A stretch of DNA of 39,630 bases from a virus, in IMG/VR virus record IMGVR_UViG_3300013103_000024, positions 1-39,630 of that record; one strand, 5' to 3'. Numbering within the stretch: position 1 is the stretch's first letter; every line of letters begins with the position of its first letter. The position numbers and the translations under genes are program-made. This document shows, in pieces, positions 1 to 39,630 of this stretch. The notes under the pieces are model-generated. The model was not told where the DNA came from, ran no database searches, and worked only from the letters and a program-made list of their open reading frames with translations.

Positions 1-128
1 TGTTGCACTAAGACGTATTTTTTTGCTGAGTTAATTCGCAGTAAAATATTATCTATCTGCCCTTTCCGGGCGAGCGTTTCGACGTCTTGTATGACGTCTT
101 CGAGATATTGTAATATATCTTCAGTCAT
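1..128 (-). CDS. Hypothetical protein, runs off the left edge (MTEDILQYLEDVIQDVETLARKGQ...)
   Basis: Hand translation. ATG at 128 lies just after the stop of the upstream minus-strand gene, with a GGAGG-like RBS; open to position 1. Confidence 0.55.
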   Translation of the reverse strand, partial: MTEDILQYLEDVIQDVETLARKGQIDNILLRINSAKKYVLVQ

Positions 129-133
129 GGTTT

Positions 134-292
134 TTATTCCTCCAATCTTAAAATTTCTGCGCATTCTTCAGAGCACGCATAAAATATTCTCTCGTAAGGA
201 GTGTATTTTTCAAGCTCTATACTTATTCCAGTGCCAGCAGGGATTGTTTTTTGGCAGGCAGCGCATATTGTTTCTTCAACGTTTGTTGTCAT
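134..292 (-). CDS. 52-aa zinc-finger protein (TRASH/MYM-like, CxxC...CSxxC)
   Basis: Hand translation MTTNVEETICAACQKTIP...FYACSEECAEILRLEE; RBS AGGTGA. Missed by the ORF track (below its length cut-off). Confidence 0.6.
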   Translation of the reverse strand: MTTNVEETICAACQKTIPAGTGISIELEKYTPYERIFYACSEECAEILRLEE

Positions 293-328
293 TTTTTTAT
301 TCACCTTCTTAAAATTTTTTTGAGGAGG

Positions 329-577
329 TTAAGCCTCCTCGTCTTCGTCATATTCGTCGTCATCTTCAACGTACAGACTTTCAAAAACTGTTAAACCAGG
401 CAACCTCAAACCAGGCGGTGATGATCGAGATGCATATTGATCAGAAACGATCACATCAACAAAGTTCTCTTCTTCATGCTTGATTATGTCGACTTGACGA
501 AAGTTATGCAATATAACATGATCACCCCGAACCGTGACCGCCTCTGGACAATATTCCTGTCTAACAATAATTTCCAT
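329..577 (-). CDS. Hypothetical protein with acidic C-terminal tail
   Basis: 82-aa ORF, RBS GGTGAGG, co-oriented with neighbours. Confidence 0.6.
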   Translation of the reverse strand: MEIIVRQEYCPEAVTVRGDHVILHNFRQVDIIKHEEENFVDVIVSDQYASRSSPPGLRLPGLTVFESLYVEDDDEYDEDEEA

Positions 578-614
578 TATTCCTCACCTATCCAATTTCG
601 TCTCCACATATCCA

Positions 615-812
615 CTACCTCAACCAATCTTCTCTCTTCAACGAGTATCGCATTAAGAGAGAGAGAGATTGTACTTCTATCAATTGCTCAATTCTCTTGC
701 ATAGAGCATGCATGTTCTTATTCAATTCCGCAAGCTCAGTACTGCTGTTCTGCAGCTCAGAGCTTATATTCCCAAGCTCGCCGAGGAGCTCAAACTGTAT
801 TTCTTCTGACAT
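615..812 (-). CDS. Hypothetical coiled-coil protein
   Basis: 65-aa ORF, RBS AGGTGA, heptad-like pattern. Confidence 0.6.
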   Translation of the reverse strand: MSEEIQFELLGELGNISSELQNSSTELAELNKNMHALCKRIEQLIEVQSLSLLMRYSLKREDWLR

Positions 813-814
813 TT

Positions 815-1000
815 TTATTCACCTTCCATTATCTCAACTGTATCCCAATCTTCTGTACCGGCGTGGGTGCCGTACATTTTCCAAAAGTCAACTATCTCTT
901 CGTCGCTCATCTCTGAGAGATTGTTTTGCTCCTGAAATGATTGAGGAAGATCGGATATTAATTCCGCTCTGGTTGCTATGTATGTGTATTCTTCATTCAT
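815..1000 (-). CDS. Hypothetical acidic protein
   Basis: 61-aa ORF, RBS AGGTGA, first gene of the leftward operon. Confidence 0.6.
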   Translation of the reverse strand: MNEEYTYIATRAELISDLPQSFQEQNNLSEMSDEEIVDFWKMYGTHAGTEDWDTVEIMEGE

Positions 1001-1341
1001 TTTTTATTCACCTTTTACCTCTTTGTTTTTTTTACTTTGTCGCCTGATGCTGTTTGAGATTGTCATACTGCATATCTCATGTTGCATCTTTCGACATACT
1101 ACCATATAACACTATAGTATATAAAGCTATCGTCTTCTACTGATAGCGTTTTTGAAAATATTGCTTATTTTTTGTATTTTCATAATGCAAAAAGTGCAAC
1201 ATGCTTTACCGATAGCGATTTTTGTGATCGTGTTTTTTAAAACATGCAAGGAATAATATATTTACAATGACATAGCAATATAATACTAAATTAAATAATA
1301 ATAATATAAGTAAGTAAGTAATAAAAGTAAGTAGTATATGG

Positions 1342-1354
1342 TATAAATAGTTTT
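1342..1354 (+). promoter_or_regulatory. Candidate late promoter TATA element TATAAATAGTTTT
   Basis: In the AT-rich divergent intergenic region ahead of the packaging operon; an identical 13-mer lies on the minus strand at 27197-27209. Confidence 0.4.
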
Positions 1355-1544
1355 CGGAAAGTATATAACCAGGACCGTGTGAATGGAAAAGATTATTAAG
1401 CATAAATGTTATTCAAAAAAATTACCCGCAGTTATTTAAACTGAAATCAGCACCGGGCAATAAAGTTTATGAAAATATGATAAAAAAAAAGTTATCAGAT
1501 TTTATTTAGAAGTTAACCAGAAAAATAATAGGAAGATTATAAAA

Positions 1545-2735
1545 ATGAAGATTGAAACAAAAAACATAGACGACTTGAAGCCATATCCACACAACCCAAA
1601 GCTGCATCCACCAGAACAGATCGAAAAGATTGCACAAAGTATTAAGGAGTTTGGCTTTCTTGTGCCAATCCTGATCGATGCTGGTAATAATATCATTGCA
1701 GGACATGGGAGGCTGCTGGCTGCACGAAAGCTCGGATTCGTAGAGATACCCACCATCTGTGCAGATCACCTTTCAAATGCACAGATACGGGCTTACAGAA
1801 TTGCAGATAATAAGCTTACTGAATCGGCATGGGATATGGAGCTCCTGGAATCAGAGATAGCTGCATTGCAGGACCTGAACTTTGATATTGATTTAACAGG
1901 GTTCGATGATATTGAGATTGGCGAACTGTTCACAGATACACCAGAACCAGAAGACTTTGACGCAGAATCAGCGATAGAAGATGAGAGCCCGCCGATAGTA
2001 CAGACTGGGGAGTTATGGATTCTCGGTGATCACCGGCTGCTTTGTGGGGACTCCACAAAGAGCGAGGATGTGGAGCGACTGATGGGTGGCAAGAAGGCAG
2101 ATATGGTGTTTACCGATCCGCCTTATAATATTGGATTTAAATATGAACATTATAATGATAAAAAAAGAAATGACGAGTATCTTGAATTTTGTCGAATCTG
2201 GTTTAATAATATTCAAGACATTAAAAAAATAATAATTACGCCCGGTCCACGAAATTTATCAATTTGGTATGATATTAAAGAGCCGAGAGACACAGGGATA
2301 TGGGTAAAAACAAACTCACGAAGCGGAGCAAGTTTATTTCATTTTAGGTTATGTGAACCAATAATTTTTTATGGTGATTTTAAAAACAAAAGAAATAATG
2401 ATTTATTTGAATATTCACGAAGCATCGACTCAGTTAAAACTGAGTCGGAAAAAAACAACAATGTCGAAAATGTAGCACCAGCAAAACCTGTGAAATTAAT
2501 AATGGATTTATTACAAAATTACTCAAAAAACAATCAAATTATTCTTGATCTCTTCGGCGGTTCTGGCACAACTCTCATCGCATGTGAGCAACTCAACCGT
2601 AGGTGTTACATGTGTGAAATATCAGAAAAATATTGTGGCGTGATCCTTGATAGATGGGCAAACTACACAAAAGAAGACCCGATCCGAGAGGACGGCATGA
2701 AATGGTCGGAACTGAAAGAATCACAGCAACATTAA
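1545..2735 (+). CDS. ParB-like N-terminal domain fused to a beta-class amino (N6A/N4C) DNA methyltransferase
   Basis: N-terminal LKPYPHNPKLH...IIAGHGRLLAA...DNKL (ParB/Srx); catalytic DPPY precedes SAM-binding DLFGGSGTT; typical position just before terminase. Confidence 0.9.
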   Translation: MKIETKNIDDLKPYPHNPKLHPPEQIEKIAQSIKEFGFLVPILIDAGNNIIAGHGRLLAARKLGFVEIPTICADHLSNAQIRAYRIADNKLTESAWDMELLESEIAALQDLNFDIDLTGFDDIEIGELFTDTPEPEDFDAESAIEDESPPIVQTGELWILGDHRLLCGDSTKSEDVERLMGGKKADMVFTDPPYNIGFKYEHYNDKKRNDEYLEFCRIWFNNIQDIKKIIITPGPRNLSIWYDIKEPRDTGIWVKTNSRSGASLFHFRLCEPIIFYGDFKNKRNNDLFEYSRSIDSVKTESEKNNNVENVAPAKPVKLIMDLLQNYSKNNQIILDLFGGSGTTLIACEQLNRRCYMCEISEKYCGVILDRWANYTKEDPIREDGMKWSELKESQQH

Positions 2736-2766
2736 TAAACATCATTTAATATAAGAGTAGGTTATT

Positions 2767-3288
2767 ATGAAGGAAAAACAAAAACATATTGCTGCTTATG
2801 ATTTCTACAGAGATCATAATAATCGCAGTTATCAAGCAGTGGCAAAGGCATTCAATGTATCAGTAACGTCAGTTAAGAAATGGGCTAAGGAATTTAACTG
2901 GCAAAGACGGATTGCTGCATGGGACATGGCTATCAGGGAAGGATTGGAAGAAGCTGCACTTAGTTCTGTAGTTGATACTCGGATCAAAGCACTTGAACAA
3001 ACCGATGAAATATTAAGAGAACTTACAGCTGTCAAGCCCGCATTAATGGCAGCAATACAAAGCTGTACTTATGTAGATGAAGAAACAGGTAAAAGAGTGC
3101 TCAAAAACAAAGTTAGACCTGGCAATACAAATGACATGGTTGGGGTTTGTAATTCATTAGCAAAACTTAATGCGTCGATAACCAAGATCATTGAACTTAA
3201 TAGAAAAATCATGGGAGAATCAGATAATATAAATAATAAAATTATAATTGAAGTACAATATGAAGACGATGAACAAGAACAAAATTAA
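2767..3288 (+). CDS. terS: Terminase small subunit (HTH-containing)
   Basis: N-terminal HTH SYQAVAKAFNVSVTSVKKWAKEFNW followed by helical region; overlaps the start of TerL. Confidence 0.7.
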   Translation: MKEKQKHIAAYDFYRDHNNRSYQAVAKAFNVSVTSVKKWAKEFNWQRRIAAWDMAIREGLEEAALSSVVDTRIKALEQTDEILRELTAVKPALMAAIQSCTYVDEETGKRVLKNKVRPGNTNDMVGVCNSLAKLNASITKIIELNRKIMGESDNINNKIIIEVQYEDDEQEQN

Positions 3289-4552
3289 AGTTGTTCTTCG
3301 CAAACCACATAAAATTCAGCAGCAGATTAGAGACAGCCCGGCAAAGCGAAAGATTGTTCGAGCAGGTAGACGCGGGGGCAAGACAGTGTGTGCTGCATCC
3401 ATTTGTGTTGAAAAATTCTTACAAGGACAACGTCCATTGTATGCTGCACCGACATCGGACCAGCTCGAAACATTCTGGTTTGAAGTTAAGAAAGCACTAC
3501 AGGAGCCAATAGATGCGGGCGTATTCAGGAAGAATGAAACAGATCATACCATATTGCGTCCCGGCACAAAAAATCGTATTAAAGGGAAGACTGCGTGGAA
3601 TGCTGATACTTTACGGGGAGACTACGCAGACGTTTTGATATTAGATGAGTTCCAACTAATGAACGAGGACACGTGGGGGATTGTGGGTGCACCAATGTTG
3701 CTTGATAATGATGGAGATGCAATGTTCATCTACACGCCGCCATCACGGACGTCCCGATCAGTGTCAAAAGCACGCGATCCATTGCACGCTGCCAAGATGT
3801 TTAAGAGGGCACAACAGGATACAACTGGTAGGTGGGAAGCATTTCATTTTACATCGTTTGATAATCCATATATTTCAAAAGTTGCACTTGATGAAATCAC
3901 AGAGGACATGACAAATCTTGCATACAGACAAGAGATACTTGCAGAAGATATTGAGGAAGTACCAGGTGCATTATGGAACCGAAAATTATTAGCAGATACC
4001 AGAGTTACTCAACATCCTGATCTGGTACGAATCGTGGTGGGGGTTGATCCAACCGGTTCTCAACATAACGAGACAGGTATTATTGTAGCAGGGAAAGATG
4101 CAAATGGACATGGTTATGTTCTCGATGATAAGAGTTTGTTAGGATCACCAGGAGAGTGGGGGGACGCGGTTATAACAGCATATAATCATAATAAAGCAGA
4201 TATAATTGTAGCAGAAGCAAATTTTGGGGGAGAAATGGTTGAATCAAATATAATGGGAATTGCGGAGACTACAAATCAAACATGTCGCTATAAAAGTGTC
4301 CACGCCTCGAGAGGTAAAGCAATGAGGGCAGAGCCAATCGTAGCAAGATATGAGAAGGGCATCATCCATCATGTCGGAGAATTTCCAGTATTGGAAGATG
4401 AAATGGTATCATGGGTGTCGGGCGAATCGAAATATTCACCAAACAGGATTGATGCATTAGTGTGGGCATTCACAGAGTTGTTCATACAGCAGCCAGAAGT
4501 GTTAGATGAATCCCCACTCCCACCACCAAGTGGGGGCGGTTGCAGAACATGA
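3260..4552 (+). CDS. terL: Terminase large subunit
   Basis: Walker A RAGRRGGKT, Walker B LILDEF, RNase H-like nuclease VGVDP and D..DALVWA. Start uncertain (3248 TTG, 3260 or 3269 ATG). Confidence 0.95.
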   Translation: MKTMNKNKIKVVLRKPHKIQQQIRDSPAKRKIVRAGRRGGKTVCAASICVEKFLQGQRPLYAAPTSDQLETFWFEVKKALQEPIDAGVFRKNETDHTILRPGTKNRIKGKTAWNADTLRGDYADVLILDEFQLMNEDTWGIVGAPMLLDNDGDAMFIYTPPSRTSRSVSKARDPLHAAKMFKRAQQDTTGRWEAFHFTSFDNPYISKVALDEITEDMTNLAYRQEILAEDIEEVPGALWNRKLLADTRVTQHPDLVRIVVGVDPTGSQHNETGIIVAGKDANGHGYVLDDKSLLGSPGEWGDAVITAYNHNKADIIVAEANFGGEMVESNIMGIAETTNQTCRYKSVHASRGKAMRAEPIVARYEKGIIHHVGEFPVLEDEMVSWVSGESKYSPNRIDALVWAFTELFIQQPEVLDESPLPPPSGGGCRT

Positions 4553-4594
4553 TACAACATTTTATATATACAAAAGAAGTAAAAGAGGAATAAT

Positions 4595-5026
4595 ATGGCA
4601 TATTCTACTTATGCAGAACTTGCAGCAATTACGGGTACAACACTCTCCACAGCAACACTGGAAGCTATCATTGCTCAGGCAGATAGAGAAATTAATGCAA
4701 AATTGTATGCAGCAGGACTCACCCCACCAGTATCTGACGACATGTTAAAAGCAGCATCTCTAGATCTTGCACATATAGCAGTAATTGTTCATACACGTAT
4801 AATGAATGAAGAAGCAAGACATCCAGAATCAGCAAAACGATGGATAAATGATGGGCAAGATAGAGAAATTAAAGAACTTAGAGAGAGGGCGTGGGAAATT
4901 GTAAATGCATATATTACTTATTCATCTTCATCATGTCCTTTACCATCCATTGCAATAGTGGGGCGAAGAGGACGACGTATTGGTGAATATGAAGAAATGA
5001 CTGAAGAACAGGAGGATGATTATTAA
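4595..5026 (+). CDS. Head-tail adaptor-like (gp6/gp15-like) helical protein
   Basis: Pattern AYST.AEL...TL..II..ADREIN..L......DDMLK.ASL; stop overlaps the portal start (TAATG). Confidence 0.5.
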   Translation: MAYSTYAELAAITGTTLSTATLEAIIAQADREINAKLYAAGLTPPVSDDMLKAASLDLAHIAVIVHTRIMNEEARHPESAKRWINDGQDREIKELRERAWEIVNAYITYSSSSCPLPSIAIVGRRGRRIGEYEEMTEEQEDDY

Positions 5027-6423
5027 TGCCACGAGCATCTGATATTACTCGTATTAAAAAAGATGAAGACGTCTTAAAACTTGCAGCATCTGGTAATAAT
5101 CCCATTAAAATAGCAGAAATAATATCAAAAGAATCTGGACATAATATTAGTTCTGCATCTGTAAGAAGATTTTTAGCAAAAAATAGTGTGAATGCTGTAA
5201 TATCAAATGAATATACAGCACTTAAAATGCTTGCAGCAGCAATATCTGGATTGGCAGATACACGAGACACAGCTACCTCATCATATTTTGGAAATTATCA
5301 ACTTAACACTACAAACAATTTCACAAAGTATTATGGGCTTGCAAGGGGGATTGGAAATGGACAGGTGATGCGAGCTTTTAAAAATATTGCTTTGAAGATT
5401 ACAAACGGTGCGAGGATTGTTGGAGATGAAAAAGATACAGAAAAAATTGCTGATTTAATGGAAGCTATTAATTTTTCATCATTATTACAAAATGTTGTCC
5501 GGTACACATGTGAGATGGGGACGTGTCTCATTGGAATGAAAGCAAAAAATACATATATTCAACCCATAATACTACCAATACAATATTATGTATTATTAAC
5601 AGATGATGAAACACCCGGAGTAATTGAAGATAGTTTAGTTCATGGTGATGTGACAAAAATTGTTTTTAATGAAATGGGAGAGAAATCAAAATCTTTTGAG
5701 CGTGATGAAATCGGATTATTGCGATTATGGGAAGGTGGTAATGAAATGAGAGATATATCTGGACGTTCTACTTTTGGAATATATGGTGAATCTATGACAA
5801 TTGGAATAGAAATACCACTCAAATCACTTATTAACAGTTCTTATTATTATGATCGATTTATTGAACGTTATGGACTTGGGCGATTACATATTAATCTAAA
5901 AACACTTGCAGATATGATTAAAGACGGAATAGTGAAGCCAGCAGCAGCAGAAAAAGCACAAGAAAAAGAGGTTGCTGCACTTCAAAAAATTGGAGCAAAT
6001 GAAGACATAGTTTCAACTGGACGTGAAATTTCAATGATAGAATCAAAAACAGGTTTTGATATAGTGCCTTATCTTGAATGGAGACGGAAACAGATTGATA
6101 GGGCTTTATTGCAATCAGATGTTGGGAGTGGTGATGTTGGCAGTTCATGGACATCGGCTGGCACAGTAGTATCAGCACAAGATTATGATTCTTATGTTTC
6201 ATTACGAGAAACATTATTTAGTCAATTTATGACTGAAATTATTGCACCGCGATGTGAGGAATTTGGCATTAAACCAGAAACAATTTCAATTACGGCAGCA
6301 CCATTTTTAAAAATAAACATACCATTTAAAACACTCACAGATTGGGTTAATATTGGTTTAATTTCAAAAGGCGAAGCACGAGTTAGAGGTGGTTTTCCTA
6401 TAGATATGCCAGATGAAGAATAA
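5026..6423 (+). CDS. Portal protein with N-terminal HTH-like extension
   Basis: 465 aa, after terminase and before protease; portal-like segments (LLQNVVRYTCEMGTCL, R..FGIYGES, FIERYG); first ~50 aa resemble an HTH. Confidence 0.7.
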   Translation: MPRASDITRIKKDEDVLKLAASGNNPIKIAEIISKESGHNISSASVRRFLAKNSVNAVISNEYTALKMLAAAISGLADTRDTATSSYFGNYQLNTTNNFTKYYGLARGIGNGQVMRAFKNIALKITNGARIVGDEKDTEKIADLMEAINFSSLLQNVVRYTCEMGTCLIGMKAKNTYIQPIILPIQYYVLLTDDETPGVIEDSLVHGDVTKIVFNEMGEKSKSFERDEIGLLRLWEGGNEMRDISGRSTFGIYGESMTIGIEIPLKSLINSSYYYDRFIERYGLGRLHINLKTLADMIKDGIVKPAAAEKAQEKEVAALQKIGANEDIVSTGREISMIESKTGFDIVPYLEWRRKQIDRALLQSDVGSGDVGSSWTSAGTVVSAQDYDSYVSLRETLFSQFMTEIIAPRCEEFGIKPETISITAAPFLKINIPFKTLTDWVNIGLISKGEARVRGGFPIDMPDEE

Positions 6424-6534
6424 AATTATTTAATTTGAATTATTTCAATGCGTGGCGGAAAGTATAACATAACCATTGACAATTTTTTACATAATTTGTA
6501 TGTTTGCGTAAGATCACAGTGACAAGCACCCCAA

Positions 6535-6897
6535 TCATTTAAAACATTCCTCCCCCGGTCTTTCCCAGATGTTCCCCCACCGCTTTCCTTCAATATGCTT
6601 TTCAAATGTGATTTCCTTGTAATTCTTAATGACATTATGGAATCTATTCCATTCCTTGTCATCCCCTTCATCATGAATAATATCTATTACACACATTGGA
6701 TGCATGAATAAGAATCGCAGTGCTTTGTGTGCATAAAATATTTCATAAATATACCTCCATTCATCATATCCTTTGAAATCATCATCATCGATTTTCATGG
6801 CTTTGCCAGATAACCAAGAATTTACCCATGATTTATCGAGATTAACATATTCCTGACAGTGATGACATACTAATTTTTTTAATTTGATTCCAATCAA
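6535..6897 (-). CDS. Hypothetical protein with N-terminal CxxC, inverted within the head module
   Basis: 120-aa ORF, TTG start directly after the stop of the RHH gene. Confidence 0.55.
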   Translation of the reverse strand: MIGIKLKKLVCHHCQEYVNLDKSWVNSWLSGKAMKIDDDDFKGYDEWRYIYEIFYAHKALRFLFMHPMCVIDIIHDEGDDKEWNRFHNVIKNYKEITFEKHIEGKRWGNIWERPGEECFK

Positions 6898-6901
6898 TCA
6901 T

Positions 6902-7054
6902 TCAAAACATCTCTTTAATGAACATATCTATCCGATTAGGTTTGTTCACAAATTCTATCATTTTATCTGTGACATCTTTCCGAGTTGTGCGTTGTGAAAA
7001 TGCTATTTCTTCAATTTCTTTATATGACTTTTCAGATACTGCTATATTTGCCAT
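6902..7054 (-). CDS. Ribbon-helix-helix (CopG-like) DNA-binding protein, 50 aa
   Basis: Hand translation MANIAVSEKSYKEIEEIAFSQRTTRKDVTDKMIEFVNKPNRIDMFIKEMF: alternating beta-strand then two helices. Not in the ORF track. Confidence 0.65.
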   Translation of the reverse strand: MANIAVSEKSYKEIEEIAFSQRTTRKDVTDKMIEFVNKPNRIDMFIKEMF

Positions 7055-7174
7055 GTTTCTTAATTAGTTTACTAATACTTAAATCTATTGATTTATGAAT
7101 TATTATATTGTAAAATATATCAAAACATTTCGGTAAGGTAATCTTTATATATGTATCCTTATATATAGGAAATT

Positions 7175-8437
7175 ATGCCTTACACTTCCATTGATGCGGC
7201 AAAGACAGCAGGGTTTCCTACAACAGCAGAGGGTATTGCTCTGACACTCACACAAATTAATAAACTTGCTGAAATCTATGATGCAATACAAAAAGCAGGT
7301 ACAGCAAAAAATCCAATGGCTATGGCATGGACGGCATGGAAAAAATTGTATAGAAAAGATGTTGACAGGTGGGTTAAAATTAAAGCAGCAGCAATTCAAT
7401 TTGGCACGGAACCATTTACAGCAACATCTGATAAACCAGATGGTATACCAGATCATGCAGCAATGATTGAGGGCAGAGTAATTCATCTTAATACAAAAAA
7501 CTTGAAAGGATGGGGTGTAACAGCAGCAGCAGCAGAGCAAATTATAGAGGGATTTCCAGAGATTCCAATTAGAGTGTGCAATGATCTCGATCCACATGCA
7601 TGTGATTATAATTTTGACAATTTTGCAAATATAGGATATGTTACAGATGCAAGGATTGAAGATGGTTGGATAATTGCAAGAGCAGCAATTACAGATCAAG
7701 AGGCAATCAAGAAAATCAATGATAATACATGGTTACCATTTGGAAAGGGTGGATGGAGTGTTACAGGTTATCCATCAGACCCTGTACAAGATTTTGAAAC
7801 AAGTGGGCTCACAAACGGTTTTATTCCAACCTCCATTGCACTGATAATAGGTAATGGGAAGCCAGCATTCGAAGGAAGTGGTTTTGAAGTGGTGGCAGCA
7901 GCAATTAATAATTATAGAGGTAATATAAATATGACTAACAAATCAGAAGGCGGGGATGGTCCCGTCATGTATGATCAAGATGCACTTGATGCAGCAGTCA
8001 AGGATGCTCTTGATAAGCAGAAAGTTGAGTATGAAGCATCAATTGAGAAATTAAAAGCAGAAATGACCCCGACAACTGATGTTGAAAAGATGATCGCAGC
8101 AGCAGTGGCACGCGGGCAGGAAGATACCATTGAAGCTATTAGAAAAGATGAGCTTGTAAATGAATATCAAAAAATGCTCACATCAACTATAATTGGTGCA
8201 CCATTTATGACAGATGGTGTTCTTGATCAAACAAAGATTGATGCAAAAATGACAGAAGTTAGAAATATGACATCTGCAGCAATTGCTAAATTAATTAATG
8301 AAGCAAAGTTATTAGTTTCAGCTGCGACACATGACTCAACTTTTGAGAATATGGAAATACCAGGAACACCACCAGGAGCAGAAACACAAGAATCAAAAGA
8401 TATGGCAGTGTGTGAAAAAATGATAGGAGTGATTTAA
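7175..8437 (+). CDS. Prohead protease/scaffold with N-terminal ChaB-like domain
   Basis: N-terminus PY.S...AMAWTAWKKLYRKD.DRWVK is ChaB-like; middle H...IGYVTDARIEDGWIIARA.I...GWSV resembles HK97/S78-type protease; C-terminal coiled-coil scaffold. Confidence 0.72.
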   Translation: MPYTSIDAAKTAGFPTTAEGIALTLTQINKLAEIYDAIQKAGTAKNPMAMAWTAWKKLYRKDVDRWVKIKAAAIQFGTEPFTATSDKPDGIPDHAAMIEGRVIHLNTKNLKGWGVTAAAAEQIIEGFPEIPIRVCNDLDPHACDYNFDNFANIGYVTDARIEDGWIIARAAITDQEAIKKINDNTWLPFGKGGWSVTGYPSDPVQDFETSGLTNGFIPTSIALIIGNGKPAFEGSGFEVVAAAINNYRGNINMTNKSEGGDGPVMYDQDALDAAVKDALDKQKVEYEASIEKLKAEMTPTTDVEKMIAAAVARGQEDTIEAIRKDELVNEYQKMLTSTIIGAPFMTDGVLDQTKIDAKMTEVRNMTSAAIAKLINEAKLLVSAATHDSTFENMEIPGTPPGAETQESKDMAVCEKMIGVI

Positions 8438-8438
8438 T

Positions 8439-9083
8439 ATGACAGACTTGAGTAATAATATAACAGGAAATTATCCAACAAAGGGACCAATAATCCCTTG
8501 CATTCTTGATGAGGGTGCACCAACAGTAGTTGATTCAGGAACGGTATTTGACATGCAAAACATTACGAGAAAAACCCTAACATGGGCATCTCCACTTGCA
8601 AGAGGAAACATGGTTGCAATTTCCAATGATACAGCATGCACATGGGTTGCAACCGGGGGCATTCCAGTTATGGAACGCGCTGTTAATGGAGAAAGTCTTG
8701 TGATTGGAAAAATCATATCGACTCCTGGAGTATTTGCAGAACCAGCAAATGATGCAGCAGCCAATACGCTTGCAGAAAGACTTGCTGGTGGTTATTATAG
8801 AACTGCGCTTGTAGAGATTTATGGAGGAATCACCTGTATCCAGAAGGCAGAAGTTTATCTTGATGGTAGTAATGGTTTTACAGTTGGACAATGTACAACA
8901 CTTAAGCACAATTTAACTGGTGATTATGCAGATGATAATACAGAGGAAATTCAGTTAATTACTGCTGCGAGTGGTGGGACTGGAATCGTTGCATTCCATT
9001 ATGGAGCAAGTGGTGATGCGGGGGATATTTTGAATTGTCTTGTTGGAATAAATGGACCAATAACATCATTAACAGGAGCATAA
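8439..9083 (+). CDS. Probable head decoration/cement protein
   Basis: 214 aa, Gly/Ala/Thr-rich, between protease and major capsid genes. Confidence 0.5.
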   Translation: MTDLSNNITGNYPTKGPIIPCILDEGAPTVVDSGTVFDMQNITRKTLTWASPLARGNMVAISNDTACTWVATGGIPVMERAVNGESLVIGKIISTPGVFAEPANDAAANTLAERLAGGYYRTALVEIYGGITCIQKAEVYLDGSNGFTVGQCTTLKHNLTGDYADDNTEEIQLITAASGGTGIVAFHYGASGDAGDILNCLVGINGPITSLTGA

Positions 9084-9084
9084 T

Positions 9085-10071
9085 ATGACTGGACAAAGTA
9101 TGGGCAAAGAACTAGCTGATTATCTTCAGCCAGGTGTTGCGATTAGAAGAGTATATGAGGTTCTTGAACCAAATCTGAAATTTGCAGAATTCCTTGATGG
9201 ACCAATACAAGAAGATAGAGCGAGCTTTACATATATGTATGATGATGAAGGCACCAGTGCAGACACTAAAAAACAAACAGCACCATTACATATTGTAGGA
9301 GCTGATCTTCCACGCATTGACTTTGGGGTGCCTTCTGCAGGAACAGGGATTACCAGAGCAAAGGGGTTTGAGGTTGCTATTCCACGCAATATAATTAGAG
9401 AAGGAATTGCAGGCGAAGCTGCTGTTGCGAGAACATACCGGAAAGCAGGATATATTCTTGCACAACAGATGGATACGGCAATATTGACAGCAATGACTGC
9501 TGGTGCTGGTGCAGATCATACAATATTCGATGCTAATGTATCTGTATGGTCAGGTGCAGATGCAACACCGGTCACTGATTTAATGAATCTTGCACAGGAC
9601 TTTGATATTAAAGATGATGGATACAATTACAATCTTACCCGCGTATTCGTTAATAAGGCAGGATTTTATGAATTAAAGGAATATTTGAACTTCCTCGATG
9701 GTACACAATTCAATGATCAGCGACCTGTTGGGCAGATGATTGACCGTGATACAATATATGTCAAACAGGCAGATTTAACAGTACATCGAACAACTGGTTT
9801 AACTGATAGTTATATACTTGGATTAGATGAAGTTAACAGGGGTGCAGAAATGCACACATTTAGTGATCCACAATTTGCAATCCCGGGTTCAAAAATCAAA
9901 TATCCAACCATTGTAGATGGAAAGAAAGTAATAAAGACTGCACCAAACTTTGGATTGCATTTCTATACTTATATGGAAGATAGTACAAAGAACCAGATAC
10001 TTCAGTTCTGGTTTGAAGCACAAACTGTAGTAACGCAACCAAAAGCAATAGTATATACATCAGGTATTTAA
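9085..10071 (+). CDS. Major capsid protein (HK97 fold presumed)
   Basis: 328 aa, position, and pattern (E-loop-like GADLPRID, KAGYILAQQMDTAIL, C-terminal VTQPKAIV). Confidence 0.75.
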   Translation: MTGQSMGKELADYLQPGVAIRRVYEVLEPNLKFAEFLDGPIQEDRASFTYMYDDEGTSADTKKQTAPLHIVGADLPRIDFGVPSAGTGITRAKGFEVAIPRNIIREGIAGEAAVARTYRKAGYILAQQMDTAILTAMTAGAGADHTIFDANVSVWSGADATPVTDLMNLAQDFDIKDDGYNYNLTRVFVNKAGFYELKEYLNFLDGTQFNDQRPVGQMIDRDTIYVKQADLTVHRTTGLTDSYILGLDEVNRGAEMHTFSDPQFAIPGSKIKYPTIVDGKKVIKTAPNFGLHFYTYMEDSTKNQILQFWFEAQTVVTQPKAIVYTSGI

Positions 10072-10132
10072 TTAAATATTTTTTATTTTGGACTAATCTC
10101 AAGTACAATAATATATCAGGAGAAACATAATT

Positions 10133-10636
10133 ATGACATATACAGCAATTACAGCAAAAAAATTCAGGCAAAAAACAGGATCGCTTGCTGATAAAATTAC
10201 AACAGAATTTGGATTGATTGATACTGAGATCGATATGAATAAATCAAAATTCATCGATCTTACAAAAGGTCTTGGAACTGATACAGCTCTCGCGACATCT
10301 GGTATTGATCTGGCTTCAGGATCAGACATCACACGATATGGGTTTTTTTTCCCAGTTAATGTGACATTAATAAAGATGCATGATTACCTTAATGAAGCGT
10401 ATGTGAAAGATACGGATGATGCTAAAATTGAAGTTTATGATTCGTCTGGCACAAAACTGTTTGGTAGGACTCTTGCGGCTGATGGTGAAGATGTAAAGAC
10501 ATACACACAGACTGATCCAGAGGCGGCAGCAGTAAATGTTGCAGCTGGCACAGCATTTTATTTAAAAGCAACAAACACTGCCAGCAATTCTGGAACAGGT
10601 CATGCAAGTGTAATCATCGAATATGTAGAACGGTAA
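10133..10636 (+). CDS. Putative virion structural protein (beta-sandwich-like)
   Basis: 167-aa ORF with GGAG RBS immediately after the MCP. Confidence 0.55.
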   Translation: MTYTAITAKKFRQKTGSLADKITTEFGLIDTEIDMNKSKFIDLTKGLGTDTALATSGIDLASGSDITRYGFFFPVNVTLIKMHDYLNEAYVKDTDDAKIEVYDSSGTKLFGRTLAADGEDVKTYTQTDPEAAAVNVAAGTAFYLKATNTASNSGTGHASVIIEYVER

Positions 10637-10695
10637 TTAATCATGTTTTCCGAAGTTAGAACCGCTTTAGCGGCAGCGAGTACGGAGATAATATT

Positions 10696-11085
10696 ATGAG
10701 TGAAGTAAAGAGGGGAGCACTACAGTCTCCAGCAAACACAGCACGAACTTCCAACACAGTCGTGCGTCATGTGCAATGTATTGATGCATCGGGGAATGTG
10801 GTAGGGGGTGGATCAACACCATTTGATTACGAATCAGTAACCGTTACCAATACTGCAATTGGACTAACTGCTGCAACATATCTGGATGCAACCAGAGCAG
10901 AAATGACACTTGAAAATGCACAGATCCGCATCAGAGATGATGGTGTGAATCCCACATCCAGTGAGGGACATCCAGTTGAAGTTGGTGATATAATCAGCCT
11001 CACGTCTGCAGCACAGATTGCAGGATTTAAGGCAATCCGCACAGGCAGTACAAATGGCGTACTGAAAGTAACCTACTTCCACTGA
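10696..11085 (+). CDS. Putative virion structural protein
   Basis: 129-aa beta-rich ORF, GGAG RBS. Confidence 0.55.
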   Translation: MSEVKRGALQSPANTARTSNTVVRHVQCIDASGNVVGGGSTPFDYESVTVTNTAIGLTAATYLDATRAEMTLENAQIRIRDDGVNPTSSEGHPVEVGDIISLTSAAQIAGFKAIRTGSTNGVLKVTYFH

Positions 11086-11094
11086 GGTGATAAA

Positions 11095-11589
11095 ATGTTT
11101 GGGAATGAATCAATGATACAACGAGTATCGCCATGGTACACTGATGGGGAAATAATTCGCCTCAGGAATCCTGAGTTATCAGTATCTTTGAATGAAATTT
11201 ATATACTTACCACAGATGATGCGACTTTATCCGGCACACCAGTAATCATCCGCTTGCAAGCACCCGATGGCACATATTACTATACAAAAGCATATCCAAA
11301 TGCATCAGCAACAGCAAATGCCACCATAGATGATATAGGTATAGACATTAGAGGAATCAATGATGCAACATTATCAGGCACACCAAAAACCTTTGAAGTC
11401 ATCAGTAATGATACATCATATTATTTCAATGCATATCCAACAATATCAGCGGAATCAGTCAGCAGTCGTGGCATAACCCCAACACCAACACAATATAATC
11501 ATGCAACCCTTTCGGGAACACCACGTGTTGCATCAGCACAAATTAATAGTACAGATTACTATTGGAAAGTATACCCAACCAAATCATAA
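11095..11589 (+). CDS. Protein of three ~40-aa ATLSGTP...Y.K/NAYP repeats; paralog of the C-terminal domain of 15792-16859
   Basis: Three ATLSGTP units; GAGGTGA RBS; 33-nt exact match 11353-11385 = 16623-16655. Confidence 0.7.
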   Translation: MFGNESMIQRVSPWYTDGEIIRLRNPELSVSLNEIYILTTDDATLSGTPVIIRLQAPDGTYYYTKAYPNASATANATIDDIGIDIRGINDATLSGTPKTFEVISNDTSYYFNAYPTISAESVSSRGITPTPTQYNHATLSGTPRVASAQINSTDYYWKVYPTKS

Positions 11590-11614
11590 TAATAATAATA
11601 AGGAGAATATAATA

Positions 11615-11890
11615 ATGAAAGGATATCCAAGACGTATTGCAACTGTGCAGGACTTTAAAAACCTGCTTGCGATGGAAGAATATAAAGCACAGGCAATTGC
11701 AGACTTGAAGGCACTTTATGCCATCGATGATGCAAAAATAACAAGAGCAACCACGCTCATTGATGAGAACGACCCCGAAAAGGGATGGAATACAGAGATA
11801 ATCGACAATCCACTGCCACGTTGGAAACAGATAGGCTTCAAGTCAAGAAAAGCAGTAAAAGATTTAATTATAAAATCGGAGGAAAAGTAA
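11615..11890 (+). CDS. 91-aa protein (MKGYPRRIATVQDF...) directly upstream of the DGR target
   Basis: AGGAG RBS before ATG 11615 (the ORF track extends it to 11501); stop is 1 nt before the target ATG. Confidence 0.7.
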   Translation: MKGYPRRIATVQDFKNLLAMEEYKAQAIADLKALYAIDDAKITRATTLIDENDPEKGWNTEIIDNPLPRWKQIGFKSRKAVKDLIIKSEEK

Positions 11891-11891
11891 T

Positions 11892-13151
11892 ATGGCAAAC
11901 AGATCATTAACGAAAGATGTAAGTGATAATATCGTCGCAGGAGCTGTGATCGCAAACTTCTTCTTGAATAAGCGCGACCGTCTACTCGAAAATCACACAG
12001 ATCACGATAAAGTCACATTTAAGGGATCAAACGAGATTCCTTTGAAAATCGGTGATAACTGGTTTTTTTGTGATACAGATGTAAATATCAGCACAGCTAC
12101 TCACATGGACACGGGATCGGTTGCAAATGGTAAAGACTATTATGTTTATGCCTGCAATAATGCTGGCACGCTTGAATTTAAAATCAGTTTGAACTCAACT
12201 ACCCCAACCGGATTCACTGCAGCAAATAGCCGGAAGATTGGTGGCTTCCACACACTGTGCGCAGATGTCGGAACGATCAGTGGGCACGCACTTTCAGGAT
12301 ATGTAGCAAACGACATTTTACCAACATCGATTTGGGATTTGAAGCATCGTCCTATCTGTGAACCAGAGGGCATGGTCTACGATGAAGGCACTGGTATATG
12401 GGTAGACATCTACCTCGCGAGTGGAACCGGAGCCTCAACAGCATCCGTGTATGGTGCAACAATCACAGACTCCCGGAACTGGATGGACTTCGTGGATGAC
12501 GGGCATGCTGTGATGAAACAACTACTCACTGATGAGCAGTTTACATCTATTGCGACAGGTGCCCCCGAAGAAGCACATGTATGGAATCGAAGTGATCCAG
12601 TCACAGCGGGTGGACATTCTGCATATTTCTTACTAACACTTGACGTTGGCCCAGCTGTCGATTGGGCAGCAGGTGATACTATCACTGGAGGAACGAGTGG
12701 TGTGACTTGCACGGTTGTAGAATGTTTGACAAATACGACGTATGTTTGTAAAAATATTAGTGATGCTGCTGGATTTACAGATGGCGAAGTTCTCAGTAAT
12801 GGCGCAGAATCGGCAGATCAGGGGACAGGTTATCCAACGTGGGCAGCACATGCAATGGGTAGAAATGTTTCAAATATTGGGTGTGAAGATTGTGTTGGAG
12901 CAATGCATCAGTGGCTATTGACGCCTTCCGCCCGACTTGATGATGGCACAGCAGGTGGATGGTATGATCTGGCAGGTGGTAAGGGTAGCTTTTACACATA
13001 TGGCAATAATAAATATGGAAACACTCAGCTCCGTGCGGGCGGTGATTGGGACGATGGGGCGTATTGCGGGTCTCGGTGTCGGGATGCGTTTTTCTATCGT
13101 TGGGTTGCGGATTCGCATGTCGGGGCCCGGCTCGGTGCGAAACCGCAGTAA
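11892..13151 (+). CDS. DGR target protein: Mtd-like receptor-binding protein with C-terminal C-type-lectin-fold variable region
   Basis: Mtd-like motifs GKDYYVY, KIGGFH, SIWDL..RP, GM......WVDIYL, SNIGCEDC.G...QW, terminal RAGGDW...CGSR.R...GARLGA; VR covers codons 380-416. Confidence 0.92.
   Translation: MANRSLTKDVSDNIVAGAVIANFFLNKRDRLLENHTDHDKVTFKGSNEIPLKIGDNWFFCDTDVNISTATHMDTGSVANGKDYYVYACNNAGTLEFKISLNSTTPTGFTAANSRKIGGFHTLCADVGTISGHALSGYVANDILPTSIWDLKHRPICEPEGMVYDEGTGIWVDIYLASGTGASTASVYGATITDSRNWMDFVDDGHAVMKQLLTDEQFTSIATGAPEEAHVWNRSDPVTAGGHSAYFLLTLDVGPAVDWAAGDTITGGTSGVTCTVVECLTNTTYVCKNISDAAGFTDGEVLSNGAESADQGTGYPTWAAHAMGRNVSNIGCEDCVGAMHQWLLTPSARLDDGTAGGWYDLAGGKGSFYTYGNNKYGNTQLRAGGDWDDGAYCGSRCRDAFFYRWVADSHVGARLGAKPQ
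13029..13139 (+). repeat. DGR variable repeat (VR), 111 nt
   Basis: Ungapped alignment to 13240-13350 with 24 mismatches, all opposite TR adenines (17 G, 6 T, 1 C). Confidence 0.97.
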
Positions 13152-13195
13152 GCAAATTGCAATACGAGAATGGAGAACGAAAAACATGATAAAGG

Positions 13196-13213
13196 TGACA
13201 TAAAACTATGTCA
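13196..13213. other. 7-bp hairpin TGACATA-AAAC-TATGTCA between VR and TR (candidate DGR cis element)
   Basis: Perfect inverted repeat with 4-nt loop, 45 nt after the target stop. Confidence 0.4.
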
Positions 13214-13479
13214 TTGGTTGCGGGGTTATTTAAAGAACACTCCATGCGGGCAGTGATTGGAACAATGGGACGAATTGCAGGTCTCAGTGTCAGAATGCGA
13301 ATAACTATCGTTGGAATGCGAATTCGAATATCAGAGCCCAGCTCAGTGCAGATACAGGAAAATGCGGTGCGAAGCCAACTCCTGGCTGAATCCTTCAACC
13401 ATGCCGAAAGGCGAAACACACAACGGAGGGAACGACCAATTAGTACCACACTGGGAACGCTGGTCGTTCCGAAAACATC
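13214..13479 (+). ncRNA. Probable DGR template RNA (TR plus structured 3' spacer); boundaries approximate
   Basis: Spacer holds three hairpins: AGCCA/TGGCT 13373-13387, GCC-GAAA-GGC 13403-13412, and a 10-bp stem GGAACGACCA/TGGTCGTTCC 13429-13470. Confidence 0.6.
13240..13350 (+). repeat. DGR template repeat (TR), 111 nt
   Basis: AAT/AAC-rich copy of the VR; 32 adenines, 24 of them substituted in the VR; no non-A mismatch. Confidence 0.97.
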
Positions 13480-14502
13480 ATGAAACGACATGGCAACCTC
13501 TTCAAAAGCATAGCAGAACCCACAAACATCTACAGGGCGTACACGAAAGCAAGAAAGGGCAAGCGGTGGCAGGATACCGTGAAACGTTTTGAGCACAACT
13601 TGGATCACGACATAGAGGTGATCCACAATGCACTGACAGACAAGACTTTTACAACTTCTCCATATACTCAAAAAACTATTTATGAACCAAAAGAGCGGAT
13701 AATCTACAAACTCCCATTCAATCCCGATCGAATTGTACAACATTCATTAATGAACATTCTTGAACCAATCTGGGATGCCTTGATGATCCACGACAGTTAT
13801 GCATGTAGAACCGGGAAAGGCATCCACGCAGGCAGTCGCAGAACGATGGAATTTATCAGACAAGTTGGCAAACATGGATATTGCCTGAAGATGGACGTGA
13901 GAAGGTTCTACCCTTCGATCAATCACGATCTCATGCATGACATTGTAAAGCAGAAGATGAAATGCAAAAACACACTCTGGCTCCTGCATGACATCATTTA
14001 TAGCTTCGGGGGCGGCTACAACATCCCAATTGGAAATTACACGTCTCAATGGCTTGGTAACCTCTATATGAATGAACTTGACCAATTCTTAAAGCACGAG
14101 TACCACGTCAAAAATTACATTCGATACTGCGATGATATCATAATCCTGCACAAAAACAAAACATACCTCCGCGAGATAGCAGATATATCAACAGAGTTTC
14201 TATCCAACAATCTCGATATGACTTTTGGAAAATGTGACATATTCCCAATCTCGCAAGGCATAGATTTCTTAGGATACCGTCATTTCCCTGAAAAGATTCT
14301 CCTCCGAAAGTCCACAACGAAACGAGTAAAACGACGGCTGCAACTCCTGCCGTTCCTGTTTGAACGCAAGGAAATCACACGAGAACAGTTCTGCTCATCG
14401 ATAGCCTCAACGATGGGTTGGCTCAAACACGCAAATGCATACAACCTCTCCAACAGTCTCGGCATAAACCGGATGTGGGGTGATCAGTGTGCAGCAGGAT
14501 GA
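13480..14502 (+). CDS. DGR reverse transcriptase
   Basis: Motifs DRIVQH, SYACRTGKG.H, LKMDVRRFYPSI, IPIGNYTSQ (DGR-type GxxxSQ), RYCDD, IDFLGY; 340 aa with no maturase or endonuclease domain. Confidence 0.97.
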   Translation: MKRHGNLFKSIAEPTNIYRAYTKARKGKRWQDTVKRFEHNLDHDIEVIHNALTDKTFTTSPYTQKTIYEPKERIIYKLPFNPDRIVQHSLMNILEPIWDALMIHDSYACRTGKGIHAGSRRTMEFIRQVGKHGYCLKMDVRRFYPSINHDLMHDIVKQKMKCKNTLWLLHDIIYSFGGGYNIPIGNYTSQWLGNLYMNELDQFLKHEYHVKNYIRYCDDIIILHKNKTYLREIADISTEFLSNNLDMTFGKCDIFPISQGIDFLGYRHFPEKILLRKSTTKRVKRRLQLLPFLFERKEITREQFCSSIASTMGWLKHANAYNLSNSLGINRMWGDQCAAG

Positions 14503-14791
14503 ATACCCACGATTCAGAGATTTCGCAGACGAGACTACACCATTTGAAGGTGATAAAATGAAAATAGACGATTTGTTAAATAAAGAAATACTTATTCTTG
14601 GTTTCAAAGAACGGGACAGCAAACAAAAACAAGGTACATCCTACGTAACAATACAATTCAAACTTGATGGTAAAGAATACATCATGTTTACAGGGTCAAA
14701 AGTAATCACAGATCAATTACATAAATACGAAGAGAACATACCGTTCTATGCAACGATAAAGAAAATAGACAGATATTATACATTTTCATAG
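14480..14791 (+). CDS. Small beta-rich (OB-fold-like) protein overlapping the RT stop; candidate DGR accessory factor
   Basis: 103 aa, GTG start inside the RT 3' end; alternating beta pattern EILILGF, YVTIQF, YIMFTGS, PFYATI, YYTF. Confidence 0.7.
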   Translation: MISVQQDEYPRFRDFADETTPFEGDKMKIDDLLNKEILILGFKERDSKQKQGTSYVTIQFKLDGKEYIMFTGSKVITDQLHKYEENIPFYATIKKIDRYYTFS

Positions 14792-14800
14792 GAAATCATA

Positions 14801-14983
14801 ATGGACAAACAACAATTGAGTGATCACGATCTTTTAATTCGCATTGATGAACGCACAGAAAATATTGAAAAACAAATCGAAAATCATGCAATTCGTATCA
14901 GGCGAATTGAAACGTGGTTTTTACCAGTTCTTGCATTCCTCAGCATTATTATGCATAAGATTACGGAATGGTTTGGCAAATAG
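14801..14983 (+). CDS. Small coiled-coil protein with C-terminal membrane segment (XhlA-like)
   Basis: LLIRIDERTENIEKQ...RIRRIE then hydrophobic WFLPVLAFLSIIM. Confidence 0.55.
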   Translation: MDKQQLSDHDLLIRIDERTENIEKQIENHAIRIRRIETWFLPVLAFLSIIMHKITEWFGK

Positions 14984-15019
14984 TATAATATTAATTAATG
15001 AATACAGGAGGAATACTTC

Positions 15020-15367
15020 ATAACCACAACATATACTACACCAACACTTGTGAGAAAACTTGTTAAAAATATTAGTGATGAATTATTAGATGCAGACCTT
15101 GAGCAATATATTAATGAAGCTGAGATATTAATAAATAGCACGATGAAGTATTCTTTCATAGACACATTTGATGCAACAAAACATGCAATCCTTCGTTCGT
15201 GTGCCACAGATTTAGCAGCATTAAAAGCAATCACTTATGATCCGGGCACAACATTTTTAAATCTTGATGATGCAAAAGCAACACATGATTTTTTAACAGC
15301 ATCAGCTGATCGTAACTTAAAATTACTTGAAGATCCGAGAATAGTGGAGTATTTGAAAAGCTTATGA
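15020..15367 (+). CDS. Second head-tail adaptor-like protein; probable ATA start at 15020 (GTG at 15050 alternative)
   Basis: GGAGG at 15007-15011 sits 8 nt before in-frame ATA giving (M)TTTYTTPTLVRKL; in-frame stop at 14999 excludes an ATG. Confidence 0.55.
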   Translation: MTTTYTTPTLVRKLVKNISDELLDADLEQYINEAEILINSTMKYSFIDTFDATKHAILRSCATDLAALKAITYDPGTTFLNLDDAKATHDFLTASADRNLKLLEDPRIVEYLKSL

Positions 15368-15792
15368 ATACACATGATGAAATCCGAGCTGCTATAATTG
15401 CTACACTGAAAGCGGATGATGCAATAAATGCAGCAGTGAAAACGTGGCTCATTTACTTATTAGATCCTGGCAGAATCACATATCCAGCTATTTATGTTGG
15501 TACAATTACTCAACCATTTGAATGTGAATGTGGAACTGATAAACAATATACAAGTATTGCAAACCCAATGGAAATTACTGTGGGTGTTTTATCAGATTTT
15601 AATACAGATGCAACGGGTACGCTTGGTACAATTTATGAATTAGTATATGCAGCACTTAAAGCATCTCCGACACTGGGACTTTCTGATTTTTATATTCACA
15701 GTATAACTCCAATTACAACAAAACCATTATCAAAATGTGGCAGGGCAGTGATCAGAGCAGAACTCACACTTAATGCAACAGGAGAAACTTAA
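15364..15792 (+). CDS. Tail terminator/completion-like protein
   Basis: IRAAIIATLKAD..I......P....YPAIYVG pattern, 142 aa, position before tail genes. Confidence 0.6.
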   Translation: MNTHDEIRAAIIATLKADDAINAAVKTWLIYLLDPGRITYPAIYVGTITQPFECECGTDKQYTSIANPMEITVGVLSDFNTDATGTLGTIYELVYAALKASPTLGLSDFYIHSITPITTKPLSKCGRAVIRAELTLNATGET

Positions 15793-16859
15793 TGATTGAA
15801 ACATCAACTTATAAGAAAAGACTCTTTGAGTTTTATGAACTGTATCACGAAAGTCGAACTAATATATCAGGGACAACAATAACTGTTGATGGAAAAAACC
15901 CACATGCTGATGTGATAGCATCTTCAGGACACAAATTAAAACGAACACGAGTGTATGTGAATGGCATAAGGGCAACAATAACAGAAGTTGCTGCCAACGG
16001 AGCAAATACAGACATTTCAGTATTAGATACAATTACATTAGGGGATATTGTAGACATATATCTTGCCACAAATACGGGAACACTTGCTAATAACACTGGC
16101 ACTGGAAAATTTCCATTAGTTGAATTACAAACAATTCAAAATTACGGTGTTAAAACTAATAGTTTTGATCAAGTTTGTTTTGGGTCCGGACGCAAAGAAT
16201 TTAGAAGATTTGAATCAGATGGCGTGGCATTACTCGGCACAAATCGCAGAGGAAATAACAACTTCAAAAATTTCATAATGGCACGACAGAATGGAACATA
16301 CCTGATGATCCTTGTAAAAGATTCTACTAATTTAAATATAATTTATGACATTCTCCATGAAGTAAGAGTTGAATCTTATAAAAGATTAACACGATCCATT
16401 GAAACAAAAGATGGAATAATAACAGATTTGATTACATTTCGTTTTGTTCCAGAAGTATCAACAACTGCTGCACTTCAGCATGCAACATCATTTGATGATA
16501 CAACTTTATCTGGCACGCCAACAATTATAAAATTCCAGAACCCGGATTACTTCGCAAAAGTGTATCCAACCGCTTCAGTAACAGCAAACGAAGTATCTGA
16601 TCCAATCGGGACTGACGTTCTTGGAATCAATGATGCAACATTATCAGGCACACCATTAGTTGCAGAGATAATAAGTGGTGAAACTAAATATTATATAAAA
16701 GTGTATCCAACCATATCAGCCGAAGTTGTTGCAAGTACGGGGATTGTTCTATCTCCCGTATTTCATTCTAATGCAACCCTTTTAGGTACACCAAGAATCT
16801 TAGCCATTCCAATCAATGGAACAAATCAATACATTAAAGGATACCCCCATAAGGTATAA
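15792..16859 (+). CDS. Tail-tube-like protein paralog 1 with C-terminal triple ATLSGTP repeat domain
   Basis: First ~220 aa paralogous to 16898-17581 and 17593-18297; last ~125 aa paralogous to 11095-11589. Confidence 0.55.
   Translation: MIETSTYKKRLFEFYELYHESRTNISGTTITVDGKNPHADVIASSGHKLKRTRVYVNGIRATITEVAANGANTDISVLDTITLGDIVDIYLATNTGTLANNTGTGKFPLVELQTIQNYGVKTNSFDQVCFGSGRKEFRRFESDGVALLGTNRRGNNNFKNFIMARQNGTYLMILVKDSTNLNIIYDILHEVRVESYKRLTRSIETKDGIITDLITFRFVPEVSTTAALQHATSFDDTTLSGTPTIIKFQNPDYFAKVYPTASVTANEVSDPIGTDVLGINDATLSGTPLVAEIISGETKYYIKVYPTISAEVVASTGIVLSPVFHSNATLLGTPRILAIPINGTNQYIKGYPHKV
15890..15991 (+). repeat. 102-nt perfect direct repeat, copy 1 (copy 2 at 16996-17097)
   Basis: Direct comparison; a second identical 41-nt block at 15810-15850 / 16916-16956. 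Confidence 0.95.
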
Positions 16860-16897
16860 GTATATATTCAATGAAGTATAATAAAGGAGATAAATAG

Positions 16898-17581
16898 ATG
16901 ACAGATATAACAACCTATAAGAAAAGACTCTTTGAGTTTTATGAACTGTATCACGATGTGCAAGACACAGCATCAGGGACCACAGTCACCGTGACTGGAA
17001 AAAACCCACATGCTGATGTGATAGCATCTTCAGGACACAAATTAAAACGAACACGAGTGTATGTGAATGGCATAAGGGCAACAATAACAGAAGTTGCAGC
17101 ATCTGGCGCAGATACGGTTATCACGGTATCTGATACAATCAATTCTGGGGACAAAGTAGACATATATCTCGCAACAACGGTGGGGACGCTTGTTAACAAT
17201 ACTGATACTGGAAAGTTCCCATTGGTTGAATTACAAGCATTGCAGAATTATAAAACCACTTCAAATACATTTGATCAACCCGGATGTGGCACGGAGCGTT
17301 TGGAAACCATTAAGTTTGCATCAGATGGTGAAGCAACAATGAATTTAATTCGCAGGGGTAATGATACTTTCAAAAATTTCATAATGGCACGACAAAATGG
17401 CAAATACTTAATGATCATTGCAAGAAATACTACAGATGCAGCTAACACAGTTTATGAGGTTATCTCTGAAGCAAGAGTTACCAGTTATAGCAGAGGCACG
17501 CGAGCAATTGATGCAAAGGGTGGTGAAGTTGTGGATCAAATTAAATTCCAATATGTACCACCAGTAGAAATTTCAACATAG
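16898..17581 (+). CDS. Tail-tube-like protein paralog 2
   Basis: 227 aa, AGGAG RBS, paralogous to neighbours. Confidence 0.55.
   Translation: MTDITTYKKRLFEFYELYHDVQDTASGTTVTVTGKNPHADVIASSGHKLKRTRVYVNGIRATITEVAASGADTVITVSDTINSGDKVDIYLATTVGTLVNNTDTGKFPLVELQALQNYKTTSNTFDQPGCGTERLETIKFASDGEATMNLIRRGNDTFKNFIMARQNGKYLMIIARNTTDAANTVYEVISEARVTSYSRGTRAIDAKGGEVVDQIKFQYVPPVEIST
16996..17097 (+). repeat. 102-nt perfect direct repeat, copy 2
   Basis: Identical to 15890-15991. Confidence 0.95.
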
Positions 17582-17592
17582 AGGTAAAAATC

Positions 17593-18297
17593 ATGGTAAG
17601 ATCAAGTTTATTTTCAGATGAACAGTATGATATATATGAATGTTATGTCGAATCGGGGCATGAAGTTACAAGTGGAGAAGAAGACAATGGTTACATTGAT
17701 ATTGCTGGGGTAGAACCACATGCAGTTGTGATCGCTAATAAAGAATATGCAAGAGCCTACAGAGATGGTGCACTTGCAACAGTCACATCAGTAACTCTCC
17801 AGGGTGGCACAGATGCACGTATAACCATTACTGGTATCACTGAAGGTGAAATAGTAGATATATATTTCCCTGTTACTGGAACGGGTTGTGGTTCGTTAAT
17901 ATCAAATGTCAATACAGGTAAGCTTGCTCAGGTACGTATGCAAAATATGCAGTCTTATGGTGTTGAATCAAACCTTGCAAAAGTTCCAGAATGTGGTACA
18001 GAACGCAAAGAAACAATTGAATTCGCATCAGCTGGCATAATTGTGCTTGGATTAAATCGATATGGCAATACTGCAATGGCAGACTTTACTCTTGCACAGC
18101 AAAAAAAGAGTAATGGTGATGAGAGATATTTACTGATTGATGTAATTGATAAAACGGTTTCACCAGCTACACATGATCTGTTACTTGAAGCAAAAGTTAT
18201 TGACTATGAAGATGTAGCAGAAGCAGATGACAGTATCAGGGGAATTGTCACTGATATCATAACGTTCAAATTCGTTCCAGATGTGGTGACACTATAG
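17593..18297 (+). CDS. Tail-tube-like protein paralog 3 (more diverged)
   Basis: Shares PHA.V, GEIVDIY, NTGK, CGTER.ETI.FAS, EA.V, D.I.F.FVP with the two preceding genes. Confidence 0.5.
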   Translation: MVRSSLFSDEQYDIYECYVESGHEVTSGEEDNGYIDIAGVEPHAVVIANKEYARAYRDGALATVTSVTLQGGTDARITITGITEGEIVDIYFPVTGTGCGSLISNVNTGKLAQVRMQNMQSYGVESNLAKVPECGTERKETIEFASAGIIVLGLNRYGNTAMADFTLAQQKKSNGDERYLLIDVIDKTVSPATHDLLLEAKVIDYEDVAEADDSIRGIVTDIITFKFVPDVVTL

Positions 18298-18306
18298 GCA
18301 TTTTAA

Positions 18307-18341
18307 TGCTCGGCTCAGTGCCGGGCAGTATTCTTTTTTTT
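18307..18341 (+). terminator. Hairpin plus T-tract terminator-like element
   Basis: TGCTCGGC-TCAGT-GCCGGGCA (8 bp, one G-U) followed by T8 at 18334-18341. Confidence 0.5.
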
Positions 18342-18354
18342 GAGATGGTTGATA

Positions 18355-21300
18355 ATGTCCACATGGCGAGAACGAATTAAAATACTTAAAGATGAAGAAA
18401 AATATTATCGTGGAACATACCTGAGTGGTTCAAAACTTGACAATTTTTTTGATTTATTACGGATAGGAGAATATGCTGCAGGTGGTGTTATCCTTCGGCA
18501 CCGGCAGATAAAAGCTATATATGGATCACAGTGGGCAAACCTCAGATTGCCAGCCACAATTGGTGAAGGTGTTTATAGTGGGATTAAGCATCGTATAAGT
18601 CCATCAAAAGCCCTTGAGGTGGAGGGATTTTGGACAAGTCTTGCAGTAGACACAGCATTTGATCCTACTACATACACTGGTTATGGGGTATGGAAACTTT
18701 TAAGATTTACAAAGAAGGGTATTCCAAAAGCAGCAAAACATGTAATACCCCGTCTTCCCGAAGCAGCACAGAAACCAATCACGAAAGCAGGAACTAAACT
18801 TAATATAATAACAGATGCACTTGGTGAAGCTTTTGTTCCTGGATATTGGTTAAAGAAATTGCCTGGAAAATATGGTGAATATTTTGGAGATTATCTTGAT
18901 TGGGTATTACGGAAAAAGGGAGCAACATTACAGGCATTCCACGAACTGAAAGTAATGGCACATCCATTTAAAAAGCGCGGTGCAGAGATTACAAAATATA
19001 TTGAAAGTGGGGTTGACACAGGTGATAAGGCACTCAATAAATATATTGATGAAGTAATCAAACCATATATTGCTGCAATGCGTGAAGCAGAAATTGTTCG
19101 TGGAATTGATGTTGGAGAAGTTGCTGGATATGTACATCATACACTTACAAAACAAGGTAAGAAGTTTGTTGAAGAAATGGGTGGGATGCCAGAAGTTATA
19201 AAATATTATGCTCAAAAAGTCAGGGCGCCGTATGCAGAAGAACGCACACTTAAAGGAACTATTGAAGAGATTAATAAGGGATTTGGTTTTGATTTTTTTG
19301 AACCCGATTTCTGGAAAGCAACAGCAATTCGTTCTAAAAAACATGTAGCTGACATCTACACCGCGGACTGGTTCAAACATGTTCAGGAAAAATATGGTAT
19401 AGATGAACTTTCTGAAGCTGTTGGCACAGGAATTGGTTTTGTAAAGTCAACACATCCACAGATTGGGAAACTTTTACCAAAACCTATAGCGAAACATCTT
19501 GAAGAAATAGTGGAAGAACCAGCAATAACAGAAGGATTGGCAGCACTGCTTGGGAAATCGTATGATACTAAGGTGATGCCATTATGGAAACAAAGCGTTA
19601 CGGTAGGCTTTGGCTTCCTATTTCATTCTGCATTTTTCAGTCGAAATATATACAGTGGTATATATCAAAATTGGTTGAAGGCTAATATCTGGAATCCAAT
19701 ACACTATTATCGTGGTGTAAAAGCACGTCTTGGAAGGGGGACATTCAAAACAGCCGAGCGTGGCGAGATTACAGGTGCAGAGATGCAAGATGTACTTCGT
19801 GAACAGGCTGTCATAGGACAACCGGGGATGATGGATGTCACACATGAAGATATATGGGAACGGACTTTCTGGCAGAAAATACGAGATATACCATCGTGGC
19901 TTATGACTGAAACTGAGAACTTTGTAAGAATTGCTGAATTCATCAAACTTGCAGAACGGATGTCTTTCAAAGAATCACGCGATATAACTTATAAAACACA
20001 CTTTGCCTATCTTTCTGAATTTCATACAAAATTTGAAACAAAAATAATGAAACGGGTGTTTCCATTCTGGACGTGGATGTCAAGAAATATTCCTTTCCAA
20101 ATTGAACAAACTCTTAAACATCCATACAAACCTGCTTTTATTGGTAAACTCCAGCAAAAATTGATTGAACATTATGGGATGGAAGAAGAATATGAACGCA
20201 GAAATGAATGGCAACGGAACATGTTCCTCATTCCAAATATTTTCAAACGTGGAAAAAATAAAGGATGGATTGGTTTTGGTTTGCCATTCACTGATTTAAC
20301 TACTGATCTTGGTGATTTGTACTTTGCATTAAGTCCCATAAAAATAATACCTGAACTTGGATACATTGAACAAGATTGGGGAAGTGATGAATACAAAACA
20401 AAAAAACAAAAGAAGGCAATCGAACGTCTTGCTGTAGGTAGATATGGTTCAACAGCAAAAGGTATATTACGGAGAGAAGAACCCATTGATAAAGCATTAT
20501 ACCTTATGGGAATGCCAACATATGAAGCTGCTCCTGAAGAATTATTAGCAGAGTTCGAAGCATCAAGATATAAAGAACCTCGTCCAACCAAAGAACAGGA
20601 ATATGCTGCATGGGTTGAAGCAGGAATGCCTGAGAATTTTCGCATCAAAATCTTATATGCACCACCTGGTGGAATGGCAGGTACAAAGACAATGATACCT
20701 GAACCAAAATGGTATCAATTCTGGAAAAAACGTCCTGATAAACCAGAACCACCAAAGTTTGAACTTCTCGCACTACCAGAAGAATTGTATGAAGCATCAA
20801 AAGGCTTCAAGCCTACTCCAGAACAATTAAGATATATTCTTACCGGATCAGAAGAATTCTTACCAGAACAATATACATATAAATCTCCAATAGAATCTGC
20901 ATTTGCTGACGAATTTGGTGTAGCAAAAACATACCCCGGTGCAAAAGAAGCTCGATATGCTGAACTTATAGCTGAATGGAAAGCCTTTAAGGCGGGGAAA
21001 ATCCATCCTGAACAACCAACAGAAAAACAACTTATGGAATCATGGGAACGTGCAGGTAAACCAAAGTCATACAAACAAAAAATATATCGTGATGAATCTG
21101 GCAAGTTACTTGGTGTGTTAACATTTACTCCTGAAGAGCTTAAAGAGTTGAGTGGTTGGACACCGAGTGAAGCACAGAAGAAATGGATTTTCCGTGAAAC
21201 TGGTGCAGCTAAACTACCACCAATAGAACAGTTTAAAATATGGAAAGATGAGTTTGAAACCAAACAGGAAGAAGAAAGAGAATGGTGGAAGGAATATGGT

Positions 21301-21444
21301 GAATGGGATATTAACGCTCCTGTTGAAAGACGTAAATATGATGGATATGTTCATTTTTCAGCACAAGAACTGAGAATAACTGATGAACGCATGGCACGAA
21401 AAGAAGAACTCGAAGACTTGCTTGGAATTGGAATTGATCGATAA
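18355..21444 (+). CDS. Large (~1030 aa) virion protein: internal/ejection protein or atypical tape measure
   Basis: Long helical ORF after the tail genes; RVFPFWTWMSRNIP motif reminiscent of phage internal virion proteins; ATG at 18355 preferred to TTG at 18340. Confidence 0.5.
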   Translation: MSTWRERIKILKDEEKYYRGTYLSGSKLDNFFDLLRIGEYAAGGVILRHRQIKAIYGSQWANLRLPATIGEGVYSGIKHRISPSKALEVEGFWTSLAVDTAFDPTTYTGYGVWKLLRFTKKGIPKAAKHVIPRLPEAAQKPITKAGTKLNIITDALGEAFVPGYWLKKLPGKYGEYFGDYLDWVLRKKGATLQAFHELKVMAHPFKKRGAEITKYIESGVDTGDKALNKYIDEVIKPYIAAMREAEIVRGIDVGEVAGYVHHTLTKQGKKFVEEMGGMPEVIKYYAQKVRAPYAEERTLKGTIEEINKGFGFDFFEPDFWKATAIRSKKHVADIYTADWFKHVQEKYGIDELSEAVGTGIGFVKSTHPQIGKLLPKPIAKHLEEIVEEPAITEGLAALLGKSYDTKVMPLWKQSVTVGFGFLFHSAFFSRNIYSGIYQNWLKANIWNPIHYYRGVKARLGRGTFKTAERGEITGAEMQDVLREQAVIGQPGMMDVTHEDIWERTFWQKIRDIPSWLMTETENFVRIAEFIKLAERMSFKESRDITYKTHFAYLSEFHTKFETKIMKRVFPFWTWMSRNIPFQIEQTLKHPYKPAFIGKLQQKLIEHYGMEEEYERRNEWQRNMFLIPNIFKRGKNKGWIGFGLPFTDLTTDLGDLYFALSPIKIIPELGYIEQDWGSDEYKTKKQKKAIERLAVGRYGSTAKGILRREEPIDKALYLMGMPTYEAAPEELLAEFEASRYKEPRPTKEQEYAAWVEAGMPENFRIKILYAPPGGMAGTKTMIPEPKWYQFWKKRPDKPEPPKFELLALPEELYEASKGFKPTPEQLRYILTGSEEFLPEQYTYKSPIESAFADEFGVAKTYPGAKEARYAELIAEWKAFKAGKIHPEQPTEKQLMESWERAGKPKSYKQKIYRDESGKLLGVLTFTPEELKELSGWTPSEAQKKWIFRETGAAKLPPIEQFKIWKDEFETKQEEEREWWKEYGEWDINAPVERRKYDGYVHFSAQELRITDERMARKEELEDLLGIGIDR

Positions 21445-21466
21445 AGCATAACTATATATGCTTTAT
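21441..21466. promoter_or_regulatory. 10-bp inverted repeat ATAAAGCATA-N6-TATGCTTTAT
   Basis: Perfect palindrome arms at the end of the large gene, at the start of an AT-rich intergenic gap. Confidence 0.4.
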
Positions 21467-21529
21467 TTACTAAAGAAAAAAAATATTTTAAATACTAATG
21501 AATATTAGATTAACAGGTGAATAAACACT

Positions 21530-23080
21530 ATGCCAGTCCCATATCTTGAAGCACATGTCCCTGATCCTGATTATGAAAGCAGGGGGGATTATACTCACAT
21601 CCCATGCACCATTCGTAATATTAGTTCCAAGCATGATGCAGTAGATATACATCATTCACTATTTGAAGGTGACAGGATGTCATTTCATCAAATACTTACA
21701 TCAAGAGATGATGAACTCGACTGGATGCGTCCTATAAGATTTTATAATAAAAACCCTGATGATGGTGGTATTAAACTATTTGATGGAGTGATTATCAATA
21801 CCAAGTATGTTTATGTTGGCAATGATTATATGGCACTTGAAGTAAAAGCTGCAGGATGGTGGCGTGAACTTGCTCGTATGGAGTTCCATAGACCACAGGT
21901 ATATGACAGTACCTGGTCTGTTAATGAGATATATACTGACTTGGTGAGGATAGCAAACGATTGGGGTGTGATGAAGGAAGCTGTTTATAAATATGACACT
22001 TCTAAAATTCCTGAATACAGCACATATAACACACATTACACGACAGCAACTGGCACAGAATTTACATTTAACAGTGTTTATGAAGGAATGCAGACATTAA
22101 TACAGTATCTTGATAGTGTGGTTCCATGTGCATGGGAATTCGGTTTAAGGATCGAAGCATTACCACGACTCGATGGCATATCACAGGCAGATGTTAAAGA
22201 TTATATCTACATCCTGCCATTTCCAATCAACATAAATAAACCAGTGGAGACAACCTTTAAGCGTTTCCAACTTGTGGCTTCTGGTGGAAATTCACGGGGT
22301 TATACCATTCAGAAGGACTACAAACAGTTGGCAAATGATTGTGTTGCTATCGGGGATGGAATTAGAACACAGCAGATTGGAACGGCTAAACCACTTAATA
22401 GAACGCAATTGAGTGGTTATCCAGATGATAATGATGTAAACCTATCAAAAGATAATGACACTCTTGCATCTCATTATCTTCGAGTTACTATTGAAAATCC
22501 AACAGTTTCAAACAAAGTTGGTTGGGTTCGTATTCATAGAGTGGAGGGGGAGACTAATTATACGGAAAAATTTGCTATGCAAGTTCCTGCAGGTGAAACA
22601 CAAATTCACTATACATCAGAACGTACTGGTGATGGTTTAATACATACCGATTGTTTTAATTTTGTTTATTTTGCGGACTGCTATGTTACAGTCGATGAAA
22701 TCACAAGTGATGATTCACCCTGGTATACTACAATTGCAGGCAAATCAATTAATGACTATGGTTATGCTGGAAAAACTATTGAAGCTCTCTGGTTGACTCA
22801 TGGAACTCCTGAAACAGCACAGGATAGAGTTAATCTCATAGCTGGTAAACACTGTCGTTTATATCATGCACCAATTCATCGAGTGTACGCACCAATTAAA
22901 AACAAATACACGTCTTATGACAATCTAATAGGCTGCACAGCAGAGTTTCATTCACCTTACAGTGAAATTCTTGATAAATTTTTAATCACAGATGCTACAT
23001 ATGGTTTTAAAGGAACAGCGGTTACACAATGTTTAATGGGTATGAGATATGAATATGATTGGGAATATGATGATGTGTGA
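21530..23080 (+). CDS. Baseplate hub/minor tail protein-like
   Basis: 516 aa after the large virion protein; KDYKQLANDCVAIGDG resembles hub-protein motifs. Confidence 0.5.
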   Translation: MPVPYLEAHVPDPDYESRGDYTHIPCTIRNISSKHDAVDIHHSLFEGDRMSFHQILTSRDDELDWMRPIRFYNKNPDDGGIKLFDGVIINTKYVYVGNDYMALEVKAAGWWRELARMEFHRPQVYDSTWSVNEIYTDLVRIANDWGVMKEAVYKYDTSKIPEYSTYNTHYTTATGTEFTFNSVYEGMQTLIQYLDSVVPCAWEFGLRIEALPRLDGISQADVKDYIYILPFPININKPVETTFKRFQLVASGGNSRGYTIQKDYKQLANDCVAIGDGIRTQQIGTAKPLNRTQLSGYPDDNDVNLSKDNDTLASHYLRVTIENPTVSNKVGWVRIHRVEGETNYTEKFAMQVPAGETQIHYTSERTGDGLIHTDCFNFVYFADCYVTVDEITSDDSPWYTTIAGKSINDYGYAGKTIEALWLTHGTPETAQDRVNLIAGKHCRLYHAPIHRVYAPIKNKYTSYDNLIGCTAEFHSPYSEILDKFLITDATYGFKGTAVTQCLMGMRYEYDWEYDDV

Positions 23081-23089
23081 AGCAACATT

Positions 23090-23323
23090 TTACTGCCTAT
23101 AATCTCCATGCTGATATTGATATTCTGCATGCTCCATATCTTCAATACTCATAGAAGAAGGAAAGTATAGGCATTTGTGTCTATGAAAAACATTGTTTTC
23201 ATCACAATGTCTTATAGGTTGTTTTGATGCACATGCTCCACATTCATCTGTTTCAAGATCGTGGAATATAAATTCAAGCCCTTTCTCTTCTGCTTCTTTT
23301 TTTGCTGTATTAAAGTCTGTCAT
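23090..23323 (-). CDS. Hypothetical protein (Cys/His-rich)
   Basis: 77-aa ORF, last gene of the leftward late operon. Confidence 0.5.
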   Translation of the reverse strand: MTDFNTAKKEAEEKGLEFIFHDLETDECGACASKQPIRHCDENNVFHRHKCLYFPSSMSIEDMEHAEYQYQHGDYRQ

Positions 23324-23347
23324 AAGTGTTAAGATGAAAGAAACCCA

Positions 23348-24091
23348 TCAACTTGTAGGTGGTAAAACCACTGTCCCTGTACCACCACCAGTGCCAGCGG
23401 TTTCACAAAGTAATGACATGGTCTTATCGAATGTAATCGCTGCTTGGCTACTATAATCACCAAAACCGATATGCAACACACCACCAGCAGCCAACGCGTT
23501 TATACCTGCATTAATCGTTTGTTTTGCAAGAGCCCACGTTGAACCATCATTGGCATCATCACCAGAAGCAATATCAACATAGATTGTATCAGCAGGAATA
23601 TGGGTGACAACAATGTATGGATCATTTGCACCCTCTTTCGAACTGAATACATGATTACCATTATCTGTTAATGCTCGCATATATACACCAAAGTAATCTA
23701 GGCCTGCATTATATGCATCAGCGAATATAGTTGTTAAATCAACTTGGTGCCAACCATCATCGCCAGAGATACTAACATCTGTCTCATGAATAGATGTAGT
23801 GGATGGTTTATTTGAGTTCCATGTTATTGTGCTTTCATCAAATTGACTAGTGGTTCTTTGAAACCTAACAGTATCATCTCTATCGTTACCGAATATTATA
23901 CAGTAATGAAATATTGCTGAAGAGATTATATGATTTGCAGGTAAAGACGATATATCATATTCCATATAAACTCTATTTTCATAGCTGCCCATATCATCAA
24001 CACTCAAACTTGTTTCCGAGCCATAATTATTATCTGGGTCAGACTCATCTATAGTTGCATCTTTAGATGTGTATAATGTAGTAGTTACCAT
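23348..24091 (-). CDS. DNRLRE/disaggregatase-repeat-like surface or virion protein with C-terminal DUF1565-like start
   Basis: KDATIDESDPDNNYG...NRVYMEYDISSLP...SAIFHY and FSSKEG..PYIVV; then IYVD...GDD.NDGSTW..AKQTI..GI. Confidence 0.65.
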   Translation of the reverse strand: MVTTTLYTSKDATIDESDPDNNYGSETSLSVDDMGSYENRVYMEYDISSLPANHIISSAIFHYCIIFGNDRDDTVRFQRTTSQFDESTITWNSNKPSTTSIHETDVSISGDDGWHQVDLTTIFADAYNAGLDYFGVYMRALTDNGNHVFSSKEGANDPYIVVTHIPADTIYVDIASGDDANDGSTWALAKQTINAGINALAAGGVLHIGFGDYSSQAAITFDKTMSLLCETAGTGGGTGTVVLPPTS

Positions 24092-25272
24092 TATCCCACC
24101 ACTATTTTTACACTACAACCAGTAGATACTTTCAACTCCATATCGCCGGTTGAATCGTTCATTTGAATTGTCCCTGTTTTATGATTGGTTGGTTCACTTG
24201 TCATTTTTATAAGTTGAGCATTAATTTTCGCCCACGAGTAGCTTTCTTGTTCTTCAAATTGAAATTCACAATCATCGACATCCCATATTATCCGAGCGTC
24301 GCCACCACTTTCACCACGATTAAAACGCACAGATGTACAAACTTCAGGACCCGTGTTGTCTTGATCAATTATAAAAGATGTATTATTTGTGCCTGCTATA
24401 TTATCAAGATCAACCATCCTTGCAGCATCAGTTGAACTTGCATCACCAGCACCAAGTCCTTCGATCTTTCTTCCCCCCATGTAAATCCCACCATTTGTAC
24501 ACCATAATGCGTAATCTGAAGTCCCCTCAGAGCAGAGTATTCCTAATTGTGAACCTGATGAACCATGTAATTTAATTCCATAACTATCGTATGCATCCAA
24601 CCAATCTATGTTTTTAATCTTATTATCCCCCATATCCAATGAACCAGTCATTGCTTTACTACCATCAAGAGGAAGATAATCATCAAGATCAACCATCCTT
24701 GCAGCATCAGTTGAACTTGCATCACCAGCACCAAGTCCTGTGATCTTATTATTCCCCATAGCAAGTTCTACTGCAGAAGTAATCACAGTATCTGCTATAG
24801 TCAACCGGGTGTTACCTTTGGGTACTAACATAATATCACCCCCGGTTGTTACCGTGGTGCCCATGTACAGGTCATTAGATGAAACCATGAACATATCAAC
24901 AGTGTTCGTATGCACATCACCTAATATATTGTCTGCACTGTCCCTTAAATACAAAGTAGGAAATGTGGTGTCTGTTGGCTTTATGTTCAAACAAGGATTG
25001 GTTTTATTTATATACAAATCACCAGTCAGCGGATATTCTGATCCTGCTGTAAGAGGGAGATAAGCACCTGATGCACCCCCTGCATCAATCTCAACTCCCG
25101 CTGTTCCTGCCTTACGGTAATATATCTTCCCATCCTTACCATAGAGTTCTGCAGGATTATCATTTGTGTCGTATGACATTGTAATACGTTTAAAACGCCT
25201 CTCGGACCATTCAATCTCTTGTCGTATTGTTTTACGTACTATGTCCTGTAATGGGTTGATGTGTGTTAACAT
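24091..25272 (-). CDS. Tail-fibre-like protein with internal repeat
   Basis: Gly/Thr/Asp-rich; fibre-type motifs MGNNKITGL, LPLDGSKAMTGSLDMG; GLGAGDASSTDAARMVDLD occurs twice. Confidence 0.65.
   Translation of the reverse strand: MLTHINPLQDIVRKTIRQEIEWSERRFKRITMSYDTNDNPAELYGKDGKIYYRKAGTAGVEIDAGGASGAYLPLTAGSEYPLTGDLYINKTNPCLNIKPTDTTFPTLYLRDSADNILGDVHTNTVDMFMVSSNDLYMGTTVTTGGDIMLVPKGNTRLTIADTVITSAVELAMGNNKITGLGAGDASSTDAARMVDLDDYLPLDGSKAMTGSLDMGDNKIKNIDWLDAYDSYGIKLHGSSGSQLGILCSEGTSDYALWCTNGGIYMGGRKIEGLGAGDASSTDAARMVDLDNIAGTNNTSFIIDQDNTGPEVCTSVRFNRGESGGDARIIWDVDDCEFQFEEQESYSWAKINAQLIKMTSEPTNHKTGTIQMNDSTGDMELKVSTGCSVKIVVG
24403..24739 (+). repeat. Two identical 58-nt direct repeats (24403-24460, 24682-24739) in the fibre gene
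   Basis: Direct comparison. Confidence 0.95.
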
Positions 25273-25276
25273 AATT

Positions 25277-25525
25277 TTACTGAATCAATAATGTGTATGC
25301 ACGCAACATGCCTTCAAGTTGATGTCTTTCTTTCTCCTGTTCTTTAAGTATGCGTTCAATCTGTACCTTTTGCCCCATCGTGTTGATTGAAGCAGTGGTT
25401 ATAGCTTGTAATTGCTGCTGGATTTGTTGAATCTGCTGTTGTATATTCTGTTTTTGTTTTTGTTTAAATGCATTTTCAATCTGTTCTTTTGTTTCTTCAA
25501 TTTTCTCATTTGAATTATCTGTCAT
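25277..25525 (-). CDS. Gln/Glu-rich coiled-coil protein
   Basis: ATG at 25525 overlaps the holin-like gene stop. Confidence 0.55.
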   Translation of the reverse strand: MTDNSNEKIEETKEQIENAFKQKQKQNIQQQIQQIQQQLQAITTASINTMGQKVQIERILKEQEKERHQLEGMLRAYTLLIQ

Positions 25526-25706
25526 TTTCAATCAATCCTTCGTGTGTAACCATCCGCAACACAAGATTTACCACGATTATTACAGAGGCTTGTGCTTCCA
25601 AATCAATTATCATTCCTGTCGATGTCTGTACTGCAAGAGCCACCAGTGCAATAAAGTTTGCCCAGATGGTTTTACTTCTTATCAATTTATTCCAGTTTAT
25701 CTGCAT
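25515..25706 (-). CDS. Holin-like membrane protein (two hydrophobic segments)
   Basis: LIRSKTIWANFIALVALAV and VIIVVNLVLRMVT; RBS AGGTGA before ATG 25706. Confidence 0.6.
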   Translation of the reverse strand: MQINWNKLIRSKTIWANFIALVALAVQTSTGMIIDLEAQASVIIVVNLVLRMVTHEGLIENDR

Positions 25707-25718
25707 TTTCAATCACCT

Positions 25719-26171
25719 TTAGCTTACTGAATCTGCGAATGCTATTGCCATTCGTTTAGCATCATCAAGAGTTTTCGCCGTGAACCCGACTGGCAAACTC
25801 ATATCTTCTTCAGGATGTTGGCTCAGATATTCAGCTGTCCATCCTGACATTGCTGTGCAATCACCTTCTTTTACAACATCTCCAATACCAAAACCACACA
25901 TAGCCCGATGTGACCACCCATACCATTTTTGATCTCGCTCTGAAAAACCAATCGAACAAATGCAATCAGTTTGTCTAATTTTTTCAGGAGCAATACCATA
26001 CTTCACAACCAGCCTATGTGCTTCCTTTGATGTTCCTATCCAGTCACCGTTTGGGGTATATGCCATTCGTTTCATCAGTGTTTTTTCACCAAATGAATCC
26101 CAGTATTCATCCCGAACGACATAGCCTGCTTTATATTTTCTTTCCCTAATTACTTCTGTTACATTTACCAT
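25719..26171 (-). CDS. Conserved-looking phage hypothetical protein (CSIGFSE..QKWYGWSHRA motif)
   Basis: Likely start ATG 26171 with GAAGG RBS; the ORF track's extension to 26354 overlaps the upstream gene. Confidence 0.6.
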   Translation of the reverse strand: MVNVTEVIRERKYKAGYVVRDEYWDSFGEKTLMKRMAYTPNGDWIGTSKEAHRLVVKYGIAPEKIRQTDCICSIGFSERDQKWYGWSHRAMCGFGIGDVVKEGDCTAMSGWTAEYLSQHPEEDMSLPVGFTAKTLDDAKRMAIAFADSVS

Positions 26172-26199
26172 AATTTTACCTTCCAAAAATTCTTTACTT

Positions 26200-26667
26200 T
26201 TAAAATTGTATAAAATCTGGTTTATAATCACTTTGTTTCCAGTGCATTGTTTCATCATTTTGAGGTTCGATAATAATGATCTGCATATCTTCTGATCGAA
26301 TTGTAAGATTAAACGCGTGATAACCTGCTGGCACACAGCCTTCGCAATATGCATACAGATAGTTCACATTATTGATTCGTCCTAACTCTCGTATTCTGCA
26401 TCTTGACTCAAGAGCAAAGTCATCACAATCGCTAACTGTCTTCAAGTATCGCATTTCATTGAGCGAATCTGTATTAAGCCATCTGATGAGTTCGGAATAT
26501 GGCGGAATAATATACATTCGATCTGAAATTCTTAGTTCTGCATCTGGATATGCTTTTTCAATTATGTCTACAATTTCATGTGCAAATATATCATAATCTG
26601 CGTTCTCGAATCGAAATGGTTTCTGTTTGGGACAAAGTGCCTGACAAATAATATGACGCAAGTTCAT
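26200..26667 (-). CDS. Papain/transglutaminase-like cysteine protease (Cys-His-Glu), candidate endolysin
   Basis: DCDDFA...YHAFN...IIEPQND catalytic pattern; located in the operon with the holin-like gene. Confidence 0.65.
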   Translation of the reverse strand: MNLRHIICQALCPKQKPFRFENADYDIFAHEIVDIIEKAYPDAELRISDRMYIIPPYSELIRWLNTDSLNEMRYLKTVSDCDDFALESRCRIRELGRINNVNYLYAYCEGCVPAGYHAFNLTIRSEDMQIIIIEPQNDETMHWKQSDYKPDFIQF

Positions 26668-27140
26668 ATTGTTACCTCAAACTCTGTGCGTGCTTTTACT
26701 TGCTTTCGTTTCAGCTTACGATTGATTGCAGCTAATCGTTCTCCTGCAAGCTTTGCTTGTTTGATGAAGTATCTATATTGCTCATAAGAGAATACTTTGG
26801 TTTCTTCTGGCAAAATGTCGAAAGAAAGTTCATCAAACCACACATACAAACTTCCATCATTTATTTGATAAAAAGCAGGTTTTTCTTCTAAATATTCATC
26901 AGGGACTTCAGTGACAAGTCTAACATTCCGCCAACCTATAAGTTCAAGTGTTGGTTTTCCTTTTTGATCTGCATGTTTGCGAAATTTGAACTTTGCAAGA
27001 GTGCTATTAGATGTTAATCCGTGTCCTGTTCCTGCCAGTTCATATTTTCCTGGATATTCATATTTATACACTGGAAGTGGTTCTGCTGAATCTGTGCTTC
27101 CTATTCCTTCCTGTGGTGGGAAAACTCCATATTGATACAT
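26664..27140 (-). CDS. Hypothetical protein
   Basis: GAGGTGA RBS before ATG 27140; stop overlaps the next start (ATGA). Confidence 0.55.
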   Translation of the reverse strand: MYQYGVFPPQEGIGSTDSAEPLPVYKYEYPGKYELAGTGHGLTSNSTLAKFKFRKHADQKGKPTLELIGWRNVRLVTEVPDEYLEEKPAFYQINDGSLYVWFDELSFDILPEETKVFSYEQYRYFIKQAKLAGERLAAINRKLKRKQVKARTEFEVTI

Positions 27141-27196
27141 TTTATTCACCTCATTTTTCACATCATTTTTATAGTATTTATGTTTAATCCTCGACA

Positions 27197-27209
27197 AAAA
27201 CTATTTATA
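27197..27209 (-). promoter_or_regulatory. Candidate late promoter TATA element TATAAATAGTTTT
   Basis: Identical to 1342-1354; 57 nt upstream of ATG 27140. Confidence 0.4.
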
Positions 27210-27479
27210 TCTCCAAGACGTATAACCTATTGAAGGGCAAAAATTTACCTCCAATAGATTTCAGACTTCAACCTATTTTTAAGCGGGGTTTTTCCCATTG
27301 GGTTTTTTCCTCGCTGCCCTTCTTCACCTCCTCATAATAACTTTCATTATTATTTTAGATCAATGTAAAAATGCCTTAAAGACATTGAAAATCTTGAAGG
27401 TATAGAACCATTGGGTGGGATGAGATCGCTTAAATTTAGTAGGGGTTTTGTGGGTAATACGTGGAAATTATTGATACAA

Positions 27480-27713
27480 CTATCTTTGCACAAGAGCAAT
27501 TATTGTTCTTTTATTCTTCGGCGGTTCTGATGAGATTAATTTGCTCGCATCTTGTTGTATCCTGAATTCCTTTTTACACTTCCAGCAATACATCGCTGTT
27601 ATGTAATCGGGAACGTCCTGCAAAAATACTTTACAATATGGACACTGAACTTGTTTTATATTACATTCATGCTTTTTAATATATACACGATTTGTTGTTT
27701 TTATATATGACAT
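27480..27713 (-). CDS. Zinc-ribbon protein (CPYC...CWKC)
   Basis: Two CxxC pairs; ATG 27713 follows the upstream stop. Confidence 0.6.
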   Translation of the reverse strand: MSYIKTTNRVYIKKHECNIKQVQCPYCKVFLQDVPDYITAMYCWKCKKEFRIQQDASKLISSEPPKNKRTIIALVQR

Positions 27714-27717
27714 TATT

Positions 27718-27909
27718 TTACTCCTTTCTGTTGATAGGACACCAATCAGGAACATACTCTCGGCTCGGAATTATCTTGCCTGCATATTTCCAGTCGGTTT
27801 CTCTTGATATATCTGGATGAAAGCAAATAATATCCCTGAAGTGCATCCTGTAAGGCAATGTTATTTCTTTGCAAAACATACAATCAGTGCAGGTTAGATT
27901 TTTCTTCAT
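27718..27909 (-). CDS. Cys-rich small protein (CxxCxxC...C...WCP)
   Basis: 63-aa ORF in operon. Confidence 0.55.
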   Translation of the reverse strand: MKKNLTCTDCMFCKEITLPYRMHFRDIICFHPDISRETDWKYAGKIIPSREYVPDWCPINRKE

Positions 27910-27919
27910 TTTCTACCTT

Positions 27920-28747
27920 TTAAATATAATTTTTAATTTTATGAAAATTAAACAATGTTGTTTGATATTTGTGTTTTTGGAATATATTATTCACTTTATC
28001 AAGATATGAGTACCAATTACGCTTTAATTCGCTTTGATTTGATGCATACATTTGTTTTTTCTGGTATTTATATTTACAATCATTGTGTGTCCACGCTGCT
28101 GTATCACAACTATGCAAACGGCTAAATATTGCATAGTTTCTTAAAAATGATATTTTAAAGCCAAAAAAATGTGTTTTCGCATCTGAATATCTACGTATAT
28201 GATCCATTATCTTTGTAAATAGCTTAGAATATCTATTGCGTTGGCACACTGAACCAAATGCAACATAATCAGTAATAAGTTCACGTTTATGCATTTCATC
28301 TATACAAAACTTATAATCATCTAAATCCCATCCTTGTATTACAGGAATTATTTTTGTTCCATTATATGAATAATTGTTTAACATTAACTCATTATTTTCA
28401 ATAGTTTTTATTATTCGATCTTTTACTGATAGCTGGCACATGCTTTCTTTGTTTGTGATTTCAAGTATTGGTTCACAAGGATAATCCATCGTGGCTGCAA
28501 ATGTGGGTTTAATGCGCCTTATTAACGAACTGTATTGATCCATATTGAATGGATATTCATGCCATTTTGAAAGCAACGAAAATCCACCACTATCAAGAAA
28601 AAACGATTTATGTGGAGGAATGAACTTTGATAATGTAAAATCCATAGTTCTTTTTGAGAAGAAATACGATGCTGGCATCATAAGATATGGATAAAAATCA
28701 AGCTTCTTATCAAGCGATGATCCTGACAAAACCATATAAAAATTCAT
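27920..28747 (-). CDS. tRNA-guanine transglycosylase-like (DpdA/TGT-like) TIM-barrel protein
   Basis: FFLDSGGFS, MDYPCEP, IIPVIQGW, VAFGSVC, THFFG, SCDTAAW match the TGT-fold motif order. Confidence 0.75.
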   Translation of the reverse strand: MNFYMVLSGSSLDKKLDFYPYLMMPASYFFSKRTMDFTLSKFIPPHKSFFLDSGGFSLLSKWHEYPFNMDQYSSLIRRIKPTFAATMDYPCEPILEITNKESMCQLSVKDRIIKTIENNELMLNNYSYNGTKIIPVIQGWDLDDYKFCIDEMHKRELITDYVAFGSVCQRNRYSKLFTKIMDHIRRYSDAKTHFFGFKISFLRNYAIFSRLHSCDTAAWTHNDCKYKYQKKQMYASNQSELKRNWYSYLDKVNNIFQKHKYQTTLFNFHKIKNYI

Positions 28748-29001
28748 ATTCGCTTCCCAATTATTTTCAATAGTTCATCTCTCACCTTCTTCTGCATGCG
28801 ATATTTCCCCGGAAGATGAGAGAGTTTGCCTCGTTCATAATCAAAAATCCCACGATTTACTGCACGAGTCAGGAAACCCCTGTCTTCGCCATGTTCTAAT
28901 ATCAAATCCCACACTTCCTTCCGCTTGAACCAATCTAACCAGCATCGATTGTAGATTTCGTATAGCAACTCTTGATGGAATTTTACGAATTCATAGCTCA
29001 T
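28744..29001 (-). CDS. Small winged-HTH-like protein
   Basis: 85 aa, coupled to both neighbours by ATGA overlaps. Confidence 0.45.
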   Translation of the reverse strand: MSYEFVKFHQELLYEIYNRCWLDWFKRKEVWDLILEHGEDRGFLTRAVNRGIFDYERGKLSHLPGKYRMQKKVRDELLKIIGKRI

Positions 29002-29555
29002 AATTCACCGCCCCACTGAGTGCTCATGGCTTCCGCAATGCCTGGATATGTTCTTGATCGTCTTTTCCACCGATCTTTGCCGGGTGGTTCTCGATGTATC
29101 CGATTATCCCGCCCATCCACGATATTAGTAGGAACTAACTCTGGAAGATTTTTCAGCCATAAACATGTTGCTTTTGTTTCACCATGTCCGAATTGCCAGG
29201 GTTGAATAATTTGATCGGGTTTCCTTATCTGTGTTGATATTACTGATATGGGATTTTCAAGTGCAATCTTTGGAATATCAGCACTCAATAAGGTTTTTAC
29301 AAATTCCAATGCTTCTTTTTGTTCTTTTTGACGGTATTTGAACCACCTCGCACCAGATACAGCTAAATATGTACAGGGTGGGTGTGCAATCATCATATCC
29401 CACCCGTCATCAAGATGCTTTAAAACATCATCCTGAATATGCCAGTTCGGATTTCCTTCTGTTGGCAACAAATCACATGAATATGCTTCATGTCCTTTGT
29501 TTCTAAAAGCTTTTGTTACGATTTGAGAAAATTCACAACCAATGAGTATTCGCAT
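28998..29555 (-). CDS. Short C5-cytosine DNA methyltransferase-like protein
   Basis: ILIGCEFSQ (degenerate SAM motif), SCDL, AHPPCT (PC catalytic), ENP (motif VI). Confidence 0.75.
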   Translation of the reverse strand: MRILIGCEFSQIVTKAFRNKGHEAYSCDLLPTEGNPNWHIQDDVLKHLDDGWDMMIAHPPCTYLAVSGARWFKYRQKEQKEALEFVKTLLSADIPKIALENPISVISTQIRKPDQIIQPWQFGHGETKATCLWLKNLPELVPTNIVDGRDNRIHREPPGKDRWKRRSRTYPGIAEAMSTQWGGEL

Positions 29556-29617
29556 GTTTATTCCTCCGTGAAATACGATTCAATGTGTGGAATATGGGAT
29601 TTGCATCGTTCGGGATA
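29553..29617 (-). pseudogene. Remnant of the 3' end of the beta-MTase (YPERCKSHIPHIESYFTEE*) plus RBS/ATG; direct repeat of 31836-31900
   Basis: 60/65 nt identical to 31836-31900. Confidence 0.85.
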
Positions 29618-29627
29618 GAACGACATT

Positions 29628-30197
29628 TCATTCAAACCATTTTGATAAAACATCTTGTTGGGGTGGATAAAGTTCTTTAATGTTTATTTTTTTAATACAA
29701 TCACTATTAAAATCCTTAATTGGAATTGCTATATTATCAGTATGCCATCTCCGAGTTCCTCTTACTGATACTGCACGTTTTTGCAATGGTGTGTGTATCT
29801 TAAGATATTGCTTTAAAAACTCTCTAATATTGTTCATAAATAACAAATATCCATCAATGAATTTTTTACCAGTTTCATTTTTCCACACATAAACAATAAC
29901 ATCAGATTTTGAAGAATATAACCAACCAGGTTTTTCATCTTCAACTACTGATACAGTTTCTAAAAGAATATCTTTAAACTGATATGCATAGAAGTCTCTA
30001 CATTTCACATCAAATGATAATTCGTTATGTGTTATATTAAAATCAATACCATTGCGTTGTTTTTGTGTTTCTGTTATCGAATTACCATATACAAATTGTT
30101 GTAATATCGGTTCAAAAACCACTTTAAATTTATCACGAACCATGTCTTCACATATTCCACCTTCTTTGACATTTATATTAAAATCATTTGTATTCAT
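29628..30197 (-). CDS. PD-(D/E)XK restriction-endonuclease-like protein
   Basis: E...R...GIDF...SFDVKCRD...DILLET...KPGW; coupled to the MT-A70 gene. Confidence 0.7.
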   Translation of the reverse strand: MNTNDFNINVKEGGICEDMVRDKFKVVFEPILQQFVYGNSITETQKQRNGIDFNITHNELSFDVKCRDFYAYQFKDILLETVSVVEDEKPGWLYSSKSDVIVYVWKNETGKKFIDGYLLFMNNIREFLKQYLKIHTPLQKRAVSVRGTRRWHTDNIAIPIKDFNSDCIKKINIKELYPPQQDVLSKWFE

Positions 30198-31531
30198 ACT
30201 TCATTACCCCACACTGTCCATTTATCATTATGCCGTTTTCTTGCAAACATTTCGAGATACTTTCCATCGGGGAACATTTTCTCAATCATTTCGTAAACAC
30301 AATCTGGTTTTTTGCTGTGTGTGGTTCGTGTTTCCCGTATCACACTACTAAACCGATTTTCTGGTATCGGTGGTGAATAGTTTCCCTTTTTACCAACAAG
30401 CAATAATTCGTGTTGCCCTCTGAACCAGTAACCCATCCCGATTTTTTCTTTATCCCACACAGCACCTGTTAGATATTTAAAACCCCAAAACTCCATTAAG
30501 TCAAGTGCTTCTATTAATTTTGGCATTGTAGCCCACATTAAAACTACACTATCATTAGCAGCAGGAACAGGAAGGTTTTTTATTTCTTCCAGTTCCATCG
30601 TTTGATAATGATTCTCAATTTCACGATTACCAGTTTCTGTGAAATCATATTTCCATGGAGGATCAACATAAATCACATCAAATTTATCAACAGGCAATGG
30701 AGGGGTTTCTATTTTCGGCATAGATTTATTTTCTTCAATTTTTTTTATATCGTTCAACGCCTTTCTGGGAGTGGTTTCACCCTTTAACACTGATGGTAAA
30801 ATTTTCTTAGCTTTTTCGTTACCTTCTTTTGCTTTGTCCAATATCTTCAAAGTTTCGTGAGCTGCATTAACAGTAACTTCGTTGTTGTTCAGTTTATCAA
30901 GAACCTCTCTTGCGATTTTATCACCATTATCTGCCTTATCTACAATGACTTCAACTTTTGTGTAATTGGTACGTTTCATACCAACTTCATCGGCCACTTT
31001 ATTACGCGTTTCGTTCTCACTTGCTTTTGGTTTTGTTGTTTCGGGTAACGCTTCCGTCAACATTGGCGGAAGCGTTGCTTCGTTGCCTATTTTTTTACCT
31101 TCTCGTTCCGCCAATGTTGGCGGAACGACAATCGTTTCTTTAACATTATTCAATTGTGATAATTGTTTTAACCGTGCACGTTCAGCATAGATTACCTTCA
31201 ACGTTTTACCTTCCCTCACACGCTGTTCTGGTGTCTTCTCTCTTTGACGGTTGAATTCTATCATCGCCTCCTTTTCATCCAAATCATTATCAAAAGTGAT
31301 GGTTCGACATGGAATTCTATCAAGTTTCAAATGTTTAGCAGCAAGCCACCGTCTATGACCTGATAGGATAATATTATCATCACGAATAACAAGTGGTTCA
31401 AGAATGCCTTTGTTTTTAATACTCTCTACTAAATCCATATCAATGGATTCATTACCATAAATTTCAACGTTCAGATTGTGTGGTCTAAGTTCTTTTGGTG
31501 ATTTGAGAACGTTATAAGCCATACTTACCAT
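30194..31531 (-). CDS. ParB-HTH-MT-A70 family adenine methyltransferase fusion
   Basis: N-terminal ParB (GILEPLVI..DNIILSGHRRW); C-terminal DVIYVDPPW, HYQTM, WGFKY, GMGYWFRGQHE, HSKKPD, YLEMFAR. Confidence 0.9.
   Translation of the reverse strand: MVSMAYNVLKSPKELRPHNLNVEIYGNESIDMDLVESIKNKGILEPLVIRDDNIILSGHRRWLAAKHLKLDRIPCRTITFDNDLDEKEAMIEFNRQREKTPEQRVREGKTLKVIYAERARLKQLSQLNNVKETIVVPPTLAEREGKKIGNEATLPPMLTEALPETTKPKASENETRNKVADEVGMKRTNYTKVEVIVDKADNGDKIAREVLDKLNNNEVTVNAAHETLKILDKAKEGNEKAKKILPSVLKGETTPRKALNDIKKIEENKSMPKIETPPLPVDKFDVIYVDPPWKYDFTETGNREIENHYQTMELEEIKNLPVPAANDSVVLMWATMPKLIEALDLMEFWGFKYLTGAVWDKEKIGMGYWFRGQHELLLVGKKGNYSPPIPENRFSSVIRETRTTHSKKPDCVYEMIEKMFPDGKYLEMFARKRHNDKWTVWGNEV
31047..31127. 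repeat. Two related palindromes in the ParB-MTase linker (31047-31076, 31104-31127)
   Basis: AACGCTTCCGTCAA-CA-TTGGCGGAAGCGTT and CGTTCCGCCAA-TG-TTGGCGGAACG. Confidence 0.85.
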
Positions 31532-31533
31532 AT

Positions 31534-31713
31534 TTATTCCTCACCCTTGAACCGCTTAACTTCAGATTCAGGAATACGAATCCATCCGCCCGTATCTACT
31601 GTTTTCAATTTTCCTATACGAATCCAACGATACACAGCTTGGGGGGTCACCCCTACAATCTTAGCGAAATCTGATATTGGATATGCTATTTTATCTTGTT
31701 TCACTTGCTTCAT
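31534..31713 (-). CDS. 59-aa MerR/excisionase-type HTH protein
   Basis: Hand translation ...AYPISDFAKIVGVTPQAVYRWIRIGKLKTVDTGGWIRIPESEV...; GAGG RBS. Not in the ORF track. Confidence 0.75.
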   Translation of the reverse strand: MKQVKQDKIAYPISDFAKIVGVTPQAVYRWIRIGKLKTVDTGGWIRIPESEVKRFKGEE

Positions 31714-31760
31714 TTAAAACCTCTTTATAATTAATAATTATTGTTAAGAATACGTTAAAA

Positions 31761-31838
31761 CTATTTAACACTTCCGATTATTTTGAGGTGTATCAACTCC
31801 AAACAATCGCCAATTTTCCAAATCTGCTTTGTTATCAT
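31761..31838 (-). pseudogene. Truncated duplicate of the beta-MTase 5' end (MITKQIWKIGDCLEL, then unrelated, stop after 25 aa)
   Basis: 31795-31838 matches 32778-32821 at 42/44 nt. Confidence 0.85.
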
Positions 31839-31840
31839 GT

Positions 31841-32821
31841 TTATTCCTCCGTGAAAAATGATTCGATATGCGGAATATGGGATTTGCATCGTTCGGGATA
31901 CAGGGATTCCCATTGTGGATCAATCTCAAAGCCAATGCAATTGCGATTTGTTCTACGACATGCTTCGAGGGTTGTGCCACTGCCGAGAAATGGATCGCAG
32001 ATTAGATCACCTTCATTGCTTGATATCTTGATCATCCTTTCGATCAATTCAACTGGCTTTGTTGTCGGATGGCTTGTGTTCTCTGCACCACTTATGATCG
32101 GGATGTCAAATACTTCGTACATATTCTTATATGGATTGAATACACGCCGCAAGTCCTCATAGTTCCGCACAAAAAAACCAGTCTTCCTTAATTTCCCGTA
32201 TAGTTCGAGAGTTGGAAAACAATATTGTGAATCTGCAAAGTAATGGCGGGTTACAACTGATTTGGTGTCAGTGATTTTGTTCAAGTATGCATCACACTCT
32301 GCTTTTGTCTTAAACCCATTCGCTTCCATCACCTTCTGATATTCCCCTCGCATGTATTCTTTTATCGGTGCGAAACAATCTTTATCACTATGAATTGCCT
32401 GAAGCCCAGTTGCTGGTAATCCATTTTCAGATTTTTGTTCGTAGAATAAAATGCGCTCCGAAATGCAAACATAACGTCTTGAGCTCATTGCACCCTTGAT
32501 GCTCTGATTATTTCGTTTATACCAAACCAGATGATTCAAAAATGAAAAATGCTTATCAAGTCTCACTTGAATATATGCAATTCTGTGATCATCACCAAAA
32601 ACATATAACGAACCGTTTGGCTTTAAAATTCTCTTAATTTCTATTGCTATTGATTCAAGCCAATTAAGATATTCATCAAACGTCTCCCACTGTTTATCCC
32701 AATCTGCCTTATTAACTTTGTAGTAAGGAGGATCGGTCAACACCAAATCAACACTATTATCTTCAAGTTCTTTCATTAACTCCAAACAATTGCCAATTTT
32801 CCAAATCTGCTTCGTTATCAT
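31841..32821 (-). CDS. Beta-class amino (N4C/N6A) DNA methyltransferase
   Basis: GNCLELM, VDLVLTDPPY, HPTTKP, DPFLGSGTT, GFEID. Confidence 0.92.
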   Translation of the reverse strand: MITKQIWKIGNCLELMKELEDNSVDLVLTDPPYYKVNKADWDKQWETFDEYLNWLESIAIEIKRILKPNGSLYVFGDDHRIAYIQVRLDKHFSFLNHLVWYKRNNQSIKGAMSSRRYVCISERILFYEQKSENGLPATGLQAIHSDKDCFAPIKEYMRGEYQKVMEANGFKTKAECDAYLNKITDTKSVVTRHYFADSQYCFPTLELYGKLRKTGFFVRNYEDLRRVFNPYKNMYEVFDIPIISGAENTSHPTTKPVELIERMIKISSNEGDLICDPFLGSGTTLEACRRTNRNCIGFEIDPQWESLYPERCKSHIPHIESFFTEE

Positions 32822-34995
32822 AAACCACCAACATTAATCCCATTATCTTCGCAAGCAACTTTAATATATTGTTCTGCTTGCTCTGTTGTAAGTTTGTAGT
32901 GCTCTATTATGTAGTTCATTATTGTATTAATGGCTATTTCGTAATTATGAGGATTATATGTTCTCAATTCATTGTTAATATATTGTAATATTTCCTGCTG
33001 TGGTGTTTTTTTGATATGTGGTGTGTCTGTTGTAACATGATCCAGTTCAGATACGTCTATCCATTCACATGTCTTCAACCAGAAGGCTTTTACAAAATCA
33101 AAATCTTCGTCTGTTAATTCATATCTGCCATTGATTTGTGCAGATAGTTGTAGTGTAAGTGTAATGTTCTGTCCGAGTCTCTTTTTAGAATGAATTTTAT
33201 CGTGTTCTCGCAGTTCCCTAACTAACTCGATAATTCTTTTGTTATGTGATTTCCAATCCACGTGTATCCGCCCACAAAAACTGAAATACTCATTTACATC
33301 ACTATCATATAATAATTTTGACAGTCGTAAATCATCAATTTCGTTGTCTTCCCCCCCCAAATCAAAATCAGAAACGTCATCAGAAGGATCATGCACAAAA
33401 AATAGAAATGGGTATCTATCAATGTCTGCAAGTGTTTGCCCTGTTCGCCATTCCAAGCCTCGAAGTGTCCATTCTTCTATCATTGCTTCATGTGCAGCAC
33501 GTTCTATAAAATCAGTCACATCACCATCATGCTGATCAATAATCCACTTCCCCATCCACTTTTTTTGTTCCATGATTACTGAAGATGGTGGATTAGAGGT
33601 GGCTATTACAGTAGCTTGCTTGGGTATCTGTGTTCTGTTTCCGGCAACCTCTCGACTGATTGTATTGCTTATCAGTGCTCCTTTGAGTTGTGGCATCAAG
33701 CTGTTTCGATTTTCTAAGAACTCATCAATCGTGGCAAGTCTAAGTCGCCCTAATAACCCCGCTTCTGGAACATTGATGGTGCTGTCCCCAATTTTGATTT
33801 GCATCATTGATCCATGCAGCCCGGGTCCTGAAAGCTGCATTGCGTCAATGACTTTTTGCTGCGGTGTGAGCGTTGCCATATACAATCGAGGAGTACTTGT
33901 TTTCCCAACTCCCGGATCCCCTACAATCAAGCAGTTTGTAGATACTCGTCCCCTACAGTTCGCTAAATATGCCAAAAGAATTGCTGCCTTATACCACCTC
34001 ATTCCGTGAATGTGTTTTCCCAACTTCTTTTCATGCTGTGCGTCAATATAATCTATTATTCGCCAGACTGCATGTTGCCCTGGTTCAATTGTCATTGTGC
34101 TGCCAGTCGGCTCGATTTCTTCGGCTGCAATCATAAAAAGATAATAATCAGATTTATTTTTACAGAGAAATACTGCACCAATGAACTCCCCTTGCGGTAT
34201 TTCTCTCAGAGATATTATTGAAATCGAATTCAAATCGTCAGTAACAACACGAGATGCAAATGCCGGCCTTACGGTATCAAGAGACTTAACCCGTACCATT
34301 GCCCCCCCACAATCAACATCATGGCATGGTACGTTTTTTGTATCGAAAGACAGATCGCATTCATAACCACACTTGTTACAACGATAATGATATGAAAGAG
34401 GCAGCTGCACAACAGGATTGCCCCCCACATGGTTCATTTTTATAATTTGAATATTATGAGTATCATAATAATTCAATTTTTTTACTGGCAGTTCTGGAAG
34501 ATGATATGTTACTGTGGGGTTTTCTCGAATCACATCCATTGTATTTTCATAATCATATCCAAGCTCCACATCATACGAATGCCGTAATAATGCTTCGTTT
34601 TTCAATGACGTCATTCGTTCTTTATCTTCAATGTATTTTATCAGTCGTCTGTGATATTCTTCCTTAAATCGTTTACCAAAGACTTCCCCCTCCAACCAAT
34701 TAGATCGTTTAATCCATGATCGATTTTGTTTTTTTGTACTTTCTGCATAATTTCTTCCTGCATAAGTCCAGACTTCATCGAAAGTCGGATACTCAATATC
34801 AGACAATGCTCTCAACAAACATGTCAGGAATGCCGAATTTTTACGAAGCTTTGAACCGTCCCAGAAGGTGAACATGTCTTCTAAAATTTTTAATCTAATG
34901 GTATCGTCTATATGAGGATGTTTATTCTTTTCATTCCACTCCTCAACCCGCTTCACAAAGTTATCATGTTCGTTTACATTTGATTCCTGCACCAT
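32818..34995 (-). CDS. mcm: MCM-like replicative helicase with N-terminal extension
   Basis: Zn finger CNKC...CHDVDC, Walker A GDPGVGKT, GLHG, EAG, Walker B IDEF, sensor ATSNP, arginine finger DRY. Confidence 0.8.
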   Translation of the reverse strand: MVQESNVNEHDNFVKRVEEWNEKNKHPHIDDTIRLKILEDMFTFWDGSKLRKNSAFLTCLLRALSDIEYPTFDEVWTYAGRNYAESTKKQNRSWIKRSNWLEGEVFGKRFKEEYHRRLIKYIEDKERMTSLKNEALLRHSYDVELGYDYENTMDVIRENPTVTYHLPELPVKKLNYYDTHNIQIIKMNHVGGNPVVQLPLSYHYRCNKCGYECDLSFDTKNVPCHDVDCGGAMVRVKSLDTVRPAFASRVVTDDLNSISIISLREIPQGEFIGAVFLCKNKSDYYLFMIAAEEIEPTGSTMTIEPGQHAVWRIIDYIDAQHEKKLGKHIHGMRWYKAAILLAYLANCRGRVSTNCLIVGDPGVGKTSTPRLYMATLTPQQKVIDAMQLSGPGLHGSMMQIKIGDSTINVPEAGLLGRLRLATIDEFLENRNSLMPQLKGALISNTISREVAGNRTQIPKQATVIATSNPPSSVIMEQKKWMGKWIIDQHDGDVTDFIERAAHEAMIEEWTLRGLEWRTGQTLADIDRYPFLFFVHDPSDDVSDFDLGGEDNEIDDLRLSKLLYDSDVNEYFSFCGRIHVDWKSHNKRIIELVRELREHDKIHSKKRLGQNITLTLQLSAQINGRYELTDEDFDFVKAFWLKTCEWIDVSELDHVTTDTPHIKKTPQQEILQYINNELRTYNPHNYEIAINTIMNYIIEHYKLTTEQAEQYIKVACEDNGINVGGL

Positions 34996-35363
34996 AGTGT
35001 CGCCTCCATTGGCTCCGGTTCAGTCATCGCATAACAAATGTATTTCACACATGTTTTAGCGATGCAATTGAAAAATCGTTCTTCAGTTTTTTTGGGTGTA
35101 AATGCTTCTTTTCTTGTGCAGAAATAATCATCATCATCAATTCCATTCACGCCCGGCATAACATAATATGTTGTTGTGTGTGTAGGTACACCCCCTGTTT
35201 TATTTTTGTCGCATGCAGGAGGCAAAGCATCTTCAAAATGTTCTTTACGCCTCCATACCATCCCATTCTCACATGAATACCAGTGCACCAATCGGGCTTT
35301 AACCATGCTCATTCCAAGCATTTTTTGTTTCCGTTCCCTGATGCAATCATCTATTTCTGTCAT
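34974..35363 (-). CDS. Hypothetical protein (Cys-containing)
   Basis: ATG 35363 just after the stop of the DUF2080-like gene. Confidence 0.5.
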   Translation of the reverse strand: MTEIDDCIRERKQKMLGMSMVKARLVHWYSCENGMVWRRKEHFEDALPPACDKNKTGGVPTHTTTYYVMPGVNGIDDDDYFCTRKEAFTPKKTEERFFNCIAKTCVKYICYAMTEPEPMEATLWCRNQM

Positions 35364-35367
35364 GGTT

Positions 35368-35514
35368 TTATTTCCCATTACCATGTTTTATTGGGAGTAA
35401 ACAAACCATAACTTCTCTGTCAATCCATGTTTTTGGTACGTGGATTTTTCCAGAACTACCTGAGTTCCGAGTAACACGCTTAATTGTATCGTCCACTTCT
35501 AATTCTATTTTCAT
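35368..35514 (-). CDS. 48-aa DUF2080-like (AbrB-type) archaeal protein
   Basis: Hand translation MKIELEVDDTIKRVTRNSGSSGKIHVPKTWIDREVMV...; GGTGA RBS. Not in the ORF track. Confidence 0.65.
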   Translation of the reverse strand: MKIELEVDDTIKRVTRNSGSSGKIHVPKTWIDREVMVCLLPIKHGNGK

Positions 35515-35653
35515 AATTTTCTCACCATTATGTATATGTTTTACATACTATATATAACTTTTTGTTTACTTTGTTTTTATATTTTATTTTTGATCACATA
35601 AGAAAAGTTTATATACCATGATTTTTTAAAAAAATATGTGAGGTAATCATATC

Positions 35654-35873
35654 TGTGTATACTGTGTATACTGTGTATATTCGTGTCTACTGATGCTGGT
35701 TTTGTTGTGTATACACTGTGTATACGTATACACAATTTGTGTATATTTTCAAAAAGTTGCGTTTAAGAGAAAGTAGTAACACGATATACACAGAACGTAA
35801 CAACTGTGTATATTTATACACAAAATATACACAAGCATAATGTCAACCGATAGTGATATACACAATATACACA
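35654..35873. repeat. Iteron-like array A: TGTGTATA x7 and inverted TATACACA x6
   Basis: Forward at 35654, 35663, 35672, 35706, 35717, 35738, 35805; reverse at 35727, 35785, 35815, 35826, 35857, 35866. Confidence 0.9.
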
Positions 35874-36103
35874 AATTTTTGATATGGCATTCATTTTTTT
35901 TAAAAAAAAATATAATAGTATATAAAGGGATATGTTTTGATCATCTCTTCATTTTTATATTTACTTCATTCATGGAAGTTGTGTTTATGTATATATACCT
36001 TTAGAAAAGTTTATATTATATAGTAATATTACTTTATACTTATTTATTTATATATATAATGTTATCTACTTTTTCAAAAAAGTGAATGCCCTGTGAAAAA
36101 AAA

Positions 36104-36348
36104 TGTGTTAAATGTGTTAATTCGATAGCAGTAGGCACAAAACACATGTGTTAATTCTGTGTTAATTCTGTGTTAATTGTGTTAATAAAATTCTTTCTAA
36201 AGTGTAACTATCTAAATTTTTATATTAATAAAGTTTTTTTAAAAGTTTGACTATCTAAATTTTTTTGTTAACACAGTTAACACACGATTAACACATGATT
36301 AACACACGATTAACACACACAAGAGGCACGATTAACACAATTAACACA
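36104..36348. repeat. Iteron-like array B: TGTGTTAA x6, AT-rich spacer, inverted TTAACACA x7 (probable replication origin)
   Basis: Forward at 36104, 36113, 36147, 36158, 36169, 36178; reverse at 36268, 36277, 36288, 36299, 36310, 36332, 36341; spacer has ACTATCTAAATTTTT twice (36207, 36250). Confidence 0.9.
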
Positions 36349-36436
36349 TAATAATGCAATATACCTCATGTTTCTTCAAAAATTAACAGTATATAAAAGT
36401 TTCGATTGTCTTTTTGTTATATCAATTATTATAAAT

Positions 36437-36766
36437 TTATATATATTTCCGAGCCAATGGATTTTTTTCACAAAATTTGTTCCATAGTTCTGGATAATAA
36501 TATTTCATAAATACATAACTTCCAAGTGATACGTGCCACCCACCAAGTCCAAACGGTGCAACACGAAGTTTGTTACGTTCTTCAAATTTCGTTTTATCGT
36601 AGATCGTGTTATATGGCAAGTTGTTCGATGTGATATATGCCCACACGTCTTTTACCGACCAGTCCGATATTGGTTGCACTGCGATAAGTCCATCTGCCTT
36701 CCTCTCGCCAGTTTTTCTGGAATCTCTTATAGTGGCAATATTTCGCATGTGTCCGGTGTGGATCAT
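36437..36766 (-). pseudogene. C-terminal fragment of a PAPS-reductase-family protein
   Basis: QPISDWSVKDVWAYITSNNLPYNTIYD is the family's C-terminal motif; no upstream PP-loop in frame; the start is buried in another ORF. Confidence 0.6.
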
Positions 36767-36875
36767 CGTCGTCGTAATACTGGATGTTGAAGAATATCTT
36801 CCCTGTCACCACGCAGCTTTCGCCTGTATGCCGGTTTGTGTATCGCTTCCCTACTTCAATGCGTTTTCGGTTCAT
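36609..36875 (-). CDS. Hypothetical protein (probably chimeric; 3' part reads out of frame through the PAPS remnant)
   Basis: IEVGKRYTNRHTG SH3-like start with GGAGG RBS. Confidence 0.45.
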   Translation of the reverse strand: MNRKRIEVGKRYTNRHTGESCVVTGKIFFNIQYYDDDDPHRTHAKYCHYKRFQKNWREEGRWTYRSATNIGLVGKRRVGIYHIEQLAI

Positions 36876-39222
36876 TGTTACCTCCGAAATATCCTGTTAG
36901 CGGTGGTGTGTGTGCCATTGCGATATCAGGAAGAGGTTTGTCTTTGATGTAAAATCCATCTTTCATACAGTTCTCTTCCATCTTCAACGCTTTGTCATAC
37001 AAATCCCGGTGGTTCAAAAACAATTCACGGACTTCGAGTTTGTGCATAAATGGACAGAACCAACATCCGCTTTTTTGTGGCACTTTAAGACCATGATCTT
37101 TTATCAGATTGATACAGTCGTCACGGTTCATCTCTGCATCGATGAGTGGGTATCGATATGTTATTGCGGGCAGTTTTTCTTTCGATTCTTTGTTGTTGTA
37201 CTGTTTTTTACCATCCAGCGATGTCGTTCTTTTTTGTTCGTCATAGTCAAAACCAATATATTCCACACATGGTGTTTGGATATATTTCAACATCGGACGT
37301 ACTTTGAATTTATCCGTACACCACCTAAACCGAAAAGATGGTAAAATCCTACATTTCATCGAATAATCATAGATTGTATGATACCCTTCCACATCTGGGA
37401 TAATCTCCGTTATCTCAAATCCTTGGTCACGTAAATAATCCACATACGCGTAAGTTTCGGGATAATCACCGCCATGATTCACAAATATGGTCTCGAACTC
37501 CTCACCATGATCTGTGAGTAGAAGGAGCAGCGCAGTCGAATTGACGCCGCCACCAAACGAAAGATACTGTTTCATGTTTCCAATCCTCATTACAATCTCC
37601 GATTTTCCACTTGTGTTGTTTTCTATCATCTCGAATAAATCGAATCCTTGTCTGTTCTTTTCTTCTGTAATTTGATCGATCACATCTCTCTTGCTTTCAA
37701 CCATTTCAATTATTATACCATCTATTGTTTTTTCTGCAAGGAGATACCAACAATTTACAGCGTCCTTTTGACCTATTCTATGTGCTCGATCTTCACATTG
37801 TTTTAGCATCTCAGGACCATCTGCAAGTTCCAGGAATGCAACATTGCTGGCTGCTGTAAGTGTCAATCCTTGTCCTGCTGCCTGAATGTTCCCAATGAAA
37901 AGCCGTATTTTTTGATCGTTCTGGAATGCCTTAACTGCCTTATCCTTTGCCTCTGCTTTCATTCCTCCGATTACGGAAACTGCACAATCTGAAAATTCAT
38001 CCACCAACGTCTTAATTGTTGTCCTGTGCGTCCCAAAAACGATAAGTTTCTCGCCTGATTCGAGAAAGTTTTTAATCCATTCAATTGCAGCTTTCATCTT
38101 GCCACGAATTGCAACCTGCTTAAGATATTCTCGCTTCGCAAGTTGCTCAACATTAGATGCTCGTTCTGCTGCTTCCATACCTTTTTGTTCTGCTAACCAT
38201 GTGAAAAATTCTTTCTCAGCACGATCATATTCTTTGCGATTATCAATTGGTATCAAGACAGCTGATCTTCTCTTCGCTGGCAGTTCTGAAAGTACCTGTT
38301 CTTTTGTTCTTCTAATCATTACAGTCTTAAGTGACTGTGCCAGTTCGTCAAGATTTGAAGCTCCAGAGAAGTCCCAACCAAAGCGATTTTTAGTGGCATT
38401 ACAGAACTTCTTATGCCATTGAAAGAATCGCTTATCTGGATATTCGTCTGGTTTCACAACTTGTAACTGATGCCACAGTTCTGCGGGACGATTCAGAACT
38501 GGCGTTCCTGTCAGGAGTATCCTGTGCGGAACGACTGATGCCAATTCCCTTGCTGCTTTTGATCTTGCAGCAGCTTTTGATTTAATATAATGACTTTCGT
38601 CATATATTAATACTTTTGGATTAAAGTCTATCAATGTTGGTAACCACTTTTTCAGTATGTCATAGTTTATTACTACAATATCTCCTGATAACGATTTGGC
38701 TTTCCCACCATTAACAATCTCAATACGATCTCCTGTTTCAAGCCACATCTCCGCCTCTCGTTGCCAGTTCAACTTAAGTGATGCAGGACATACAATCACA
38801 GCTGGACGCTGTTCTGGATGTAATGCGAGATATGCGAGTGCTTCAATGGTTTTGCCAAGCCCGGGTTCATCCGCTACCAAACAATTCCCATTGGTTGCCT
38901 CTATGAATTCCAGTCCTGCGCGTTGGAATGGCATCAGTTCTTTACCATTCCCGAAGTGCTCAAGACTGAAATCTGATGTGGTTTGTGTTGCCTTCTTGCT
39001 GATCGAACGAACCTCTGCCAACCGTTTTTTGAATCCTTCTGTTTGTTCTGCTTCCGGGAAGGCTGTCACCATCTCTTCAATGATCGAGGTGGGGCATACC
39101 CAATACGGCTTTACCCATCTACGTTCTGATAATGCTCTACATCGATCCTTTTCACTGAAAGGAGCTTGCACTCCAACCATGCCAGACATGAAACTCACAA
39201 GTCTGATCTTTCCTTTCTTCAT
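36856..39222 (-). CDS. SNF2/SMARCAL1-like helicase fused in frame to a PAPS-reductase-like (HUP) domain
   Basis: ADEPGLGKT, DESH, LTGTP, QCEDRAHRIGQ (aa 1-~545); from aa 550 YLSFGGGVNS, DYPETY, WCTDKFKV, YPLID, KSGCWFCPF. Confidence 0.85.
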   Translation of the reverse strand: MKKGKIRLVSFMSGMVGVQAPFSEKDRCRALSERRWVKPYWVCPTSIIEEMVTAFPEAEQTEGFKKRLAEVRSISKKATQTTSDFSLEHFGNGKELMPFQRAGLEFIEATNGNCLVADEPGLGKTIEALAYLALHPEQRPAVIVCPASLKLNWQREAEMWLETGDRIEIVNGGKAKSLSGDIVVINYDILKKWLPTLIDFNPKVLIYDESHYIKSKAAARSKAARELASVVPHRILLTGTPVLNRPAELWHQLQVVKPDEYPDKRFFQWHKKFCNATKNRFGWDFSGASNLDELAQSLKTVMIRRTKEQVLSELPAKRRSAVLIPIDNRKEYDRAEKEFFTWLAEQKGMEAAERASNVEQLAKREYLKQVAIRGKMKAAIEWIKNFLESGEKLIVFGTHRTTIKTLVDEFSDCAVSVIGGMKAEAKDKAVKAFQNDQKIRLFIGNIQAAGQGLTLTAASNVAFLELADGPEMLKQCEDRAHRIGQKDAVNCWYLLAEKTIDGIIIEMVESKRDVIDQITEEKNRQGFDLFEMIENNTSGKSEIVMRIGNMKQYLSFGGGVNSTALLLLLTDHGEEFETIFVNHGGDYPETYAYVDYLRDQGFEITEIIPDVEGYHTIYDYSMKCRILPSFRFRWCTDKFKVRPMLKYIQTPCVEYIGFDYDEQKRTTSLDGKKQYNNKESKEKLPAITYRYPLIDAEMNRDDCINLIKDHGLKVPQKSGCWFCPFMHKLEVRELFLNHRDLYDKALKMEENCMKDGFYIKDKPLPDIAMAHTPPLTGYFGGNNEPKTH

Positions 39223-39256
39223 TTTTTTTACCTCATTTTTTTAATTTTATTTAATT

Positions 39257-39630
39257 TCAATCCTCAGCATAAAAATATACCTCATCCCATTTTTCCCATT
39301 GCTGGACAACATAGGTCCTATCTATCCAGTCACTATCATAAGTCTCTGTGAACCATCTGTTTGCATCACTGAAACTTTTGAAACCATCCATTCTCGCCCA
39401 TCGTTCTAAGAAATTACAACCCGAATCATTCGGAAGATAGCACGAAGGTGTAATTTCATAAACATTTGTGAGCGTGACAATGCCAAGCAAATGTGCATAA
39501 TAATGTCCTGCCAATGGGCAGCAAGCAGCTTGATCTTGATACCGTCGAACACCCGCGGGCGTCAACTTCCGTATTGGTTTTGTGATGATGGGTGTTCGCA
39601 GTTCATTGTAGATTGCAAATTGTTCGCCAA
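39257..39630 (-). CDS. ASCH/PUA-like protein, 5' end beyond the window
   Basis: Frame is open to the right edge: GEQFAIYNELRTP...LLGIVTLTNV...WARMDGFKS.SDANRWF. Confidence 0.55.
   Translation of the reverse strand, partial: GEQFAIYNELRTPIITKPIRKLTPAGVRRYQDQAACCPLAGHYYAHLLGIVTLTNVYEITPSCYLPNDSGCNFLERWARMDGFKSFSDANRWFTETYDSDWIDRTYVVQQWEKWDEVYFYAED

Follow-up and report, generated by a model that had tools for sequence, protein, structure and literature searches.

An intact, compact diversity-generating retroelement with an OB-fold-like gene downstream of its reverse transcriptase in a virus of probable archaeal host

We analysed a stretch of viral DNA of 39,630 nucleotides (IMG/VR record IMGVR_UViG_3300013103_000024), referred to here as the window. 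Positions 11892 to 14791 hold a target gene, a pair of near-identical repeats, a structured spacer, a reverse transcriptase (RT) gene and a small gene that overlaps it. All of these lie on the + strand, in the following order:

11892..13151 (+): predicted target gene of a diversity-generating retroelement (DGR), 419 aa, homologue of the Bordetella phage Mtd, with the variable repeat as its last 37 codons (profiles, Foldseek)
13029..13139 (+): variable repeat (VR), spanning target codons 380-416 (aligns ungapped with the template repeat over 111 nt)
13136..13147 (+): candidate hairpin TGCG-AAAC-CGCA at the 3' boundary of the VR, an IMH-like zone (DNA fold)
13196..13215 (+): hairpin in the VR-TR gap, stem GTGACATA/TATGTCAT (MFE and centroid fold)
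13240..13350 (+): template repeat (TR) with 32 adenines; the RT start follows 130 nt downstream, a layout shared with 39 related elements
13351..13479 (+): spacer separating TR from RT, a structured RNA with three helices (covariation in 26 elements)
13480..14502 (+): DGR reverse transcriptase, 340 aa, uninterrupted ORF (bRT match, phrog_1423, tree)
14489..14791 (+): gene for a small acidic protein of 100 aa (pI about 5.4), OB-fold-like, overlapping the RT stop (homologues, linkage, AF2)

The original prediction had described a VR and a TR that match without gaps and differ only at TR adenines, and our re-alignment reproduces this exactly. The two repeats, 211 nt apart, align over 111 nt with 24 mismatches, all 24 of them at TR adenines, so that 24 of the 32 adenines are substituted in the VR (by G at 17 positions, T at six and C at one). 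The hypergeometric chance that 24 of 24 mismatches fall on 32 adenines among 111 positions is 7.8e-18. Identity between the repeats ends on either side at the limits given above. Most of the changes (22/24) affect codon position 1 or 2, and the TR contains nine AAY codons in register with the VR reading frame. As not a single mismatch in the 111 nt lies at a base other than adenine, the last homing event appears to have been recent. Around the repeats, relatives carry a conserved GGAGCC after the VR and GATCC or GATAC at the matching place after the TR, as well as a GTAAC...GTTAC-type hairpin at the same place between VR and TR as the hairpin at 13196-13215. The 4-bp hairpin at the 3' end of the VR (13136-13147) is a candidate, with a z-score of only -1.9 for the whole interval.

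The VR occupies the 3' end of the target ORF, in its reading frame. The encoded protein matches the Pfam family mtd_2nd (PF21916, E 1.2e-25) and the tail protein family phrog_11262 (E 1.7e-56), and the profile of its family matches the Mtd structures 1yu0-1yu4 and 2iou at E 1e-21, the VR stretch included, and TaqVP (5vf4) at E 3e-6. Foldseek of the target model returned Mtd as the only match (E 3.6e-14). Profile and predicted fold both mark the target as a genuine homologue of Mtd. [quoted passage not shown] By homology to Mtd, and on that ground only, the target could act as a receptor-binding protein that tracks host surface receptors.

The RT had been predicted to be an uninterrupted protein of 340 aa with GNYTSQ and YCDD motifs, and the ORF is indeed intact, its IGNYTSQ and YCDD aligning with IGSLTSQ and YMDD of bRT. 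Over 322 aa it shares 34% identity with bRT, and it matches the bRT structure in the PDB (8ub7) at E 5.6e-50 (174 bits), compared with E 2.4e-14 (57 bits) for group II intron RTs and E 3.6e-13 (53 bits) for retron RTs; its match to phrog_1423 has E 1e-114. The proposed phylogenetic check had the outcome foreseen: a quick tree of 112 RTs (LG+G4 model, with a group II-like RT as root) places the window RT inside a clade of 41 (SH-aLRT 98) and groups it with DGR RTs, not with those of group II introns or retrons. All 46 invariant RT columns are retained. The best NCBIfam match is group_II_RT_mat, at 112 bits against a model cut-off of 300, in a collection that holds no DGR model. An Rfam scan of the whole window gave no family, with intron RNA and a maturase domain both absent, and a tRNA scan of the window found none.

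The interval between TR and RT appears to encode a structured RNA. Its three helices pair 13355-13358 with 13381-13384, 13402-13405 with 13410-13413 (closing a GAAA loop) and 13429-13438 with 13461-13470, and helices 2 and 3 are also present in the MFE fold of the window's own sequence. In an alignment of 26 elements, 14 of the 19 pairs show compensatory changes, and 91% of cells are paired compared with 74% in shuffled alignments, a value reached by none of 500 shuffles. We also considered an ORF that runs across the TR (13208-13483, 91 aa) as an accessory gene and rejected it, since the ORFs that span the TR in relatives range from 37 to 112 aa and have differing ends, and since this stretch carries the RNA covariation just described.

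With an A-specific TR/VR pair, a DGR-type RT and an Mtd-like target all found, the reading of this locus as a DGR stands, and positions 11892-14791 constitute a real, intact element. It belongs to a lineage with the constant order VR, TR, structured spacer, RT and an overlapping gene for an acidic OB-fold protein of 100 aa. In 39 distinct related VR/TR pairs, the gap between VR and TR measures 56-105 nt and that between TR and RT 105-160 nt, and the mismatches are A-specific in these pairs too. The statement that such elements are rarely described proved too strong, with close relatives of the cassette on 22 IMG/VR contigs and on dozens of metagenome contigs; relatives with RT identity above 66% were absent from IMG/VR and the JGI metagenomes.

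Taken as a whole, an intact DGR of a compact class lacking Avd is, with high confidence, the best explanation of positions 11892-14791. We propose that transcription would take in the TR plus the adjoining structured spacer, and that the RT would copy the TR into cDNA while misreading template adenines. The cDNA would then replace the VR at the 3' end of the Mtd-like gene and could rewrite as many as about 21 codons in the predicted C-type-lectin tip, with a predicted repertoire of about 10^12 to 10^18 protein variants. The OB-fold-like gene would be translationally coupled to the RT and take the place of Avd.

The host of this virus is probably a Methanosarcinales-like archaeon. The terminase TerL is 56% identical to that of Methanosarcina virus MetMV, the next phage in a set of 50,697 records reaching 35%, and its closest named relative (79%) is a protein on a 5.5-kb MAG contig labelled 'Euryarchaeota archaeon'. 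The cassette is nearest to that of vir525, whose Methanosarcinales host is a computed assignment. In addition, the window encodes an MCM-family helicase, typical of archaeal viruses; the clusters nearest to it in the Atlas are archaeal or Uroviricota. The description of the virus as archaeal is backed indirectly by TerL, the vir525 cassette and MCM; cassettes in bacterial MAGs and two virion-gene relatives with bacterial labels speak against it.

The latter observations fit an alternative in which the DGR is real but the virus is a bacteriophage, its archaeal-looking matches arising from mosaic exchange and MAG mis-binning. The same lineage of RT, OB gene and Mtd-like target occurs on long contigs of bacterial MAGs, namely of Melainabacteria (376 kb and 174 kb), Omnitrophota (280 kb) and Desulfovibrio (90 kb). 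The only named relative of the major capsid protein (MCP, 57% identity) is labelled Gammaproteobacteria, and a TerL relative with 72% identity carries a Chloroflexota label. Also encoded in the window is a protein homologous to Tad6, which inhibits the Thoeris defence system, and MCM is the only archaeal transcription or replication marker found in it. The comparison of the remaining genes takes in MCP and MCM, which had no match among the phage records, the sole IMG/VR relative of the MCP (L161, 72%), which has just two genes in common with the window, and MetMV, with which the window shares TerL only. Against a bacteriophage stand the distance of TerL from any bacteriophage (at most 35%) compared with MetMV, its euryarchaeal closest named relative, the nearest cassette in a Methanosarcinales-assigned virus and the MCM helicase, and the bacterial-labelled contigs of 11-42 kb may themselves be mis-binned viral contigs. 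We regard the bacteriophage alternative as less likely than the archaeal assignment, of which it is the strongest competitor.

Diversification is seen in relatives of the element. In sister elements with identical TRs, the VRs differ at 133 TR-adenine columns and at only 9 other columns; because such sister elements carry different VRs, the lineage is active in nature, and the copy in the window is presumably active now as well. That the cassette is instead a recently inactivated relic, with intact-looking genes and retrohoming that has ceased, seems improbable. It would fit the sequence just after the VR in the window (GCGAAACC), which deviates from the lineage consensus GCGGAGCC, but every ORF is intact, 46 of 46 invariant RT columns are kept, TR and VR show no difference outside adenines, the spacer helices are preserved and the sister elements are demonstrably diversifying.

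We found no match to the Avd family (PF05635) in six frames of the window at E<=1, and none of 37 relatives has a conserved ORF between VR and RT, a 341-nt interval that holds the TR. As read from its sequence, the cassette is Avd-less, no avd gene of the BPP-1 type being found within the window; CheckV rates the record as 35% complete, a fragment, of which a 48.5-kb version also exists, and Avd may be encoded elsewhere in the genome. What follows the RT is the OB gene, whose start is placed by the gene caller at a GVG-type GTG at 14489 and not at 14480. We found 46 homologues. The gene lies directly after the RT in all complete related loci, and in the phage database it occurs only in vir525 and ANMV-1, right after the RT in both. 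Searching genomes with the OB gene alone retrieved 28 loci, most of them from bacterial MAGs of many phyla, and in 23 of these it adjoins a DGR RT. In a Bacteroidales element (L070) it is fused to the RT, and on the RT tree its presence needs 6 changes, compared with 35.8 in shuffles. The AF2 model of the protein (pLDDT 87.7) matches OB folds in VIA-align (SSB, PriB, RPA and the OB domain of Rvb2) at middling Z scores of 5-7.3, and Foldseek of the model against the PDB gave nothing at E<=0.001. A complex prediction of the RT with the OB protein scored 0.00, which weighs neither way.

Based on this linkage and predicted fold, the OB protein is likely a nucleic-acid-binding cofactor and a candidate replacement for Avd. 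The middling quality of the fold matches would also suit a neighbouring virion gene or another unrelated gene outside the DGR, an explanation to which we give slightly less weight than to an inactivated relic. Such an ORF would have to be shared, together with the RT, by the window, vir525 and ANMV-1, genomes that otherwise share nothing, to neighbour a DGR RT in 23 of 28 loci retrieved with the ORF itself across many bacterial phyla, to overlap the RT stop, to become fused to the RT in the Bacteroidales element and to track RT clades.

Least of all do we credit, to the point of neglecting it, a chance or recombinational duplication of the repeats beside a group II intron or retron RT, for which the group_II_RT_mat match speaks from far under its cut-off and which is opposed by the A-specificity of the mismatches (chance 7.8e-18, on which ground such a duplication was rejected), by 174 bits to bRT compared with 57 bits to group II RTs with a concordant tree, and by the lack of intron RNA, maturase domain and any Rfam match in the window.

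Considering the lineage as a whole, TR adenines in a CA[G/C] context correspond to G in the VR in about 95% of cases, synonymous sites included. In the window's TR, 10 of the 32 adenines have this context and roughly 22 lie outside it. Simple models of template slippage were rejected as an explanation, since copying the 3' neighbour a second time should yield A-to-C at NAC sites, which is not seen. A joint reading, in which the cassettes form a distinct DGR lineage of archaeal viruses and bacteria with the OB protein as a cofactor in place of Avd and a near-deterministic A-to-G conversion at CA[G/C], is one that we put forward tentatively and hold to be less probable than its opposite. The RT, or a complex of RT, cofactor and RNA, would make the conversion, and other adenines would be randomised. 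The TR would then 'mask' the invariant Gly, Arg and Ala codons of the scaffold as A-containing codons, and this masking would keep TR and VR distinct and concentrate diversity on the AAY codons.

As a DGR, the element is ordinary; tens of thousands have been catalogued from metagenomes (Roux 2021, PMC8144416), and with ANMV-1 a putative archaeal virus carrying a DGR was already known. The value of the window is that it provides a clean and complete example of a compact Avd-less lineage, which bears on how DGRs prime and mutagenise in the absence of Avd. Three of its parts are testable, namely the OB gene, the spacer RNA with its covariation and the dependence of the A-to-G outcome on context, and reconstitution assays exist for the BPP-1 DGR (PMC12875486). 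If the host were confirmed to be a methanogen or methanotroph, one DGR cassette lineage would be moving between viruses of two domains.

Compared with known systems, the window element belongs to the same mechanism class as the DGR of BPP-1 (mtd-avd-TR-brt), with an RT 34% identical to bRT and sharing IGxxxSQ and YxDD, a target whose homology to Mtd covers most of the protein, VR segment included, and a structured spacer after the TR. The two differ in the gap between VR and TR (438 nt in BPP-1, 100 nt in the window) and in the accessory gene, which is a basic helical Avd in BPP-1 and, in the Avd-less window, an acidic OB-fold gene downstream of the RT. Compared with Mtd, the window target also contains about 80 additional residues (243-323), and unlike in BPP-1, CA[G/C] adenines are nearly always G in the VRs of the window lineage.

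Avd-less DGRs with a TR-RT core have been described as Architecture A of Lineage 3, for which Avd-independent retrohoming was inferred (Wu et al. 2018, PMC5758913). The accessory genes named in the main text of that study are Avd, HRDC, MSL, CH1 (160-169 aa) and the tentative PAG1-4, and that main text, unlike the window, has no gene of about 100 aa after the RT; the OB gene may be identical to one of PAG1-4.

The closest deposited cassette is that of vir525 (Caudoviricetes sp., BK063673, listed host Methanosarcinales), which has the same gene order and identities of 64% for the RT, 60% for the OB gene and 46-50% for the target. Its backbone differs, with a sheath and baseplate and 53% GC compared with 38% in the window, and apart from the cassette the two share one small ORF and no other genes.

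ANMV-1 had been named as the known precedent, and it is indeed the closest published one, on account of the compact architecture and the small ORF after the RT that it shares with the window. Its DGR was described as adtA-TR-RT (GenBank KP703175), with an Avd ORF listed in a figure legend (Paul et al. 2015, PMC4372165); in the GenBank record, the ORF after the RT, homologous to the OB gene, is annotated as hypothetical. The RT of ANMV-1 is only 37% identical to that of the window and forms a long branch (0.88) in a sister clade outside the window RT clade, a placement for which the tool warns of long-branch joins. The rest of its genome is unrelated, and ANMV-1 encodes a TBP, unlike the window. 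Despite these differences, both have a target with a VR followed by TR, RT and an ORF of about 100 aa (43% identity), similar spacing (101 nt between VR and TR and 114 nt between TR and RT in ANMV-1), an Mtd-like target, nine AAY codons, a position of the cassette after the head genes and a further small gene beside it (15050-15367 in the window).

The VR and TR of the window (repeat family D2) pair without gaps over 111 nt, and all 24 mismatches fall on TR adenines, at 24 of the 32 present, exactly as the original prediction had read them. The parts of the diversity-generating retroelement (DGR) are the following.

11892-13151, target ORF
13029-13139, VR, codons 380-416 of the target ORF
13240-13350, TR
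13480-14502, reverse transcriptase (RT), 340 aa
from 14489 (GTG start, gene caller), OB gene, a small OB-fold-like ORF with a 100-aa product

The probability that 24 mismatches would all fall by chance on 32 adenines among 111 positions is 7.8e-18. The substituted adenines are read in the VR as G (17), T (6) or C (1), 22 of the 24 changes lie at codon positions 1 or 2, and the TR holds nine AAY codons in the same register as the VR. The identity between both copies stops at both edges of the repeat. No non-adenine difference was found over the 111 nt, and the last homing event was therefore recent relative to ordinary mutation. The RT matched the structure of the Bordetella phage RT, bRT (8ub7), over its full length (E 5.6e-50, 34% identity), with group II intron RTs at E 2.4e-14 and retron RTs at about 4e-13 in the same search. 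Its motifs IGNYTSQ and YCDD, also recognized earlier, align with IGSLTSQ and YMDD of bRT. In a quick maximum-likelihood tree of the 112 RTs gathered, rooted on a group II-like RT, it falls inside a clade of 41 (SH-aLRT 98). Given this position, clustering with group II intron or retron RTs, which the original prediction had named as counting against a DGR, was not observed.

The target protein carries the second domain of Mtd, the BPP-1 target (Pfam, E 1.2e-25), and a profile of 21 members of its family matched crystal structures of Mtd with E 1e-21, the second segment of this alignment coinciding with the VR of Mtd itself (…GGSW…GSRA…IGARG…). This profile also matched the Thermus DGR variable protein 5vf4 (E 3e-6). 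A CLec fold had been expected from structure prediction. Foldseek retrieved Mtd variants alone at E 1e-12 to 4e-14 (next match 8e-3), while the AlphaFold model (mean pLDDT 62.6) is confident in the N-terminal half only, the C-terminal blocks that make up the lectin half reaching 30-60. Since confidence is low there and the matches are to Mtd only, the putative lectin fold is supported by homology but not by a confident model. Residues ~243-323 of the target (window 12620-12860), on either side of which relatives align but not across, and which the Mtd profile skips, are a variable insert within the lectin region.

Searches of IMG/VR and JGI metagenomes with the RT, and of GTDB genomes with the small downstream ORF, yielded about 150 related loci, in which VR/TR pairs were sought by a diagonal scan tolerating mismatches at TR adenines. 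Adenine-specific pairs were present in nearly all sufficiently long loci. Those with an RT at least 40% identical to that of the window share a uniform, compact layout, with a VR of 98-132 nt, a VR-TR gap of 56-105 nt, a TR-RT gap of 105-160 nt and then a small ORF overlapping or abutting the RT stop. In loci below 40% RT identity the VR-TR gap is mostly 320-600 nt, which leaves space for an avd gene, encoding the usual DGR helper protein. In the window the whole VR-to-RT interval, TR included, is just 341 nt, and a six-frame search for the Avd family PF05635 gave no match even at E<=1. An ORF running over the TR was rejected as a conserved gene, its counterparts in relatives measuring 37-112 aa with inconsistent ends. 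The compact lineage is active, as seen in sister elements: in nine groups with identical or near-identical TRs from different samples, VR differences fell in 133 TR-adenine columns against 9 others.

The OB gene is strongly supported as a part of the DGR cassette. A genome search with this ORF alone returned 28 loci, 23 of which adjoin a DGR-type RT, in Desulfobacterota, Omnitrophota, Melainabacteria, Chlorobi, Spirochaetes, CPR and other bacteria. In an Aenigmatarchaeota MAG no RT match was found beside the OB gene, and two of the remaining loci end at a contig edge. On the RT tree, presence of the gene requires 6 changes compared with 35.8 in shuffles, and the four members of the window's clade scored as lacking it are all incomplete contigs. 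Of the 50,697 phage records searched, vir525 (Caudoviricetes sp. BK063673) and ANMV-1 alone have the gene, in both cases directly after the RT. The window has in common with each of these two viruses the target, the RT, the OB gene and one further small ORF, and no other shared genes were found. In a Bacteroidales MAG (locus L070, 4930-6234) an OB-like domain is fused to the RT C-terminus within a 435-aa ORF. Besides, in four loci (L052, L059, L096 and L100) a free-standing OB gene lies upstream of the RT and not downstream.

The OB protein has 46 homologues in a collection of 5.8 billion proteins, with ten invariant residues. Its AF2 model (pLDDT 87.7) shows a barrel of five strands and a single helix, for which Foldseek gave no match at E<=0.001, and VIA-align returned almost exclusively OB folds over residues 27-100 (Z 5.0-7.3), including the Rvb2 DII domain, bacterial and mitochondrial SSB, PriB, RPA and Teb1. 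The protein is acidic (pI ~5.4), whereas Avd is basic. We infer for it a probable role as a cofactor that binds single-stranded nucleic acid and replaces Avd.

The 129-nt spacer between TR and RT is strongly conserved, with invariant blocks including ACTCCTGGCTG, ACGGAG and TAGTA. RNAalifold predicted three helices, with compensatory changes in 14 of the 19 pairs.

13355-13358 with 13381-13384, helix 1, competing in the window with a CUCC/GGAG pairing
13402-13413, helix 2, GAAA loop, part of the window's own minimum-energy fold
13429-13438 with 13461-13470, helix 3, perfect 10-bp stem, part of the window's own minimum-energy fold

Across the alignment 91% of cells are paired compared with 74% in shuffles, none of 500 shuffles reaching 91%, and just 38-56% pair when partner columns are slid. 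The bRT-Avd complex of BPP-1 requires the Sp RNA, which, by analogy, the predicted spacer RNA of the window would resemble in role.

The change of all ten TR CpA to CpG in the VR, remarked on earlier for the window, proved general across the compact lineage, in which CA[G/C] adenines are G in the VR in ~95% of cases (39 distinct VR/TR pairs, loci L003-L151).

CAG context, 194 sites, G in VR 96%
CAC context, 51 sites, G in VR 88%
Other TR adenines, A 33-46%, G 20-34%, T 10-26%, C 9-23% in VR

In 31 pairs with an RT below 40% identity to that of the window, where the pattern is absent, this context gave A in 25 cases and G in 16. Within the compact lineage the effect is equal at the three codon positions (100/108, 42/43 and 45/47) and is seen in 35 of the 36 third positions that are four-fold degenerate; amino-acid selection is therefore not the whole cause. 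Context-dependent insertion of dC by this RT complex, nucleotide-level selection and template modification are each possible causes. Context effects on bRT fidelity have recently been measured, with nothing near-deterministic reported, and a re-use of the previous base was proposed (PMC12875486). This last model predicts A-to-C changes at NAC sites, which are absent in these pairs, and we reject it here. If the CA[G/C] sites are fixed, the number of protein variants would fall from ~10^17.8 to ~10^12.

The window is an entire IMG/VR record, linear, with a CheckV completeness of 35%. Its main genes are divided by strand.

Plus strand: TerL, MCP, probable tape measure and other virion genes
Minus strand: MCM-family helicase, DpdA, Tad6 homologue, SNF2 and PAPS-reductase fusion, DNA methyltransferases

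The original prediction placed the element in an archaeal tailed virus, and an archaeal host is indeed fairly likely. TerL is 56% identical to that of the Methanosarcina virus MetMV and 35% to the best bacteriophage, and its nearest named relative (79%) is from a 'Euryarchaeota archaeon' MAG. The nearest cassette is that of vir525, for which Methanosarcinales is named as the host. The nearest Atlas clusters of MCM are archaeal or Uroviricota, and a CBM96 protein showed a faint disaggregatase-repeat match. Neutral or contrary to an archaeal host are the following: the archaeal host labels of relatives are themselves computed, MCP and MCM had no match among phage records, named MCP and TerL relatives are also labelled Gammaproteobacteria and Chloroflexota, and bacterial contigs widely carry the DGR lineage.

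Counter-defence and DNA-modification genes lie at 25719-26354 (-), 27920-28747 (-), 36856-39222 (-), 1545-2735, 30194-31531 (-) and 31841-32821 (-). They encode the homologue of the Thoeris inhibitor Tad6 (E 4e-58), DpdA (7-deazaguanine DNA modification), the fusion of a SNF2 helicase with a PAPS-reductase domain, and three DNA methyltransferases, of which two have a ParB N-terminal domain. A stretch of ~1 kb (35385-36436) that separates the MCM operon from the SNF2 gene holds no ORF of at least 80 aa on either strand and could be a replication origin or regulatory region. The MetMV terminase gene (MK170447, 8105-9154) matches residues 12-45 and 46-412 of the window TerL around ~1 kb of extra sequence, and this split match suggests an intein or other insertion. 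A repeat unit of ~46 aa (ATGCAAC...TCAGGCACACCA), spaced at 138-144 nt, occupies small genes upstream of the target (11095-11890) and recurs at 16498-16859, the end of ORF 15792-16859 (families D1, D3-D5). This ORF and its adjacent paralogue 16898-17581 share further blocks and, at their 5' ends, a 59-nt stretch 90% identical (family D7), which may be due to gene conversion.

No description of the OB gene, the spacer RNA or the CA[G/C]-to-G rule was found in the literature searched, by which novelty is not proven; these lineage-level features are of possible interest to DGR specialists. Two ORFs that flank the DGR of ANMV-1, one annotated 'capsid tail fiber', show 38-44% identity to ORF 15050-15367, and ORF 11501-11890 matches vir525_00051, beside the DGR of vir525. 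These similarities suggest that the module moving between viruses may be larger than target, RT and OB gene. In its workings the element is like that of BPP-1, and the DGR-defining features tested, namely a DGR-type RT, an adenine-specific TR/VR pair and a VR at the 3' end of an Mtd-like target, were found in the window. By its cassette it is not an Avd-dependent, BPP-1-type system; the VR-TR gap of BPP-1 is 438 nt. ANMV-1, which the original prediction rightly took as the precedent, has the same cassette layout (VR-TR gap 101 nt, TR-RT gap 114 nt), and the element of the window matches this already published architecture.

Follow-up and report, generated by a model that had tools for sequence, protein, structure and literature searches.

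TR adenines that precede G are almost always G in the VRs of a DGR lineage without Avd

The closest described relatives of the DGR considered here are the lineage 3 DGRs, which have a CLec3 VR and a target-TR-RT cassette (Wu et al. 2018, PMC5758913) and are known to be without avd (PMC5758913). They include the DGR of crAssphage LMMB (PMC7290462). A further similar system is that of the archaeal virus ANMV-1 (PMC4372165). In the papers on lineage 3, LMMB and ANMV-1 each TR adenine is treated as mutable (PMC5758913, PMC7290462, PMC4372165). All 28 TR adenines of LMMB are taken as mutable, giving about 10^17 sequences (PMC7290462), and the 21 variable codons of ANMV-1 are reckoned to allow more than 10^18 variants (PMC4372165). 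Surveys find G to be the commonest substitution and deem substitutions essentially random (PMC3521204, PMC6642488), and sequence context is not addressed in a large metagenome survey (PMC8144416). Context effects have been described for the Bordetella enzyme, bRT. There the 3' neighbour dominates the error spectrum (PMC12875486), and a template G 3' of the adenine strongly biases the outcome to A-to-G (10.1101/2025.03.24.644984). The AG context also lowers the mutation rate of bRT, whose overall misincorporation is about 30% (10.1101/2025.03.24.644984; PMC12875486).

We analysed a stretch of 39,630 nt from an archaeal tailed virus, here called the window. It contains an intact Avd-less DGR with the cassette order target-TR-RT ('lineage 3'; Table 1). 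The VR lies at the target gene's 3' end, the stop codon of that gene being 12 nt past the VR. Between the VR end and the TR there are 100 nt, of which 88 lie past the target stop codon, and between the TR and the RT start 129 nt. No gene stands between VR and TR, which is the order of lineage 3 cassettes. The repeats, which end in GTGCG and GTGCA, form a 111-nt pair that differs only at the adenines of one copy, and the RT carries both signatures of DGR-type RTs, [I/V/L]GxxxSQ (as IGNYTSQ) and YxDD (as YCDD). Pfam and PHROG searches found no bAvd among the ORFs of the cassette; the same family, PF22296, was detected in ORFs of the out-group and of BPP-1. The nearest named record is Methanosarcinales virus vir525, with an RT 64% identical. 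The C-type lectin fold of the target protein's C-terminal VR domain is putative: the protein has no match under E 0.1 among PDB sequences, and an AF2 model of the domain, made from an 11-sequence alignment, is unusable at a pLDDT of only 40.

Table 1. Positions of the DGR parts and of other features discussed in the text, numbered along the 39,630-nt window.
Feature	Position	Strand	Remarks
DGR target gene, Mtd-like tail protein, 419 aa	11892..13151	+	Pfam mtd_2nd E 1e-25; PHROG 11262 tail protein E 2e-57
VR	13029..13139	+	111-nt gap-free repeat of TR, offset 211; 24/24 differences opposite TR adenines
Inverted repeat, possible target-site hairpin	13106-13117 / 13136-13147		12 nt, 92% complementary
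TR	13240..13350	+	32 adenines; gap-free alignment to VR
TR-to-RT spacer	13351..13479	+	10-bp stem 13429-13438 / 13461-13470
DGR reverse transcriptase, 340 aa	13480..14502	+	Pfam RVT_1; PHROG 1423 E 1e-114; IGNYTSQW, YCDD
Candidate accessory ORF, 103 aa	14480..14791	+	Overlaps RT stop; not Avd
Adjacent tail-region genes	15792-16327, 16898-17433		Direct repeats spaced 1106 nt
Shorter repeat modules in common	11191-11597, 16494-16801
DNA-modification/counter-defence candidates	25719-26354, 27920-28747, 30194-31531, 31841-32821, 36856-39222	-
DNA-modification/counter-defence candidate	1545-2735	+

Several further elements accompany the cassette. The inverted repeat spans the 3' end of the VR, its left arm lying in variable sequence and its right arm crossing the end of the TR/VR homology; it is possibly a target-site hairpin. 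The spacer between TR and RT folds with an MFE of -35.8 kcal/mol (z -2.2), and in a consensus structure from 13 relatives 15 of the 27 pairs show compensatory changes. A long hairpin directly upstream of the RT start belongs to it, with a TAGTA segment conserved in the loop. The spacer probably forms the 3' portion of the DGR RNA, serving for priming or as a scaffold in an Avd-less system. Equivalents of the 103-aa ORF, 50-59% identical, occupy the same position in vir525 and in two other related archaeal-virus cassettes (L005 and L012). The ORF belongs to no Pfam family, and its PHROG match, phrog_19665, is of unknown function. An AF2 model (pLDDT 79) has the order strand-strand-strand-helix-strand-strand and is OB-like, and a fold search with it returned weak OB-fold-like matches only, none at E <= 0.001. 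The product is possibly an accessory protein other than Avd. Since crAss-like phages and ANMV-1 have, downstream of the RT, small ORFs that share no Pfam family with it, we do not claim an accessory protein common to all.

Elsewhere in the genome, the DNA-modification and counter-defence candidates include a DpdA-like base-exchange enzyme, a ParB-MT-A70 protein, two N6/N4 methylases and a SNF2 helicase fused to a PAPS-reductase domain. A strong match (E 4e-58) to Tad6, an inhibitor of Thoeris, is also present and comes as a surprise in an archaeal virus. The direct repeats of the adjacent tail-region genes are 80-90% identical over 59-279 nt, which suggests a tandem duplication.

In the window, every one of the 24 mismatches between TR and VR falls at a TR adenine and none at another base. 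A sequence-only reading had noted that each CpA of the TR is CpG in the VR, and had proposed near-deterministic A-to-G recoding after C. The count is exact: all 10 adenines that follow C (13244, 13252, 13264, 13279, 13286, 13292, 13333, 13340, 13345 and 13350) are G in the VR, with a hypergeometric chance of 3.0e-4 given 17 G among the 32 adenines, and the remaining 22 are distributed as A8/G7/T6/C1, as counted before. Because 8 of the 10 CpA sites are CAG, the window supports equally well a rule that looks to the base on the other side. All nine adenines followed by G (13252, 13279, 13286, 13292, 13333, 13335, 13340, 13345 and 13350) are G in the VR (p 8.7e-4). The CpA adenines outside ApG, at 13244 (CAT) and 13264 (CAA), are G as well, and the 21 adenines in neither context are A8/G6/T6/C1. 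One of the sites is synonymous, as the same reading had it (GCA/GCG, 13350/13139). Of the eight residues that it had assigned to the protein scaffold, G384, G393, R395, R397, G411 and R413 vary little or not at all among 11 related target proteins, unlike R381 and G415. A public contig of 151 nt, possibly from the window's own source sample, carries a sequence identical to the TR. The public-run contigs, fragmentary and from hydrothermal-vent runs, extended over the TR and part of the RT; the VR was in none of them. A second contig of the same vent sample (run X1, 5.1 kb) aligned to 13243-13332 with 13 differences from the TR, and has G at 13286 and 13292; its repeat is from a related element in the same community.

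RT scans over viral and metagenome contigs yielded 117 loci, to which BPP-1, ANMV-1, nine crAss-like phages, Psychrobacillus phage Perkons and BalMu-1 were added from annotated records. TR/VR pairs were sought blind to context, with adenine as a wildcard in one copy, and were found in most loci. In the compact architecture (63 pairs) the VR-to-TR offset is 141-281 nt and there is no intervening gene; in the spaced, or Avd-type, architecture (29 pairs) the offset is at least 433 nt, and the ORF between VR and TR was bAvd (PF22296) in the cases checked. The RT tree unites 59 compact RTs in one clade (SH-aLRT 98), in which the window, the crAss-like phages and Perkons are found. The clade is taken as lineage 3 of Wu et al. 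since crAssphage LMMB, which falls in the same clade as the window RT, is so assigned in its publication (PMC7290462); the placement is tied to lineage 3 via LMMB. ANMV-1 is compact and shows the pattern described below, yet its long branch falls outside the main clade. Two crAssphage genomes, ZA (L137) and O-152 (L138), retain the VR and also the TR, which is intact and the same as in DGR-positive relatives; they match 49% and 30% of the TR-RT query, respectively, and the greater part of their RT is apparently lost. The VR of O-152 is identical to that of another genome (L136) and that of ZA is closely similar, as if frozen.

Adenines were classified by their neighbours, with the first 8 nt of each TR excluded. 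In the 63 compact pairs, ApG adenines are G in the VR at 325 of 340 sites and adenines in other contexts at about 30%; as related TRs contribute many homologous positions, the sites are less independent than the counts suggest. The fraction of G is higher for ApG than for other adenines in 63/63 compact pairs (sign test 2e-19). By triplet, conversion reaches 278/287 (97%) at CAG, 21/23 (91%) at GAG and 24/27 (89%) at TAG. It is 84/99 (85%) at CAC, 20/48 (42%) at CAA, 33% at GAA, 24% at TAA, 3/13 (23%) at CAT and 17% at AAT. In AAC, GAC and TAC the outcomes are nearly all A or G, with 38-49% G and 44-55% A. Conversion is incomplete, 13 of the 340 ApG adenines remaining A. The few AAG adenines that remained A occur at positions 2-6 of the TR, on the 5' edge of the repeats or outside it. 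The nine crAss-like phages give 54/59 and ANMV-1 six G and one C. The Hankyphage TR is uninformative as a same-host comparison because it has no ApG adenines. The 29 spaced pairs behave differently: 9/46 ApG adenines are G and 35/46 remain A, with 0/15 converted at CAG (all remain A), 5/16 at GAG and 4/14 at AAG.

The change is thus A-to-G, context-dependent and nearly deterministic, as the sequence-only reading had claimed, but its main determinant is the 3' G and not the 5' C. The tabulation by neighbour that had been suggested as a check goes against 5' C at CAA and CAT and for it at CAC. By these counts the rule is A before G, plus CAC, and a 5' C alone is neither sufficient nor needed. 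The pattern is general to the compact-cassette lineage and not peculiar to this virus. Its presence in 63/63 relatives with the same cassette supports the view that the conversion is neither recent drift nor an assembly error.

Every VR is a snapshot from an assembled genome and has already passed through selection. At fourfold-degenerate third positions of the compact DGRs, ApG is nevertheless G at 92/94 sites and CAC at 35/39; the other contexts give 32G/18T/10C/34A. In the crAss-like phages only, 17 of 18 fourfold ApG sites are G, and in the spaced DGRs all five remain A. Protein selection is ruled out as the cause by the 92/94, which bears out the earlier remark that selection alone does not explain the pattern. 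Fourfold sites could still be under constraint at the nucleotide level. In-frame stops in TRs (one TAG>TGG and a few TGA) are too rare to test for obligatory conversion.

In two pairs of loci (L001/L005 and L003/L022) the same TR accompanies different VRs, and eight Carjivirus crAssphage genomes have one TR (with a single-base difference in one genome) and seven different VRs. In the latter, 66 of 71 ApG adenines are G and none is C or T, and the other adenines vary over all four bases. Of the nine ApG adenines, seven are G in every genome whose TR retains the ApG, and two are only A or G; one CAG site is A in 4/8 genomes. The genome in which the TR has TAT in place of TAG has A in its VR there. 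An alignment of 47 TRs extends the comparison. Its AAY columns have A in 44-47 of the 47 TRs. The columns in which VRs are nearly all G are mixtures of A and G in the TR (23/23, 18/29, 29/18, 22/23 and 15/32). At the CpA positions of the window, where the sequence-only reading had counted G in related TRs (through recent drift or an assembly error) as evidence against recoding, relatives do have A or G, about half each, and the VR is G either way. Such mixed columns are expected if A before G is read as G, which makes G-to-A neutral. A and G would accordingly be interchangeable in the TR where every VR has G.

The pattern is found in viruses of Methanosarcinales and other archaea, in human-gut Crassvirales, and in a Bacillota phage (Perkons). 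What is established is the pattern itself, that it is limited to one RT lineage and does not depend on the host, and that it occurs at synonymous sites. From this distribution we infer that cDNA synthesis by the RT is the responsible step. We put at roughly 70% the probability that the RTs of lineage 3 intrinsically read ApG as G and randomise ordinary adenines. A TR would then contain two kinds of adenines: ordinary ones, mostly in AAY codons, which are randomised, and ApG and CAC adenines, which are nearly always written as G. Since the RT copies RNA 3' to 5', the 3' G is the base just copied. After placing dC opposite the template G, the enzyme would insert dC rather than dT opposite the next A, and ApG would thereby be read as GG. 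If A before G means G, a G-to-A change at such a TR position would be silent, and silent positions could drift freely, most visibly in AT-rich phage genomes. The result would be TRs in which many scaffold codons have adenines that never diversify. The trait is most likely an extreme, lineage-specific form of the bias of Bordetella bRT.

Candidate determinants of ApG conversion are found in the IGxxxSQ motif, whose first residue in bRT (I181) affects adenine mutagenesis (PMC7826257). The motif reads IGN[Y/F]xSQ[W/Y/F] in 57/57 compact RTs in which it was found (IGNYTSQW at residues 184-191 of the window RT) and IGN[L/V]xSQ[L/M/F/I] in 22/23 spaced RTs, the 23rd being BPP-1 bRT with IGSLTSQL. 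The split between compact and Avd-type motifs is complete in the 83 RTs with a motif found; as the compact form has a single phylogenetic origin, this signature is a correlation only. Compact RTs also have an additional Pro ahead of a conserved DR (FNPDR; residues 79-84 of the window RT), an insertion that Avd-type RTs do not have. It is somewhat more probable than its opposite that Avd-less RTs encode a second decoding rule in the enzyme itself, by which an A read straight after a G is copied as if it were G with an efficiency of at least 95%, other adenines are randomised, and the Tyr/Trp variants of the motif are candidate determinants. If so, TRs could hold silent adenines, which would lower the TR-VR identity of repeats that lie about 100 nt apart.

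Other explanations have been weighed against RT-intrinsic reading of ApG as G. The one that survives best, though we regard it as unlikely, places the conversion after cDNA synthesis: ApG adenines would give only T or C in the cDNA, and a T:G mismatch with the old VR would be short-patch-repaired to C:G, so that an existing G persists. Retrohoming is thought to involve annealing of cDNA and target strand, with mismatch repair altering the outcome (PMC12875486), the AG context yields nearly only A-to-G with the Bordetella enzyme (10.1101/2025.03.24.644984), and a simple model of the process does give fixation of G. The pattern, however, follows the RT lineage across viruses of archaea, Bacteroidota and Bacillota, which differ in their repair systems; more generally, a trait that tracks the RT and not the host argues against host repair and host RNA editing alike. 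Repair of T:G without regard to context should also fix G at TAC, GAC and AAC, where about half of the sites are A, and a CpG-specific version leaves TAG and GAG unexplained, which are G at 9/10 fourfold sites. Recoding that depends on a 5' C is less probable still. It accounts for all ten CpA sites of the window, and a 5' C does contribute, CAC being converted about twice as often as AAC, GAC and TAC; but 8 of those ten sites are CAG, CAA and CAT behave as ordinary sites (CAA gives 1A/2C/1G/1T at fourfold positions), and TAG and GAG are converted with no 5' C.

Adenosine deaminases acting on RNA favour a 3' G. A-to-I editing of the TR RNA by an enzyme with this preference, the inosine being read as G, would leave an identical pattern in the VR, and the known preference speaks for it. 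It is nonetheless very improbable: a Pfam scan of cassette ORFs and larger window proteins revealed no deaminase, the RT is the sole gene common to all cassettes that bear the pattern, and the hosts range over Archaea and Bacteria. Hardly any weight is left for decay of the TR, the second option of the sequence-only reading, by which G-to-A changes have accumulated in the TR and only rare retrohoming products that restore G survive. Most converted sites do encode conserved Gly or Arg residues of the scaffold, but the synonymous ApG sites contradict it. About ten sites per TR at about 25% G would leave about one viable product per million, yet genomes with a shared TR have many VRs; the window has no non-adenine mismatch, and the feature is stable over a deep RT clade. 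CpG methylation and deamination of the TR was set aside: conversion occurs at TAG and GAG but not at CAA and CAT, and the pattern, which is strand-specific, occurs in a single RT lineage only.

Reading of ApG as G by the RT adds a rule for the interpretation of DGR templates: at least a third of TR adenines would be non-diversifying in one large lineage, which takes in human-gut crAss-like phages as well as archaeal viruses. The published repertoires of ANMV-1 (>10^18) and LMMB (about 10^17) would then be overestimates, and any count for these TRs by 4^(number of adenines) would likewise be too high. The rule would also account for adenines in scaffold codons of these TRs that do not poison the target protein. 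Natural RTs with a near-complete bias offer a comparative handle on adenine mutagenesis, with candidate residues. In directed evolution based on DGRs, one template could set both randomised positions and fixed A-to-G positions.

The sequence-only reading was thus correct as to the kind of explanation and mistaken as to which neighbour matters: this is a known context bias of DGR RTs, brought near completion in an Avd-less lineage. In the literature searched, of which our coverage is incomplete, we found no earlier account of natural DGRs with a nearly deterministic rule for ApG. The window shares its cassette order and its lack of bAvd with the lineage 3 DGRs and with crAssphage LMMB, and its RT groups with those of crAss-like phages; unlike here, the papers on these systems give no context rule (PMC5758913, PMC7290462). 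ANMV-1 is likewise an archaeal virus; its target is Mtd-like, Avd is missing between its VR and TR (PMC4372165), and its repeats of 114-116 nt, about 210 nt apart, are similar. Its RT, however, shares only 37% identity and cannot be placed with certainty in the tree. The Avd-type DGRs (BPP-1, BalMu-1 and the out-group loci) differ in having bAvd between VR and TR, and their TR ApG adenines, unlike those of the compact lineage, are scarce and mostly remain A. As in bRT, insertion appears to be governed by the 3' neighbour of the adenine, the template base that has just been copied, and a 3' G leads to dC and thus to A-to-G. The near-complete conversion cannot simply be extrapolated from bRT, because the AG context lowers the mutation rate of that enzyme, which misincorporates at about 30%, whereas conversion in the present lineage is about 96%, silent sites included. 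In AC contexts bRT inserts G, giving A-to-C, and the lineage gives A or G and almost never C. Also unlike bRT, the RT of the window is encoded in a cassette that, judged from its ORFs, works without Avd.
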